This document shows, one piece after another, positions 1-64,000 of a stretch of 64,000 nt of DNA. Every line of letters starts with the position of its first letter. Position 1 is the stretch's first letter. The notes under the pieces were generated by a model, which was not told where the DNA came from, did no database searches, and saw only the letters and a program-made list of their open reading frames with translations. The position numbers and the translations under genes are program-made. Source of the DNA: Myxococcota bacterium. GTDB taxonomy: Bacteria > Myxococcota_A > UBA796 > GCA-2862545. The stretch spans positions 1-64,000 of the forward strand of contig JBCCQY010000029.1 of NCBI GenBank assembly GCA_039208735.1, written 5' to 3'.

Positions 1-1
1 C

Positions 2-1057
2 GCCCTGCTCGAAGCGCTCGAGCAGTGCGACGCGTTTTTGGCGGTCATCGGCGCACGATGGCACGGGCCGTTGCCCGATGGCGCATCCCGCATCGACAGT
101 CCCGAGGATTGGGTGCGGCGCGAGGTAGAAGCAGCGCTTGCGATCCCACGGATGCGGGTGATTCCCGTGCTCGTGAACGGGGCTCCGATGCCGACGGCCG
201 AGGGTCTCCCAGGCTCCCTCGCCCGGCTGTCGGCTCGCCATGCTGCGAGGATCGAGCCCGATCCCGACTTCCATGTCGGCATGGATCGACTGCTGCGGAG
301 CCTCGGTGCCCCTTCGGTGCCCATTCCCGCGGCCGATGGCCCAGGTCGCACCATTGATGCCGGAGGGGTTCCCCTCGAGCTGGTGTGGGTGCCTCCGGGT
401 GACTTTCAGATGGGGGCCGAAGGCCCGACGGCGTCGGCGGTGGAAGGCCCGATGCGCCAGGTCGTGATCGGGCAGGGCTTTTGGTTGAGCCGGTACCCCA
501 TCACGGTCGCGCAATACCGTGCCTTCCTCGATGCCACGGGGAGCTTCGTGCCCTCTCCGATCGCAGATCGGGACCGCGACACGCGCCCCGTCACCGACAT
601 CACCTTCCAGGACGCGATGAACTACGCCACCTGGCTGCACACGCCCCAAGGCGAGATGGGGGCTTTGCCGACCGAAGCCGAGTGGGAATGGGCGGCTCGC
701 GGTTCGGACGGACGTCGATTCCCTTGGGGCAACGACACGCCGCACGGGGCTCGAGCGGTGTGGGCTGCGGTTTCCGAGGGGCAGCCCGCGGCCGTAGGCG
801 GACGCCCGGAGGGTCGAGGTCCGTTTGGGGCCGAAGATCAGGCCGGCAACGTTTGGGAATTCTGCCTCGATGCGTGGGGCGGTCGCCAACTCGAAGACGC
901 CCACGATCCAGTCCGCCGCGACGACGAGGCCGAGCGGCATGTCGTTCGCGGCGGAGCGTGGGGCGATGCGGCCAGCGATCTTCGCGCCACCCTCCGGCTG
1001 GGGAGCCGGGGGGGCGACGACGTCGGGTTCCGCATCACCCTGCGACCCAAGGCTTAG
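2..1057 (+). CDS. TIR-domain + formylglycine-generating-enzyme (FGE/SUMF1)-family domain protein, 5' truncated
   Basis: Frame is open from the window edge ([17 protein letters not shown]...). TIR_2-like motifs [11 protein letters not shown] and [15 protein letters not shown] motifs [33 protein letters not shown]. Confidence 0.85.
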
Positions 1058-2175
1058 CCCGTGATTCGGTCGATGAGGTTCTTCCAGAACCCCTGCTGCT
1101 GAACCCCGTGGCCTCGCATCTCGGCGAGCTTGCGGAGCAGCTCTTCCTCTTCATCCGACAGGTCCTTGGGGACCTCGACGACAAGCCGGACGTGTTGGTC
1201 TCCCTTGGCGCCGCGGCGGCGAATCAGATCGACGCCTTTGCCTCGCATGACCACCACATGGCCGCTTTCGGTGCCGCGCTTGACGTGCAGCTCCTCTTCG
1301 CCATTGCCGTGGACGACCGGAACCATGATGTCGCCTCCGAGCGCCATCACGGTGTAGGGCACGGGGACCGTCACGTAGACATCTGCGCCATCTCGCTTGA
1401 ACAGCGGGTGAGGCTCGACGTCGAGCGTGACGTACAAATCACCCGGAGGCGCCCCTGGATCGCCCGCTTCGCCTGCTTCGGGATGGCGAATCTGCAGGCC
1501 TCGGTAGGCACCCGGCGGCACGCGGATCTCCATCTCGCTGACCTCGCGAACTTTGCCAGATCCCCCGCAGTTGTCACACCGGTCCGAAGGCAAGATCTGC
1601 TGTCCCGTGCCGTGGCAGGTCGGGCACGTGGTGCGGATGCGCAGGAACCCTTGGGCCGAGATGACCTGACCCCGTCCGCCACACGTCGGACACACCGAGG
1701 GCTGGGCGCCGGGCTTGAGTCCGTCGCCCCCGCAGACGTCGCAATTCACCCGACGTGGAACGCTGATCGTCTTCGTCACGCCCTTGGCGGCTTCCATGAA
1801 GGTCAAGCGCAGCGGATATTCGAGGTCGGCGCCTCGACGAGGGCCGGTGCGACCGCCCATTCCGCCACCGAAGAAGTCACCAAAAGCACCCCCGAACAAG
1901 CTTTCGAGGATGTCTTGCATGTTCGTGAAGTTGACCTCGGGGCCCATGCCCCGACCCTTCAGGCCTTCATGCCCAAACTGATCGTAGATTCGACGTTTGT
2001 CGTCGTTTGACAACACGTCGTAGGCCTCCGATGCCTCCTTGAACTTGGCCTCGGCGCCTTCTTCTCGGTTGAGATCGGGGTGGTACTTGCGTGCGGCAGT
2101 TTTGAACGCCTTTTTGATCTCCGCCGCGGACGCGGAGCGTTCCACTCCCAACACTTCGTAGTAGTCGCGTGCCAC
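1054..2175 (-). CDS. dnaJ: Chaperone DnaJ
   Basis: J-domain (DYYEVLG, HPD), G/F-rich region, four CxxCxGxG zinc-finger repeats. GTG start at 2175 follows GGAGG. Confidence 0.97.
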
Positions 2176-2222
2176 GGTTCCTCCGAACGTCCCGGGCGGT
2201 AAAGCTCTCATCATGGGCGAAA

Positions 2223-2252
2223 GCCCGCCCCTCACGAAGGTGAAGGGCGGGC
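2223..2252 (-). terminator. Stem-loop between dnaK and dnaJ (possible partial terminator or mRNA-stabilising hairpin)
   Basis: Minus strand reads GCCCGCCCTTCAC-CTTC-GTGAGGGGCGGGC-TTT: 13-bp stem with one G-U pair and a short U tail. Confidence 0.6.
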
Positions 2253-2279
2253 GTTCCGCAGTGAATCAAGGGCAGAAGT

Positions 2280-4187
2280 TTAGGCGTCCTCGTACTCCGC
2301 GTCGATGACGTCGTCGCCACCGCCCTTGTTGTCGCCGCCGTCGTCGTTGCCACCCCCCTCAGGCGCACCGCCCGCGGGGTTGGCGCCACCCGACGCCTCG
2401 TACATCACCTGGGCCAACTTGTGCGAGGCCTGCGTCAGGCTCTCGAGCGAGGCCTTCACGGTGGCCAGGTCGTCGCTGTCCTTAGCCGTCTTCGCCTTTT
2501 CGAGTTCGGCGCTCAAGGCTTCCTTTTCACCTTCCGGCAACTTGTCGCCATGCTCACCAAGGGTCTTTTCGACCTCGTAGATGCGCGAGTCGAGCTGGTT
2601 GCGGGCTTCGATGAGTTCGCGGCGGGCCTTGTCTTCGGACTCGTGGCTCTTCGCCTCATCGACCATGCGGTCGATCTCGTCCTGCGACAGGCCACCCGAA
2701 GACTGGATGGTGATCTTCTGCTCACGCCCCGTCGCCTTATCCTTCGCGGACACCGACAGAATTCCGTTTGCATCGATGTCGAAGGTGACTTCGATCTGCG
2801 GCACACCGCGCGGCGCGGGCGGAATGTCGGTCAAGCGGAAGTTGCCGAGCATCTTGTTGTCGCGTGCCATCTCGCGCTCGCCCTGGAAGACGTAGACGTC
2901 CACCGCGGTCTGGCTGTCGGCCGCCGTTGAGAAGGTCTCGGTCTTGCTGTGCGGGATGGTTGTGTTGCGATTGATCATCTTGGTCATCACACCACCGAGC
3001 GTCTCGATGCCGAGCGACAGCGGAGTGACGTCGAGCAGCAGCATGCTCGTGACGTCGCCGTCGAGCACGCCGGCCTGCACCGCGGCACCGACCGCGACGA
3101 CCTCATCGGGGTTCACCGACCGGTTTGGTTCCTTGCCGAACAGCTCGCTGACGCGGCGCTGCACGAGCGGGATCCGGGTCGATCCACCCACGAGGATGAC
3201 CTCGTCGATGTCGCTGGCCGACAGGCCCGAGTCGGCCAAGGCCTTGCGGGCGGGCTCGAGCGTACGCTGCACGATCGGATCGATCATGCGCTCGAAGTCT
3301 GCGCGGGACAGGGTCTTCTGAAGGTGCTTCGGACCCGCGGCGTCAGCGGTGAGGAACGGTAGGTTGATGTCGGTGCTCTGGGCCGTTGACAGCTCGATTT
3401 TGGCCTTTTCGGCGGCATCCTTAAGGCGCTGGACCACGATGGTCTGCGTCGACAGGTCGATGCCGTTCTCCTTCTTGAACTCGTCGATGAGCCACGTGAT
3501 GATCACGTCGTCAACGTCGTCACCACCCAGGTGGGTGTCACCGTTCGTGGCCTTCACTTCGACGACATCGTCGCCCACCTCGAGAATCGAGATGTCGAAG
3601 GTACCGCCACCGAAGTCGTAGACCGCGATGACCTCGTCCTTCTTCTTGTTCAGGCCGTAGGCGAGTGCGGCTGCGGTGGGCTCGTTGATGATCCGCTTGA
3701 CTTCAAGGCCCGCGATCTTGCCCGCATCCTTCGTGGCTTGGCGCTGGCTGTCGTTGAAGTAGGCGGGGACGGTGATGACGGCCTGCGTGACGGGCTGGCC
3801 AAGGTACCGCTCGGCCTGCTGCTTCAGCTTCTGCAGCACCATCGCACTGATTTCAGGCGGCGAGTATTCCTTGCCGTCCACGCGAATGCGGCAATCGCCA
3901 TTGCTGGCGCGGATCACCTCGTATGGCAGCCGCTTGATTTCCTTTTCGGTCTCGTCGAACTTGCGGCCGATGAGCCGCTTCGCGGAGTAAATGGTGTTTT
4001 CCGCGTTGGTGATGGCCTGGCGCCGGGCGACGATGCCGACCATCCGTTCTCCGTCAGCGCCGAATCCGACGACGGATGGTGTGGTTCGGGCCCCTTCCTC
4101 GTTCACAATGACGGTAGGCGTGTCGCCTTCCATCACCGCCACGACCGAGTTGGTGGTGCCCAAGTCGATTCCAATGGTCTTGCCCAT
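2280..4187 (-). CDS. dnaK: Chaperone DnaK (Hsp70)
   Basis: [32 protein letters not shown] motifs; C-terminal DDVIDAEYE. Confidence 0.99.
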
Positions 4188-4402
4188 GTTGTCTACCCCC
4201 GAGCGCTCCGGCCGGACGCGCACGAATCTTTGTTGATGCTTGGATGCAGCCTTCCGGCCGTCCGCCGGAGCCTTGTCAGGAAGCTAAACGCGGCTTGTGC
4301 ACCGTCAAGGCATGCGGAGCGGCGCGGGCTTCCATTCAGTTGTGCTACATCCGGGGGGCGCGCAGCTTGCTGCGAACGACGCCTGCCGAATGGAAACCCC
4401 TC

Positions 4403-5416
4403 ATGGCGCCGCCGGACCCCACCGACCCCAACTCCCCAGACCCCCGCAACCCCGCGACGCTCAACCCCGACGATGTCGACGAATCTGGCTCGAGCGAGGC
4501 GCCTCCGCGAGGTGCCATCACGCTTCATCCAGATATCACCGAGCGATTTGAGGTTAGCCCGACCCGACGCACCGGGCGGCGGACCGGCTCCTTGCTGGTC
4601 ATTGACGGGTCACCGGCTGATGTTGGCGTCCACGCTACGGTAAACGAGGATGTCATCGTCGGTCGCGATAGTGACCAGGGCCTGCTGTTGCGAGACGGGC
4701 GCATCTCTCGCCACCACGCACGCATCTTTCGCGACGAAGGCCAATGGACGATCACGGATCTCGATTCGACCAACGGTACCGTCGTCAACGGGCAGGAGGT
4801 CGCCGGGCGTCATGCGCTGCACGACGGCGATAAGATCGTGCTCGGGAGCACCGTCATCAAGTTCTCGATCGTCGATGAGACCGAAGCGGCCTACCTCGAT
4901 CGCATTTCGAGGCTCGCAGGCACCGACCCGCTGACGGGGTTGCACGCCAAGCACCGCTTCGACGACATGCTTGCGGAAGCCATGCGCATCGCCCAGGTCA
5001 CGCAGACGCCGCTTGTCGTGATGATGATGGACATGGACGGGCTCAAACCCATCAACGACACCTACGGACACACCATGGGCGCCCACACCATTGCGACGGT
5101 GGGCAAGCTCATTGCAAAGGCGCTGGGTCCACGAGGCGAAGCCTGCCGCTTTGGGGGCGACGAGTTCTGTGCCTACGCGTCGGTCGAACTGGAGCGTGGT
5201 CTGCGGATGGCGGAAGCGGTTCGAAGTTCGGTGGAGGCCGAGCGCTACATGCTGGGTGAGGTCACGGTGCGGGCCACGATCAGCATCGGGATCGCGGCTC
5301 TTCTGCACACCGACGGACCCAAGACCCTCCCGGAGTCGCCAGGCCAGCTCGTCGAGGCGGCCGACGAAGCGTTGTACCGAGCGAAGAGCCAAGGTCGAAA
5401 CTGCATCGCTCGGTAG
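4403..5416 (+). CDS. FHA-domain diguanylate cyclase
   Basis: FHA motifs (VGR, ISRHHA, DLDSTNGT) followed by a GGDEF domain (DPLTGL, DMDGLKPINDTYGH, RFGGDEF, ADEALYRAK). Confidence 0.93.
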   Translation: MAPPDPTDPNSPDPRNPATLNPDDVDESGSSEAPPRGAITLHPDITERFEVSPTRRTGRRTGSLLVIDGSPADVGVHATVNEDVIVGRDSDQGLLLRDGRISRHHARIFRDEGQWTITDLDSTNGTVVNGQEVAGRHALHDGDKIVLGSTVIKFSIVDETEAAYLDRISRLAGTDPLTGLHAKHRFDDMLAEAMRIAQVTQTPLVVMMMDMDGLKPINDTYGHTMGAHTIATVGKLIAKALGPRGEACRFGGDEFCAYASVELERGLRMAEAVRSSVEAERYMLGEVTVRATISIGIAALLHTDGPKTLPESPGQLVEAADEALYRAKSQGRNCIAR

Positions 5417-5509
5417 ATGCCCGGGGGCCCTTTCTCGACCGTGACCCTCGCGTTGCCGCTGGGGACGAAACCCATAGAGGGTCAGCGGCCAAGCCGTTGG
5501 GGGTTTGAG

Positions 5510-7468
5510 ATGTGGGGAGTGTGGGTCCTTTGGGCAACCTGGTTGGGGTCATGGGCACTCGCCGGGCCCTTTGACAAGTTGCCCGAAAAGCCCGAGGTGC
5601 CCGATGAGGTTCCCGAGGACATCAAAAAAGAGATCGAAGGCGACGCGGACGAGAAGGCCTCGGAAGTCGAAGAGGCCCGCAAGCGCTACGAGGAGCGCCA
5701 GAAGCTTCGCGATGCCCGCGTCGTAGTCGTGCAGTGGCCGGGCACCCGAGCGGACTACTCGAACCTCGATTTGCAGCGGAACGTACGCAATCGCATTGCG
5801 CGCCCATCGGCCAAGTTCTACCCCGAAATCGACATGTTCCAGCCCGGACGCACCAAGTCCGACCCGACCCTGCGCCCTTCGGAGCACCTGCCTGCGGTTC
5901 CCGATTCGATGATCGACGAGGTCAACCGGTTGGTCGATGACGTGGCAGGAACGCCCTACGATGCGCTGTCTGAAACGGCCTGGGGCCTCAAGGCGGCCGA
6001 GATGGTGCGCCTCGCGACGGACGAAGTGTGGTTTGTCGATCGGCCCGAGTTGCTCGAGCCGTTGTTTCGGTTGTACGCCTACACAGGCTACGCTGGAGAG
6101 AACAACAACACAAACTCGCCGCCGTACTACCAGATCGTGAGCGGCCGTCTCGTCAACTACTACTACTACTTGGCCGCTACCCTCGCGTATCGCACGCCGA
6201 GCCTGCTCTCGTCGCTGGCCGGAGACCGCTACCTCTCGGAGTCCATTTCGAACTACCGGGACGCCATTGAATCAGGCCAGTTCGAACGCCTCAAGCTGTC
6301 GTTCGAAGACACGGATGCATCGTTCGATCCCAAGTTCGCGAGCGACTACAAGGTGCTCCTCAACGGCATCGAAGCACCCTTTCCCGATGATTCGGGGGTC
6401 ATCGAAGTGCCCCTTGGGGTCGTCGACATCAACCTCGCACGGAAGGACCAGGGGTTCGGCCTTTCTCAGCGCTTCCGAGACCCGCAGTTCGACGAAGATT
6501 TCTTCTTCGTGCGCACGAACGCGCGCAAGCGCATGGGCACCGACCTCAAGAATCAGCTCATGGTCAACCCGAACGAGTGCATCCCGGCCCTCGATGGCGA
6601 CATCCTGAACTACCTCGCGGTCTACGCGAAGCTCCATGAGCCCCAAGAACTCTTCATCGTGGTCCCAGAGAGCGGTTCCACCGCGCCATCACGGCTCTAC
6701 ATTTGGCGCTGGGACCGGCAGAACTCCGTCCTCAAGCTGGTTCAAGACAACACGGGGGGCTTTCCGGTGATCTTCGCGGGGCTTGCCACGGTCGGGGCCT
6801 CGTTTGCGACGTTTTCGTTCCCCGACGCTTCCGAGCAGGACTTGGGCACGCTGCTGCAAAGCGGGCAGCCCCCCAACTTCGAGCCTACGCTGAACCCTGA
6901 AGCCTTGCCGTTCGATTTCCAGGTTCGAGGCCACTACAACCGCTTCATGTTTGGGCTGGGGGCGCAGCTGAAAATCGGCCTGTCAGGTCCGTTCTTCGAC
7001 AAGTTCCCCAGCCAAGGTGGCGTCACCTTCAAAACGGAGTGCCCGGCCGACAGTCCGACCGAAATCAACGGTCAGGGCGAGGCCATCTGCCAGGGAGGCG
7101 CCCAGCCCGAGCAGGTGCCTGCCGTCAATGAGCAAATGTTCCAGCGCAACATCTACCTGCTCGCGGGGGTCATGCTAGGGCCGGACGCTGCGCTTGGCAC
7201 GGGGCCGCGCGGTTATTTGCGGGTCGGTCGACTGAATGTCCCCAACGCGCTCGACACGACGCTTCACTTTGGCATCACGCCCCAGCTGACCAAGCCCTCC
7301 GAGAAAACCGGGACCAAGGGCAGCCGCTTCAAGGCCATTGCAGACGTGGATGCATTCTTCGGCATCTGGACTCCGGTGTTCGACTCCATCTACGTGACCG
7401 GGACGTCGCGCTTTGGGTCGCCTCGATTCACCTTTGGCCTTTCGGGCGGGGCTGGCTTTACGTTCTGA
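5510..7468 (+). CDS. Secreted/outer-membrane hypothetical protein
   Basis: Long ORF with a signal-peptide-like N-terminus. The C-terminal part has amphipathic beta-strand-like segments and ends in Phe (GGAGFTF). Confidence 0.7.
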   Translation: MWGVWVLWATWLGSWALAGPFDKLPEKPEVPDEVPEDIKKEIEGDADEKASEVEEARKRYEERQKLRDARVVVVQWPGTRADYSNLDLQRNVRNRIARPSAKFYPEIDMFQPGRTKSDPTLRPSEHLPAVPDSMIDEVNRLVDDVAGTPYDALSETAWGLKAAEMVRLATDEVWFVDRPELLEPLFRLYAYTGYAGENNNTNSPPYYQIVSGRLVNYYYYLAATLAYRTPSLLSSLAGDRYLSESISNYRDAIESGQFERLKLSFEDTDASFDPKFASDYKVLLNGIEAPFPDDSGVIEVPLGVVDINLARKDQGFGLSQRFRDPQFDEDFFFVRTNARKRMGTDLKNQLMVNPNECIPALDGDILNYLAVYAKLHEPQELFIVVPESGSTAPSRLYIWRWDRQNSVLKLVQDNTGGFPVIFAGLATVGASFATFSFPDASEQDLGTLLQSGQPPNFEPTLNPEALPFDFQVRGHYNRFMFGLGAQLKIGLSGPFFDKFPSQGGVTFKTECPADSPTEINGQGEAICQGGAQPEQVPAVNEQMFQRNIYLLAGVMLGPDAALGTGPRGYLRVGRLNVPNALDTTLHFGITPQLTKPSEKTGTKGSRFKAIADVDAFFGIWTPVFDSIYVTGTSRFGSPRFTFGLSGGAGFTF

Positions 7469-7540
7469 GTCGACCGATCCGCCTCACTGGGAGGTCAAGG
7501 CCTCTCCGCCGATGACCGATGAGGGTGGCGGAGGGCTCCC

Positions 7541-8389
7541 ATGCACGGTGAGGGTGCCGGTGTCGTCGCTGATGCGGCGGATGATGAGATTTCCCTTCGG
7601 CATTCCCAGAAGATGGAGGCCGTTGGACAGTTGGCTTCGGGCATTGCGCACGAGATCAACACGCCGATCCAGTTCGTTGGCGACAGTGTGTTCTTCCTGC
7701 AGAGTGCGTTCGACGACCTCATCGCGGTCGTGAAGGCCGCGCGAGTCGAACTTGGTCGGAATCCGACGGTCGACCAGCTGTGTGACGACATTGATCTGGA
7801 ATATCTGCTCGAGGAAGTCCCAAGAGCGTTCGAACGAACACGGGGAGGATGCGACCGGGTCTCCACGATCGTGCAGGCGATGCGCCACTTCGCGTCACCC
7901 GATTCCGAGACGCCCCAGCCCGCCGATCTCGCGACCGCCCTTGAGACCACGCTGGTGGTTGCCGCCAACACCATCAAGCGGTCCGCCGACGTCGAGACCC
8001 AATTGCCGGCGATGCCTCCGGTTGTCTGCCATGTTGGCGACCTCAACCAGGTCTTCTTGAACCTGCTCGTCAATGCGGCGCACGCCATCGACGACGCGGA
8101 CCGTGGAAGGGGTCGCATCACCGTGACGGGACGTGTGGACGAGCCGTGGGTGGAGATTCGAATCACCGACACGGGATGTGGCATTCCCGAAGCGGTCGCG
8201 TCGCGCATCTTCGAGCCCTTCTTTACGACGAAGGAGGTCGGCCGAGGCACCGGTCAGGGCCTCGCGCTGTGCCATGCGGTCGTCGTCGAACGACACCGAG
8301 GCACGCTCACCTTTGAAACTGGCGACCAAGGCACGACCTTCGTGGTTCGACTGCCCATTCGGGGCCCTGGTGCCCCCAAGGGGCGTTGA
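7541..8389 (+). CDS. Cytoplasmic histidine kinase (HisKA + HATPase only)
   Basis: H-box AHEINTP, N-box NLLVNAAHA, DTGCGI, FEPFFTTK, GTGQGL. RBS GGAGG; in-frame stop at 7520, so there is no sensor domain. Confidence 0.92.
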   Translation: MHGEGAGVVADAADDEISLRHSQKMEAVGQLASGIAHEINTPIQFVGDSVFFLQSAFDDLIAVVKAARVELGRNPTVDQLCDDIDLEYLLEEVPRAFERTRGGCDRVSTIVQAMRHFASPDSETPQPADLATALETTLVVAANTIKRSADVETQLPAMPPVVCHVGDLNQVFLNLLVNAAHAIDDADRGRGRITVTGRVDEPWVEIRITDTGCGIPEAVASRIFEPFFTTKEVGRGTGQGLALCHAVVVERHRGTLTFETGDQGTTFVVRLPIRGPGAPKGR

Positions 8390-9528
8390 CGGTGCGGATC
8401 CTCTTCGTCAACAACGATCCTACGCTCCTCGCGGGGCTTCGCGCGGTGCTCCGCAAGTACCGACAGCAATGGCAGATGTCGTTTGTGACGGGACCGGAGG
8501 CATTTCGGGCCCTGCAGGAAGAGACGATCGACGTCGTTGTTGCAGAGTTGGACGTGGAAGGGCCGCTTGGGGGGTCGCTGCTTGAACTCGTGGCCGAAGA
8601 GCATCCATCGACCGTTCGCGTGGTGTTGTCCGCGTCGGCCGATCTTCAGCAGGTCATGCGGGTGGTGCCTCACGCCCACCAGTACGTGTCGATGCCCGTC
8701 GAACCCTCCGATCTCGTCCAGCGCATCGAGCGGTCGGAGGCGCTGCGGCGATTGCTCGATCGGGAACGGGTGAAGGCCCTGGGTGGGCTCAACCGGCTGC
8801 CTACTCACCATCGCATCCTTGATGAGCTGCGGAGGGTCTTGCGGGATCCCGAGGTCCACATCGATCAGGTCGGCGAGGTCATCGAACAAGATCCGGCGAT
8901 GTCCGCAAAGATCCTACAGCTCGTCAACTCGGCGTTCTTCTCGCGCAATCGGCGCATCATGAGCATCCGGGAAGCGGTCTCCTACTTAGGCCTCAATCTC
9001 ATCGAAGGCCTCGTGCTGCAGATTGGTCTGGTGTCGAGCTTCGAACACCTCAATGGCATTTCACTGCAGCGGTTTCAGATCCATGGGCTGCAAGTCGCCA
9101 CGGTGGCGCGGCGCATTGCCCCGCCCGACCTCGCTGAACTTGCGTTTACCACAGGCCTTGTCCACGACGTCGGCAAGCTCGTGTTGTCGCTCGCCTACGG
9201 GTCCCGTTTCGTCGGCATCGCGGCCGCAGCCGAAAAGGGCCAAGGCCGGGCCTGGCAGCTTGAACGGGACGAACTCGGGGTGGGCCATCCCGAGGCGGGG
9301 GCTTATGTCCTCGGCGTATGGGGGCTTCCCACGCCGATCGTGGAAGGGGTGGCTTGGCATCACCAGCCCAACGAGGTGGAACGCTCCGGCATGGATGTGG
9401 TGGCCGCCGTGCACCTAGCCGATGCCATTGCCGCGGGACAGCCCGCAGACGACGACCTGGTCAACCAGTTGGATCTCCAAGAGCAGCTCGAGAAGTGGCG
9501 TCGCCGCTTCGATCTGGAGGCGGTGTGA
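8386..9528 (+). CDS. Degenerate receiver + HDOD-domain protein
   Basis: REC-like N-terminus. HDOD motifs DPAMSAKILQLVNSAFF, GLVHDVGKL, HPEAGAY..W.LP. Confidence 0.9.
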   Translation: MTVRILFVNNDPTLLAGLRAVLRKYRQQWQMSFVTGPEAFRALQEETIDVVVAELDVEGPLGGSLLELVAEEHPSTVRVVLSASADLQQVMRVVPHAHQYVSMPVEPSDLVQRIERSEALRRLLDRERVKALGGLNRLPTHHRILDELRRVLRDPEVHIDQVGEVIEQDPAMSAKILQLVNSAFFSRNRRIMSIREAVSYLGLNLIEGLVLQIGLVSSFEHLNGISLQRFQIHGLQVATVARRIAPPDLAELAFTTGLVHDVGKLVLSLAYGSRFVGIAAAAEKGQGRAWQLERDELGVGHPEAGAYVLGVWGLPTPIVEGVAWHHQPNEVERSGMDVVAAVHLADAIAAGQPADDDLVNQLDLQEQLEKWRRRFDLEAV

Positions 9529-10730
9529 CGCAAACGACGAACTACAAGCCTCGCGTGCTCTGTGTTGACGATGAACCCAATGTGCTCGAGGGGCTCATCG
9601 CCAACCTTAGGCGCCGCTATCGCGTGCAGACGGCCACGAGTGGCGCGCTGGGCCTTCAGGCCATCGAGGACGCGGAAGAACCGTTTGAGGCGGTGGTCAG
9701 TGACATGCAGATGCCAGGCATGGATGGGGCTGCGTTCCTGTCTGAGGTCCGCCGGTGCAGCCCCGACACCACCCGAATCCTGCTCACCGGTCACGCCGAA
9801 CTCTCGGCCGCGGTGGCGGCGGTCAACGACGGCGGCGTGTTTCGCTTTCTGACCAAGCCCTGCCCGCCTGCCCAGCTCATTGCGGCGGTCGGGGATGCGT
9901 GTCGACAGTTCCAGCTGCGCAAGGCGGAGCGTGAACTACTCGAAGAGACGCTGAAAGGCACGGTCTCGGTCTTGTCGGAGGTCATGTCGCTCGCGGCGCC
10001 ACTCGCGTTTGGTCGTGCGAACCGAATTCGCCGGACCGTACGGTGGACGGTTGAAATGCTCGGCCTCGAAGATGCGTGGCAGTACGAGCTGGCGGCGATG
10101 CTGTCCCAGATCGGGCTTGTGGGGGTCGACGAGTCCCTGATCATGAAGGCGACCGGCCATGAGGAGGTGCCCACCTCGGAAAAGCAGGCCTTCCAGGAGC
10201 ATGCGGAAGTCGCGCGTCGAATGCTGCAGCGGATTCCTCGGCTTGAGTCGATCGCCGCGATGGTCGGCGGGCAATGCCGAGACACCACGTTGCAGCATGC
10301 GGTCAAGGCGGTGGAGCAAGGCGACGCGGAGAAACTGGGTGCGCACATCCTGCGGGCGGCCCTCGACCTCGATGCGCGGATGGGCCAGGGCGAAGAACCT
10401 TCGTCGCTTCTGCTTCGCATGCGAGGGGAGCGCGACGTCTACAATCCCACGGTCGTGGAAGCGATGCGGCAGGCCTATGAGATCCACGGCCATCCCGACG
10501 ATCGCGTGCGCATCGACGAGCTGAAGGAGGGCATGATCCTCTTGGAACCGGTTTGTACGCTGGGCGGCTCGGTCGTGGTACCGAAGGGCTACGAGATCAC
10601 CAAGACCGTAAAGGCGAGTCTCGTCCGCTTTGCGGCGGGTCGCGGTTTGCGCGAGCCTGTGATGGTGCAGCTTCCTGAAGAAGATGCGCGACTGCAGGTT
10701 CCGAAGGTCAACGAGGTCGTGGTCTCGTAG
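9525..10730 (+). CDS. Response regulator with degenerate HD-GYP-like output domain
   Basis: Canonical REC (VLCVDDE, SDMQMPGMDG, LTG, FLTKP). HD-like domain reads AAMLSQIG where HD is expected. GTG start overlaps the upstream stop. Confidence 0.85.
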   Translation: MTQTTNYKPRVLCVDDEPNVLEGLIANLRRRYRVQTATSGALGLQAIEDAEEPFEAVVSDMQMPGMDGAAFLSEVRRCSPDTTRILLTGHAELSAAVAAVNDGGVFRFLTKPCPPAQLIAAVGDACRQFQLRKAERELLEETLKGTVSVLSEVMSLAAPLAFGRANRIRRTVRWTVEMLGLEDAWQYELAAMLSQIGLVGVDESLIMKATGHEEVPTSEKQAFQEHAEVARRMLQRIPRLESIAAMVGGQCRDTTLQHAVKAVEQGDAEKLGAHILRAALDLDARMGQGEEPSSLLLRMRGERDVYNPTVVEAMRQAYEIHGHPDDRVRIDELKEGMILLEPVCTLGGSVVVPKGYEITKTVKASLVRFAAGRGLREPVMVQLPEEDARLQVPKVNEVVVS

Positions 10731-12140
10731 TCAAAGCAGGTCGATGCCGCCGTTCGCCTCCAACTGTGGAAACCAAGCGGCTTGTCGCAGCGTTTGTAGA
10801 ATGGGGTCATCGGGCGAGATGTCGAGTTCGAGCCATTCGAGGGTGGGCAAGTTTGCGTGCCGAAGTACGCGTGGTCGGCCTCGTAGCGCGAGGTAGCGCA
10901 CGCCGGTGAGCCCCTGGTGGTGCTGAAGCCCTGGCGCGTTGCCGCGTTCTTGGGTGGTGAGCGACAGTGCGTGAAGGTTTGGCAAGGTGAAGTGGCGAGC
11001 CAGGTTGTCGAGGGTCCCTTCGTAGTTCCACCAACATCGCAGCCCCTTCGTGAAGGGGGCGTTCGTCAACGTCCGCAATGCACCTGGATTCGTCGGGGAG
11101 CCCGCGGTGTCGAGTTCGTGCACCTCACCAAGCCACGAGGAGTCCACGAACTCTTCGGCATTGCGGTCCTCCATGGCATTTCGGCTGAGCCGAATCGTGT
11201 GGGGTCGAAGCACCCCTTCGGCGGCGAACGGGAACCCGCCTTCGACATAGGGCAGGGCCAAATGCTCAATGGAGGCCAGCTTCGGTGAGCCGATGAGCGC
11301 GGTGGCGACAGCTTCGCTTGCGCTGTTCGACCCTACGTTTAGGCTCGTGACGTCCGTGAGTCCCGGCCAGTCCAGAAGGCATTGGAGATGCGACGCCTGC
11401 AAGGGCGGACCGGCACGTTCCTCTCGCCACCCGGGCCGTGTCGCCGTGTGTTCGCGGGCCGCATAGAGGCGGAGCGCGCGCAGCCCTCGGGGAATGAGGG
11501 CCAAGATGTCTGCAAGGCGGCCTTCATCGAGGCGAACGCCTTCGAGAGATAGCCGATCGAGCTGCCCCAGAAACGGCGAAGCCAGCAGATCAGGAAGATG
11601 GCTCGCGCTGCCTCGAACCTCGATCTCGCGGATCTGGTTCAGCCAAGGGGCCTGGGCGAGGAGCCGTCCGGCGCGGGGGCTATTGAAGCCTTTGGTGACG
11701 AGTTCGAGTCGTCGCAACGTGGAGGGAACCGTGCCCATCACAGCTCCCGATTGAATGGGCCACGGGACTTGCACCGACGTAAGGTGCGTGTGCTCCGCGA
11801 GGGCTGGGCCGTGGCGCTGGGTGAACAGCGCAAACGACTGTACTTCGGCATGCGAAAGCAACCCGCGTTCGTAATGATCCCCCCACACGACCCCTGAAAG
11901 CTTGGGCAGCTTGGCCTTCCATTCCGACCGGTGCCGTCGCCAAAGCCGGTTGCGGCGCCGCTTGGCGGGAAGCCCGCGAGGGTCGGTGGCAGGGTGGCGT
12001 GCGGCCGTCACGTCCGATTCGATGAACGCGGCGTGGGACATGTCGCCTTGGTCGGCGAGCCAATCCGCGTACACGAGGCGAAGCGCGTCGTCATCCGGGT
12101 TCGCCCGAATGGCGTCCTCGAGGGTCTTCCCGTCCATCAT
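10731..12140 (-). CDS. TIGR02996 domain + degenerate leucine-rich repeat protein
   Basis: N-terminal AIRANPDDDALRLVYADWL signature followed by LxxLxL repeats. Confidence 0.85.
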   Translation of the reverse strand: MMDGKTLEDAIRANPDDDALRLVYADWLADQGDMSHAAFIESDVTAARHPATDPRGLPAKRRRNRLWRRHRSEWKAKLPKLSGVVWGDHYERGLLSHAEVQSFALFTQRHGPALAEHTHLTSVQVPWPIQSGAVMGTVPSTLRRLELVTKGFNSPRAGRLLAQAPWLNQIREIEVRGSASHLPDLLASPFLGQLDRLSLEGVRLDEGRLADILALIPRGLRALRLYAAREHTATRPGWREERAGPPLQASHLQCLLDWPGLTDVTSLNVGSNSASEAVATALIGSPKLASIEHLALPYVEGGFPFAAEGVLRPHTIRLSRNAMEDRNAEEFVDSSWLGEVHELDTAGSPTNPGALRTLTNAPFTKGLRCWWNYEGTLDNLARHFTLPNLHALSLTTQERGNAPGLQHHQGLTGVRYLALRGRPRVLRHANLPTLEWLELDISPDDPILQTLRQAAWFPQLEANGGIDLL

Positions 12141-12197
12141 CGCAGCATACGCGTTTGCGTAGGTGTCGTCGTCGGACGCGGGCGTTACGCGTGCCGG

Positions 12198-13193
12198 ATG
12201 ACCACCGCGTTCGTCACCGGAGCGGGGAGCGGAATCGGGTTTGCCATTGCCCACCGCTTGCTCGCCCTAGGCTGGAACGTCGTGGCGACCGACAAGGAAA
12301 CGGGCCCCTGGTCCGTGGCCCTCGGTGCGCCGCGGCCCCAGCTGCGTATTCTCTCCTTGGATGTGCGGAACTCCGACCAGGTGCACGCTGCGGCCCAGGT
12401 TGCGGGCGACGTCGATCTCCTTGTCAACAATGCAGGAATTGCGATCTTCGGAACCCAGGAGGAGTCGGACCTTGATGCGGTTCGGGACCTCTTTGAGGTC
12501 AATGTGTTGGGTCCTGCACGGGTGACCCAGGCCCTGCTGCCCTCACTGCGCCAGCGCAAGGGCACCATCGTTCAGATCTCGTCGCTCGCCGGCAAAGCGG
12601 TGTTCCCGGAATCCGGGTTTTATGCAGCGACCAAGCATGCGCTGGAGGCGATGTCTGAAGCGTTGGTGCAGGAGGTGGCCCCGTTCGGGGTTCGCGTGAG
12701 GGTTGTGGAGCCGGGAGCCTACGCCACGCGCCTGCAAGACACCGCCGCGGCGGCCTCGCGCAATCCCCCGGCCGACAGCCCCTACGCAGAGCTGCGCCCG
12801 GTCTGGGATGCCCGGCGAGAGGAGACCCTTACGGCGGGCGGGGCCCCCGATGAAGTCGCTCAGGCAGTGGTGGCCTCACTCGAGGACCCGGCTCCCTTCG
12901 CGCGCTTGGCCGTAGGCGTCGATGCCGCACACATCCTCGATCTTAGGAACGAGCTTGGCGATGCGGCGTTTGTGCAGCTTTCCATTGAGCGCAACGGCGG
13001 GCCGGCGAGCGATCGAGGTCCCGCGCACGTTCGGTCTCCTCAAGAGGTGCTCTCAGCCCCGGATCACGTCCTCGAACCCACCCGAGCTGCCTATGTCCAT
13101 GGGCACCTTGGACACTGGGCGGAGGGGGAAGACGGCCAAGAAGCGTTGTCGCGTCTTGAAGCGCTTTCCGGGTCGCGTGGAGCGAACACCTAG
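12198..13193 (+). CDS. Short-chain dehydrogenase/reductase
   Basis: TGAGSGIG, LVNNAG, catalytic S and YAATK. Confidence 0.93.
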   Translation: MTTAFVTGAGSGIGFAIAHRLLALGWNVVATDKETGPWSVALGAPRPQLRILSLDVRNSDQVHAAAQVAGDVDLLVNNAGIAIFGTQEESDLDAVRDLFEVNVLGPARVTQALLPSLRQRKGTIVQISSLAGKAVFPESGFYAATKHALEAMSEALVQEVAPFGVRVRVVEPGAYATRLQDTAAAASRNPPADSPYAELRPVWDARREETLTAGGAPDEVAQAVVASLEDPAPFARLAVGVDAAHILDLRNELGDAAFVQLSIERNGGPASDRGPAHVRSPQEVLSAPDHVLEPTRAAYVHGHLGHWAEGEDGQEALSRLEALSGSRGANT

Positions 13194-13612
13194 GCGGCGG
13201 GAACTCGCATCGCGTGGGTGCGAGCCTCTTCAATGGCGGCCCGGAATCGCAGGGGGGCCTGGGCGTTAGGAAAGTCGATCGTGCCACTGCCGGTTCCCGC
13301 AATCGAAATCTGGCCGTAGCCAAAGATCTGACCCCAGAACGTGCGGTGGAGATTGACCTCTTCGACCGTGTCGAGCGGCAGTTCCTCCGTCCTCACCGAA
13401 AACAGCCCTTGCTTGAAGACGATCCGGCGGGACGTGACCACCATCTCGCTCGTCCAGGCCCGGACTTCGCGGTCGATGAAGACGAGAATGCCCACAAGTA
13501 GGATGCCGAGCGTGAGTAGCCAGATCCAGCTCACCAAGTGGTACACGAGGGGAAAGCGCGCACGATGGATGACAACTTCATCGCGGCTCAAGCTTCGTGT
13601 GACGTAGGACAT
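13190..13612 (-). CDS. Bacterial PH-domain (bPH_2-like) membrane protein
   Basis: TM segment, then EMVVTSRRIVFKQGLF...GQIFGYGQI..GTG pattern. Confidence 0.8.
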   Translation of the reverse strand: MSYVTRSLSRDEVVIHRARFPLVYHLVSWIWLLTLGILLVGILVFIDREVRAWTSEMVVTSRRIVFKQGLFSVRTEELPLDTVEEVNLHRTFWGQIFGYGQISIAGTGSGTIDFPNAQAPLRFRAAIEEARTHAMRVPAA

Positions 13613-13763
13613 GGGTTCGTTGACCTCACTTTCGGGTCACGCTCCTCTCTCCTCCGCCTCGCGCGAAACGCGCGACTCTCTCCTCACCGTGAGCGTGTGC
13701 CCTTCGGTGATCCTATCTTGCGGAGACGAGTCAGGCCGGTAGGCCGAGCCGTTATCCGGTCGC

Positions 13764-14708
13764 ATGCTCCCCAGCCTCCACAAGTTTGCCGAGCGGCCAG
13801 AGTGGGTTTCGGAGTCGGCAGGGCACGTTCGGTTTCGGATGCCTTTGGCGTCGGTCGACGCAGGCGTGCTGTACGCGTTCCTTGGCGCGATCATTCCCTG
13901 GATGCCGTTCTTGGCCATTGGAGCGTACGGTTTGGCCCTTGCCATCGACGCTCAGATTCGTCAGTGGCGACGGCGGAGTCTGGTGGTGACACCGGACCAG
14001 TTGGTGCTGGGCCGGCAGGCCATCCCCCGGGAGCGGGTGCGTGCGATCACCACGCGCTGGTCCGGGCAGCACTGGGATCTGCGCTTCGACACGGAGGACG
14101 GAGCGGTCACCTGGGCGGGGCTCGGCATTACCTCAGCCGAGTTGTCGTGGGTCCTCGCCTATTTGCGGGCGTGGTCATCGCGGGCCGAGCCCGAGCGAAC
14201 CATCACCCCGCGCCTTGAAGAACGAGGGATTGGGGGCGAGATCCACGGGTCTGCGTGGCCGCTCGACGTGGTCGATCTGGTGGCGACGGTCGGCTTCGCC
14301 GCAGGCTACCTGGCCGTGGTTCCGTTGGCCACGGGCCTCGCCATGAAGGGGCTGCTCTCGGGGCTCGGCGTGGGGTTGGGCCTCGCGTTTGGGCGTCGGC
14401 TCTATGCATGGACCGACGTCGAGCTGCGTGCCCAGGCCATGACGATTCGAACCAAGGGCTTTCAGACCCGACAGTTCACGTTGGCCTACGAAGACATCGT
14501 GCACGTGAGGGCCACGCGTTCCCGGTTGCACCTCACGCTGCGGGATGGTCGGACGCTTCGCGTTCGGACGGGCGAGGCCCCGGGGCTCGCGGAGACCATT
14601 CGCGAACTCCGGGTCGCGTTGGCGCGAGAAGAGCCTCGGACCGCTCCCGTCGGAGATCGACGCGCCTTGGAACGGGTTCTCAAGGCGCAAGAGACGCTCA
14701 AGCGATGA
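13764..14708 (+). CDS. Hypothetical membrane protein with two TM-hairpin + PH-like units
   Basis: Two hydrophobic hairpins, each followed by a beta-rich segment. Confidence 0.6.
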   Translation: MLPSLHKFAERPEWVSESAGHVRFRMPLASVDAGVLYAFLGAIIPWMPFLAIGAYGLALAIDAQIRQWRRRSLVVTPDQLVLGRQAIPRERVRAITTRWSGQHWDLRFDTEDGAVTWAGLGITSAELSWVLAYLRAWSSRAEPERTITPRLEERGIGGEIHGSAWPLDVVDLVATVGFAAGYLAVVPLATGLAMKGLLSGLGVGLGLAFGRRLYAWTDVELRAQAMTIRTKGFQTRQFTLAYEDIVHVRATRSRLHLTLRDGRTLRVRTGEAPGLAETIRELRVALAREEPRTAPVGDRRALERVLKAQETLKR

Positions 14709-15153
14709 GCGCGATGGTGTGCTCACGACCCTGAAAATCGAAGCTGTCACCCTGCTCGAGCCCCGCCATCGCCAAGATGATCGGGGCGTGGGGGGACACG
14801 CCGAGGAACGTGATGCCTTCGCATTCGAAAGCGGCGGTCGGGGCAGCGATGATCAGACACCGCTCGGAGCCCTCGAGCTTCACGATGGCCCCGGGTTCGA
14901 CGACATCCCGAGGTTCGAAGGGCGTGGCTTCGATGAGGTCGATGTGGTGCTGATGGTCGTGGACCTGGTGCTCGTACTGCTCGGCGATGTTGGTGTTCGT
15001 TGCCGACTGGGCGAGGTCGTCTTCTTCAACCGTCATGTCGCGGTCGATTCGCACCTCGTTCAGCCACATTTGATAGCTCTGCTCGGCGGTCGCGATGACT
15101 TCGGCTTCAAGTTCGAGCATTTTATTCTTCAGCACAAGCTTATTGATGGCCAT
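14698..15153 (-). CDS. GreA/GreB-like protein (helical N-terminus + GreA-type C-terminal domain)
   Basis: VVEPGAIV and GVSPHAPIILAMAGLEQGD resemble the GreA/B C-terminus. Confidence 0.65.
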   Translation of the reverse strand: MAINKLVLKNKMLELEAEVIATAEQSYQMWLNEVRIDRDMTVEEDDLAQSATNTNIAEQYEHQVHDHQHHIDLIEATPFEPRDVVEPGAIVKLEGSERCLIIAAPTAAFECEGITFLGVSPHAPIILAMAGLEQGDSFDFQGREHTIALIA

Positions 15154-15163
15154 CGATTCTCCG

Positions 15164-15550
15164 TTAGCTTCGTCGAATGCGTAAGCGAATGGGACCCTTC
15201 GCCGTCGATGGATCGACGACACGTCCCTTCTGGGTGATCTCGATTTCACCGGCCGCAACCAGTCGTCGAGCCGCTTGACGCGTACGCTCCATCCACTCGC
15301 GCCACGCTTCGTGACCCTCTTGCGCCGCGATGGCCCGGGTGACTTCGCTGGGGCAGATGGTCGCGCCGGAGGAACGAGCGGCGAGCAGGTCTCGAATACC
15401 GGTTTCGAGCTTTGCATCGAGGGGGCCCAGTTTGGCCTTACGGCACCCCTTGGAACAGTATTTGACAGCGTCCCAGTCGCGAGCCCACTTGGCCCGCCAT
15501 TCGATCGTTCGGCCGCACACCACACAATGTTTCGAGGCTCGCTCGCTCAT
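15164..15550 (-). CDS. DUF2256 + DUF3253 domain protein
   Basis: CVVCGRTIEWRAKWARDWDAVKYCSKGCR (DUF2256-like); TICPSEV...KGPIRLR (DUF3253-like). Confidence 0.85.
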   Translation of the reverse strand: MSERASKHCVVCGRTIEWRAKWARDWDAVKYCSKGCRKAKLGPLDAKLETGIRDLLAARSSGATICPSEVTRAIAAQEGHEAWREWMERTRQAARRLVAAGEIEITQKGRVVDPSTAKGPIRLRIRRS

Positions 15551-17037
15551 TCTCCCTCATCGAGATGCAGATGTGGGACGGCATTGCCCACCACCTCGAT
15601 CGTATGGTTTGGACGCGTCTTGGTGAGCAACTTCGTGAGATCGACGCCAAGTTCTGAAAGTTCGGCGAGGTGACGACGTTGCCGGGCATCGCGAGCCTCG
15701 GCGACGGCTTCGGTCTGCTCGGCGTCGAGCCGCGCTCGTTGTCGGGCCACCGTGTTGCGCTTCGTCTGAAGCTCCAGGTCCAGTTCGGTCCGGGACCGCT
15801 CCTCCTCCCGTTCCTTGTCCGCACGCGACAACCGCCGGTCAAGCTTGAAGTCTTCGAGTTCTTCGGCTTGCTGCTGCGTGGCCCGTTCGAGCTGCAGGCG
15901 AACGCGGGACTCGGTGGCTTCATCATGCAGGCGTTGCAAGGCGGGGGGAGCGCCGTAGCCGCGGTACACGACCTTGTCGATGCGGTAGCCGCATTGCGTC
16001 GCCCGCGACACGAGCTGGGGGTAGCTGTCGAGCGTATTCAGCGCCGTCGTGTGCGACTTGAACGCATCGAGCGTGCGTTGGCCGACGAAGTCGATGACGT
16101 CGCTCGTGGCCGCATTGACGAAGTCTCCGATCGGATCGTGGGTCGTGACGAGCATGCGTTCGATGTCGACGAGTTCGAAGAACAGCATGAGCCGGATGGT
16201 GAGCACCGCGTCGTCGGCGGTGCGCACGTCAACCACGTCGTGGTACATCTGATCGGGCATCAACCAGAGTTTTTGGAAGGTCAACCCGCCGGGCACCTTC
16301 TGGAAGGTGTTCGCGTCGGGCGAAGGCCCGTGCCACACAAAGGTGTGCAGCCACTCCCCGGGGCCTGGAACCAACGTGGCGGGTCCGTGTTCGATGCGGC
16401 GTGAGATCGAGCGGTCTTCCTCTTCGGACTCGCTGTAGACGACGACGGCTTCCTTGTCGGCGAGCTGGACCGCCTCCTCCTTGTCGACCGACAGGTGGAT
16501 GCGAGGGTCGAACCAGCAGTGTGCGGGACCTGCGAGGTGCTGCTGGCTGCCGTCCCGAAACCGTACGACCAAGAAGTCGCCGGGGTGAGCCACGTAGTGA
16601 TTCATGGGTCGAATCTTCCGACCCCACGTCAGGATCCGCTTAGGGCCTTCGACGATGTCGACGTTCCCCCGGCGGTCGGTGACGATCACGCGCTGACCGT
16701 CTTCGACGGTGTAGAACCACATGGAAGACCTTCCAGATTGGACTTGCACATCGAAACCACCGTGGTCGGCGGCGGGGGGAGGGGATGGCGCCCGGCGGTT
16801 AAGGGAGCGTCGTCCGCGGGTCTGAACGCTGCTCTCAGATTCGATTTGTTCAGCCGCAAAACCGCCAAACACTTCGTCTTGGTCGGCTTTGTCGAGCGCA
16901 TTGAGCATCTGCCGCATCACCGGAGCGGCCGCCTGGGCGAGTTCCGCCCGCTGCTGGATGGGGGGCTCCGCGGATACGTTCCGCATGCCCTCTTGCACGG
17001 CTCCCGCCTTCTTCGAATACCGGTAGTTGCGGGCCAA
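15547..17037 (-). CDS. SPFH/band-7 protein with major-vault-protein-like repeats and C-terminal coiled coil
   Basis: Short beta repeats ending in GP; AVVVY...RRIEHGPATLVPGPGE; PDQMYHDVVDVRTADDAVLTIRL shoulder-like segment; long charged helix. TTG start uncertain. Confidence 0.7.
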   Translation of the reverse strand: MARNYRYSKKAGAVQEGMRNVSAEPPIQQRAELAQAAAPVMRQMLNALDKADQDEVFGGFAAEQIESESSVQTRGRRSLNRRAPSPPPAADHGGFDVQVQSGRSSMWFYTVEDGQRVIVTDRRGNVDIVEGPKRILTWGRKIRPMNHYVAHPGDFLVVRFRDGSQQHLAGPAHCWFDPRIHLSVDKEEAVQLADKEAVVVYSESEEEDRSISRRIEHGPATLVPGPGEWLHTFVWHGPSPDANTFQKVPGGLTFQKLWLMPDQMYHDVVDVRTADDAVLTIRLMLFFELVDIERMLVTTHDPIGDFVNAATSDVIDFVGQRTLDAFKSHTTALNTLDSYPQLVSRATQCGYRIDKVVYRGYGAPPALQRLHDEATESRVRLQLERATQQQAEELEDFKLDRRLSRADKEREEERSRTELDLELQTKRNTVARQRARLDAEQTEAVAEARDARQRRHLAELSELGVDLTKLLTKTRPNHTIEVVGNAVPHLHLDEGE

Positions 17038-17040
17038 GGG

Positions 17041-17754
17041 CTAGGCTGCCTTGAGGTCTTCGAGCGACATCGCGATCAAGGGATGGTTCGGGAACTGCTC
17101 GTCCACCTCGTTGAGCACCGCGATGCCATCGTCGATCCGATCGAGCCGTTGCAAGGCTTCTACGTAGGCCAATGCCGCCCCCAGCGGGTCGGGGCGTAGC
17201 TTCACGCTCACGTCATCGGTGATGGGCAGATCGAGCGCGAGGTCTCGTTCGGACTGTGCGAAAACCTGTCCCATGGTGCTGCGGTCCACGTAGGCCAGGC
17301 GCAACAGGCTCGTCGCGGCGGTGGCCCCGTCTTCCTGGCGCAGCCGCAGCAACCCTGCGAGAAAGGCGGCATCCGCGAGGTGGGTCAGCCCCTGAAGCTG
17401 TTCGAGCGCGGTCGCTTCGTCGCCTGCGGCAGCGGCGTCGCAGGCCGCGGCAAACTGCTCCTTTTCGGCGTCGGACACTTCGATCCAAGGGGTTTCGATG
17501 GCGGTGGAGGCATCTGGCGCAGCCGTCTCCTCGGCGCCCTTGGCCTCCTTCTTTTTCGCCTCTCCCCCGGTGCCGAACTTGTGCGTATAGTGCAGCCCGG
17601 TGCCCGGGACGCCCACGGTCATACGGCTTCCGGATGTTCCGATCGTGTACTTTGCGCCTTTCGGACCGATGGAAAGCGAGAAGCCCGTCTTGCTGATGTT
17701 CAGCGTCACCCCAGGAGCAATCTTGAACCGCCGCCAGAACCGAACCGAACCCAT
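17041..17754 (-). CDS. DUF4236 domain protein with TPR-like C-terminus
   Basis: RFWRRFKIAPGVTLNISKTGFSLSIG...GVPGTGLHY signature. Confidence 0.85.
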   Translation of the reverse strand: MGSVRFWRRFKIAPGVTLNISKTGFSLSIGPKGAKYTIGTSGSRMTVGVPGTGLHYTHKFGTGGEAKKKEAKGAEETAAPDASTAIETPWIEVSDAEKEQFAAACDAAAAGDEATALEQLQGLTHLADAAFLAGLLRLRQEDGATAATSLLRLAYVDRSTMGQVFAQSERDLALDLPITDDVSVKLRPDPLGAALAYVEALQRLDRIDDGIAVLNEVDEQFPNHPLIAMSLEDLKAA

Positions 17755-17893
17755 GCGTTGCGCCCTCCGGGACTCGTCCCTCGCAAGCCCAGAACCAAGC
17801 CTATGCGTTGGTCCCGGACGTGGCCACCGAAGGGATCGGGAAGGAGGGCCTACTGGGCTGGTCGCCGATCGGGGCAAGCGATACACCGGGCGC

Positions 17894-18628
17894 ATGTTGC
17901 ACCCCGGATTGCGCCTTCCAAACGTTCTCGCGCGGCCCCTCCTCGTCGGGATGGTGGGCGCCCTCTTTGCGACCTCTCTGGCGTGTGCGGGGCTCTTGCC
18001 CGAAACGCCATCGCTTCCCGAGCCGGAGCCTCGGGTTGTCGAAGACAAGGAGGAACTCATCTACTTTTACGTGCCGGGCGACCGCGAAGTAGATGACGCT
18101 CGATTCTCGGAATGGGAAGTCGGAAACCGGCTGTACGTGGGCGTGCATGACGTGAACCTGCGGGAGTCCGAGAACACCTCGTCGAGTGTCATTCGGACCT
18201 TGCCGCTGGGCATGCAAGTCGAGATCTTGGAGGCCGGCCCCGTGCAGGTGCTGACCCAGCGCCGCAACCAGTGGTACCGCGTGCGGACGCCACTGTCTGT
18301 CGAGGGGTGGGTGTTCGGGGCGGTACTGTCGCCCGTGCGGGTCATGCTGCCCGGTTCACAGGGAGGCGATGCGCCTGCGGTGATCACCTTCAACCCCGAC
18401 TTTGGTCCTCGGGTCCGCGTTCGCGATCCCAGTGCGGGAGAGGTAGGCCGGGAATGGTCGCTCGACGTCGAACCCACGAGCGAGTTCGTGGGCGGCGTGC
18501 TCACCGCGACGGAAGAGCCGGTCGGTAACGACAGCCAGCTCGTCATCGAACAGTGCGACGCGGCGACCAAACGTTGTGGAACGGCCCGGGTCCGGATCGT
18601 CGACGGCGAGCTTGTTGCCGTCGACTAG
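17894..18628 (+). CDS. SH3b-domain putative lipoprotein
   Basis: Lipobox-like SLAC; VNLRE...VIRTL..G..V...WYRV...EGWVFG. Confidence 0.75.
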   Translation: MLHPGLRLPNVLARPLLVGMVGALFATSLACAGLLPETPSLPEPEPRVVEDKEELIYFYVPGDREVDDARFSEWEVGNRLYVGVHDVNLRESENTSSSVIRTLPLGMQVEILEAGPVQVLTQRRNQWYRVRTPLSVEGWVFGAVLSPVRVMLPGSQGGDAPAVITFNPDFGPRVRVRDPSAGEVGREWSLDVEPTSEFVGGVLTATEEPVGNDSQLVIEQCDAATKRCGTARVRIVDGELVAVD

Positions 18629-18641
18629 AAAACCGTAGTTT

Positions 18642-19070
18642 CTAGACGGCTTCTGCGGTCTCTGCTTCCGCTTCCTCTTCGCGGTTGAACATCGACAGGA
18701 ACAACTCCTCCGCCGCGCCGAGCAGCTCGAGCATGCGTGAGAACACGGCTGCCGTTTGATCGTGGCTCTCGACCAGCGTTTCGATGGTGGCCCAGACCTT
18801 GTCGCCCACCGCAAACACCTTCGCGGCCTTGACCTCTGCCGTCACGTGGCTTGCGATGATGCTGACCCGGTCCAAGTCGAGCGAGTCATCGATCGTCGCA
18901 AAGTTCGGAAGGATCATCCGAAAGTAGTGGTGGTCGTTTAAGTCGAGCGCGATCACGAACGTCCGATGACCGTGCTGGAACGTCACGAAGTTATCGCCGG
19001 TCTCCGAGATCGGGTAGCCCTCGCGGGCCAGAAACGCTGTCAAATACTCGAGGTTCGCCGTGGTTTCCAT
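18642..19070 (-). CDS. YbjN/T3SS-chaperone-fold small acidic protein
   Basis: 142 aa, acidic, helix-strands-helix pattern (FLAREGY...YFRMILPNF...VKAAKV...). Starts 12 bp after the PKS stop. Confidence 0.65.
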   Translation of the reverse strand: METTANLEYLTAFLAREGYPISETGDNFVTFQHGHRTFVIALDLNDHHYFRMILPNFATIDDSLDLDRVSIIASHVTAEVKAAKVFAVGDKVWATIETLVESHDQTAAVFSRMLELLGAAEELFLSMFNREEEAEAETAEAV

Positions 19071-19082
19071 GCCTTCCCCCGC

Positions 19083-22000
19083 TCACGGGTGTTTTCCTTT
19101 CGGACTTCGGCCGCCAGAAGGGAATCTTTCGGCTCCATTTTGCGTGTTTGGCACGGTGTTCGACGGAAGGATGCTTCGCGGCTCCACTCGTTGGCCTAGG
19201 TCGATCTGGGGTCCGAAGACGGTGAGGCCCACCGCGTACCCGATCACGACGAAGAGAACCCCTACCACAAAGGCAATGCCGTGGGTGAGGAGCGGGTGCG
19301 GACCTGCTCCTTTGGCCACGGCCACCGGTTGGGCCGGGAGTGGGGTTGGACCGTCTACCAGATCGACGAGTGCGGTCACCGACGGTCCTGCGATGAGGGG
19401 CCCAATTGCGACCTCAATGCCCTCATCACGGAGGTCGTTCTTGAGTTGGACCGCGAGCAGTGAGTCCAGCCCTTGCTCGATCAAGGGCCGGTCGGGTTCG
19501 ACGGAACGGCCCAACAGCGTACTGGCTAAGCGGATGATCGTGGCTTTGGTGTCGGGCGCTTCGCCAGGGACCACGTCGGAATTGGGAAGGTCGACAGGTT
19601 GGGGTGCCGCCACCAGCGATTCAAGCAAGGCGGGGCGACGGCCGGCGTAGAACGTGTCGACGAGCTTGGTCCAATCGACGTTGAGAAATGCGAGCTGCGT
19701 CGGGGCTTCGGGCCCGAGTTGGTCGATCGCGGCGATGCCTTCGCGAAGATCGATGGGGGTGAGTCCCACCTGGGCTTGCCGATCGGCATGATCCTGGCCG
19801 AGACGGGCGGCCATGCCGACGGTCGCCCACGGGCCCCACTCGACGATGGTGACGGGCCACCCCTCCGATCGGAGCGCATGGGCGTAGCCGGTCAGCCAGG
19901 CATTGGCCGCGGCATAGTTGGCTTGACCCCTTGAACCTAGCCGTGCGGCTCCTGCACCCATGAACACCAAGCGTTGGGGACGGGTGGTGCCGAGGGCCTC
20001 GATGAGGTGTTGGGCACCTCGCACCTTGGGATGCGCCACCAAGGCGAGGCTTTCGGGGGTTTGCGCAGCGAGCGCCCGGTCATCGAGTTGGCCTGCGCCG
20101 TGCACCACGACATCGAGCGTCGTCTCGCCAATGGCTTTTCGAAGGATGTCGACGGCCGACGGGTCACCAAGATCGGCCTGCACCACCGTCACGGTGCCGC
20201 CCTTGGTTGTGTACGCGTCGAGTTCCGCCTGCACCTTGGCCGAGGGCGCGCTGCGGCCGACCAAGATGAGGTGGGGCGTACCCTCGCGGGCCCACGATCG
20301 CGCGATGGCGAACCCGATGCCCCGCAGGCCACCCGTGATCAGTGCAGGGCCTACGGGCGCTGCCGGAGTGCCGCCGACCGAGGTCTGCTCAAGGCGGGAC
20401 ACCCACCGTTCGCCATTGGTGAAGGCCTGCTCGGGTTCCGTGTCATCGGCAAAGCCAGCCAGCCATCGGGCTGCGTCAAGATCGTCCGGGCTTCGATCGA
20501 CGGCGACGATGGAAAGGTGAGGCGCTTCGGCGCGAATGCTCCTTACCAGACCGTACACCCCTGCGTGCTCGGGCGTCGTGACGGGGCGATCGGCAGGCAG
20601 GGCCCCAGACGTCAGCAGGTACATGGCCGGTGCATCGGCCCGTTCGGCGAGGGGCTGGGCCACCTGAAGGACGTTCACCACGGCGTCTTCGCCCGCCACC
20701 ACCACCACGGCATTGGCATGGTCGAGGTCGTCCACGATCACCCGTTCTTGATCGCGGAGGGCCGTAGCGAGTGCGTCGGCGGCAGCGCCAGCTCCGATCA
20801 GGTGCCAACGTCCTTCGGGGAGTTCGCCAGGACGAACCGAGGATCGCACGAAGCGCGAGGCATACCAATGTTCGGGCGGCGCGGCCCGTGGCGGATCCAC
20901 GGGAGGCAGGGTGGTGGGCTCGGGAAGCCAGCAGCGCACGCGCTCGAAGGGGTACGTCGGCAGGGCCCGGGGGGGAGCCGGCGCGGGATTCACCGTCCGC
21001 CAGTCGAGTGTCGAACCGCTCGCCCACAGCAGTGCTTGGGCCGCCCGCAGGGTGCTGGCTTCCTCATGATCGCGGGACAGGGAGGCGGCGGCGGTGCCAG
21101 CACCCTGCCGACGGGCCATCGTGATGAGCTGGTGGTGGGGGCCGATCTCAAGGAACCGATGAGGCCCTTGCTCGGCCAGTGTCGCGAGGTTCTCGGCAAA
21201 CCGAACCGGGGCTCGCACGAGTTGGCGCCAGTAGGCCGGGGTGACCAGTGCCTGAGGATCCGCGAACCCGCCATCGCGGTTGCACAACACAGGAAGCGTA
21301 GGCGGTTGCCAACGAACGGAGGCCGCCTCCGCTTCGAACGCGTCGAGCATCGGCTCCATCAATGCGCTGTGGAAGGCGTGGGACACCGTAAGCGGCCGTG
21401 ACTCCACCCCGCGCTCTTGCAACTGCTGGGCAAGCGCGTCGAGGTCGCTTTGGGGGCCCGAGAGCACCACCTCTTCGGTGTGGTTGACGGCCCCCACCCC
21501 GACCTGGGGGAAGGCGGAAACGTCCTTTGCGACCTCGGCCTCTGGGGCAAAGACGGCCAGCATTCCTCCGCCGGCGGGCAGGGCTCCCATGAGTCGCCCG
21601 CGGGCTGCGCAAAGGCGAACGCCCTCTTCGAAGGACAGGACGCCCGCAGTACAGGCGGCGGCGACCTGACCGATGCTGTGGCCAGCGACCGCCGAGGGGT
21701 GCACGCCCCAACTTCGCCACACCTCGACCAGCGCCATTTGCAAGATGAAGAGGGCGGGTTGGGTGTAGGTCGTGTCGTGGATGCGCGGGTCGTCGTGGGG
21801 CCAGATCGCGCTTAGCGGCTCGGGAAGCAGCGGGTCGGCGATGGCAAGGCCCTCTTGCACCACCCGCTGGAACGTCGGGTGCTCAAAACCCAGACCCATG
21901 CGGGGATACTGACTGCCCTGGCCGGTGAACAACCACACCAGGGGGGCTTCGTCTCCGATGGAGCGCCGCACGGCCACACCGGGACGCAATGGGCCTCGCT

Positions 22001-25000
22001 TCGGAGGCGTGCCGGTGATGATCGCGTCAAGGCCGGCTCGAGCCGTTGTGGCATCGGTGGCGACGAACGCCGCCCGTTCCGCGAGGCGACGTCGGGTGGT
22101 CGCCGACGCGTCGGCCAGCCCCGCCCAGGCCTCGGGTTCGGTATCCAAGGCTTGGCGCAGTAGGGTGGCCAACCGTTGAAGGGCCGTCTCGGTCCGGGCC
22201 GACAAAGGCCACACTCGAGGCGCGGCTTCGACGCTGGGTTCGGGCGGGCGATCGACGGCTTCTACCACGAGGTGAGCGTTCGTTCCGGCCAGGCCGAAGC
22301 TCGAGATCCCGGCCCGGCGAGGACCGGTCCACGGGGTGGGTTGGGTCGCGACGGAAAATCCGCGAGCTTCGAGCTGTAAAGCGGGGTTTGGTGTGGTGAA
22401 GTGCAGGTTGGGCGGCAGCGTGTCGTGTTGCAACGCCAGGACCACCTTGAGTAGGCTCGCAGCACCCGCGGCCACTTCCAGATGACCGACGTTCGTCTTG
22501 ACCGCACCGAGGTGCAAAGGCGCTTCGGGCGTGCGGGTGCCGTAGACCTCCGCGATGGCCCCAACTTCGATGGGGTCGCCAAGTCGCGTTCCGGTGCCGT
22601 GGGCCTCGATGTAGCCAACATCGTGAGGGGTCAGTCCAGCATCGTCGAGGGCCCGTTGCAAGACCTCTTGTTGGGCGGGGCCGTTGGGCACGGTGAGGCC
22701 CGCACTTGCCCCGTCGTGGCCGATCGCCGAGCCTCGAATCACGGCGAGGATCGGCAATCCTTCGGCCTCGGCCTTCGATCGAGGCGCGAGCAGGAACATT
22801 CCACACCCCTCGGACCGTCCGTACCCCCCCGCATCCGCGTCGAAGGTGCGGCAGCGGCCGTCCGCCGAGAGTGCCGTGAGCTGGCTTACGTAGACGAAGT
22901 GCTCGGACGACAGCATCAGGTGCACGCCGCCGGCGAGCGCCATCGTGCATTCCCCACGACGGAGCGCCTGCACGGCGAGGTGAACCGCGACGAGCGACGA
23001 GCTGCACGCGGTGTTCAGGGCGAGGTTGGGGCCCCGCAATCCGAGGGTGTACGCCACGCGACCCGACACGAACGCACCGAGGCTCCCCGTCCCCGACCAG
23101 GCATCGCGGTACAGCGGCACTCCGGGCTCGGCAAATCGCTGGAGGTACCCCGAGTCACCGACCCCTACAAAGACCCCAGTAGGGCTTCCCGCAAGGTCTT
23201 CCATGGGAATGCGCGCCCGCTCGAGTGCTTCGTAGCTGACCTCAAGGAGCATGCGTTGTTGGGGGTCCATGCTGGCCGCTTCGCGAGGCGAAATACCGAA
23301 AAACGCGGGATCGAACCCTTCCACCCAGTCCTGATCGACGAAGCCCGCCTCACGGGCGTAGGTCTTCGAGGGCGTGGCCGGATTGGGGTCGTAGAGCGCG
23401 TCGTGGTCCCAGCGAGCCTGTGGGACGGCACCCATCGGGTCCCGACCTTCCACCAGGAGCTGCCAAAACGACTCGGGGTCGTGGGCGCCGCCGGGCATAC
23501 GGCACGCCATCGCAACGATGGCGATGTCATCGTTCGCCTCGGAAACCGGGGGCGCGATGACCGTGGGTGCGGGTTCCGCCTCGGGCGCAGGAGGCGGCGG
23601 GGTCAGCGCCCGCGCGAGTTGGTCGACCGTCGGGTGATCGAAAGCCAGGGTGAGCGGGAGGTCAGGATCGAAGTCCCTTTGGAGGCGCTGGGCGAGTTCG
23701 ACGGCCATGAGGCTGTCAAACCCAAGATCGAAGAAGCCCGTGTGGTGCGTCACATCGGAAACGTCGGCCCGAAGGATGCTCGCGACGAGTTCGGTCAGGC
23801 TTTGCAGGAGGGCGCTGGGACGTTCAGCCTCGGGTAGCGCATCGAGGCGTGCGCGAAGGGCGGGGGACGAGGCAAGCACCCGAGACGCGGGCACCCGCGA
23901 AGCGACCAACGCAGGAGGCATCGCCCCCGCAGTCGCGAAGGCGCCCCAATCCACGTCGAGGACGCCGAAGGCCGATAGATCGGAGGCGAAGGCCACATCG
24001 AGGAAGCGCCGGGCGATGGCCGGGCGTAGCGGGGTGATCCCGTCGTCTTCCCAGCGCAAGTGGCTCGCCAGTCCGTCGTCGGCCCACGGACCCCATTGCA
24101 CGGCCACCGCGGGTTGCCCTCGGGACCGTCGGGCGGCCGCGAGGCGGTCGAGGAGGGCGTTGGCCGCGGCGTAGGTGGCTTGTCCGGGGCGACCCACCAG
24201 CGACGCGGCCGACGAGAACAGTACGAAGTGATCGAGGTCGGGCAACGCGGCGTCGAGGTTCAGGGCGCCGCGAACCTTGCCGGGCCACACGACTTCGAGG
24301 TCGTCGGGCGTCCAGGTGGCCAATGCGCGGTCCGCAAGGCGACCTGCGGCGTGAATCACGGTGCGCACGGGGGGCGCCCCATCGGCGTTGAGGTCGGCCA
24401 GCACAGCTTCGATGGCCCTCGGATCCGATACGTCGCAGGGCCGAACCTGCACGCGGTCGGGGAACGCCGTCATCAAGTCGGCAGCCGCCTCCTCGGTGCT
24501 GTGCCGTCCCGAAAGCACGACCAGCGGAGCACCGGCTTCGAGTACGTGGCGGGCGGCGTGTTGTCCGAGGGCTCCGAGGCCCCCCGTGATCCACACGGAT
24601 CCGCTGAACGAGGCGGGCTCGGGTGAGGGAAGAGGGTGTTCAACCAGTTCGAGCCGGAACATGGCACCGTCGCGCACCCCATACTGGCCCTCCGGGCAGC
24701 CTGCCGCGAGGAGCAGCTCGATGAACGGCAGCGGATCTGTGTCGTAGGGCACGTCCAGGCGGGCGAGGGGCGGTGTTCCAAGTTCGAGGGCGGCCACTTG
24801 GCCCAGACCTACCCAGGCTGCCGACGCCAGGCCCGCAGGGTCATCGTCATCGTGAAGGGCCCCGCGCGTCACCCACAGCAATGGCGTGCGGCGTCGCATG
24901 GCGGTGGTCAGTGCCCGGATGGTGGTCGCGAAGGGGGCCCGGATCCCGTCCACCAGATCGCCCGAACCGTCGAGATCGAGTGCACAAAGCACCACAAGGG

Positions 25001-28000
25001 CGGTGATTTCCTCGTCTGGGTCGGCCGAGGCGATGCGAGCGCGGTCTCCGAGCCGTTCAACGAGGCGGGCGCCCACCCCGTTCGCATCGAGCCACACGCC
25101 AACCGTCCCGTTCGCAGGTTGGGCGGGGACCGGCGGCCGCCACGGCTGAAGAACGGCTCGGTAGCCCCAGGCAGGCAAGGGCACGACGGGTGTCTCGTCG
25201 ACCTCATCGACCCAGAACCGCAGTTGGGCGCGGGGCGTCGGAGGTAGTGAACGCCGTTGGGCGCCATCGGGAGCGAGGGCCCCAAGGTCGACGGGCAAGC
25301 CGCGATTCCAGAGTCGCCCTGCGGCTTCGAGGAAGGTTGAAACCTCGTGGGCCTGCCGGCGCAGGGAACCCACGAAGCGCAATTCGGGGCGGTGGGGCAC
25401 GGCGCGGGCGCTCGCAGCGGTCAGGACCGGGTGGTTGCCGAGTTCCAGGAACGTACGGTGGCCGGCGTCGATCAGGGTCTGCAGGCCCTTGGCAAAGCGG
25501 ACCGGCTCCCGCAGGTGACGTCGCCAATGGGCGGGGTCGCACAGCCTGTCGGACTCGAGGTCGCCAGTGACGTTGTCGACGATGGAGAGGCGAGGGGGCG
25601 ACAGCGGCACGTCTTCGGTGATCCGCTCGAAGGCATCGAGGATGGGCTCCATCAGCGGTGAATGTGCAGCGTGACTGATCGCCAACCGGCGAACCTCTGC
25701 GCCCTGGCGTTCAGCGGTGGTGACGACGGCTTCCACGGCTTCCCGTCGCCCACTGACGACGATCTCGGTGGGACCGTTGATGGCCGCGATCGAGACCTCG
25801 TCGACCAACCAGTCTTGGACCTGCTCCTCCGAGGCGAAGAGCGCTGCCATGGCGCCGATACGCGGCTCGGCGCTCATGAGGTGGGCCCGTCGCACGATCC
25901 AGCGGGTGGCGTGGGGCAGGTCGACCACTCCGGCGAGGCAGGCCGCGACGAATTGACCGGTGCTGTGGCCAATGACCGCTCGCGGTCGAATGCCCACCGA
26001 TGCCCACAATCGGGCCAGCGCCATCTGCAGCGCGAACATCGCGGGCTGGGTGTAGCCCAAGTCGTGAAGGGCAGGCTCATCGCCGAACATCACCTCGAGC
26101 AAGGGACGCTCGAGGTCAGCGGAAGCGAGCGTGGTTATTTCGTCGAGGGCGTCGCGAAACACGGGGAACCGGTTGTACAGGCCTCGACCCATGCCCGGCG
26201 TCTGGGGGCCCGCTCCGGTGCAAAGGAACACCACGCCAGGGTCGTCGTCGATTTCATCGACGAGCCAACGAGGATGGGGCCCCTCGAGTTCGCTGCGATC
26301 CTCGGTGTCGAGCACCAGCGCCCCACGGTGGCGCAGTTCCGACCGCCCCGTGGCCTGGGTGAATGCCACATCCCCGAGCGGATCTGAGGTGGTGGAGAGC
26401 TGACGCGCGGCCTGGACCGCGAGATCTGCGGTGCGGGCCGACCAGTTCACCAGGACTGCGCCGGCCCGTGGGCTGCGTGGCGGTAAGGTCGGCGCAGGCT
26501 CGATGATCACGTGGGCATTGGTGCCCGAAAGCCCAAAGGCGCTCACGCCGGCCCGACGCACGGGTGCGGCCCATGGCTCACGGGCGATGGGAATGCGTAG
26601 GGCGGGGAATCGATCGAGTCCCAGGTCAGGGTTGGGACGCTCAAACCAAAGCTGTGGAGCGACTTCGCCGCGGCTCACCGTGAGCATGGCTTCGAGCAGG
26701 CCCACCAGACCAGCCGCGGCTTCGCAATGGCCGAGGTTGGCCTTGACCGACCGGAGGTACAGCGGGGCCTCGGCCGGTCGATCGGAGGCAAACACCTCGC
26801 CGATCGCGCCTACCTCGATGGGGTCCCCAAGTTTGGTGCCCGTCCCGTGGCACTGGATCAGGCCGATCGCATCGGCCTTTAGCCCTGCATCGGCCAGCGC
26901 TCGGCGCAGCACGTCTTGTTGGGCCTCTGCGTTGGGTACGGTGAGGCCTGCACTCGCGCCATCGTGGTTGATCGCGGTGCCTCGAATGACTCCTCGGATC
27001 GGGTCCCCCGCGGCCAGCGCATCGGAGAGCCGCTTGAGCACGACCACGGCACACCCTTCGGCGCGCACATAGCCGTCGGCTCGATGGTCGAACGGCTTGC
27101 AGTGCCCGTCGGGGGCAAGTGCGGCGAGGCCTTCGATCCATGCGGTGGACCGGGGGCTTGGCATGGCGTGAACGCCGCCGGCCAACGCGTGGTCAACTTG
27201 GCGGGACCGAAGCGCCTGGACGGCCAGATGCACGGCCACCAGTGACGAACTGCACGCCGTATTGACGGCTAAGGCGGGTCCTCGACATCCCAGCGCGTAG
27301 GCGATGCGGCCCGCTGCGAAGCTCGATTCGTTGCCCGTGCCCGCCCACGGTTCGTCGCGCTCCGGTGAAAAACGGGCTCCGTAGTCACTCGGCCCGATGC
27401 CTACGTAGGTGCCGACGGCCTGATCACGTAGGCTCGACGTGGCGATTGCCGCATCCTCGATCGCATCCCACACCACGTCGAGAAGCACGCGTTGCTGCGG
27501 ATCGAGCGATTCCGCTTCGCGAGGGGAGATGCCAAACGAAAGCGGGTCGAACTGGTCTAAATCATGGAGCCAACCGCCCGGTCGGTCGCCCAACGCGGCT
27601 TGCCGCCAGGCGGGAGGGGCACCGACCACGTCTTGGCCTTCGCAGACCAGCTGCCAGAGGGCTTCCAGGTCGCGGATGCCCCCGGGGAGTCGGCAGGCCG
27701 CGCCGACGATGGCGATGGCATCGTCGTCTTCGGGCTCCGAGGGGGCCGATGGTTCGGGCTCCTCCACCTCGGGAGCGGGCTTCGGCGCCATTCGGTCGAA
27801 AACCGCGTCCGTCAGACGATCGAGCGACGGATGGTCAAAGGCCCAGGTCGCGGGAATGGCCTGCCCTAGATCGGCCGAAATGCGTCGGGTCAGCTGGACC
27901 GCCATCAGGCTGTCCAGGCCGAGGTCCACAAAGCCCTGGGTGCGGTCGATCGGCGCGTCGGGTGCTGCCCCGCGGACGAAGTTTACGTGTCGGCGGAGCT

Positions 28001-31000
28001 GAGCTTCGATGGTCCGGCGCCGCTCATCGTCGGCAATCGTAGACCAATCGGGGATCGACTCGGACCGGGGCGTTCCCAACCGCGAGAGGGGAGCGTCAAC
28101 GGGGCTGAACGCGCGGCCATCGCCGGCGACCACCACCGGGTCGGGGACCGGTCCCGCCGCCAAACGAAGGGCAATGGCGAAGGCGTCGCCAGCGGGAATC
28201 GGGTCGACGCCCATGGCCGCCCAGCGCGCTTCTACGGCGGGATCGACATCGGCCATGCCAAGCTTGTCGAGCGGACCAAAGCTGATCGCACTCACCGGGG
28301 CGCCCGCCTTCCGCCGCGAGGCGGCGAACGCCCGGACAAAGGCGTTTCCGGCCGCATACGCTCCCTGGCCAGGATTGGGAATCGCCGTCGACGCAGAACC
28401 AAAGAGCAGGAGCCGGAACCCTCGCAGTTCAACCGCTTGGGCGACCGCTCGGGTGCCGTGGACCTTCGGAGTCAGGCGTCGCAGCGCGTGGTCCGGGTCG
28501 AAGGTCGCCAGTGGGCCATCGACGGTCTGGCCCGCGAGGTGGAACACCACGGTGCCGTCGGGCAGCCCCGACACGATCTTCTGAACCGCAACGGGGTCGC
28601 TCACGTCGGCCGGACGGATTTCGATGGTGGCACCGCGGGCGCGGAGGGCTGCGATGCGGGTCCCGTCCGAGGCTTCCCGCCTTGACGTGAGGATGATCCG
28701 TGGGGTCCCGCGTGCCACCAACCAGTCGGCGAGTGCGAGGCCGACCGCCCCCAAACCCCCCGTGATCCACGCGGCCGGCAGCGACGCGGGCTCGATCGGA
28801 TCGCCTGACCACGCGGTCGCGGCTGGGCGATAGCTTAGGGTTTCCCTCGTTCCGTTCGCGAATCGGACCCATCCGCGGCCCGATTGGGTGAGTTCAGCCC
28901 GCAGCGCTTCGGGGGAGGCCGGGCCATCCACCAGGGTGCCGGCGCGTTCCGGCTCTTCCGCGGCCAGCGTTCGGGCGAACCCCTGGAGCACGGCGGAGCC
29001 TGGATCCTCCTGTTCGTTGGATCGAAAGTGGAGGCGGCCGGGTGCGTCAAGGGCCTGACGGACGCGGTGCAGCGTATCGGTGAGGGTGGTCGCAGCGATG
29101 ACCAAGACGTCGTCCGCCTCATCGAGGGGGGCGAGTCGGGCGCCGGAGGCAGCGAGCTGGTCTGCGAGCGTGTCGTCGCCCAAAACGGCAACGGTTCGTC
29201 CAGGACGACCCTCCGGAGCGGGATGAGGACGCCACACGGGTTCCCACGTCCATGCCGCGTGGCTCGCGGGGGCCGGAGCGGGGGCCGCGTCGCGCCAAAA
29301 CCGTTCCGGTCGACGTGCGGTAGGCGGGAAGTCGGACCGCTGGCCGGTCGAAGGCCCGAAATCCACATCGAGTCCCGCCGTCCATAGCGAGGCCATCGCT
29401 TCGAGCAGCGCGTCAGGCCCATCCCGATCGGGGTGCAGGGTTGGCACGAAGCGCGAACCGACGGGGGGATCTGCACGAAGGGCCATGCCGGTCAGCACCG
29501 GCCGGGGGCCGACTTCGAGGAACAACCGCCAGTCATCGGCAAGGGCGGCGGCCAGCGCCGGGCCGAACTGGACTGCAGAGCGGGTGGCTTGGCGCCAGTA
29601 GGCCGGTTCCCGCCAACGTTCGGCCATCGGCGCGCCGTCGAGCGTCGAATACACGGCGAGGTTCGGTCGGGCCGAGTCTGCGAGCCGTGCGGCCTCGACG
29701 ACCGACTGCAGCTCCCGCAGCATCGGCTCCATCCGAGCGCTGTGGAAGGCGTGGCTGACCGTGAGTTCTTTCGCGCGAACCCCTTCTGAGGTGACGGCCT
29801 GGACCAACGCCGAAACGCCAGCCTGATCACCCGAAATTACGGTTTCGGCAGGTCCATTCACCGCCGCAAGTTCGACGTCCGATAGGTGGAGGTCGGCCAG
29901 ACGAGCCGTCACCTCGGCCGCAGGAAGGAACACCGCCGCCATCGCTCCGCCGCGGGGAAGTGCCGACATCAGCGCACCCCGTGCGACCACGATGCGGGCC
30001 GCTTCTTCTCTCGACCAGAGACCCGCGACGGTCGCGGCCGTGATCTCGCCGACCGAGTGTCCGATCGCGGCGGCCGGCCGGATGCCGCGCAAGGCGAACC
30101 AGTCCACCAGCGCGAGCTGCAGGGCGAAGATCGCGGGTTGGGTGAATCCGGTGTCGTCGAGGGGGGCGGTTCCGGTGGGGTCGAAGAGAACGGGGCGCAA
30201 GGGTTCGGGCAGCCAGGGATCTACGATGGTGCAGATCGCATCCAGCGCCTGGCGGAAGTCGGCGTCCGCTCCGTACAGGCGGCGGCCCATCCCCGCCCAC
30301 TGGGCTCCCTGGCCGGTAAACAAGAACACCGCCGCGGCATCGGGGTCGGCCCGGCCGACGAAGCGTCCCGAGTCGGGATCGGTTGGGGCGCGCAGGGCGT
30401 CTCGGACCGCGGAAAGGCTCGAGCTGACCACAGCCAGGCGCTCGCGATGGTCGGTACGGCTCCGTTGCGCGGTCGCGGCGGCATCGACGAGCCGTACGTC
30501 GGGCGGATCCAGCGCCTCGGCCCACGCTTCGGCCGTGCGCTGCAAGCGATCGGTGTCTGGGGCGGACAACGGAAACACCAGGGTGGGGGTCGCCGCCGCG
30601 GGTTCGTTCGAAGTTGGCCGAGCCGGTGGAGGTCCGAGTACGACGTGGGCGTTGGTGCCCGACAAGCCAAAGGCGCTCACGCCGCCGTACTGCGGGTCAG
30701 GCCACGGCTGGCCCCCGCGAGGCACCGTGATCACGCCGTCGGGCAAGCCGAGGCGCGGGTTGAGTGCCTCGGCATGCAGATGAGGCGGGATGGCTTGCCG
30801 ATCAAGGCAAAGCACCATTTTCAGCAGTCCGGCGATCCCCGCTGCGGTTTCAAGGTGCCCCACATTCGTCTTGATGCTGCCGACGGGGAGCGGCGCTTCA
30901 CGCCCGGCGAACACCGTTCGGAGTGCTTCGACCTCGACGGGATCCCCCAACGGGGTGCCCGTTCCGTGTGCTTCGACGTAGCCGATGTCGTGAGGCGCGA

Positions 31001-31874
31001 GGCCTGCGTCGTTGAGTGCCTGCCGGATGACCTGCCGCTGGGCCTGGGCGGAGGGCGCGGTGAGCCCGTTGCTACGGCCATCCTGGTTCACCGCAGCGCC
31101 GTGGATCACCCCGACGATAGGATCTCCGTCACGCACCGCGTCCGACAACCGCTTGAGGGCGACCACCCCGACGCCTTCTCCGCGGCCGTAGCCATCCGCG
31201 CTGGCGCTGAACGTCTTGCATCGCCCGTCATTGGCCAAGGCGCCCAAGGCTTCGAAGTACGCGCTTGGCATGGCGGAAAGCACTACGTTCGCGCCCCCCG
31301 CCAAGGCCAGGTCTACGGTCCCGTCCCGGAGGGCCCGCATGGCGAGCCACACCGCGACCAGTGAGGATGAACAGGCCGTATCGACCGCCATCGCGGGGCC
31401 TTGCAGCCCCAGGGCGTAGCTGATGCGCCCGGCCGCGACCGACAACAGCGACCCCGTCCCCGACCAGGGGGTGAGACGACTCGGGTCCGAGCCCAGGAAG
31501 TGTCGGCGTCCGTAGTCCGAAAGCCCCAACCCGACGTACACCCCGGTGGCCGAGCGCTCGAGCCCCTTGATCGACTGGGCACCGCGCTCGAGCGCTTCAT
31601 GAGCGGCGTCGAGGAGGAGCCGTTGAGCGGGGTCCATCTCGACTGCTTCGCGGGGCGCAATGCCGAAGAACGACGCGTCGAAGCTGGCGACGTCGTCGAG
31701 GTAGCTGCCTCGGCGCAGTTGGGGGTCGCCCCGATCCGCGGGGGCCGGCGTGATGAAGTCGCGACCCGCTTCGAGCGCGCTCCACAGTCCATCTAGGTCC
31801 CGGATGGTTCCGGGCAGGCGCAGCCCCACTCCAATAATGGCGACGGCGCGGTCCTCACTGCCTCGATCGTGCAT
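19083..31874 (-). CDS. Trimodular type I polyketide synthase (KS-AT-KR-ACP)x3 with C-terminal transmembrane segment
   Basis: Three KS (TACSSS near 31370, 27255, 23005, each with HGTGT). Three AT (GHSVG/HAFH, GHSTG/HAAH, GHSIG/HAFH). Three KR (ITGGLG/ITGGLR; GQxxYAAxN). Three ACP (GLDSL, GFDSL, GLDSL). No DH, ER or TE motifs seen. Confidence 0.96.
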
Positions 31875-31939
31875 AGTGGTCGTTCGATCCCGTTTGGGAC
31901 GACATACCCGGGTTCAGGCGGGACGAACGCCTCCCGATT

Positions 31940-33622
31940 TCAGCGTCGGCTGCGGAACGCCTCCAGAAGCGCGGTTGTGCGCGGAGAGAGACCTCTCCCT
32001 GAGACGTCGAGTGCGGTCAGCGAACGGAGGTTGTGCGACTGGAGAATTTGACGCACTCCTTCATCTTCGAGCCGATTGCCTTCGAGGTCGAGTCGCTCGA
32101 TGCGGCTCACACTGCGGGACGCGGCCAGATCGAAGGCGGATTCGACGGTGAGGCGCGTGCCGGCGAGGCCAAGAACGCGCACGTGGCTCAAGACCGGAGA
32201 CGCTGCGATCGCACGCAGCCCTGCATCCTCGATGGGATTGTCGTCGAGCCAGAGCGCTTCGAGGCGCTGCACGAAGACCGATTGAGCCAGGCTTTCGGCT
32301 CCCCAGACTCCGATCCCGTTCGACGACAGGTCCAATGCGAGGAGCCCACCCAAGGCTTGGGATTCCATGAGGGCCGCGGTGCCTCGACTCCCGATTTGAT
32401 TGCCCGCGATCGATAGGGTCTGGGGCCGGACGACCCGGGCTTTAGCAAGGGTCTCGGCTCCCGGGGGGCCGATGTGATTGCGGTCGATCCTAAGCGTTTC
32501 GAGCTTCCGCAAGACCTTGGATCGCGCGAGAACTCGGGCTCCGCGGTCTCCCAGCCGCGTATCGGAGACGTCGAGATCCTGAATCCCGCTGAGGCCTTCG
32601 GAGCGGGCGAGGTGGCGCAAGCCCAAGGCGGTGAGGGGATTTCCCGTGAGCCGCAATCCGGTGAGGCGACGGAGGTGCATGGTCGAGGCCAGTGCTTCCG
32701 CCGCGTCGACGTCGATGGCGTTGCCGGCCAGATCGAGGGTGACGAGCCGACCGAGATAGGCGCCGCATCCGAGCGCCGCCACGCCCCGGGCGCCAATTTC
32801 GTTGTGACCGAGGTCGAGAACCTGGAGTTCGCTGAACGAAGGCAGGCGGCCTAGCTGGAGCGCCCCCGCATCGCCCAGCTCGGTCCCCGCCAGACGCAAG
32901 GTTTGCAGCCAACGTCCCGGCCGGGTGGCCCGAAATGCCTCCACGATGTCCTCGGTCAGCGGGTTGTGGCTGATGTCGAGGTGACGCAGGCGCGCAAGGT
33001 TCGGGGAGGTCAACAGGGCCTCGACCCCCTCAGGCCCGATCTGGTTGTGCGACAGATCGAGCCACTCGATGTGTCGGGCGTGCGGACACGATGCAAGGAG
33101 TCGAACCGCACCGTCGGTGAGGTGGTTTCCGACAAGGTCCAACCGTCGAATCGGCGCGAGGGAACGATCACAGAGGGTGCGGACGCCTTCGCGGCCAATG
33201 ATCTTGTGACGTAGGGAGAATCCACGCAGCACTCGCCCTACCGGGTGTTCCGCGAGCCAGCGCAGGGCGGTGGGGCGTCGAGCCACCGCGTCGACCAGGA
33301 AGCCCGCCCTCCAGGTCGAGGTCCGAACATCGATCGTGCTCATTTCGTCGTGGGACAGGCCCAGCGGCGACAGCATGGCGGTTCGGGGATCGAGCCGACG
33401 TGCCTCGTCAAGCAACGCGCGGCGCACCGGCGCTTCGAGGGGGGGGCGGGCCAATGCCGCCTCGATGGCCACGAGCCGCCCACGGCAGTCTCCGTGGGCG
33501 GTCAGCCATGCCCCATAAGCCATCCAAGCATCCACATCGTCAGGGCTGGCTCGGATCTGATCTTCCAGGTCTCCGCGTTCGTCGTTCGTCGCAGACTCGC
33601 TCGTCAGACGGTTGGACGTCAT
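31940..33622 (-). CDS. TIGR02996 domain + ribonuclease-inhibitor-like LRR protein
   Basis: IRASPDDVDAWMAYGAWLTAHGDCRG, then about 14 tandem ~27-aa LxxLDLxxNxIxxxGxxxL repeats. Confidence 0.9.
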   Translation of the reverse strand: MTSNRLTSESATNDERGDLEDQIRASPDDVDAWMAYGAWLTAHGDCRGRLVAIEAALARPPLEAPVRRALLDEARRLDPRTAMLSPLGLSHDEMSTIDVRTSTWRAGFLVDAVARRPTALRWLAEHPVGRVLRGFSLRHKIIGREGVRTLCDRSLAPIRRLDLVGNHLTDGAVRLLASCPHARHIEWLDLSHNQIGPEGVEALLTSPNLARLRHLDISHNPLTEDIVEAFRATRPGRWLQTLRLAGTELGDAGALQLGRLPSFSELQVLDLGHNEIGARGVAALGCGAYLGRLVTLDLAGNAIDVDAAEALASTMHLRRLTGLRLTGNPLTALGLRHLARSEGLSGIQDLDVSDTRLGDRGARVLARSKVLRKLETLRIDRNHIGPPGAETLAKARVVRPQTLSIAGNQIGSRGTAALMESQALGGLLALDLSSNGIGVWGAESLAQSVFVQRLEALWLDDNPIEDAGLRAIAASPVLSHVRVLGLAGTRLTVESAFDLAASRSVSRIERLDLEGNRLEDEGVRQILQSHNLRSLTALDVSGRGLSPRTTALLEAFRSRR

Positions 33623-33748
33623 AGGGGGATGCACCGTCACGCTGTTGCTCCGCGTTCGAACTTCATGTCGGTGCGGCACCCTTGCGCTTTCACTCGAGCC
33701 CGGTTGGCCATCGCATCATTCGCTTGCGGGCGGCCACGGTCGGTCGAT

Positions 33749-34822
33749 ATGCTGGGGACCGTGGCCAGGTTTACATCATTTTGGACCTTCCGTGTCGCGG
33801 TCGGTATCCTCGCGTGCGGCAGTCTTGTCGCATGCGACACAGACTGGTCGTTCCTTTCCGACGACGAGCCTACGAAGAATCCACAAGACCACGTCGAGCC
33901 CGTTGTGGGCACGCTTGCTGGTCGGGTGTGTGGCCCGTCGGGGCAGCGCTGGGTGTCCGGTGCCAAGGTCGTGGTTCGAGACACCGAGCGCGAGACGCGG
34001 ACCGACCCCTCGGGACGGTTCCAGTTTGAGGATCTCCAGACGGGACCCGTCGTGCTGGACGTCACGAAGGGCTCGTTTGCGACGGTGGTGCACGCCACGG
34101 TGACGCCGAACCCCATCGTCACGACGGTCGACCCGAGCTGCCTTAGCGGCGACGTCCAGATTGCCGTGTTCGAGGGCCTCTACGACAGCATCGAGTTCCT
34201 GCTGGCCGATCTTGGACTGCAGTACGATCTGGTTCGAGCAGAGGATACCGCCGAGTGGCTGCGGAATCCCGAAAATCTCACCGCCTACGACATGCTGTTC
34301 TTCAATTGCGGGATGCGCCTCGATTGGCGGCTTTACCCCGAGATTGCGGTGCGGCTGCGGGAGTACGTCAAGCAAGGGGGCTCGATCTACGCCTCAGATC
34401 TTGCCTACCTCATCATCGAAGATGCGTTTCCCGAGGCCATCGACTTCCACGGCCATGACAAAGAGCCGACCGACGTGCAGCGGGGCGTAGAGGGCGACTA
34501 CACGGCTGCCGTGGTCGACCGCGACCTCCAAATCGCGTTGGGCGATAGCACCGCCCACATCCGCTACGACCTTCGAAATTGGACGATCGCCCGGCGTGCC
34601 GATGGGGGAGATGCGTTGCTTCGGGCCTCGGTCCTTGCTGCGCCGGACGATCCGACCGAAAAGCCTGTCCCCGTCGATAGTGTGCTGGCCGCTCGGGTTC
34701 GGGTGGGAGAGGGGAGCGTGGTGTTTACGTCGTTCCACAACGAAACGCAGACCAGCGCGAACGCCCAGCCCATCACGAGCGACATGCTCCGCATTCTCGA
34801 AGACATCATCCTGTCGCTCTGA
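33749..34822 (+). CDS. Lipoprotein with carboxypeptidase-regulatory-like domain and a glutamine-amidotransferase-like C-terminal domain
   Basis: Lipobox LVAC; GAKV...TRTDPSGRFQF; YDMLFFNCG, LREYVKQGGSIYASD, FTSFHN. Confidence 0.7.
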   Translation: MLGTVARFTSFWTFRVAVGILACGSLVACDTDWSFLSDDEPTKNPQDHVEPVVGTLAGRVCGPSGQRWVSGAKVVVRDTERETRTDPSGRFQFEDLQTGPVVLDVTKGSFATVVHATVTPNPIVTTVDPSCLSGDVQIAVFEGLYDSIEFLLADLGLQYDLVRAEDTAEWLRNPENLTAYDMLFFNCGMRLDWRLYPEIAVRLREYVKQGGSIYASDLAYLIIEDAFPEAIDFHGHDKEPTDVQRGVEGDYTAAVVDRDLQIALGDSTAHIRYDLRNWTIARRADGGDALLRASVLAAPDDPTEKPVPVDSVLAARVRVGEGSVVFTSFHNETQTSANAQPITSDMLRILEDIILSL

Positions 34823-34909
34823 GTTGGCCCGAAGTTTGCAGCCCGCGAGCGGCAGGTGTTTCCGCCTCAGGGTGGATGTGGACCGGGGGAGCCGGTCCAG
34901 GGAGACTGC

Positions 34910-35062
34910 ATGGCCAGCGAAGTAGCGATCACGAAGGGTACCAGCATGATGTCGGCGTGGCTCCTCGGAGGTGGCGCATTGCTCGGTACGGGCGCGGTCG
35001 CCACGCTGCTGGGCTATCTGGCCCAGGTCGTGTGTGCGTGGGCCGGGGTGCCGCTCGGATGA
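34910..35062 (+). CDS. Small (50 aa) membrane protein
   Basis: GGAG RBS just before the ATG, one hydrophobic stretch, fills the gap before ccmA. Confidence 0.45.
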   Translation: MASEVAITKGTSMMSAWLLGGGALLGTGAVATLLGYLAQVVCAWAGVPLG

Positions 35063-35093
35063 TCGAGCTGTCTGCTGGCCCAACGGAGGGCCG

Positions 35094-35786
35094 GTGAGCC
35101 AAGGATTGTCGGTCGAAGACGTGTCGCGCCGCTACGGGCGTCGATGGGCGCTTGCCCGGGTGACCCTTGAGATTCCTCCTGGGGACTCATGGATGCTGCT
35201 TGGTCCCAACGGGTCAGGCAAAAGTACGCTCATCAAGTGCTTGTCCACCCGCCTCAAAGTGCACCACGGGACCATCCGCCTCGGTGGCGAGGATCTATGG
35301 ATGCATCGATCGAGGTTGCGGCGCCAGATCGCGGTACTGAGCCACGACTCCGCACTCTACGACGATCTCTCGAGTCGAGAGAATCTCGATGTGTGGGCAC
35401 GGCTCGGGGCCTTTTCGCCCGATCCGGTGTCGCTGTTGGAACGGGTGGGACTGGAGCCAGACCGTCCGGACCCCGTTCGCACGTACTCGGCAGGGATGCG
35501 CAAACGGTTGGCGCTCGCACGGGTCCTCCTCAAGCAACCTTCGATTCTCCTGCTCGATGAGCCGTTCACCGCGCTTGATCCGGCGGGCCGGGACCTCTTG
35601 GTGAGCGTCATTCGAGAACTTCAGGAAGGGGGCACCACGCTCATCATGGCCACCCACCTGCCTCGCGTGGCCCAACAAGTCTGTGCGAATGCGCTCGTGC
35701 TCGAGTCGGGCCAGCCCATCTACCAGGGCCCGTCATCCGACGTGCCCGCTGATCGACTCGGAATGCAGGAGGCAAATCCATCATGA
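35094..35786 (+). CDS. ccmA: Heme ABC exporter ATP-binding protein CcmA
   Basis: GPNGSGKS, YSAGM, LLLDEPF; first gene of the ccm operon; GTG start after GGAGG. Confidence 0.9.
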   Translation: MSQGLSVEDVSRRYGRRWALARVTLEIPPGDSWMLLGPNGSGKSTLIKCLSTRLKVHHGTIRLGGEDLWMHRSRLRRQIAVLSHDSALYDDLSSRENLDVWARLGAFSPDPVSLLERVGLEPDRPDPVRTYSAGMRKRLALARVLLKQPSILLLDEPFTALDPAGRDLLVSVIRELQEGGTTLIMATHLPRVAQQVCANALVLESGQPIYQGPSSDVPADRLGMQEANPS

Positions 35787-36463
35787 CGCGCACGTTGCTC
35801 GGTCAGATCGGTCAGATGGTGCGCAAAGAGCTGCTCACGGAGTGGCGACAGCGTTCGCGGGTGTTGGGCATCTTCTTCTTTTCGTTGGCGGTGTTGCTGA
35901 TGGTTGGCTTTGCGACCCCCAGCGCAAAGGCGCTCCAGGAGATTGCCGGCGGCACCCTGTGGCTCGCCCTGCTACTGGCCTCCACCCGTTCGCTCGACCA
36001 GTCCTATGCGGTCGAAAACGAACATGGCGCGATGGACGGTCTGCTGCTTTGGCCCGTTGATCCGGTGGCGATCTACTATGGAAAGGCCATCGCCAACACG
36101 CTCATTCTCATCGTAGTGGCGAGTGCGACCCTGCCGATGCTGCTTGCGGTCTTCGACGCCGAGATCCGAGGGAATGTGTCGATGTTGGTGCCCATCGTCA
36201 TCTTGGGTTGTGCGGCCCTCGCGGCTCCGGGAACCTTCTACGGGCTCATCACCTCCCAAGCGCGTGGCTCTTCGGTCATGCTCCCGCTGATGCTGTTCCC
36301 GCTGGTTGTCCCCGCGATTCTCGCTGCGGCAAATGCGACGACCAAGATCTTCGAAGGCGATCCAATGGGACAGGCCCCCGGTTGGCTCGGTATCCTGGTG
36401 GTGTTCAACGCCGTCCACTGGTCGCTGGCGGGCGCTCTGTACGGATGGTTTCTCGAAGACTGA
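35783..36463 (+). CDS. ccmB: Heme exporter permease CcmB
   Basis: KEL..EWR, ENEHGAMDGLLL, LPLMLFPL..P; about six TM segments. Confidence 0.9.
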   Translation: MTRTLLGQIGQMVRKELLTEWRQRSRVLGIFFFSLAVLLMVGFATPSAKALQEIAGGTLWLALLLASTRSLDQSYAVENEHGAMDGLLLWPVDPVAIYYGKAIANTLILIVVASATLPMLLAVFDAEIRGNVSMLVPIVILGCAALAAPGTFYGLITSQARGSSVMLPLMLFPLVVPAILAAANATTKIFEGDPMGQAPGWLGILVVFNAVHWSLAGALYGWFLED

Positions 36464-36478
36464 TTGCGGGAGCGCCAA

Positions 36479-37672
36479 ATGTGGGGGATTGTCGGGTGGA
36501 GTTTGGCATGGGCACAACCCGCGACGGTCCTGGAGCCGCCCGCACCCGTCCTTTCGGATGTCGAAGCGACAACGGTGCCCGAGGCGCCTGAAACCGACCT
36601 CGAGCAGCGAGCGTTCTACGAGGCTGCGGCCCTGCTGCCGGCGGTGGCCCGCATCCCACGCGAACCGATCCCAGGTGCGGTCGACGAGCCGTTCCCGCTG
36701 TATCGGCCGGTCACGGACTGGGCCGAATGGGAGTCCGCACCTCGCGTGGTGGTCCTGCGGTCGGGCTGGGTGGCCCACGCTCCCGAGGTGATGGACGGGC
36801 TGGGCTACGACTCCGAGCCAATCCGACGTGAGCTTGCCAAACGTGAGCGGCAGAGACGCTGGATGGTCCGATTGACCGGCCTAAGTCTGTTGGGAACGGT
36901 CGCCGCGGCCACGGTGCCGGAGCGGGGACGACGTCGTCCGTGGGTTGTCGGGTCCCTCGCACTGGCGGGCACCTCCCTGCTCACCGCCGTTGTGATTCAA
37001 GGCCAAGTCGACAGGCTCAACGACCTGGAGTGGCACTTCGAACGCAAGGCGCTGTGGGACGACCTGCAGACCTACAACCAGCGCCTTGAAGAGGGGCTCG
37101 CCGCAGCGGCTCAGCAAACTGAAGCGGAGCGGGCGGCCGCCGAGTTTCGAGCGACCTACCGGGCCGCGCGGGTCACCCTCCACGAAGCCGACGTGACCCG
37201 TGGTTGGTATGCGACGGTCGGATTGCAGTTGCACGCCCCCGAGCTGACACACCTCGCGCATCCGAGTGACCAGCGCGGTGTCGATCACCTCATCGCACGT
37301 CATGGCGGACGATGGATCGACACCCCCACCTTGCTCGAGACCCTCGGCGAGGACCCCTCGCAGCTCGAACGGCGCATTCGTCGAAAGCGCAACACGGGGC
37401 AGGTCTTCGTGGGTCTTGGCACGATGGTCGCGTTCGTACCGTTGGCCCGACGATCCATCGCCCCCCAACGACCGGGTGCCGTCACCGCGGCGTCGATCGC
37501 AGCCAGCGCGGTGTCGTTTTATTCCGCAACCCGCCTCTTTCGGAGTTCTCGGCGGGCCCGGTGGGATCTCGATGCCACGTGGTCCCGCGAACGCACCATC
37601 GAGCGCGTTGAGGCCTACAACGCCGAGCTGCTGGGCGATCTCGAGCGCCGGGAGGTTGCCACGAACCCGTAA
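36479..37672 (+). CDS. Hypothetical membrane protein with internal two-fold repeat
   Basis: Signal-peptide-like start; two basic-helix + TM-hairpin + DL...YN..L units. Confidence 0.65.
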   Translation: MWGIVGWSLAWAQPATVLEPPAPVLSDVEATTVPEAPETDLEQRAFYEAAALLPAVARIPREPIPGAVDEPFPLYRPVTDWAEWESAPRVVVLRSGWVAHAPEVMDGLGYDSEPIRRELAKRERQRRWMVRLTGLSLLGTVAAATVPERGRRRPWVVGSLALAGTSLLTAVVIQGQVDRLNDLEWHFERKALWDDLQTYNQRLEEGLAAAAQQTEAERAAAEFRATYRAARVTLHEADVTRGWYATVGLQLHAPELTHLAHPSDQRGVDHLIARHGGRWIDTPTLLETLGEDPSQLERRIRRKRNTGQVFVGLGTMVAFVPLARRSIAPQRPGAVTAASIAASAVSFYSATRLFRSSRRARWDLDATWSRERTIERVEAYNAELLGDLERREVATNP

Positions 37673-37823
37673 ACATCAGGCTCCTATGACGTGCGACTGA
37701 TTTGTCGCGATCTCGGCATCCGGATGGGGTAGCGCCGCCCCACAACGGAGGATTTCGGCCGAAAGACATCTGATTGCAATCGGATCTGACGGGTCGAACC
37801 CGTGGAGTCGGCCGTGCAACGGA

Positions 37824-38699
37824 TTGTCTCGGAGACGCGCGGGTTCCGGCGGTGGCACTGGTACGTTGATTGCACAGGCGGCCTGTCACACGGCGGCCGC
37901 GATACCGGCTTTGGCCGCAACCCCCTGGAGGTGTGCCATCACCCTCGTTGGAATCGTCTTCTTCGTAGGTGTCGCCTATCTGATCGCGATGACGGTACCG
38001 TCGATCCGCCAAGCCATTCCCGTCGAGTGGGAGCACCCCATCGGGTTGTACGGCATCATTTTGATGCTGACGGGAACCGGTCTCGGACTGATCGTGTCTC
38101 CCGAAGAGCGGTTTATGGGCGATGTGGGGCGAATCCTCCACGTCCATGTGCCGTCGGCCTGGGTGAGCATGCTCTGCTTCCTCGTGGCCTTCGTGTTCGC
38201 ATTGAGCTTCTTGTTCACGGCCAAGCGCACCTGGGACTCCGCAATGGAGGCTGCGTGCGAGGTTGGAACCGTGCTCGGCATGCTTCTGCTCATCACGGGC
38301 GCCATCTTCAGCCGCCCCACATTTGGCGTGTGGTGGAGCTGGGATCCGCGTCTCACCACGTCGGCGGCCATGGTGATGTCGTTCGTGGCGGTGTTGATGT
38401 TGCGGGGGCTGGTCAATGATCCGGATCGGCGGGCCACCTGGTCAGCCATTGTGACGATCATGGCCGCAGTCAATGTCCCGGTGACCTACATGTCGGTCAA
38501 ATGGTGGCGTTCGCTCCACCAGATCCAGTCCGAGACCATGGGCGGGTCGGCCATCGACCCAACGATGCGCTGGATCATGTACTTCAATTCTGCCGCTTTG
38601 CTGTTCGTGGCCGTTTGGTTCATTGCACAGCGCTGGCGGCTTGCCGAGGTTCGGGCCGAACAGGAAATGCCCGAGCCGCTGCCGGAGGTGGCGCTGTGA
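37824..38699 (+). CDS. ccmC: Heme exporter CcmC
   Basis: HVHVPSA, WWD motif FGVWWSWDPRLT, WWRSLHQ. Start codon uncertain. Confidence 0.92.
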   Translation: MSRRRAGSGGGTGTLIAQAACHTAAAIPALAATPWRCAITLVGIVFFVGVAYLIAMTVPSIRQAIPVEWEHPIGLYGIILMLTGTGLGLIVSPEERFMGDVGRILHVHVPSAWVSMLCFLVAFVFALSFLFTAKRTWDSAMEAACEVGTVLGMLLLITGAIFSRPTFGVWWSWDPRLTTSAAMVMSFVAVLMLRGLVNDPDRRATWSAIVTIMAAVNVPVTYMSVKWWRSLHQIQSETMGGSAIDPTMRWIMYFNSAALLFVAVWFIAQRWRLAEVRAEQEMPEPLPEVAL

Positions 38700-38833
38700 T
38701 TCCGTTGGTGGCTCAGGGTGGGGTGATTTCGGGAGGCTGGGAGTACGTGATTCCGGCCTACCTCGCAACGTGGATTTTTGTCGGAGGTTACGCGGTGAGC
38801 CTCGTCCTTCGACGCCGGGAGCAGAACTCATGA
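38696..38833 (+). CDS. ccmD: CcmD-like small membrane protein
   Basis: 45 aa, WEYVIPAY + TM segment + basic tail; overlaps the ccmC stop and the ccmE start. Confidence 0.75.
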   Translation: MIPLVAQGGVISGGWEYVIPAYLATWIFVGGYAVSLVLRRREQNS

Positions 38834-39285
38834 CCGATGCGATGCAGAAGCGACTGTTTGGGGTGGGTGCGGTGCTGGTAGCTGCCGGCGCACTGGCCTG
38901 GATCTCGATGTCGGACCTCGGTGAGAACTTGGTGTACTACTGGTCGCCGACCGAGCTGATGACGGCCGAAAATGCCCAGGACGCGACGGTGCGCCTGGGC
39001 GGCATGGTGGTGCCCGGCTCACTCGAGCACGACACGACGAATGCCCACATCAGCTTCGATGTCACCGATGGCACCACGACCGTGCACGTCGAGAGCGAAG
39101 GCAATCCGCCGCAGATGTTCCGTGAAGGCATCGGCGTGGTGGTCGAGGGCAAGCTCGGGGCCGACCAAGACTTCGTCGCCGACAAAGTCATGGTCAAGCA
39201 CAGCAACGAGTACGAGAAGCCCGACGGCGAGATCGACATGGAGAAAATGCAGCAGACGCTCGCCGAAGGTGAGGCTCGCCAGTGA
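38830..39285 (+). CDS. ccmE: Heme chaperone CcmE
   Basis: VRLGGMV, PQMFREGIGVVVEG, heme-binding KHSNEY (HxxxY). Confidence 0.95.
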   Translation: MTDAMQKRLFGVGAVLVAAGALAWISMSDLGENLVYYWSPTELMTAENAQDATVRLGGMVVPGSLEHDTTNAHISFDVTDGTTTVHVESEGNPPQMFREGIGVVVEGKLGADQDFVADKVMVKHSNEYEKPDGEIDMEKMQQTLAEGEARQ

Positions 39286-41309
39286 TTCCCGATTCAGTAT
39301 CGGACTTTGGACGCCTGATCGTCCTGCTAAGCCTGTTCTTCGCCGCGATGGGATGCCTGGCTGGTGCTTGGGCCGGCTGGCGGAAGAACACGAAGGCCTG
39401 GGAACTCGCGCGCAACAGCGCCTATGGGTTTTCGGCCTCGATGATTCTTGCCAACTTGCTCATGGTGTACGCCCTCGTCACGCACGACTTCACAGTGTCG
39501 TACGTGGCCGAGGTCGGGTCCAAGCAAACGCCGCTGTACTTCACGATCGTGAGCCTATGGGCCAGCCTCAACGGCTCCATCCTGTTTTGGGGTGGGGTGT
39601 TGGGCGTCTACACGGGCCTGATGGTGTTCTCGCTCGGCGACAAGTACCGCGAGTACACACCCTGGGCGCTGCATGTGCTCATGGGCGTGTCGATCTTCTT
39701 TGCGTTCCTCGTGGCGAGCATCGCCAACCCGTTTGCCCCCACCGACCCCGAAACGCTTGCGATGATCGAGCGGATGGGCGACGGGCCGGGTCCGAACGCC
39801 CTCCTTCAAAACCACTGGCTCATGGCCATCCATCCGCCCATGCTCTACCTCGGCTACGTCGGGATGAGTGTTCCGTTCAGCTTGATCTGCGCGGCGTTGT
39901 TGGCGGGCCGTCTCGAAGCAGGCTGGATGGTTCCCGTACGCCGGTGGATGCTCATTCCGTGGGGCTTCCTGTCGGTGGGCATCATCCTTGGTGGTTGGTG
40001 GTCGTACGCCGTGCTCGGTTGGGGCGGCGCATGGGCCTGGGACCCCGTCGAAAACGCGAGCTTCCACCCCTGGCTGACCGGTACGGCCTTCATTCATTCG
40101 GCCATGGTGCTGCAGCGCAAGGGCAAACTGCGGGATTGGACGCTCGTGCTCGGGCTGTCGACGTTCCTGCTCACGTTGCTCGGCACGTTCATGACGCGTT
40201 CAGGCGTGTTCAACTCGGTGCACAGCTTTACGCAGTCTTCGATTGGGCCCGTCTTCCTTTACTTTATCGCGTTCACCTTCCTGTACTCGATCGTGCTGCT
40301 CTCGCTGCGTTCGCACGTCCTCGATGACGTGTCGCGGGCGAATGATGAGCGCCTCGGAAGCCGCCCTGACAATGCGGGTCTGCTGTCTCGCGAGACGTCG
40401 ATCCTCATCCAGAACGCGACCTTCAGCGCCTTCACCTTCATGGTGCTGCTCGGCACGATCTACCCGTTGCTTGCAGAAGCGATCCAAGGCAAGCGCTTGT
40501 CGGTCGGCGAGCCCTACTTCGACAAGTTCGCCCTGCCGTTGGGACTCCTGCTTGTCTTCTTGATGGGCATTGGCCCGGCGTTGCCTTGGGGCGGCATGCG
40601 GCCTGACCGGGCCCTGCGGCGCCTCACCGGTCCCGTCATCCTCGGCGTGCTCTTCGTCGTGGGATCGGCGGTGGGCGGCTTTGCCAAGCCCATGACCTTG
40701 TTGGCGATGTTCCTCATCGGATTTGCGCTGTACACGAACGTCAATGAGTTTGTGGAGCCCGTGCGGGTGCGCATGAGCGCCAAGCCCGACGAGGGTTTCC
40801 TTGGGTCTGCGTGGAAGGTCTGGACGAAGGCACAGCGACGCTTCGGGGGCCACATCGCTCACTACGGTGTGTTGCTCGCCGTGTTCTCGCTGGCTCTGAC
40901 CAAGGGCTACCGGACCGAGAGCGAGTTCAACCTCGACACGAACGAAGCGGCACAGTTTGCGGGCTACTCTTTCACCTTCATGGGGTCTGAGGCGATCAAT
41001 GAGCCGCATCGCCTGTCCAACATCGCTTCGTTCGACGTCGAGGGCGTGGGGGTCTTGGCTCCGCGATTGAACAGCTACTACCAGGGCCGCATGGCGGGCC
41101 AGCCCATCTTCACGCCTGCCGTCCACAGCACGCCTACGCACGATCTGTACTTCTCGATCCTCCAGGTCTCGGAGGATGGGCAGAACATCATCGTGCGAGT
41201 CATCCACGAGCCGTTCCAGGTGTGGTTGTGGGTGTCGCTGTTCGTGATTGCGGGCGGCACGATCATCACGCTGTTACCGACCGCACGTCGGCGGGCGGGG
41301 GCAACGTGA
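39282..41309 (+). CDS. ccmF: Cytochrome c heme lyase CcmF
   Basis: IHPPMLYLGY, WSYAVLGWGGAWAWDPVENAS, TRSGVFNSVHSF. Confidence 0.97.
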   Translation: MIPDSVSDFGRLIVLLSLFFAAMGCLAGAWAGWRKNTKAWELARNSAYGFSASMILANLLMVYALVTHDFTVSYVAEVGSKQTPLYFTIVSLWASLNGSILFWGGVLGVYTGLMVFSLGDKYREYTPWALHVLMGVSIFFAFLVASIANPFAPTDPETLAMIERMGDGPGPNALLQNHWLMAIHPPMLYLGYVGMSVPFSLICAALLAGRLEAGWMVPVRRWMLIPWGFLSVGIILGGWWSYAVLGWGGAWAWDPVENASFHPWLTGTAFIHSAMVLQRKGKLRDWTLVLGLSTFLLTLLGTFMTRSGVFNSVHSFTQSSIGPVFLYFIAFTFLYSIVLLSLRSHVLDDVSRANDERLGSRPDNAGLLSRETSILIQNATFSAFTFMVLLGTIYPLLAEAIQGKRLSVGEPYFDKFALPLGLLLVFLMGIGPALPWGGMRPDRALRRLTGPVILGVLFVVGSAVGGFAKPMTLLAMFLIGFALYTNVNEFVEPVRVRMSAKPDEGFLGSAWKVWTKAQRRFGGHIAHYGVLLAVFSLALTKGYRTESEFNLDTNEAAQFAGYSFTFMGSEAINEPHRLSNIASFDVEGVGVLAPRLNSYYQGRMAGQPIFTPAVHSTPTHDLYFSILQVSEDGQNIIVRVIHEPFQVWLWVSLFVIAGGTIITLLPTARRRAGAT

Positions 41310-41866
41310 ATCGGGTGAATTGGCCCATTCTGGGCATTGGGGTCGCGGTCACCGCAGTCCTTGTGCTGATCTTGAACAGTGGCTTTGGTGTCGACCCGAA
41401 GGCGTTGCCTGACGCGTTGACCGGCAAGGATGCCCCTACGTTCAAGCTCGTCGACCTCAATGGCAAGGAATGGTCCCAGAAAGAACTCGAGGGTCGGCCG
41501 GTCTTCGTCAACTTCTGGTCGACGTGGTGTGGCCCCTGCAAAATGGAGCATCCCATGCTCCTTCAGGCGGCGCGCCGCTACCCTGACGTTCAGTTCGTGG
41601 GCATCATCTACAGCGACGACAACAACAAGGTTCGCTTTCAGATGCGCTCACCGCCCTACGATCAGCTCATGGACGCGCTCGTGACCTCGGGCGTGGCTTA
41701 CCCGAACCTCGACGATTCGACCGGTTTGGCCGCACTGGACTACGGCGTAGGTGGGGTTCCCGAGTCCTTCTTCATCGACCGATCGGGCCGCATCACGCAC
41801 AAAGAAGTCGGGCCGTTGACGGCGCAGAAGCTTACCGAACAACTCGACCGGATCATGGCCAAATGA
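41306..41866 (+). CDS. ccmG: Thiol:disulfide oxidoreductase CcmG/DsbE
   Basis: N-terminal TM segment, NFWSTWCGPC, YGVGGVPESF. Confidence 0.9.
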   Translation: MNRVNWPILGIGVAVTAVLVLILNSGFGVDPKALPDALTGKDAPTFKLVDLNGKEWSQKELEGRPVFVNFWSTWCGPCKMEHPMLLQAARRYPDVQFVGIIYSDDNNKVRFQMRSPPYDQLMDALVTSGVAYPNLDDSTGLAALDYGVGGVPESFFIDRSGRITHKEVGPLTAQKLTEQLDRIMAK

Positions 41867-42387
41867 TGATGACCCTTCTCATGGTGATGTTGGCCACCGG
41901 GTTTGCCCAGAAGGCACCCGATGTGACCTCGCCCCTGACGCCTTTGGACGAGGTCGTCCTCATCGACGGCCTGCCTCCGGGACCGCAGCCCTCGGCTGAA
42001 GAAGCCTTGGCGGTGGCGAAGAAGCTCGGGGCCGAGATGCGCTGCCCGGTCTGCCAGGGCATGTCCGTCAAGGACTCAACGAGTGCCGCTGCGGTCAACA
42101 TGTACCGGCGCATCCATGATCTTGCGCGCGCGGGCTACACCGAGACCCAAATCAAAGACTACTTCGTCGACCGCTACGACGAGTGGGTGCTGCTTGAGCC
42201 GACCCAGGAAGGGTTCAACCTGCTGGTGTGGGTGGGGCCGGGACTGTTCTTGATGCTCGGTCTGGGGCTCGTTTACACCACGGTGTCGCGCTGGGAAAAA
42301 GAAGACGACGAACTTCCTTCTGATACGGGTGAACAGCCCAAAGACCGCTACGAAGAGCGACTGCTCGCCGAGCTGGAGGACGAGTGA
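41863..42387 (+). CDS. ccmH: Cytochrome c biogenesis protein CcmH
   Basis: MRCPVCQG, YFVDRY..WVLLEP, C-terminal TM segment. Confidence 0.92.
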   Translation: MMMTLLMVMLATGFAQKAPDVTSPLTPLDEVVLIDGLPPGPQPSAEEALAVAKKLGAEMRCPVCQGMSVKDSTSAAAVNMYRRIHDLARAGYTETQIKDYFVDRYDEWVLLEPTQEGFNLLVWVGPGLFLMLGLGLVYTTVSRWEKEDDELPSDTGEQPKDRYEERLLAELEDE

Positions 42388-44132
42388 TGGCATGGTGGGT
42401 GGTGGTCTGGGCTGATGCAGCCTGGGCAGCAAATCCGCACGGGACCGAAGGCCAGGACTGGTACGTCCCGTTGGGTGTGGTGATCATCGGAATGGTGGTC
42501 GGCTTCGTGCTGATCTCACGGCAGACCGAAGCGGATGCTCGCATCGACGAAGAGGCTCGGGAAATCGACCTCGGAGCCACGCGCGACGAGGTGGTCGAGG
42601 CGTTGCGGCAGCTCGAAGTCGAAAAGTCGAAGATGGACCCTGGCCAGTACGAGACCGAACGGCAGCAGCTGCTCGCTCGTGGGGCCAAAGCCATGCGCGA
42701 ACTCGATGACGAAGCGCCGGAAGACGACGGTGTGGTTGCGCCCAAGGCGGCGGCGGCGAGTTCGGCAGAGCCGACTCCGGCCGAGGGTCCGCTCGGCATT
42801 TGGAACGCCTTGGCGCCAGAGTGGCGCGGAGCCATCACCGCCCTCACGGTGGTCGCGGTCATCGCAGGCTTCATCTTCATGGCGCAGAACGATTCTCGGG
42901 TGCGTCGTGAAGGGGAGTCCATCACGGGCAGCGACATCGTGACGAACAACAATGCGCGTCCGCAAGGCCTCGAGAAGGCAGACCCGCAGGTGGTCGCCAT
43001 GATCGAAGCGCTCGAGACACAGCTCAAGGAAGACCCGCAAGACGTTCAGGTCCTCAATCAGCTCACGCAGCTCTACCTGTCGGCGAACGTGCCCGCGCAG
43101 GCCATGAACTACAACACCGAAGTGCGCAAGATCGACCCGAAAGACAAGGATGGGCTTGCGTATCTCGGTGTGCTGCGCATGATGATGGGCATGGGCGAAA
43201 AGGCGCTTGAGCCGCTCGACGAGGTCTTGGCCGAAGACGGCAATCACCTGTTGTCGTTGGTCTACAAGGGCCTCATCGAAATCGAACTCGGCCGCTACGA
43301 TAGTGCGGTCACCCAGCTTGAAAAGGCGATGACGCTCGCGCCGGGCAATCCGATGATCACCCAGGCGTTGGCCGATGCGAAGCGGTTTGCATCGGGCGAT
43401 ACGCCAGTTCCTGGCGGCAAGGGTGGTGAACTCATCGTGCGGGGCACGATGGACCTCGATCCGTCGGTCAAGGGCTCGCTGAAGGGCAACGAGGTCGTGT
43501 TCCTGAGCGTGAAAGATCCGAGCCAGGCCGGACCGCCGGTCGCCGCGATTAAGCTGCCGGCTTCGTTCCCGGCTCCCTTTTCGATCACCACGGCCGACAT
43601 TCGCGCGATGGCCGGCAACACGACGGTGCCTGCGCAGTTGTCGCTCACCGTTCGGGTGGACCTCGACGGCAACGCGATGACCAAAGAAAAGGCTCCGATC
43701 GCCGTTGTGACGGGCATCGCGAAGGGAGCCTCCGGGGTCTCGGCGATCCTGTCGCTCGATGGCGCACCGACCGAGGCACCCTCGGTGGCGGCGGCTTCGG
43801 CGGCCGCTGCGGGTGACACCATCGTGTCCGGAACCGCGACGTTGGCCCCGGGCAAGGATGCCAACGGGGTGGTGTTCATCAGTGCGCGCCCGATCGCGGG
43901 CGGTCCACCCGTGGCGGCCAAGCGGATTCCCGGGGCGTCGTTCCCGCTTCGCTTCAGCCTGACGAAGGCCGACGTCATTCCGATGATGGCCGGCCGTCCG
44001 CTGCCCGACGAGATCATCTTGAAGGTCCACGTGGACCGTGATGGCAACGTCACCACCCAAGAAGACGGCCCCACCGCCGTGCTCGCAAGTGTGAAGCGAG
44101 GCACCACCGGCGTTGAGCTACAGCTCGAGTAG
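42384..44132 (+). CDS. ccmI: CcmI/CycH-like TPR protein with duplicated C-terminal domain
   Basis: Two TM segments flanking a helical loop, TPRs, then two GPPVAA...FP..FS...DGN domains. Confidence 0.8.
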   Translation: MMAWWVVVWADAAWAANPHGTEGQDWYVPLGVVIIGMVVGFVLISRQTEADARIDEEAREIDLGATRDEVVEALRQLEVEKSKMDPGQYETERQQLLARGAKAMRELDDEAPEDDGVVAPKAAAASSAEPTPAEGPLGIWNALAPEWRGAITALTVVAVIAGFIFMAQNDSRVRREGESITGSDIVTNNNARPQGLEKADPQVVAMIEALETQLKEDPQDVQVLNQLTQLYLSANVPAQAMNYNTEVRKIDPKDKDGLAYLGVLRMMMGMGEKALEPLDEVLAEDGNHLLSLVYKGLIEIELGRYDSAVTQLEKAMTLAPGNPMITQALADAKRFASGDTPVPGGKGGELIVRGTMDLDPSVKGSLKGNEVVFLSVKDPSQAGPPVAAIKLPASFPAPFSITTADIRAMAGNTTVPAQLSLTVRVDLDGNAMTKEKAPIAVVTGIAKGASGVSAILSLDGAPTEAPSVAAASAAAAGDTIVSGTATLAPGKDANGVVFISARPIAGGPPVAAKRIPGASFPLRFSLTKADVIPMMAGRPLPDEIILKVHVDRDGNVTTQEDGPTAVLASVKRGTTGVELQLE

Positions 44133-44690
44133 GTCGTTGCCCCAGGGGATGAGCCGCGCGGTGTTGTGAGCATCGGCCACCGCCCGGTGCGGCGTCCCTT
44201 CGAACCCAAGCCCGGCGCGGGCCAACGCCTCGTCGAGGCGCATCCATGTCCGAGTCTCGCCGCGTTTGCGAAGGCGCTTGGCCAACCATGAGCGGAGGTT
44301 GACGGCTTGCCAGGGGGGCGGCTCCATCGACGCGCGCCGACAGTCCCTGGCGAACTGGCGGTGGTCGAAGGTTCCCCAGCTGCCAACGACGGTATGCGGT
44401 TCGATCCACCGCAGGAAATCCGTATACGCTTCGGCGAACGGCATGCCACCGTCGACATCGGCTTGGGTCAGCCCGGTAAGTCGGGTGCAGAACGCCGACA
44501 ATCGAGGGTGTCGGCGGGGTTTGATGACCCGCCGAAATGCGGGCTCCCCATCGAGGGGAAACCGCACGGCGCCAATCTCGATGATTTCGCATTCGTTGCG
44601 TTGGTCGGCCGATAGCGCCGCATGCTCATCCGGGTGCCAGCATGTCGCTTCGATATCGACGACGATGCCTCGTTCGAATGCCATCGTCAT
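44118..44690 (-). CDS. DEDDh 3'-5' exonuclease (ERI-1/KapD-like)
   Basis: VDIEATCW, EIIEIGAV, LSAFCTRLTG, SWGTFD, HRAVADAHNTA. Confidence 0.9.
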   Translation of the reverse strand: MTMAFERGIVVDIEATCWHPDEHAALSADQRNECEIIEIGAVRFPLDGEPAFRRVIKPRRHPRLSAFCTRLTGLTQADVDGGMPFAEAYTDFLRWIEPHTVVGSWGTFDHRQFARDCRRASMEPPPWQAVNLRSWLAKRLRKRGETRTWMRLDEALARAGLGFEGTPHRAVADAHNTARLIPWGNDLLEL

Positions 44691-44907
44691 GGGGCCCCTG
44701 TGCCTGGCCACGGGGTTTGTCGTGGTCGAGCCTTGACCAAGAGGCAAGGAGAAGGAGGAGCGCCCCCTCGACAGGAATTTCGACACAACCCGTGGAAGAG
44801 AACGAGTCGGGGGGCCCTCAGAAAGTTCATGACAATCGATTTGCCGGACTGTCTTCAAAACCTGTCAGAAGAGGGTCACGGATTTGGGAAGTTCGGTTTT
44901 GAAGGCC

Positions 44908-45954
44908 TTACTTGGCTTCGGCCTGAACAACCGGTTCGTGAACATCCACCCCATTTTCGATGATGTCGCCCACACCGAAGTGCTGCAGGACGTGGTTGCG
45001 GATTTGAACACCGACCTGAGGGTTCTCGCGAATGAAGCCGCAGGCGTTTTCCTTGCCCTGACCCATGCGCTGGTCGCCAAGCGAGTACCACGAGCCGCTC
45101 TTGCGAACGAGGCCGGTGCTCACACCAAGATCGACGAGTTCAGCCTCTTGCGAGACCCCAAATCCATACATGATGTCGAATTCAACGACCCGGAAGGGCG
45201 GAGCGAGTTTGTTCTTGGTGACCTTCACCTTGGTGCGGTTGCCAAGCACCTCTTCGCCCTTCTTTACCGAGCCAATCCGCGTCACTTCCATGCGAATGGA
45301 CGAGTAGAATTTGAGGGCCTTACCACCCGTGGTGGTCTTGGGGCTCCCGAACATCACCCCGATCTTCTCGCGGATCTGGTTGATGAAGATGACCACACAA
45401 TGGGACTTGTGGATGGCGCCTGTGAGCTTCCGCAGTGCCTGGCTCATGAGTCGAGCCTGGGCACCGGGCAGGGAGTCGCCCATGTCGCCTTCGAGTTCGG
45501 CCTTGGGCACCAGTGCGGCCACGGAGTCGATCACCACCACGTCGATGGCGCCGGAGCGCACCAACGTCTCGGCGATTTCGAGCGCCTGCTCGCCGTTGTC
45601 GGGCTGGGAGATGAGCATCTCGTCGACCTTTACGCCGAGATTGCGGGCGTAGTTCGGGTCGAGCGCGTGCTCGGCATCGATGAAAGCCGCAGTACCGTCA
45701 AGCATCTGGGCCTGGGCAATGGCCTGCAGGGCCAACGTGGTCTTGCCGCTAGATTCGGCGCCGTAGATTTCGACGACGCGGCCGCGAGGCAGGCCTCCAA
45801 TGCCGAGCGCAATGTCGAGGCCGAGCGAGCCGGTAGAAATCGCCTGAACCTGCGGAATGTCGGCGTCGCCGTAGCGCATGATCGCGCCTTTGCCGAACTG
45901 GCGGTGGATAGACGCGATGGCGGCGTCGATGGCCTTGCTGCGTTCGTCAGCCAT
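44908..45954 (-). CDS. recA: Recombinase RecA
   Basis: [49 protein letters not shown]. Confidence 0.99.
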
Positions 45955-46077
45955 GGGGGGCTCCGTTTCGGTAGATGAGCAATGGGTGACCCCTCCGAAT
46001 ACACCCATCACGACGTGAAAACCAGTCAATAGACCAGAAGTTGTCCGCATAGATGCGAACCATGGGAGGGGAAGATC

Positions 46078-47337
46078 TCAAGCGAGCAACCGGCGTCGCA
46101 GCATCTCGAAGGCCGAGGCGACTGCGAGGTTCTGGATGCGTTCCCGGTCGCCGGGAAGGTGAAAGCGACGGTGGGTGGACCCACCCGGGCCCGAGACGGC
46201 GATATGAACCGTGCCTACAGGCTTGTCTTCGGTGCCTCCGCCCGGACCCGCAATGCCGGTCACCCCGACTCCCCAGGTGGTGCCGGCGCGTTCGCGAACG
46301 CCGGTGGCCATTTGGTGAGCCACGGGTTCACTGACCGCGCCATGGGTGTTGAGGTCGTCTTCGACGACGCCGAGCAACCGAATCTTGGCCGCGTTGGAAT
46401 AGGTCACCAAACTTTCCATGAACCAGCGGCTCGAACCGGGGATTGCCGTACAGGCCGCGGCGATGCGACCGCCGGTGCACGACTCGGCCACCGCGAGGGT
46501 GTGGCCCCGAGCAGCCACCAGTCGAGCGACCGTCTCGGCGTGAGTGCCCCCACCCGTGTCGAACCCGATCAGTGGGGACGGGGAACCCTCGACGGTGAAG
46601 ACCCAGCGACCCACTCGTTGCAACATCGATTCGGTGGCGGTGACCATGGCATCGGAGCTGACTGTGGGCTCGAACCTTAGTTTGAGGTGATTTTCAGGCA
46701 GTTTGGTGCGGAAGCTCACCGTGCACCCGGGCACCTGCCAGCCCGTGAGCGCCTGCTGCAAGTCGGACTCGCCGACCCCTACACACCGCAAGGTGATGAG
46801 GCGGCCCGGGCGCAGGGCAAATCGGGGTCGTAGGAGGGGAAGGACCCGCTCCCGGAAGAGGTTACGCATTTCGCGCGGGACCCCGGGCAGGCAGGCGAAC
46901 CACGTTTTGTCGCCTTCGAAGGCAAAGCCTGGTGCCGTGCCCCAATCGTTGTCGAGCCGGTTGCTGCCTTTGGGCAACCACGCCTGCCGCTCATTGACCG
47001 GGGCCATCGTGCGACCAAAGGAGGCAAAGCGATCGCGGATCTGTTGGAGGGCGACCTCGTCGAGTTCGAGAGGACGCCCAAACGTTTCGGCAACGGCCTG
47101 GGTGGTGAGGTCATCGTCGGTGGGGCCCAGTCCACCGGTACAGATGCAAAGGCCTCCTCGCGACCCCAGATCCCGAAACGCTTCGACAAGGTCGGGCAGG
47201 CGGTCACCCACGCTCAGGTGACGCCGTACAGTAAAGCCGATCGTGGTGAGTTGATCGGACAACCAGGCCGCATTGGTGTCTGCGATCTGGCCGGTGACGA
47301 CCTCGTCGCCCTGCGAGAGAACATGTGCGTCGGGCAT
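46078..47337 (-). CDS. cinA: CinA family protein (molybdopterin-binding-like domain + NMN deamidase PncC domain)
   Basis: GDEVVTGQIADTN, GGLGPTDDDLT, AESCTGG, TGIAGPGGG; lies upstream of recA. Confidence 0.93.
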   Translation of the reverse strand: MPDAHVLSQGDEVVTGQIADTNAAWLSDQLTTIGFTVRRHLSVGDRLPDLVEAFRDLGSRGGLCICTGGLGPTDDDLTTQAVAETFGRPLELDEVALQQIRDRFASFGRTMAPVNERQAWLPKGSNRLDNDWGTAPGFAFEGDKTWFACLPGVPREMRNLFRERVLPLLRPRFALRPGRLITLRCVGVGESDLQQALTGWQVPGCTVSFRTKLPENHLKLRFEPTVSSDAMVTATESMLQRVGRWVFTVEGSPSPLIGFDTGGGTHAETVARLVAARGHTLAVAESCTGGRIAAACTAIPGSSRWFMESLVTYSNAAKIRLLGVVEDDLNTHGAVSEPVAHQMATGVRERAGTTWGVGVTGIAGPGGGTEDKPVGTVHIAVSGPGGSTHRRFHLPGDRERIQNLAVASAFEMLRRRLLA

Positions 47338-47347
47338 GGGTCCTTCT

Positions 47348-47363
47348 CTGAACAGATGTCCAG
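47348..47363. promoter_or_regulatory. Putative LexA (SOS) box upstream of cinA-recA
   Basis: CTGAACAGATGTCCAG, a near-palindrome of CTGAAC-N4-GTTCAG matching the Myxococcus-type box; 10 bp before the cinA ATG. Confidence 0.7.
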
Positions 47364-47503
47364 CGACGTAATTCGCTGGTGGGGGTTGGCAAGGCGGGTC
47401 TCTAACTCTCCTCCCAAGATTTCCGCCGAAGGGCATCGAGTCCAGAAGCGGTACGCAATAGACGAGGTCGATGCACCGTACCGGTGGCAGGGGAGCGAGA
47501 CGC

Positions 47504-47926
47504 GTGGGACGGGTCATGGGCCTGGACGTAGGCACGAAGACGATCGGCATCGCGGTGAGCGATGAGGCGCGAATCATCGCCAGTCCGCTTCGCACGCTGT
47601 CGCGCCGTTCGGTGAAGCGCGACGTCGATGAACTCGGCCCGATCGTCGAGGAACGAGGCATCGAAGCCGTTGTGGTGGGGCTGCCCTACGAACTCGACGG
47701 GAGCGAGGCGCGCTCCGCTCGACTGGCTCGGCAGGTTGGTGAGGCGGTTCGCGAGCGCTTCGAGGTGCCGGTTCACTACGTCGACGAGCGGTTCACGTCG
47801 GTCGACGCCGAGCGCCAGCTCATCGAGGCTCGGGTGTCGCGGCAGCGGCGTCGGGAGATCATCGATCAGCAGGCGGCTTGCATCATTTTGCAGACCTTCC
47901 TCGATCATCCGGAGATGGGGACATGA
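47504..47926 (+). CDS. ruvX: YqgF/RuvX family nuclease (pre-16S rRNA maturation)
   Basis: GLDVGTKTIGIAVSD, VVVGLP, DERFTS, IDQQAACIILQ. Confidence 0.93.
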   Translation: MGRVMGLDVGTKTIGIAVSDEARIIASPLRTLSRRSVKRDVDELGPIVEERGIEAVVVGLPYELDGSEARSARLARQVGEAVRERFEVPVHYVDERFTSVDAERQLIEARVSRQRRREIIDQQAACIILQTFLDHPEMGT

Positions 47927-48660
47927 AGCGTGACCTGTTTTCGGCGAGCCACCTCGTGCTCGCTGCGATTGCCTTGCTCGTAGGGATTGGCATTGGGCGG
48001 TTTAGCCCCCAGTCCGAATTGCGGCGGACCAAGCAGGCGCTCGCCGTGGCCGAAGCGCGTCGGTGTGATGACGCCGGCGCGGTAGGACGGCAGATCGCGG
48101 AGGCGCTCGGGGGGCGGCCGGTCGTCGATCTGCCCGAAGACCGTGGGCCACGCCAGGCCGACGTACCGTTGGCCTCGCCAAAACCTTCCGAGGAGCCTGC
48201 GGTTGAGCCCAATGCGATCGTGGCCGGTGAAGGAGACGGGTCGGACTTCGAACTCGACTTCAACGGCTTTGATGATCTTTCGCCTGAAGAACAGAGCGAT
48301 CGACTGGGTGCCATTCGCGACGCGGTGGCCATGCGCAAGGCCCAAGCGCGCCAGGCGTTTATCGAGCAAGTGGACCCCACGGACGCCCAGCTCACCGTAT
48401 TGGAGGACGTCGTTGCCGAGATGAACGATGCGCTCGTCGATGAGGCCGCCACCTTCATGGACACGGTTCGGGAGGGCGACCCCACCCGCCGGGAAGGGCT
48501 CGAGTTTGCGCGCAACACCATCGATGTGTTGCTCGATGCCGAGGATGGGCTCAGGGATTCATTGACCGACGATCAACTGGATCAGGCCGACCCTGAGGCC
48601 TTGGATCCCCTCGGATTCATCGATCCCACCCTCGTTGAGACCTTGGTCGAACTGCGATGA
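47923..48660 (+). CDS. Hypothetical membrane-anchored acidic protein
   Basis: N-terminal TM segment, helical acidic C-terminus; translationally coupled to both neighbours. Confidence 0.7.
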   Translation: MKRDLFSASHLVLAAIALLVGIGIGRFSPQSELRRTKQALAVAEARRCDDAGAVGRQIAEALGGRPVVDLPEDRGPRQADVPLASPKPSEEPAVEPNAIVAGEGDGSDFELDFNGFDDLSPEEQSDRLGAIRDAVAMRKAQARQAFIEQVDPTDAQLTVLEDVVAEMNDALVDEAATFMDTVREGDPTRREGLEFARNTIDVLLDAEDGLRDSLTDDQLDQADPEALDPLGFIDPTLVETLVELR

Positions 48661-49550
48661 GAGACGTCTTGCTCATCGCGCGCTTCGAGGTGCTGCGTGC
48701 GATTCGAACGTGGCGGGCTCTGGCTCTCGTCGTGCTGGTCTCGGTCGCCATGGGAGGTGGGGCGTACCTATTCACGCGGTTCATCGGGCTCATGGAGAAC
48801 CAGCTGGCCACCCAGCTTGGCGTGGCGAGAACCCGGGTCCCTGGGGCGATGCTCCAAGAACTCGTGACGTCCGACTCCTACCGCGACGTCGTGACCCAGG
48901 TTTTTGGCGACCCCGCCATGCAGGAGTGGATTCTGCAGCTGCATCCAGCGGCATTGTTCTACTTTGGCTTGGCCACCCTGGTGCTGCCCTTCTTCGCGGC
49001 GACCGCGAGTGCAGAAAGCCTCTCCATCGACGTGCAATCCCGGGCGATTCGTTTCGAAGCACTCCGCACATCGCGATTGGACCTTGTCGCGGGACGTTTT
49101 TTAGGCCAGGCCTCGATTCTTACGTTCGCCGTCATCGTGGCGGCGGCCACCGCCTTGATCGTCACGGCCCTTTCCATGCGGGTCGCACAGCCCGTTAGTC
49201 TGATGATCGATGTGTTGCGTTTTTCGCTTCGCGCCTGGGTCTTCGGCATGCCGTTCGTCGGCCTTGGCATCGCCGCATCGCAGCTCACCTCATCGCCGGC
49301 TTGGGCCCGGGTGCTCGCCATTGGCGCGACGCTGGGAACCTGGGGCGCCGTCGCCTTCGGCCCCTGGCTGGGGGAGCGTCTCGGGGTGATCCACATCCTC
49401 GATGTGGTGCTCCTCACCATGCCGCAACGCCATCTCGATGCCCTGTGGGGCCCGGGTAACGATTGGCTGTTCAGCGGCTTCATCGAGCTGGTCTTGGCGT
49501 TGGTGGCCACCGTAGCTGCCTTTCCGGTCTTTGCGAGGAGGAACCTTTGA
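48657..49550 (+). CDS. ABC-2 type transporter permease
   Basis: Multiple TM segments; coupled to the downstream ATPase. Confidence 0.8.
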   Translation: MRDVLLIARFEVLRAIRTWRALALVVLVSVAMGGGAYLFTRFIGLMENQLATQLGVARTRVPGAMLQELVTSDSYRDVVTQVFGDPAMQEWILQLHPAALFYFGLATLVLPFFAATASAESLSIDVQSRAIRFEALRTSRLDLVAGRFLGQASILTFAVIVAAATALIVTALSMRVAQPVSLMIDVLRFSLRAWVFGMPFVGLGIAASQLTSSPAWARVLAIGATLGTWGAVAFGPWLGERLGVIHILDVVLLTMPQRHLDALWGPGNDWLFSGFIELVLALVATVAAFPVFARRNL

Positions 49551-50461
49551 CCGCGGCGTTGTCGTTCGAAGGAGTGCGCAAGCGTTTTGGGTCGAACCAG
49601 GCGCTCGATGGGCTTTCGTTTCGCATTCCCGAGGGAACAGTGGCCGGGTTCGTCGGCCACAACGGGGCGGGCAAGACCACGGCGTTTTCGATCGTCAGCG
49701 GATTTTTGCCAATGGACGCAGGCACGTTTTCGGTCTTCGAGGAGGTGGACCCCACGCCGCAGGAACTCAAGGGTCGATTGGGGGTGCTTCCCCAGGATGC
49801 CGCCCTTCCCGAGCGGCACACCCCGTTCGAGCTGTTGGCGCACCTGGGTCGTCTGCAGGGGTTGGCCCATCGCACGGCTCGTGACGAAGCGGCGCGGGTG
49901 CTCACCCTCGTGGGGTTGAAGGATCGTCAGAACGCCCTCATTGCGACGCTTTCGCATGGCATGCGGCGTCGTGTCGCGGTGGCGACTGCATTGACGGGGA
50001 ATCCTGCGCTGGTGCTCCTCGATGAGCCGCTGGCGGGTCTTGATCCGGTGCAGGCGCACGCCCTAAGGGACGCGCTCGCCGCGCTTCGCGGAGAACAGAC
50101 CTTGGTCGTCAGCTCCCACAACCTGTCCGAGTTGGAGCGACTCTGCGACTGGGTCGTGATGCTGAAGCAGGGGCGCTGCACGCGTCAGGGAACTGTCGAA
50201 AACGTGTCGGGCGAGCAAGAGGTGGTGCGTTGGAGCATCGTAGGCACCGCTCCGCTCGACGCCCTCCATGCCGCGCTACCCGACCACCGCTTTGTTGAGG
50301 ACGCAGGTGCGGTGGTGCAGTATCCGCCAGCCGAGGCCGATCTCGACGCGACCAGCGTCACCGTCATGGCCACGTTGGCGGCGGCAGGAGTTCCGCTGCG
50401 CGGGCTCGTGCGGGGCATGGGCCTCGAACAGCGATTCATCGACGACCTCGGTACGTCCTGA
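49547..50461 (+). CDS. ABC transporter ATP-binding protein
   Basis: GHNGAGKTT, LSHGM, LLDEP, SSH. Confidence 0.92.
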   Translation: MTAALSFEGVRKRFGSNQALDGLSFRIPEGTVAGFVGHNGAGKTTAFSIVSGFLPMDAGTFSVFEEVDPTPQELKGRLGVLPQDAALPERHTPFELLAHLGRLQGLAHRTARDEAARVLTLVGLKDRQNALIATLSHGMRRRVAVATALTGNPALVLLDEPLAGLDPVQAHALRDALAALRGEQTLVVSSHNLSELERLCDWVVMLKQGRCTRQGTVENVSGEQEVVRWSIVGTAPLDALHAALPDHRFVEDAGAVVQYPPAEADLDATSVTVMATLAAAGVPLRGLVRGMGLEQRFIDDLGTS

Positions 50462-50486
50462 CCGGGTCCCTGGTTCTGGAGAGCCC

Positions 50487-51362
50487 ATGAACGACCTTAC
50501 GCGGCTGCCGAATGGACAGGAGAGGTGGATCGAGCGCCCCGATGGGACGCGCATCCGAACCGTTATGGGGGGCGACGGCCCGCCAACGGTCGTGTTCGTT
50601 CACGGGTATGGGGCGCACTTCGGCGAATGGAACGTCATCACCGAGAGCCTCGACGACATCGGTTGGGTCGCCTTCAACCTTCGCGGCCACGGTGGGTCGA
50701 CGATCGGCACGGATGGGGTTGACACCAATGCGATGGCCGAGGACTACAAGGCGGTCCTCGAAACCTACGATGTTCGCAACGGGGTCCTCGTCGGGCACTC
50801 CACGGGTGGCTTTCTCGGCATCCGCTTCCTCCTTGAACATCCCGAGGTCGTCGCCGAACGGCTCCAGGGCTGTGTGCTCGTAGCCACGTTCGCAGGCGAC
50901 GTGGGGCGAGCCAATCCGCAGAATCGAATCCAGATTCCCTTGATTCAATCCGGTATTCTTGTCCCCTCGCTGTCGTTCCGTCCCCTCGCCCGTGCGTTTG
51001 TGGGCTCGCTTTGCGGAGATGAGTTCGATTCTGACTACATCGATGGCTTTGTGCAGGCGTTCCGTCAGGCTGACCATCGAGCACTGGTTCCGCTGCTACG
51101 TGCCCTCGTCGTCGAAAACGACTATGCCCGGTTGGGCGAAATCACCCTTCCATGTTCGATTCTCGTTGGCGAAAAGGACTCTACGACCCCCGAATTCCAC
51201 GCAGACGATCTGCATGCCGGCATTCGTGATTCGTCGTTGCAGCGATTGCCTGGCAAGGGCCACCTGCTCAACTGGGAAGCTCCCAAGGTCGTGGTCCGCG
51301 CGATTCGGGAGTTGCAAAGCAGGGTGACCCTGTCCAAGAGGCAAGGAGCGCGGCCAGAGTAG
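50487..51362 (+). CDS. Alpha/beta hydrolase
   Basis: HGYG, RGHG, GHSTGG nucleophile elbow, GEKD, GH. Confidence 0.9.
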   Translation: MNDLTRLPNGQERWIERPDGTRIRTVMGGDGPPTVVFVHGYGAHFGEWNVITESLDDIGWVAFNLRGHGGSTIGTDGVDTNAMAEDYKAVLETYDVRNGVLVGHSTGGFLGIRFLLEHPEVVAERLQGCVLVATFAGDVGRANPQNRIQIPLIQSGILVPSLSFRPLARAFVGSLCGDEFDSDYIDGFVQAFRQADHRALVPLLRALVVENDYARLGEITLPCSILVGEKDSTTPEFHADDLHAGIRDSSLQRLPGKGHLLNWEAPKVVVRAIRELQSRVTLSKRQGARPE

Positions 51363-51490
51363 CGGGAAGCGAGGGCAGGTCTGTCGCGGTAGGGACGCGA
51401 GCGGTTTGCCACTTTGCCTCGCGCTGTGACGGTCATGGGGCCGGATGCCGAGCCGGAAAGCCCGATGGAGGCACGACGGAGGGTACTCCC

Positions 51491-54400
51491 ATGTTCACGG
51501 TCCTCGCGTTCTGGCTCGCCTGGTTCGGCTGTCGCACCGCCGACGATGAAGATGGCAACGAGCCCGTCGACTGCGCGTTTCAGGTATGGCCGGATGCGGA
51601 TGGCGATGGCTACGGCGATGATGCGGCCAAGCCCATCGTTCAATGCGACGTCGAAGCGGGATTTGCCGCGCAGGCGGGGGATTGTGACGACACCGACGCG
51701 GCCATCTCGCCCGCCGCGGACGAAGACTGCAGCAACGTCGACCGGAACTGCGACGGCCAGGCCACTGAGGGCGCGATGGGCACGTTGTGGTATCGCGACG
51801 GCGACGGTGACGGCTATGGCAACGGCGAGGCCCAGATGGCCTGTGTCGCGCCTGCCGACCACGTCGCACGGGATGGCGATTGCGATGATGGCGATGCATC
51901 GGTGAACCCTGGCGCTTCGGAGTGGTGCAACGAGGTCGACGATGACTGTGATGGGTCCGTCGACAATGACGCCGCCGATGTGATCACGCAGTACCTCGAC
52001 GCCGATGCCGACGGATTCGGGGTGGAAAGCGTCACCGTGACGGCATGCCCCGCAGAGCCCGGCTACGCCCCGGTTCCAGGAGACTGCAACGATAAGGACG
52101 CCTCCATTGCCCCCGATCAGCCCGATCGATGCAACGACGGGATCGACGATGACTGTGACCCCAAGACCGATGAAAACGTGGTTTCGGGCGCGGCGTGGTT
52201 TGCCGACCTCGATCTCGACGGCTTTGGTGCCGGAACTGCCGCTGTGGCGTGTGAGGCGCCGTCGGCGGACCTCGTGGCCGACGGAACCGACTGCGACGAC
52301 ACCGATTCGGCCATCTTTCCTGGTTCGCCCGAGATTTGCGATGATATCGATAACGATTGCGATGGGCAAACGGATGAAGAGGCGGCGGATGGCACCGCCT
52401 ATTACGTCGATTCAGACCTCGACGGGTTCGGGACGGGGGAAGCGCTCGTTGCCTGTGCCCCTGTCGTGGGTCGGGTGACGGTCGACGGCGATTGCGACGA
52501 TGCCAACGCCACCGTGAACCCGAGTGCGATCGAGGCGTGCGATGGCCTCGACAATGACTGCAATCCCCAGACGGTGGACGACGATGCGCCAGACGCTCCA
52601 GCGTGGGTGGTCGACGTCGATGGAGACGGCTTTGGGGATCAAACCGCTAAGGCGGTCCAGTCGTGCATCCAACCCAAGGGGTTTGTCGCCCTGCTGGACG
52701 CAACCGACTGCGACGATGCGGATGCTCTCGTCAACCCGGGCCGCCCCGAGGTCTGCAATGGCGGCGTGGACGATGATTGCGATCCGACGACCGACGAAGA
52801 AGCGTTGGTCACCTGGTACGCGGATGTCGATCAGGACGGGTACGGTGATCCAGGGTCGACCACCACCGCGTGCATTCAGCCCGTGGGCTTCGTTGACAAT
52901 GCCGACGACTGTGACGACGTAGCGAGCGACCTCAACCCCATCGACACCCCCGGGTGCATCCAAGACCACTGCGGGACCATCGACCAGTCTGAGACTTGGC
53001 GGAACACGGTAGCACACACCGTTTCGTGCGACGTGAAGGTCGAAGGGGCAGCGAAACCCACGCTGACCGTAGAACCTGGGGTCGAGGTATCGTTCGAACC
53101 CAACACCGAACTCCGGGTCGGGGTGGGGGGAGACGGGCGCATTGTGGTCGACGGGGACGCGGCCGAGGTGTGGTTCACCTCCCGCGAGCCACTCCCCGCC
53201 GCCGGGGATTGGGACGGCCTGACCATTGGAAGCCGGGATCAAAGCTCGGTGCTGACTGGCCTCGTGGTGGAGTATGCGGGGCGCGATGGCATTGGGGGCG
53301 TACGCCTGTATGGGGACGACATCATCGTGGACCGGCTTACCGCGAGGTACAACGCCAACGATGGGCTGCACGTCGACGCAGGTGAGCCGAGCATCGTGGG
53401 GAGCACGTTCACCAACAACACGGGCAATGGGGTAACCATCGACACCTCGGCCGGGTTGTCGCGACTCGATACCGCGGGCACGCCAGGGCCGAGCTTTCAA
53501 AACAACGTGTCGACCGCGAACCTCGGGCGACCGCTAACCTTACCGGGCGACGTGGCCGATGAGATCGACCCGAACTGCCTGCTTACGGGCAACGTGGTGG
53601 ACGCCATCGAGCTGACGTCAGGCACCCTGCGGTTCACGGGAACCTGGGCCGATCACGGCATTCCCTATGAAGTACGCGCCAATGCGACGATCAACGTCGA
53701 GGACGGTCCCCAGGCCCAGTTGACCATCGCGGACGGGGTCGAGATTGTCTTCGACACGTCGGCCGGCATGCGGATTGGCTATTCCGAAGCTGGGCAACTC
53801 ATCGTGGACGGCCACACCGAAGGGGTGGTGATGACCGGCACCTCCGAAATCGTGGCCCTCTCGGACAGCTGGGACGGGCTCACGTTTGGCCCGAATGATC
53901 TCGGAAGCGTCGTGAATGGCCTCCTCATCGAATACGGAGGCAGCAACGCATTCGGCAACCTCTACCTCTGGGATGCGTCGCCGACGTTTACGAACGTGGT
54001 CTCACGGTATGCGGATGGGGATGGGTTGGCGGTGACCGGTTCATCGGCCGCACCTTCGATCGCCGACTCGCGTTTCGAAGACAATGACGAGTACGGGGTG
54101 AACGTCGCGTCCAACAGCGGCTTGGTCCCCGATACGGGATTCAGCGGCAACGTGTGCTCGGGTAACGGCTTGGCTCCCATGGTGTTGCCTCCAGATGCGT
54201 TGGGGGCCCTCGATGCGACGTCGAGCTTTGCGGGCAATGGCCAAGCCATTCAAGTGCACAGCGGAACCGTGCTGAACGACGCCACCTGGTCGCTCGTAGA
54301 TGAGACCTACGAGATGACAGGAACGATCTTCATCGGGGGACCTCGGGACCCAGTGGTGACGGTCGAGGACGGGGTGCACATGACGTTTGCTCGCAACACC

Positions 54401-55408
54401 ACCTTCAACGTAGGAACCAACGACGATGGCAGCCTCATCGTGTTGGGTGACGAAACCGGGGTGGTCATGGAGAGCGCCGAACCCATCCCCGGTGAGGGCG
54501 ACTGGTACGGCATGCGAGTGGGGGCGAATCGCGGCGATGCGACGACCGCATTGCAGGGCCTTACCCTCCGTCACGCGGGGGGCTCGGATACCGGCGTGGG
54601 CGCTGCGCTTGAACTCATCGACACCGATGGGTGCGGCACGCAAGAGGACGAGCTGGTGCTCGAGGACTTGGTGATCGAACGTTCATCGAAGTACGCGCTA
54701 TATGCGGCCGCATGGTCAACGCTCCGCATCGATGGAGCCGTATTCACCGATAACGTCGACGGTTGTGTCTACCTCGATGCTTCGTCGTTCTGTCAGGGGC
54801 CGACCGTCACGTCGTTCACCGGCAACACGTGCACGGGCTCGTCCGAGTTTGGGGTGTGGCCGCTTTCGGAGGCGGATGCGCTGGACGAGACTTCGGTATA
54901 TCCCGGGCCCATTTTGTTCGACGATGCGGCGCTGTCGACCGACGTGACGCTCAAGAACCTTGGCGTGCCCTACCACTTCCTGTCTTCGGTCACGGTTGGA
55001 GATTCGAGTGGGCCCGTGCTGACGGTGGAGTCGGGGAACACGTTGGTGTTCGACTTTGGTGAGGGCTTGTACGTCGCGACCTCGAATTCCGGCGGAGTAG
55101 TGTTTGAACCCGGTACGCCCGAGACCACGCTGACCTCCATCGCCAACTCGCCCGCTCCAGGAGACTGGGACGGCCTACGCATCGGAACGTTCTGCACCGT
55201 GGCGGACGTCGAGGATGTCGTGCTGACCTATGGCGGTGACAACGGCGTAGGCTCGCTTTACATCGATCGCTGCAATGTTGGTGGGCTCATCGATCGAGTG
55301 ACCATCGAACAGAGCAGCACCTGCGGCTTGTACTACGACGACGGCCTGTCCACGATGACCGTAGGAACCGTCCAATACGCCGGGAACGGAACGGACGTTT
55401 GCCCGTAG
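51491..55408 (+). CDS. Large surface lipoprotein: MopE-type Cys/Asp repeats + right-handed beta-helix repeats
   Basis: Lipobox-like FGC; seven DxDxDG(Y/F)G...DCDD...P...C..D.DC units; four (G/D)xWxG beta-helix modules. Confidence 0.85.
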   Translation: MFTVLAFWLAWFGCRTADDEDGNEPVDCAFQVWPDADGDGYGDDAAKPIVQCDVEAGFAAQAGDCDDTDAAISPAADEDCSNVDRNCDGQATEGAMGTLWYRDGDGDGYGNGEAQMACVAPADHVARDGDCDDGDASVNPGASEWCNEVDDDCDGSVDNDAADVITQYLDADADGFGVESVTVTACPAEPGYAPVPGDCNDKDASIAPDQPDRCNDGIDDDCDPKTDENVVSGAAWFADLDLDGFGAGTAAVACEAPSADLVADGTDCDDTDSAIFPGSPEICDDIDNDCDGQTDEEAADGTAYYVDSDLDGFGTGEALVACAPVVGRVTVDGDCDDANATVNPSAIEACDGLDNDCNPQTVDDDAPDAPAWVVDVDGDGFGDQTAKAVQSCIQPKGFVALLDATDCDDADALVNPGRPEVCNGGVDDDCDPTTDEEALVTWYADVDQDGYGDPGSTTTACIQPVGFVDNADDCDDVASDLNPIDTPGCIQDHCGTIDQSETWRNTVAHTVSCDVKVEGAAKPTLTVEPGVEVSFEPNTELRVGVGGDGRIVVDGDAAEVWFTSREPLPAAGDWDGLTIGSRDQSSVLTGLVVEYAGRDGIGGVRLYGDDIIVDRLTARYNANDGLHVDAGEPSIVGSTFTNNTGNGVTIDTSAGLSRLDTAGTPGPSFQNNVSTANLGRPLTLPGDVADEIDPNCLLTGNVVDAIELTSGTLRFTGTWADHGIPYEVRANATINVEDGPQAQLTIADGVEIVFDTSAGMRIGYSEAGQLIVDGHTEGVVMTGTSEIVALSDSWDGLTFGPNDLGSVVNGLLIEYGGSNAFGNLYLWDASPTFTNVVSRYADGDGLAVTGSSAAPSIADSRFEDNDEYGVNVASNSGLVPDTGFSGNVCSGNGLAPMVLPPDALGALDATSSFAGNGQAIQVHSGTVLNDATWSLVDETYEMTGTIFIGGPRDPVVTVEDGVHMTFARNTTFNVGTNDDGSLIVLGDETGVVMESAEPIPGEGDWYGMRVGANRGDATTALQGLTLRHAGGSDTGVGAALELIDTDGCGTQEDELVLEDLVIERSSKYALYAAAWSTLRIDGAVFTDNVDGCVYLDASSFCQGPTVTSFTGNTCTGSSEFGVWPLSEADALDETSVYPGPILFDDAALSTDVTLKNLGVPYHFLSSVTVGDSSGPVLTVESGNTLVFDFGEGLYVATSNSGGVVFEPGTPETTLTSIANSPAPGDWDGLRIGTFCTVADVEDVVLTYGGDNGVGSLYIDRCNVGGLIDRVTIEQSSTCGLYYDDGLSTMTVGTVQYAGNGTDVCP
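51587..52960 (+). repeat. Seven tandem coding MopE-like repeats (last one partial)
   Basis: Repeats of about 65-70 aa visible in the translation; boundaries approximate. Confidence 0.8.
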
Positions 55409-55409
55409 G

Positions 55410-56342
55410 CTACAGCGCTTCGAGGCAGAGGTGGCCTTGGCCCCGGTCAAAGTGCACCGAATCCGCTGAATCGCCACAATCAGCATAGAGATCGAGAAAC
55501 TGCGGGCATTCATCGACGATCGCGCAGTAGTGGCGCATCTCAAGCGTGTTGGGGCTCTGCGTGTCGAAATAGAACGTGCCGATGTAGACGCGATCGGGAA
55601 CCCGTCCACCATTGTCGTAGTCCTGGATCACAAACTCATTGCCACAGTTTTGGTTGAACGGCAGACCGGTTGGATTCTGGTCATTGTACAAGCGGAAGTA
55701 GGACGATTCGTTGCGTTGCTTCGCGCCCGATTCCGCAACGTCGTCCTTGTAGACCGCGTACCAGCCGGAGTGGTTGGGTGGGTCGAGTTCGTAGGTCGCC
55801 ACCTGATGGGGCCGACGGCCCAAGAGGAACTTGCGCCGGTCACCCGCGAGCTTCATCCCAACTTTACTGTCGCAATCATCACGATCGAACTGGCTTGCGA
55901 GCTGATTGCTGATCGATACCCCATGCACCGTCAGGTCACTGACGCCAAACAGGCTCCCAAACACCATGGTGGCCGTTGGTCTTTGAATGGTCGCTTTGGT
56001 GGCTTCGATGGCATCCATGTCGGTCACGAGGTCACCGGTCTTGCGGTCGACCCAGCCCCATTCGAGGTTCGTGATCGTGAAGGTCCCGGCGCCCCACCGC
56101 ACAGGGTGGTTGTGCACGACATGATTGGCCAGGGCCTTGGCCTCCTCGACCGACTTGCCATGGGCGTAGGCCACGATGGCCGTCTGGGCGGCGGCAAACG
56201 CGACGGCATCCGATTCACTTGCCGCAAGCGAGGCAATACTCAAGTCCAACGCGAGCGCACCAACCCCAAGAAACGGTATGGCGCACAGTGCGGTGACCAA
56301 GGCGTATTGGCCGCGTCGACATGGGACCGTCTTGGGAATCAT
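55410..56342 (-). CDS. Tad/TadG-like pilus-associated protein with Cys-rich C-terminal domain
   Basis: RRGQYALVTALCAIPFLGVGALALD prepilin-like N-terminus; GGAGGAG RBS before the ATG at 56342. Confidence 0.7.
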   Translation of the reverse strand: MIPKTVPCRRGQYALVTALCAIPFLGVGALALDLSIASLAASESDAVAFAAAQTAIVAYAHGKSVEEAKALANHVVHNHPVRWGAGTFTITNLEWGWVDRKTGDLVTDMDAIEATKATIQRPTATMVFGSLFGVSDLTVHGVSISNQLASQFDRDDCDSKVGMKLAGDRRKFLLGRRPHQVATYELDPPNHSGWYAVYKDDVAESGAKQRNESSYFRLYNDQNPTGLPFNQNCGNEFVIQDYDNGGRVPDRVYIGTFYFDTQSPNTLEMRHYCAIVDECPQFLDLYADCGDSADSVHFDRGQGHLCLEAL

Positions 56343-56544
56343 GCGCTCCTCCGTGTAAATCATCGGAGCGCCTGTCGGATCGCGACGCGGTGAAATGCGA
56401 GTCCTCATCGTTACGCCGGGTCCACTTCGGAAACCTGCTGGCGCGAGAGGCGACGAGGTACGATTGCTTGGGCCCGGGCCGGGCCGTCTCGCGGTTCGGC
56501 CGGCAGCCTTGACGGGATTGACGGTGGAGCACCGAGGAGAAAGC

Positions 56545-57723
56545 TTGGTCGATGGGCAGGCCTCTCGTGAAGCATTGCGGTTTCAAGAGATCGACCTGCT
56601 CCGCGGGATCATCATGGTCTTGATGACCCTCGACCACGTCCGAGACTACGCGTGGGGGGCCGCGGTCGGTGACCCCATGCGGGTGGGCGAAGTGAGTGGA
56701 GGCATGTTCGTCACGCGGTTTCTAAGCCACTTCTGTGCTCCACTCTTCATCGTGCTGGCCGGCATGTCGGCGAGGTTCCTGCAGCTCAAGGGAATGTCGA
56801 CGGCCGAGTTGTCTCGTCACCTGGCCCTTCGAGGCGCATTGCTCGTGGTTCTCGAGGTCACCGTCGTCGATCTGGCGTGGAACTTCTATCCGCCGTACCC
56901 CATCACCTATCTGCAGATCATTTGGGCGATTGGCTGGTCAATGGTGTTCTTGGCCATCCTTGTGCGTTTGCCAATGGTGGCGATCGGAACCGCGGGGGGA
57001 GTGTTGACCGTGGGCCATGGGGTCATCGAGGCCCTTCGTCCCGCTGAGCTCCATGGGTGGGGCTACGTCTGGTTTAGCGTCCTGTTCGAAAAGAACGTCC
57101 TCGACACGGGGCTTGGCTTTGCTGTGCGAACCACCTACCCGCTGGTCGCTCCGATGGGCCTGATCGCCATCGGCTACGTCCTGGGCGGATGCTACGCTCC
57201 GGGCGTCTCGCAGGCTCAGCGCCGCAAGGTGTGGGTCGTTGCCGCAATCACAGGCCTGCTGGCCTACGCGGTACTACGCCTCACCCACCTGGGCGATCCA
57301 CATCCCTTCGTTGCCTTCGACAATCCCTGGTGGACGTTGATGTCCTTTTTCAACCCCACCAAATATCCGCTGTCGCTGCAGTTCGTCCTGCTCACGGTTT
57401 CGCCCGGATTGCTGTGGCTCACCATCACCGAGGTTCCCCGATGGACCAGGCCGTTGCTCGCATTGGGGCGCGTGCCGCTGTTCTACTACATCGTTCACCT
57501 CTACGTGATCCACGCCGCCATGCTGGGACTGGCCTTCCTCCAAGGCTTTGGCCCCCAGACGATGGATTTCCAAGCTCGGTTGGGTGGGGTTCCGGAGGGG
57601 TTTGGCCTGCCGTTGTGGGCCGTCTATGTCACCGCAGGTGCCATCTCAGCGGCGTTGGTCCCGCTATGCGACCTCTACGGGCGGGCACGGAGTCGCTACG
57701 GAGGCTTCCTCCGCTTTTTTTGA
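56545..57723 (+). CDS. DUF1624 / HGSNAT-like membrane acyltransferase-family protein
   Basis: IDLLRGIIMVLMTLDHVRD, TRFLSHFCAPLF..LAG, KYPLSLQF, GRVPLFYY..HLY. TTG start after GAGGAG. Confidence 0.85.
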   Translation: MVDGQASREALRFQEIDLLRGIIMVLMTLDHVRDYAWGAAVGDPMRVGEVSGGMFVTRFLSHFCAPLFIVLAGMSARFLQLKGMSTAELSRHLALRGALLVVLEVTVVDLAWNFYPPYPITYLQIIWAIGWSMVFLAILVRLPMVAIGTAGGVLTVGHGVIEALRPAELHGWGYVWFSVLFEKNVLDTGLGFAVRTTYPLVAPMGLIAIGYVLGGCYAPGVSQAQRRKVWVVAAITGLLAYAVLRLTHLGDPHPFVAFDNPWWTLMSFFNPTKYPLSLQFVLLTVSPGLLWLTITEVPRWTRPLLALGRVPLFYYIVHLYVIHAAMLGLAFLQGFGPQTMDFQARLGGVPEGFGLPLWAVYVTAGAISAALVPLCDLYGRARSRYGGFLRFF

Positions 57724-57788
57724 TTCCGTGATCTTTTTTCGAAGCGACGTTGCTCTAGATTCGTTTTTCGTTTAGAACGGCGCCGAAC

Positions 57789-57803
57789 TGAAAGTCATTT
57801 TCA
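57789..57803. promoter_or_regulatory. Fur-type box upstream of the nicotianamine synthase gene
   Basis: 7-1-7 inverted repeat TGAAAGT-C-ATTTTCA, AT-rich in a GC-rich genome. Confidence 0.75.
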
Positions 57804-57831
57804 ACAACAGGCCGATCAAGCGAGACCTGTC

Positions 57832-58866
57832 ATGAAACATCACCCTGTCCGGTCTCCGTTTGGAGAGCCGGCCGTGGCTTCGTGCGCCGTGGACGCGCAG
57901 GAGATTTCTTCAGCTGCTCACATGGTCCTCCGCCGCTTGGTCGATGGCCCAACCAGTGTCTACCAAGCCTTGACCGACCACATCGTTGCGAGCCAATCGC
58001 CGTTCGAGCCCTGTCCGACGGTCAATGGGGCGCTGAGAGGGTTGGTCAAAACCCTACAGGGTGAGGGGCTTGCCGAGCCGGAGGAGATTCGCGCGGTGCA
58101 TGCCCAGGCTCTGACACTGCTTCAGCAGGTTGAAGAGTGGCAGGATCGAGCGCACACCGTGCGGGACTTTGCGGGGCGAGCGGAAGCCGCACTCGAACGA
58201 GCGTACGCCCCCACACTTGCTGTGGAGCACTCGCCATCGGCCACGCCGCTGGCGAGGCTTTGCGACGCCCTCGGTCCGTTTCCCTATCTTGAGAACTATC
58301 AGCGACTTGTAGAGGCGGAATCTCGCTTGTTGCGGGGAGTCCGGCACGTGTGGTTCGGAGGAGCAGGTCCTGCACCCCTTACCGGGTTGCTGCTTCATGC
58401 CACCCTCGGCGTGCGCGTAACCCTCGTGGACGTCGATGCCGAAGCGGTCGAAGTGAGCCAAGCCCTCGTGACCCGACTCGAACGGATGGGGGCATTGATT
58501 CCTGGTTTTGTGCAGACTCGCCATGCCGATCTTCGGGACGGGATCGACACCGATGACGTGGATGCGTTGTTGATTGCAAGCCTGGTGGATGAGGAGGCCA
58601 AGGTTCAAGTCGCACAGCATGTTGCGACGAAGGCCCGTAGACCTAGGCTCCTCTTTCGATCGGCTCGAGGACTGTGCAGCGCATTTGCGTATCGACCGAC
58701 TCCACGCGCTCGTATCGAAGCCGCGGGATGGAGGTTTGTGGGGCACCTTGCTCCCGAAACCCAGGCCTCAGTTCGAGACCCAGAGGTCCTGGCGATTGTC
58801 GATCGACGCATTTTGAATTCAACCGAAGTCTTTGTTGCACAGGGGCGGGAGGCCGACCGTGGGTAG
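57832..58866 (+). CDS. Nicotianamine synthase family protein (SAM-dependent aminobutyryl transferase)
   Basis: PCPTVN..L..LV, AEAALE, FPYLENY..L...E, FGGAGPAPLT, IASLV, FRSARG...AY match NAS family motifs. Confidence 0.88.
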   Translation: MKHHPVRSPFGEPAVASCAVDAQEISSAAHMVLRRLVDGPTSVYQALTDHIVASQSPFEPCPTVNGALRGLVKTLQGEGLAEPEEIRAVHAQALTLLQQVEEWQDRAHTVRDFAGRAEAALERAYAPTLAVEHSPSATPLARLCDALGPFPYLENYQRLVEAESRLLRGVRHVWFGGAGPAPLTGLLLHATLGVRVTLVDVDAEAVEVSQALVTRLERMGALIPGFVQTRHADLRDGIDTDDVDALLIASLVDEEAKVQVAQHVATKARRPRLLFRSARGLCSAFAYRPTPRARIEAAGWRFVGHLAPETQASVRDPEVLAIVDRRILNSTEVFVAQGREADRG

Positions 58867-60103
58867 TGTGATTCCGCGACGCCGATGGGTGTTTTTCATC
58901 GATCCCATCGAAGAGAGCAGCTACCCCGTCACGGAGACGGGCTACGCGATGCTCTACCGCGCATGGTGCAGAGCGAAGGTTGATGGGGATGAGGTTTATG
59001 TGGTCTACCCTTCAACCCCTCTTTCGTTCACCCCGCACCGGACGTTCGCGTCCCCTCGGTCGGTGGTGTTGGGGCGACGGTTGATCGGCTTTTCAGCTTC
59101 GCCTTACGAGCACTTTCGAAGCCAGCGAGACACCTATGACGCTGCGGCCGACGTCGGATCGTTGCCTTGCCACGAGGAAGGGCCTCCGACGGAGTTGATT
59201 CTCGAGGAGGCCGATGTCATCGTGTTCCGACAGGAGACGGGCGAACCGGTCCATCGGCGACGCCTCTTGCGGGCCTTGGCCAAATTGGAATCGCGGGTGT
59301 TGGTCTATCTTTCACCTCGCCTGGCCCTCGACCCGGAGTTTGGTTCCAAGGTCTTGCCGGGACGCATTGCGCCCGAATGCGTGCCGGTCAGCTGGTCGAC
59401 CACCGACCTTCAGGGATCTCGGTACGAAAAGGTGGATGCGGCACTTGAGTTCCTGCGCGGTCCCCTGAAGCGAACGCGCACGGCGATCGTCAAGCCCGCG
59501 TTTGGCGACAACGGAGAGGGCATCACGGTGCTCGGGGTCTCCCCGTTGGATCCCTACCTCCGGCCGCGAAACGCCCGCGACCACCTCATCGAACTGCTGC
59601 AGCGACATGGCGAGGTGGTGGTGCAGGAGTACGTGCCCTCCGTAAGGGCGCCTCGAAACGTTGAAGGCGCTCTCGATCAGGTGCCTTTGGATCGCTGTGA
59701 CTTCGGTGAAATTCGATTCTTGCTCATCGATGGCACGGTGCCACGGGACCGAGCCGGGTGCCCGATCTTGGTGGCACGTCGCACCCCAACGCCGACGAGT
59801 CTGCTTGCCGACAGCGGAATCTCCTATCCAACTACGCTTTCAGATGCCGAACGTCGGTTCCTCGATCGCGTCGGCCAGGCTTACCTGCGGTACGGCATCC
59901 ACTTTGGCGGAGGCGATTTGATTCGGACGGCGAACCCAGAGCGTCCGTTCGTCTTCACCGACGCTGCCCGGGCAGTTTGCGGTCATGCGGTCGTGACGGG
60001 GGCTCTCAACGGTGAGCCCTACTTGATCGTAGACCAGGTCCTAGACAGCATGGAGCGGCACTGGATCCGTCGGGTAGCCGAACGCCGCACGCGGGTCGCT
60101 TGA
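58859..60103 (+). CDS. Glutathione-synthetase (GshB)-like ATP-grasp ligase
   Basis: GshB-like N-terminus (FFIDPIEE...TGYAML..A), IVKPAFGDNGEGI, VQEYVP, GEIRFLLIDG, GGDLI. GTG start after GGGAGG overlaps the NAS stop. Confidence 0.8.
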   Translation: MGSVIPRRRWVFFIDPIEESSYPVTETGYAMLYRAWCRAKVDGDEVYVVYPSTPLSFTPHRTFASPRSVVLGRRLIGFSASPYEHFRSQRDTYDAAADVGSLPCHEEGPPTELILEEADVIVFRQETGEPVHRRRLLRALAKLESRVLVYLSPRLALDPEFGSKVLPGRIAPECVPVSWSTTDLQGSRYEKVDAALEFLRGPLKRTRTAIVKPAFGDNGEGITVLGVSPLDPYLRPRNARDHLIELLQRHGEVVVQEYVPSVRAPRNVEGALDQVPLDRCDFGEIRFLLIDGTVPRDRAGCPILVARRTPTPTSLLADSGISYPTTLSDAERRFLDRVGQAYLRYGIHFGGGDLIRTANPERPFVFTDAARAVCGHAVVTGALNGEPYLIVDQVLDSMERHWIRRVAERRTRVA

Positions 60104-60104
60104 G

Positions 60105-60959
60105 TCATGCGGGATTGGACTGACGGTAGGCGCCAGGCGTGACGCCCATCGCCTCGCGAAAGACGCGTGCGAGGTGACTCGAACTGCTGAAGCCGAGCTG
60201 GTAGGCAATGTCGCCGATGGGGAGATCCGTCGTGTTGAGGAGTTCACGGGCGCGTCGAAGGCGTTCCTGCCGAAGAAGTCCGAAGACCGAAGTGCCAAAG
60301 TGGGTGTGGAACCCTCGCGTGAGCGATCGAGGGGAAAGGCCCATCTGGGCTGCAAGGTCAACCAGCGCAGGTGGGTTGGTGAGGTCGCGCAGAAGCAATG
60401 CACGGGCCCGCGCGCTCCAATGAGGCTCACCGTCTCCGTTTCGGAGGCGTGCGAGCAACCGAAGGGCATCCGCCTCTCGGTCGAGGTCGTCGGCCTCGTC
60501 CGGGTCGAGCAGGCGTTGGGCAAGGGTCAGGGCGTGGGGCGCGAGGACCCGTTGGCCAGCCGGGAGAAGCGCTTCGTGCAGGTGGTAGACCAGATGCTTG
60601 GCCTGGCCTGGGGGGGCGCGACGCTCTCGCACCGGCGTATCAAAGACGTAGCCAAATCCAGGCTTGAGGACCGTCCAACCCGTATCGGTGCGGAGATGGC
60701 TCGTGCCCTGGACTGCGACGACCACCGTAGTGCTGACGGGTTGGAGCGCCACTCGGGGACAGCTGTGGTACTCGCGGCCATACCGCATTCGTATCGCCGA
60801 AAACGCTCCTCGAGAGAGCTGAATACGACGAATCCATCCGAATCCGAACCCCGCGGGAAGCGCATAGTGTAGGCCGCCCTCACGCATCTGGCGTATTGTC
60901 ATGGGTGTACCGTAGATAGCCAGGCGCATGGGGTGCTCCGCCGTGGGGTGCTCTTTCAA
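60105..60959 (-). CDS. AraC family regulator (PchR/YbtA-like)
   Basis: LAAQMGLSPRSLTRGFHTHFGTSV...RLRRARELL...IAYQLGFSSSSHLARVF..MGVTPG. Start uncertain. Confidence 0.9.
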   Translation of the reverse strand: MKEHPTAEHPMRLAIYGTPMTIRQMREGGLHYALPAGFGFGWIRRIQLSRGAFSAIRMRYGREYHSCPRVALQPVSTTVVVAVQGTSHLRTDTGWTVLKPGFGYVFDTPVRERRAPPGQAKHLVYHLHEALLPAGQRVLAPHALTLAQRLLDPDEADDLDREADALRLLARLRNGDGEPHWSARARALLLRDLTNPPALVDLAAQMGLSPRSLTRGFHTHFGTSVFGLLRQERLRRARELLNTTDLPIGDIAYQLGFSSSSHLARVFREAMGVTPGAYRQSNPA

Positions 60960-61071
60960 CGTCCGTAAGGTGCTCTCGTCAACGCCAGGATGCGCGTAGA
61001 AAAGCCCTATGCAGACGGCCGCATCTTAGTTGCCTGACGCGCGCTCATTCCTCTTTTTCGGAGGCCTGTCC

Positions 61072-62013
61072 ATGGGTTTCGATAGGCGTTCCTTTCTCCT
61101 TGCCGGGGCCGCATCGCTTGCGTGCCCGGTTTTGGCTCATGGTTTCTCTCCCCGAGGTTCCAACATGTCTACTGACCTTCGGCGCATGGCGGTGGGTGAG
61201 GTTGCGCTCGCGATTCGTCAACGCCAGACGCCCGGCACGCCGAGGCTGTTCATCCACGGCTCCCTTGAAGATCATCGGGGCTGGGATGAGGTGGTCGCGG
61301 CCCTACCGGTCGATGTGCCTTGGGTGGTCTATGACCGCCGGGGGCATGGTGCGAGTACGAATATGACTGGCCAAGGTCGACTATCGCAGGACGTCGAGGA
61401 CGTGGCTCGCTTGATCGAGCAGCTGGGCAAGGGACCCATTCACGTCGTGGGACATTCGTATGGTGCGAACGTAGCTATCGCGTTGGCAGGGCGCTTTCGC
61501 AAAGGGGTCAAGAGTCTTGTGCTCTACGAACCGCCCGTGTTCGGCTTGTTGCGTGGCGTACCTGAGGTGGCCAAGCCCCTGCGGGCGGCCCAACGCTCGA
61601 TGGGCGAGGCGAAGTCGCTCATCGAGGAAGGCGCTTTGGAGCGTGGAACGAAGCACTTTGTCGAAGAGGTCGCGTTCGGGACCGGAAGTTGGGGCGCGTT
61701 GCTCGATGCCAATGCACGAGGACGGATGCTTGCTCATGCCGACACGTGGCTCGATCAAGCCCGCGACCCAGAGCGGTTTGATATTGACGTCACGACCTTG
61801 GGGACGCTGCGCAATGCTTCGGGGAACTCCGTCGTCACCCTTGTGTCTGGCGCGGCGTCCTTGGCAACGTTTCGGGGGGTCGTGTCGCAGATCCGATCGA
61901 GGGTTCCTACCGTACGGCACGTCGAGATTCCGGGCGCTGGCCACGGGGCTCCTCTTTCGCATCCGGTCGAGTTCGCGGCGGTCATCGAGGCCCACGTTCG
62001 ACGCCTTCGCTAG
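61072..62013 (+). CDS. Tat-exported alpha/beta hydrolase
   Basis: DRRSFLL twin-arginine signal, HGS, DRRGHG, GHSYG, GAGH; GGAGG RBS. Confidence 0.85.
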   Translation: MGFDRRSFLLAGAASLACPVLAHGFSPRGSNMSTDLRRMAVGEVALAIRQRQTPGTPRLFIHGSLEDHRGWDEVVAALPVDVPWVVYDRRGHGASTNMTGQGRLSQDVEDVARLIEQLGKGPIHVVGHSYGANVAIALAGRFRKGVKSLVLYEPPVFGLLRGVPEVAKPLRAAQRSMGEAKSLIEEGALERGTKHFVEEVAFGTGSWGALLDANARGRMLAHADTWLDQARDPERFDIDVTTLGTLRNASGNSVVTLVSGAASLATFRGVVSQIRSRVPTVRHVEIPGAGHGAPLSHPVEFAAVIEAHVRRLR

Positions 62014-62897
62014 CTTCGGAATCGTTGCAAGGTGGCGACGGCGTAGTCCAACCGTAGGCGCATTCCGCCCGTCGGCGTCCGTTCAGAGAAATCCTGAAGG
62101 TGGTCCGCCAGCGCGGCAAGGGCATCGCTTTTGCTCGACGGCGCCACGCGGTCGAAAAGCGCGATCCACGGAGGGGAGTAGCGACACAATTGGCGCGCGA
62201 TGACACCAACCGAGCTGCATTTGAGCCAAAGGATGCGGGATTCGACTTGGAGGAGTTGGCCAGTGTCCTGACTCAAGAGCTGCTCGAGCCCGGCCTTGGT
62301 GCTCCAAGGGGTTGGATCGGCTCGTTGCGGTAACGATTCTGTCAGTCCTACGATCGCGTCTGGAATTTCGCCCAATGCCGAGTTCGGACGCCACGCGGTG
62401 ATCCGCACGAGGCCGCCCGGACGCACGCTGCGAAACAGCTCGCCCATGGCTTGATGAGGGCGAGCCGACAACATGACGCCAAATGCCGAAGTGACAAGAT
62501 CGAACCCTTGGAATTCCCTTAGGTCGTGAAAGGAGCCCTTACGGCAAGTCAAAGGGAGCTTCGCACCGTTGGCGCGCGCCCCTGCAATCGTCAACCAGGG
62601 TTCCGCAATGTCGAGCGCCGTGACCTGCGCACCGCCTTGAGCTGCCGCAAGGGCTACGGTGCCGGTTCCCGTGGCGACGTCGAGCAGGCGTTTGCCCTTC
62701 AGATTGAGCCCATCCAGACACGCCAGCGAAGCGGGCACAAGCCACTCGCCGATGATGTCATACCGCCCTTTCGACCAGCGACGTTCGGATTGCTTGTCGT
62801 GGACGAGGTGTCCGGTGACCCCCGGTTCGGTGGGTTCAAGTGGTTCCGACGTTCCTGCTGCAGAGAAATCTGCAGATAACCATGGTCGATCCGTCAT
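62010..62897 (-). CDS. Class I SAM-dependent methyltransferase
   Basis: LLDVATGTG, FDLVTSAFGVM, VRPGG. Confidence 0.9.
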   Translation of the reverse strand: MTDRPWLSADFSAAGTSEPLEPTEPGVTGHLVHDKQSERRWSKGRYDIIGEWLVPASLACLDGLNLKGKRLLDVATGTGTVALAAAQGGAQVTALDIAEPWLTIAGARANGAKLPLTCRKGSFHDLREFQGFDLVTSAFGVMLSARPHQAMGELFRSVRPGGLVRITAWRPNSALGEIPDAIVGLTESLPQRADPTPWSTKAGLEQLLSQDTGQLLQVESRILWLKCSSVGVIARQLCRYSPPWIALFDRVAPSSKSDALAALADHLQDFSERTPTGGMRLRLDYAVATLQRFRS

Positions 62898-62918
62898 TTC
62901 GGCCCACTCTGATGGTTT

Positions 62919-62933
62919 TGAAATTCGTTTTCA
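62919..62933. promoter_or_regulatory. Fur-type box upstream of the methyltransferase gene
   Basis: TGAAATT-C-GTTTTCA. Confidence 0.65.
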
Positions 62934-63053
62934 ATACTAGCGGATGGCCGCCAACTTCGCCGCCGAGAACACCTCAGCGTTCGAAGTCCTGACGTTTCGC
63001 GACCTGCATCGTATATCGAATTAGTAGTTGCCTGTTCTTGAGCGATTGATAAA

Positions 63054-63074
63054 TGAAAATGACTTTCATTTTCA
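63054..63074. promoter_or_regulatory. Tandem overlapping Fur-type boxes upstream of the ABC transporter
   Basis: TGAAAAT-G-ACTTTCA (exact reverse complement of the 57789 box) plus a second site offset by 6 bp, TGACTTT-C-ATTTTCA. Confidence 0.8.
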
Positions 63075-63104
63075 TGATTGAGACTTAACCGGGCGGAGGC
63101 GTGT

Positions 63105-64000
63105 ATGAAGCTTCTCATGCCGTATTTGAAGCTCCACTGGGCGACATTGGGGACGGCCATCCTGCTGGCGGTTGGCGGGGCACTGCTGGAGCTGTTGCCC
63201 CACGGGATCGTCTATGCGGCGGCGCTCGACGTTTTCGCGAGCCCGCCACGCACCGATCGTCTGCTTCTCTGGGCGGGGCTGGCGATGGGAGGGGTCGTGG
63301 TTCGGTTCCTTCTGCTGGGAGGATCGCTCGTGCTCAGCCACAAGGTGGCCTTTCAGGTCCTACGGTCGCTTCGGGAGGCCTTGGTGCAGCGGCTGGCCGC
63401 AAGCCCCGCCCAAGCACGGGATGGCCATTCTCCAGCCTCCCTGAAGAAGGTCCTCGTTGAGGATGTCGATGGCCTCGAGAACCTCTTCGCGCACAACCTC
63501 GTGGACTTGGCCAGTGGATTCCTCGTGCCGATCCTGGCCTGGATCGTGCTGATTCAGGTCGATTCACGCCTCGCGTTGGCCAGTGTCGCGCTGGTTCCCG
63601 TGGCGTTCCTTTCCATGGCCTTCACCATGCGCGACATGAACCAGCAGTTCGTGGATTGGCATGGGGCAGAAGCACGCGCCAACTCCAGTATTCTCGAGTA
63701 CCTACGCGGCATCGCCGTTTTAAAGGCCCACGATGCCGACGCTAGCTCGCTGGCTCGAGTTCGGGGGGCGGTCGAGGGGGTGGCGAACCTCGCCGTCACC
63801 ATGACGAAGCAGAGTTCGATCGGCTACACGTTGTTTTCAAGCTTCTTGCAAAACAACATGGTCGTCATCCTGCCTATCGGGGTGTGGCTGCACCAGACGG
63901 GAGCGATCGACACCCCCGCCTTGGTGTTGTTCATCGTGCTTGGGTTTGGGCTCACCGCGCCGTTGCTGAAGCTGCTGTTCTTGTTTGGCAATCTGCAACA
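63105..64000 (+). CDS. YbtP/IrtA-type ABC transporter (TM domain), 3' truncated
   Basis: Not in the ORF track because it is open at the window end. Translates MKLLMPYLK...SHKVAFQVLRSLREALVQRL...LKKVLVEDVDGLENLFAHNLVD, typical of exporter-fold siderophore importers. Confidence 0.85.
   Translation, partial: MKLLMPYLKLHWATLGTAILLAVGGALLELLPHGIVYAAALDVFASPPRTDRLLLWAGLAMGGVVVRFLLLGGSLVLSHKVAFQVLRSLREALVQRLAASPAQARDGHSPASLKKVLVEDVDGLENLFAHNLVDLASGFLVPILAWIVLIQVDSRLALASVALVPVAFLSMAFTMRDMNQQFVDWHGAEARANSSILEYLRGIAVLKAHDADASSLARVRGAVEGVANLAVTMTKQSSIGYTLFSSFLQNNMVVILPIGVWLHQTGAIDTPALVLFIVLGFGLTAPLLKLLFLFGNLQ

Follow-up and report, generated by a model that had tools for sequence, protein, structure and literature searches.

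The window analysed, 64,000 nucleotides long, comes from the genome of a marine bacterium (labelled G000 and 92.7% complete). Contigs of the likely source run, which is not independent, cover the stretch described here without gaps or frameshifts. Near its right-hand end, on the forward strand at 57832..58866, lies a gene for a 344-residue aminocarboxypropyl transferase of the nicotianamine synthase (NAS) family, assigned by Pfam, a match to MtNAS and Foldseek. It is followed on the same strand, at 58859..60103, by a gene with a GTG start for a 414-residue protein of an unannotated family, which the predicted fold identifies as a GshB-derived ATP-grasp protein, here termed the ligase. The ORF coordinates confirm the 8-bp overlap of the NAS stop with the second gene, as given in the earlier note. 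A Fur-type operator occupies 57787..57805, with the core TGAAAgTcATTTTCA at 57789 and the NAS start 45 bp further on. There is no match to a sigma-70 promoter in the region of the pair. An upstream HGSNAT-like membrane gene ends in a terminator-like hairpin and T run (57699..57723, forward strand) that separates it from the pair. This hairpin is a weak feature because 5.6 consensus matches are expected by chance in the region and one was found.

The genes that the earlier note placed beside the pair are present as described, according to ORFs and Pfam. An AraC-family regulator (60105..60959, reverse strand) is divergent from an alpha/beta hydrolase with an RRxFL Tat-like leader (61072..62013, forward). 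A class I SAM methyltransferase (62010..62897, reverse) is preceded by a Fur-type box with two mismatches at 62919..62933. Another box, with one mismatch, at 63054..63068 precedes the operon of a YbtPQ/IrtAB-like heterodimeric ABC transporter, the first half of which fills 63105..64000 on the forward strand and continues past the window to 64844. Compared with PDB as a single half, the ABC protein finds its best match in 6p6i_A, the entry for the yersiniabactin importer. Beyond the window are the second ABC half (64841-66574), an LCM-type methyltransferase (66571-67422), a further pair of boxes and a TetR gene. Of the genes that the note suggested looking for there, the second ABC half was found; no TonB receptor, exporter or cntM occurs on the contig from the window to its end at 74521.

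The NAS and ATP-grasp proteins

The NAS sequence matches PF03059 with an E value of 7.9e-15 and 55.4 bits, above the curated cut-off of 27.1. Its best match in both sequence and fold is MtNAS (PDB codes 3FPE, 3FPG and 3O31), with an E value of 2.7e-10 against the 3FPE sequence at an identity of 18-19%. The model has the N-terminal helical domain and Rossmann SAM domain of the MtNAS/CntL fold, and Foldseek ranks MtNAS top, with a target TM of 0.79 to 3FPG, and CntL next. Our NAS profile gives MtNAS 40 bits and CntL 23, and the top structural row in the Atlas is a cluster of plant NAS. Conserved residues are E118, E122, FPY150-152, Y156, a GxGP motif and R276. Y156 aligns with the catalytic tyrosine, Y107, of MtNAS and, like E118 and E122, is retained in all 13 NAS sequences. 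E122 is equated with MtNAS E81 and AtNAS1 E77 by motif rather than by structural superposition. The family identity proposed in the earlier note is therefore secure on the Pfam match, the MtNAS fold and the catalytic tyrosine, and by analogy with the family the enzyme would transfer a 3-amino-3-carboxypropyl (ACP) group from SAM.

Compared by eye with plant, moss and fungal sequences from the supplement of PMC10248798, the window NAS shares the motifs LxPxxxVNxxLxxLV, ExxxExH, FPYxxNYxxL, GxGPLP and RSA. It departs from the plant enzymes at the VGMD motif, which lies near the reaction chamber and is needed by AtNAS1 (PMC10248798). The window family has VD or VP in place of VGMD, reading ASLVD or ASL(V/I)P in 12 of 13 sequences and AALVP in the other.

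The ligase has no Pfam hit at an E value of 0.1, to PF02951, PF02955 or any other family, whilst the canonical gshB of the same genome scores 214.6 bits in the Pfam search and some homologues of the ligase carry weak PF02955 labels. Searches of PDB sequences returned nothing, or only non-significant matches to glutamine synthetase. The predicted fold is nevertheless that of GshB (Foldseek E value 2e-16). Superposition on E. coli GshB (PDB code 1GSA) gives a VIA Z of 28.2 and an rmsd of 2.5 over 307 residues at 18-19% identity, and hhalign matches the ligase to a GshB alignment at 99.7%. The likeness covers the whole fold, including the N-terminal domain, and the residues that serve ATP and the acyl-phosphate. 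Equivalents of GshB K125, K160, D208 (as Glu), R210, R225, D273 and R86 are kept in 85 to 89 of 89 aligned rows, providing two ATP-binding lysines and an aspartate Mg ligand. The earlier note's assignment of a GshB-like ATP-grasp protein thus stands, though Pfam misses it.

There are also marked differences. The E281-x-N283 motif of GshB binds Mg (PMC11117183) and is replaced by D368-A-A370 in 88 of the 89 rows. The register here was set by eye, following the pattern of strands, because hhalign and MAFFT slipped at this site. Beyond the second Mg ligand the substrate loop is rewritten to ARSVCGH, at a position that in GshB we take to be part of the gamma-Glu-Cys site. The ligase carries three insertions relative to GshB, and two invariant motifs, C104-H105 and C374-x-H376, which, judged from sequence, could form a metal site. 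In the tree the family is a clade on a long branch apart from GshB, with true GshBs as its nearest outside relatives. The ligase is a remodelled GshB relative whose substrates and product are predicted.

Conservation and predicted regulation of the pair

DNA was available for 18 ligase loci: the window, a divergent second copy on contig C240 of the same genome and 16 others. Four have too short an upstream sequence, leaving 14 that are informative. In nine of these a NAS lies directly upstream on the same strand, full-length in the window, C240, L003, L007, L008, L012, L013 and L014 (L012 and L013 are near-copies of each other) and as a C-terminal fragment in L011. The intergenic distance ranges from -8 to +36 bp in seven measured loci, and the linked loci include a Pseudomonadales MAG as well as C240. 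One protein, P0080, is a single chain of 949 residues with NAS at 10-436 and ligase at 511-915; this sole fused sequence could reflect a lost stop codon. The neighbourhood search proposed in the earlier note thus finds the pair conserved among further uncultured bacteria. Genomes G001 and G002 have the same NAS subfamily, but away from the ligase. For G003 and G004, two incomplete MAGs with three ligase loci between them, no NAS was found. The three loci form one nested clade; one copy carries an in-frame TAG and the ATP loop of one is degenerate. A mirror-tree comparison of NAS with ligase lends thin support, with a rho of 0.65 (p 0.009) that drops to 0.18 (p 0.28) once L008 and L013 are left out.

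The NAS and ligase profiles, run on 401 genomes of the phylum, each give strong matches in G000 alone, and both point to the same two places there. A search with P0083 over 401 genomes of its own phylum brings up G005 alone. A single-sequence scan of genome contigs with the ligase found nothing, whereas a profile scan found relatives; there were none in the viral contigs or plasmids searched. For NAS we relied on our own profile, since the PF03059 scan is insensitive, missing known NAS in G406 and G715.

CntM was found in none of five carrier genomes searched, with a control genome positive at 3e-130, and tblastn of the control CntM against the incomplete G000 gives a best E value of 0.52. The absence of a CntM partner, noted earlier for the window, holds for the rest of the contig and for the five carriers searched. 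A separate, canonical gshB is present in all six carriers, which makes glutathione synthesis unlikely as the job of the ligase. On every point where the earlier proposal could be refuted by computation, namely conservation of the pair, a nearby cntM and a separate glutathione synthetase, the result favoured it. No exporter of the MFS, EamA or MatE type and no dedicated importer is conserved over the 16 neighbourhoods compared, and no IucA/IucC siderophore synthetase was found in G000. In three genomes the pair has nearby a sodium:solute symporter of one subfamily (41-55% identity), which was considered as an importer and rejected because in G000 the orthologue, like the copy in L003, belongs to a sugar module with LacI and glycosidase genes.

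The box TGAAAATnATTTTCA occurs before NAS (57789, one mismatch), the methyltransferase (62919, two) and the ABC operon (63054, one), bearing out the earlier description. It has 63 matches in G000 against one and four in two shuffled genomes, and the site at 57789 has a PWM score of 23.4 where the training median is 24.5. This site fits the delta-proteobacterial Fur consensus WTGAAAATNATTTTCAW (PMC545781), a palindrome common to the iron-uptake genes of G000, where the same boxes precede genes for FeoB, TonB receptors, a siderophore-interacting protein, PepSY and flavodoxin. Elsewhere the L014 pair is preceded by a strong box. Weaker sites, all below the training minimum, are the best in the locus at L007, L013 and L001 and second best at L002. 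Nine of the 14 other upstream regions tested, that of the second G000 copy among them, yielded no box. The L008 pair adjoins imelysin, DHOR and TonB-receptor genes, and in G001 the genes downstream of NAS encode a Fur-family protein, a DUF3526 ABC system and a protein with a weak ZIP match. The operator suggests that the pair is regulated by Fur.

Predicted chemistry and alternatives

We lean, by a small margin over even chances, towards a joint pathway in which NAS makes an ACP-amino acid resembling gamma-Glu-Cys and the ligase adds an amide bond, giving a new chelator under iron limitation with no opine dehydrogenase. Substrates, order of steps, product and metal binding are all inferred. 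With MtNAS and CntL as models, NAS would take one or more ACP groups from SAM, leaving MTA, and attach them to an amino acid. The product, HOOC-CH(NH2)-CH2-CH2-NH-CH(R)-COOH, would be an amine-linked look-alike, one carbon shorter, of gamma-Glu-Xaa, the type of substrate that GshB uses. The ligase would then phosphorylate the terminal carboxylate with ATP and couple it to an amino acid or amine; alternatively the peptide might form first and ACP transfer follow. Given that the pair has no exporter or importer as a constant companion, its product may buffer or carry metal within the cell, or may rely on general transporters.

Could NAS alone finish a nicotianamine- or thermonicotianamine-like chelator, its partner being a kinase, a cyclase or an ATP-driven metal-loading protein? 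The alanine at the Asn283 equivalent, the Cys-His motifs as a possible metal site, the ligase copies for which NAS was not found and the likeness to MtNAS and to plant and actinobacterial NAS, which work partnerless, all fit this. We consider it rather unlikely, given that the complete acyl-phosphate set (R210, R225 and D273) is conserved with both lysines and that all the closest folds are carboxylate-amine ligases. It is unlikely that the product is a glutathione-like redox or metal buffer for times of iron shortage, such as ACP-Cys-Xaa, in which the amine link is proof against hydrolysis, or a gamma-glutamyl peptide modified with ACP. The presumed gamma-Glu-Cys site is rewritten, the carriers already have GshB, and the NAS-family products described in the available text of PMC10491745 are chelators or their precursors, even though true GshBs are the nearest outside relatives of the ligase, its N-terminal domain and R86 equivalent are those of GshB, and the pair has no travelling exporter. 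That the protein is a second glutathione synthetase merely lying beside NAS is scarcely credible. GshB is the best fold match and a few homologues have PF02955 labels, but the low identity to the E. coli enzyme, the long separate branch, the canonical gshB of every carrier and the conserved linkage and fusion with NAS all speak against it.

The earlier note treated the whole island, 57.8-67.4 kb, as one system in which the YbtPQ-like ABC transporter re-imports the product and AraC senses it. Adjacency and shared boxes favour this. A clear ABC orthologue is present in the carrier G001 and in none of 25 family relatives. Yet among five other carriers it was found only in G001, where the ABC pair and an LCM methyltransferase accompany two TonB-receptor-like ORFs on a contig that holds neither NAS nor ligase. 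None of the 16 other ligase loci has a relative of any of these neighbours, whether AraC, the hydrolase, the two methyltransferases or the ABC pair, and the C240 copy also lacks them. LCM methyltransferases resembling that of the ABC operon sit behind boxes at four further G000 loci without NAS, and AraC, divergent from the hydrolase, lacks a box. Since the island genes do not travel with the pair and the G001 transporter has its own module, re-import and sensing are unsupported and a single system is very improbable; the ABC pair is likely a separate siderophore-uptake unit. What survives of the earlier model is NAS and the ATP-grasp protein as a conserved, Fur-boxed and CntM-independent biosynthetic pair.

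Relation to known pathways and significance

The predicted joint pathway shares features with several known systems. MtNAS likewise has no need of CntM; it forms tNA from Glu and two SAM, and the available text of PMC10491745 describes no ligase for it. The opine pathways (staphylopine, pseudopaline, yersinopine and bacillopaline) also use a NAS-fold enzyme, CntL, then a second enzyme that completes the product, under a metal-responsive operator. There the second enzyme is CntM rather than an ATP-grasp protein, and their clusters include exporters (EamA, MFS or MatE) and an importer, according to the parts of PMC7438024 available, unlike pairs of the type seen here. Clusters for AZE synthase (AzeJ/VioH) place a SAM-ACP-consuming enzyme beside an ATP-grasp gene (Fig. 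4 of PMC11794875). These enzymes belong to another methyltransferase-fold family and are not among the listed PDB sequence or fold matches of the window NAS.

In the literature searched, the characterised bacterial NAS-like pathways all end with an opine dehydrogenase. We know of no ligase partner described for plant NAS. The pairing of NAS with ATP-grasp is not described in that literature; the amidoligase survey of Iyer (2009) or the review of Laffont and Arnoux (2020) could mention it. Genome mining for opine-type metallophores has used CntM as the hook (available text of PMC7438024). The present module would escape such mining, and also Pfam, which is blind to the ligase. The pair is rare, in one of 401 phylum genomes sampled, and its ecological weight is therefore limited.

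The ligase would be a clear example of how a paralogue of glutathione synthetase changes its substrate, and its family is an ATP-grasp one with an unusual D-A-A metal motif. It is possible, at slightly less than an even chance, that this pair represents a third route to nicotianamine-type metallophores, after the poly-ACP route of plants, fungi and archaea and the opine route of CntL and CntM, in which third route a GshB paralogue, recruited because the NAS product mimics gamma-Glu-Cys, would build a peptide-linked chelator. The module would then offer a two-enzyme, testable route to a new chelator scaffold.

The nicotianamine synthase homologue and its predicted partner ligase

The source genome, G000, is a 9.4 Mb assembly with a completeness of 92.7% and contamination of 6.15%, and the window covers bases 1-64000 of its 74,521-base contig C29. 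Sequencing runs containing the stretch carry the label marine metagenome. A placement in Myxococcota is inferred from the labels of the closest homologues that have a name. The open reading frame at 57832-58866 (forward strand), which an earlier note had placed in the nicotianamine synthase (NAS) family, indeed belongs there. It has a Pfam NAS match (E 7.9e-15), aligns with the archaeal enzyme MtNAS (E 2.7e-10), and the predicted structure (pLDDT 87) has MtNAS as top fold match, then CntL. Tyr156 aligns with MtNAS Tyr107 and is kept, and the E-x3-E pair is invariant (13/13). Two reports describe the equivalent residues as essential in AtNAS1 and as acting in MtNAS (PMC10248798, PMC10491745). 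The VGMD motif of plant-type NAS was looked for and is absent, therefore nicotianamine as product is not assured; transfer of a 3-amino-3-carboxypropyl (ACP) group onto an amino acid can be inferred more safely.

The second gene of the pair (58859-60103, forward strand) starts with GTG, six bases 3′ of GGGAGG, and its first 8 bp are also the last 8 bp of NAS. Over the stretch, contigs from the probable source run are free of indels, and a second run has 10 variants in the pair, seven of them synonymous, low depth making both weak evidence. The protein is unrecognised by Pfam and has a weak MptN match in NCBIfam, but fold and profile comparison point to GshB, in keeping with the ATP-grasp assignment made earlier. 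A model predicted from 30 homologues (pLDDT 89) has E. coli GshB as best fold match (Foldseek E 2e-16), superposing by VIA with Z 28.2 and an rmsd of 2.5 over 307 residues; the next family, RimK, gives Z 21. Comparison by hhalign with seven GshB sequences gives 99.7%.

Lys125, Lys160, Arg225 and Arg86 are functional residues of the GshB active site, which also includes the γ-Glu-Cys site. The alignment has 89 partly redundant rows, fragments included (74 proteins from a word-indexed search and 15 locus proteins), and equivalents of Lys125, Lys160, Asp208, Arg210, Arg225, Asp273 and Arg86 are kept in 85-89 of them. GshB Glu281-x-Asn283 is replaced by D-A-A, with register set from the strands, and the loop that follows is rewritten. 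PMC11117183 assigns functional roles to Asp208, Arg210, Asp273, Glu281 and Asn283. The ligase thus differs from GshB in its altered sites and absent Pfam match. Within 58859-60103, Cys104-His105 and Cys374-x-His376 are near-invariant in the ligase family and absent from GshB, a possible metal site.

Conservation of the pair

The word-indexed search gave 73 ligase relatives at 45-61% identity. Among 1.84 billion representatives there are 14 clusters at E ≤1e-10, the next full-length matches being true GshBs. DNA is available for 18 loci: eight from metagenome-assembled genomes (MAGs), eight metagenome contigs, the window and contig C240 of G000. With four left out for short upstream sequence (L009, L010, L015, L016), NAS lies directly upstream of the ligase in 9 of 14, a count in which the near-copies L012 and L013 both figure and which includes a Pseudomonadales MAG (L008). 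In the NAS-less five, MAGs G001 and G002 encode a NAS of the same subfamily on a contig other than that of the ligase (E 1e-79 and 1e-84), whilst none was found in G003, which has two ligase loci, or G004, both incomplete; therefore six of the eight ligase MAGs carry NAS. The three ligases of G003 and G004 group together in a single nested clade (SH-aLRT 98). One G003 copy carries a TAG in frame close to the start and the other a degenerate ATP loop (L004 855-2192, L006 6001-7326); the two are possibly decaying after NAS loss.

A second pair in G000 (C240, 6588-8863) has an ordinary tetranucleotide profile and a 1-bp overlap, with NAS 33% and ligase 58% identical to the window pair. In P0080, a single ENA sequence of 949 residues, one chain carries NAS and ligase joined by a linker of about 75 residues. 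It could be a lost stop codon rather than a true fusion, which would still make it one more linked locus. These observations show the pair to be conserved, which favours the earlier note. Across 401 evenly sampled genomes of the phylum, strong matches to either profile are confined to G000. The outcome of a mirror-tree comparison hinges on two rows.

When 16 neighbourhoods were compared all against all, no third gene tracked the pair; a sodium:solute symporter was rejected as conserved partner, since it belongs to sugar modules. Canonical gshB is present on G000 contig C17 and in all five other carriers. The absence of the opine dehydrogenase gene cntM is upheld: none was found in five carrier genomes by a search that detects it in a control genome at 3e-130, and the control protein has no match in G000. 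At L012 (13573-17176) and L013 (12962-16046), a Type 2A encapsulin and its cargo, a cysteine desulfurase, are encoded 2-3 kb downstream of NAS and ligase, an arrangement not seen elsewhere.

Predicted iron regulation and the surrounding genes

The Fur-type box reported upstream of NAS, at 57789, is well founded. In G000, TGAAAATnATTTTCA has 63 matches when up to two mismatches are allowed, while two mononucleotide shuffles, made in 200-base blocks, gave 1 and 4. The motif matches the published delta-proteobacterial Fur consensus WTGAAAATNATTTTCAW (PMC545781). Thirteen downstream genes, a biased selection chosen by eye and then domain-scanned, encode FeoB, five TonB-receptor-type proteins, a siderophore-interacting protein, a CREG/PNPOx-DUF2470 protein, PepSY_TM, a flavodoxin reductase, an MFS protein, DUF4856 and a periplasmic binding protein. 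The biased selection notwithstanding, the boxes mark a predicted iron regulon. On a matrix trained without the window's contig, C29, the NAS box scores 23.4 (training median 24.5, minimum 14.1).

Fourteen other upstream regions (13 loci and C240) were each tested against their own locus. L014 has a strong site (19.5), and the weak sites of L007, L001, L013 and L002 (scores 6-8) are the best or second best of their loci. The box is absent from the other nine, among them C240, where none occurs in 479 bp; the C240 pair possibly has a different product or regulation. Beyond the window, tandem boxes shifted by 6 bp precede a 286-residue open reading frame with no Pfam match (C29, 67525-68416). Elsewhere in G000 (C82, 19175-22246), a boxed gene fuses a fatty-acid hydroxylase/sterol desaturase domain to a TonB-dependent receptor; at L008 the two are separate neighbours. 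Window positions 51491-55408 encode a 1305-residue secreted-type protein with a beta-helix and MopE-like, putatively metal-binding repeats. In G001 (L032, 8559-19001) the genes after a stand-alone NAS are those of a Fur-family regulator, a DUF3526 ABC system and a ZIP-like protein, which suggests that the controlling metal in this genome is not iron.

Do the genes around the pair form one system with it? The AraC regulator, Tat hydrolase, methyltransferase and YbtP/IrtA-type ABC gene are as originally described. The proposal that the ABC transporter re-imports the product and AraC senses it is unsupported, since neither has homologues at the 16 other loci (L001-L016), nor have the hydrolase, both methyltransferases or the second ABC half. 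A clear ABC orthologue occurs in one of five other carriers (G001), apart from NAS and ligase, adjoining an LCM methyltransferase and, by eye, two TonB-receptor-like open reading frames. A search of 25 family relatives did not find it, so that the import model keeps a small chance. Most simply, the region is read as several iron-starvation units with boxes of their own, clustered together: the biosynthetic pair, a methyltransferase and an ABC operon for siderophore uptake, besides an AraC-hydrolase pair that has no box. Four more G000 loci have LCM methyltransferases preceded by boxes. Five PF04072-like members of this family (C21, C52, C105, C148 and C29:66571-67422) are boxed or in boxed operons, a recurring presence in iron-uptake modules.

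Predicted chemistry and relation to known pathways

NAS would move one or more ACP groups from SAM onto an amino acid, which the ligase, a GshB paralogue, would extend by an amide bond. An ACP-amino acid shares the distal α-amino-acid end of γ-Glu-Xaa, minus the carbonyl, and this may explain in chemical terms why a GshB paralogue was recruited. The likely product, ACP(n)-Xaa-CO-NH-R, would chelate metal through amine, carboxylate and amide donors. We lean slightly towards this mechanism. No exporter is conserved, so the product may just as plausibly act inside the cell as be secreted.

The pair is predicted to work as in nicotianamine-type chelator pathways. Opine clusters are defined by CntM and transporters, neither of which was found with the pair. 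No description of a NAS and ATP-grasp pathway was found in the literature searched, which included PMC7438024, PMC12454661 and PMC13508288. The closest published parallel is a figure legend in PMC11794875 that gives AZE synthases ATP-grasp neighbours, but these enzymes belong to a family other than NAS. Of the earlier model, the roles given to transporter and regulator are unsupported, whilst its core, the gene pair, stands. The pair is conserved, occurs once as a fused chain and, in G000, is boxed and so linked to predicted iron regulation. What is new here is an unannotated GshB-derived enzyme in predicted nicotianamine-type chelator biosynthesis.
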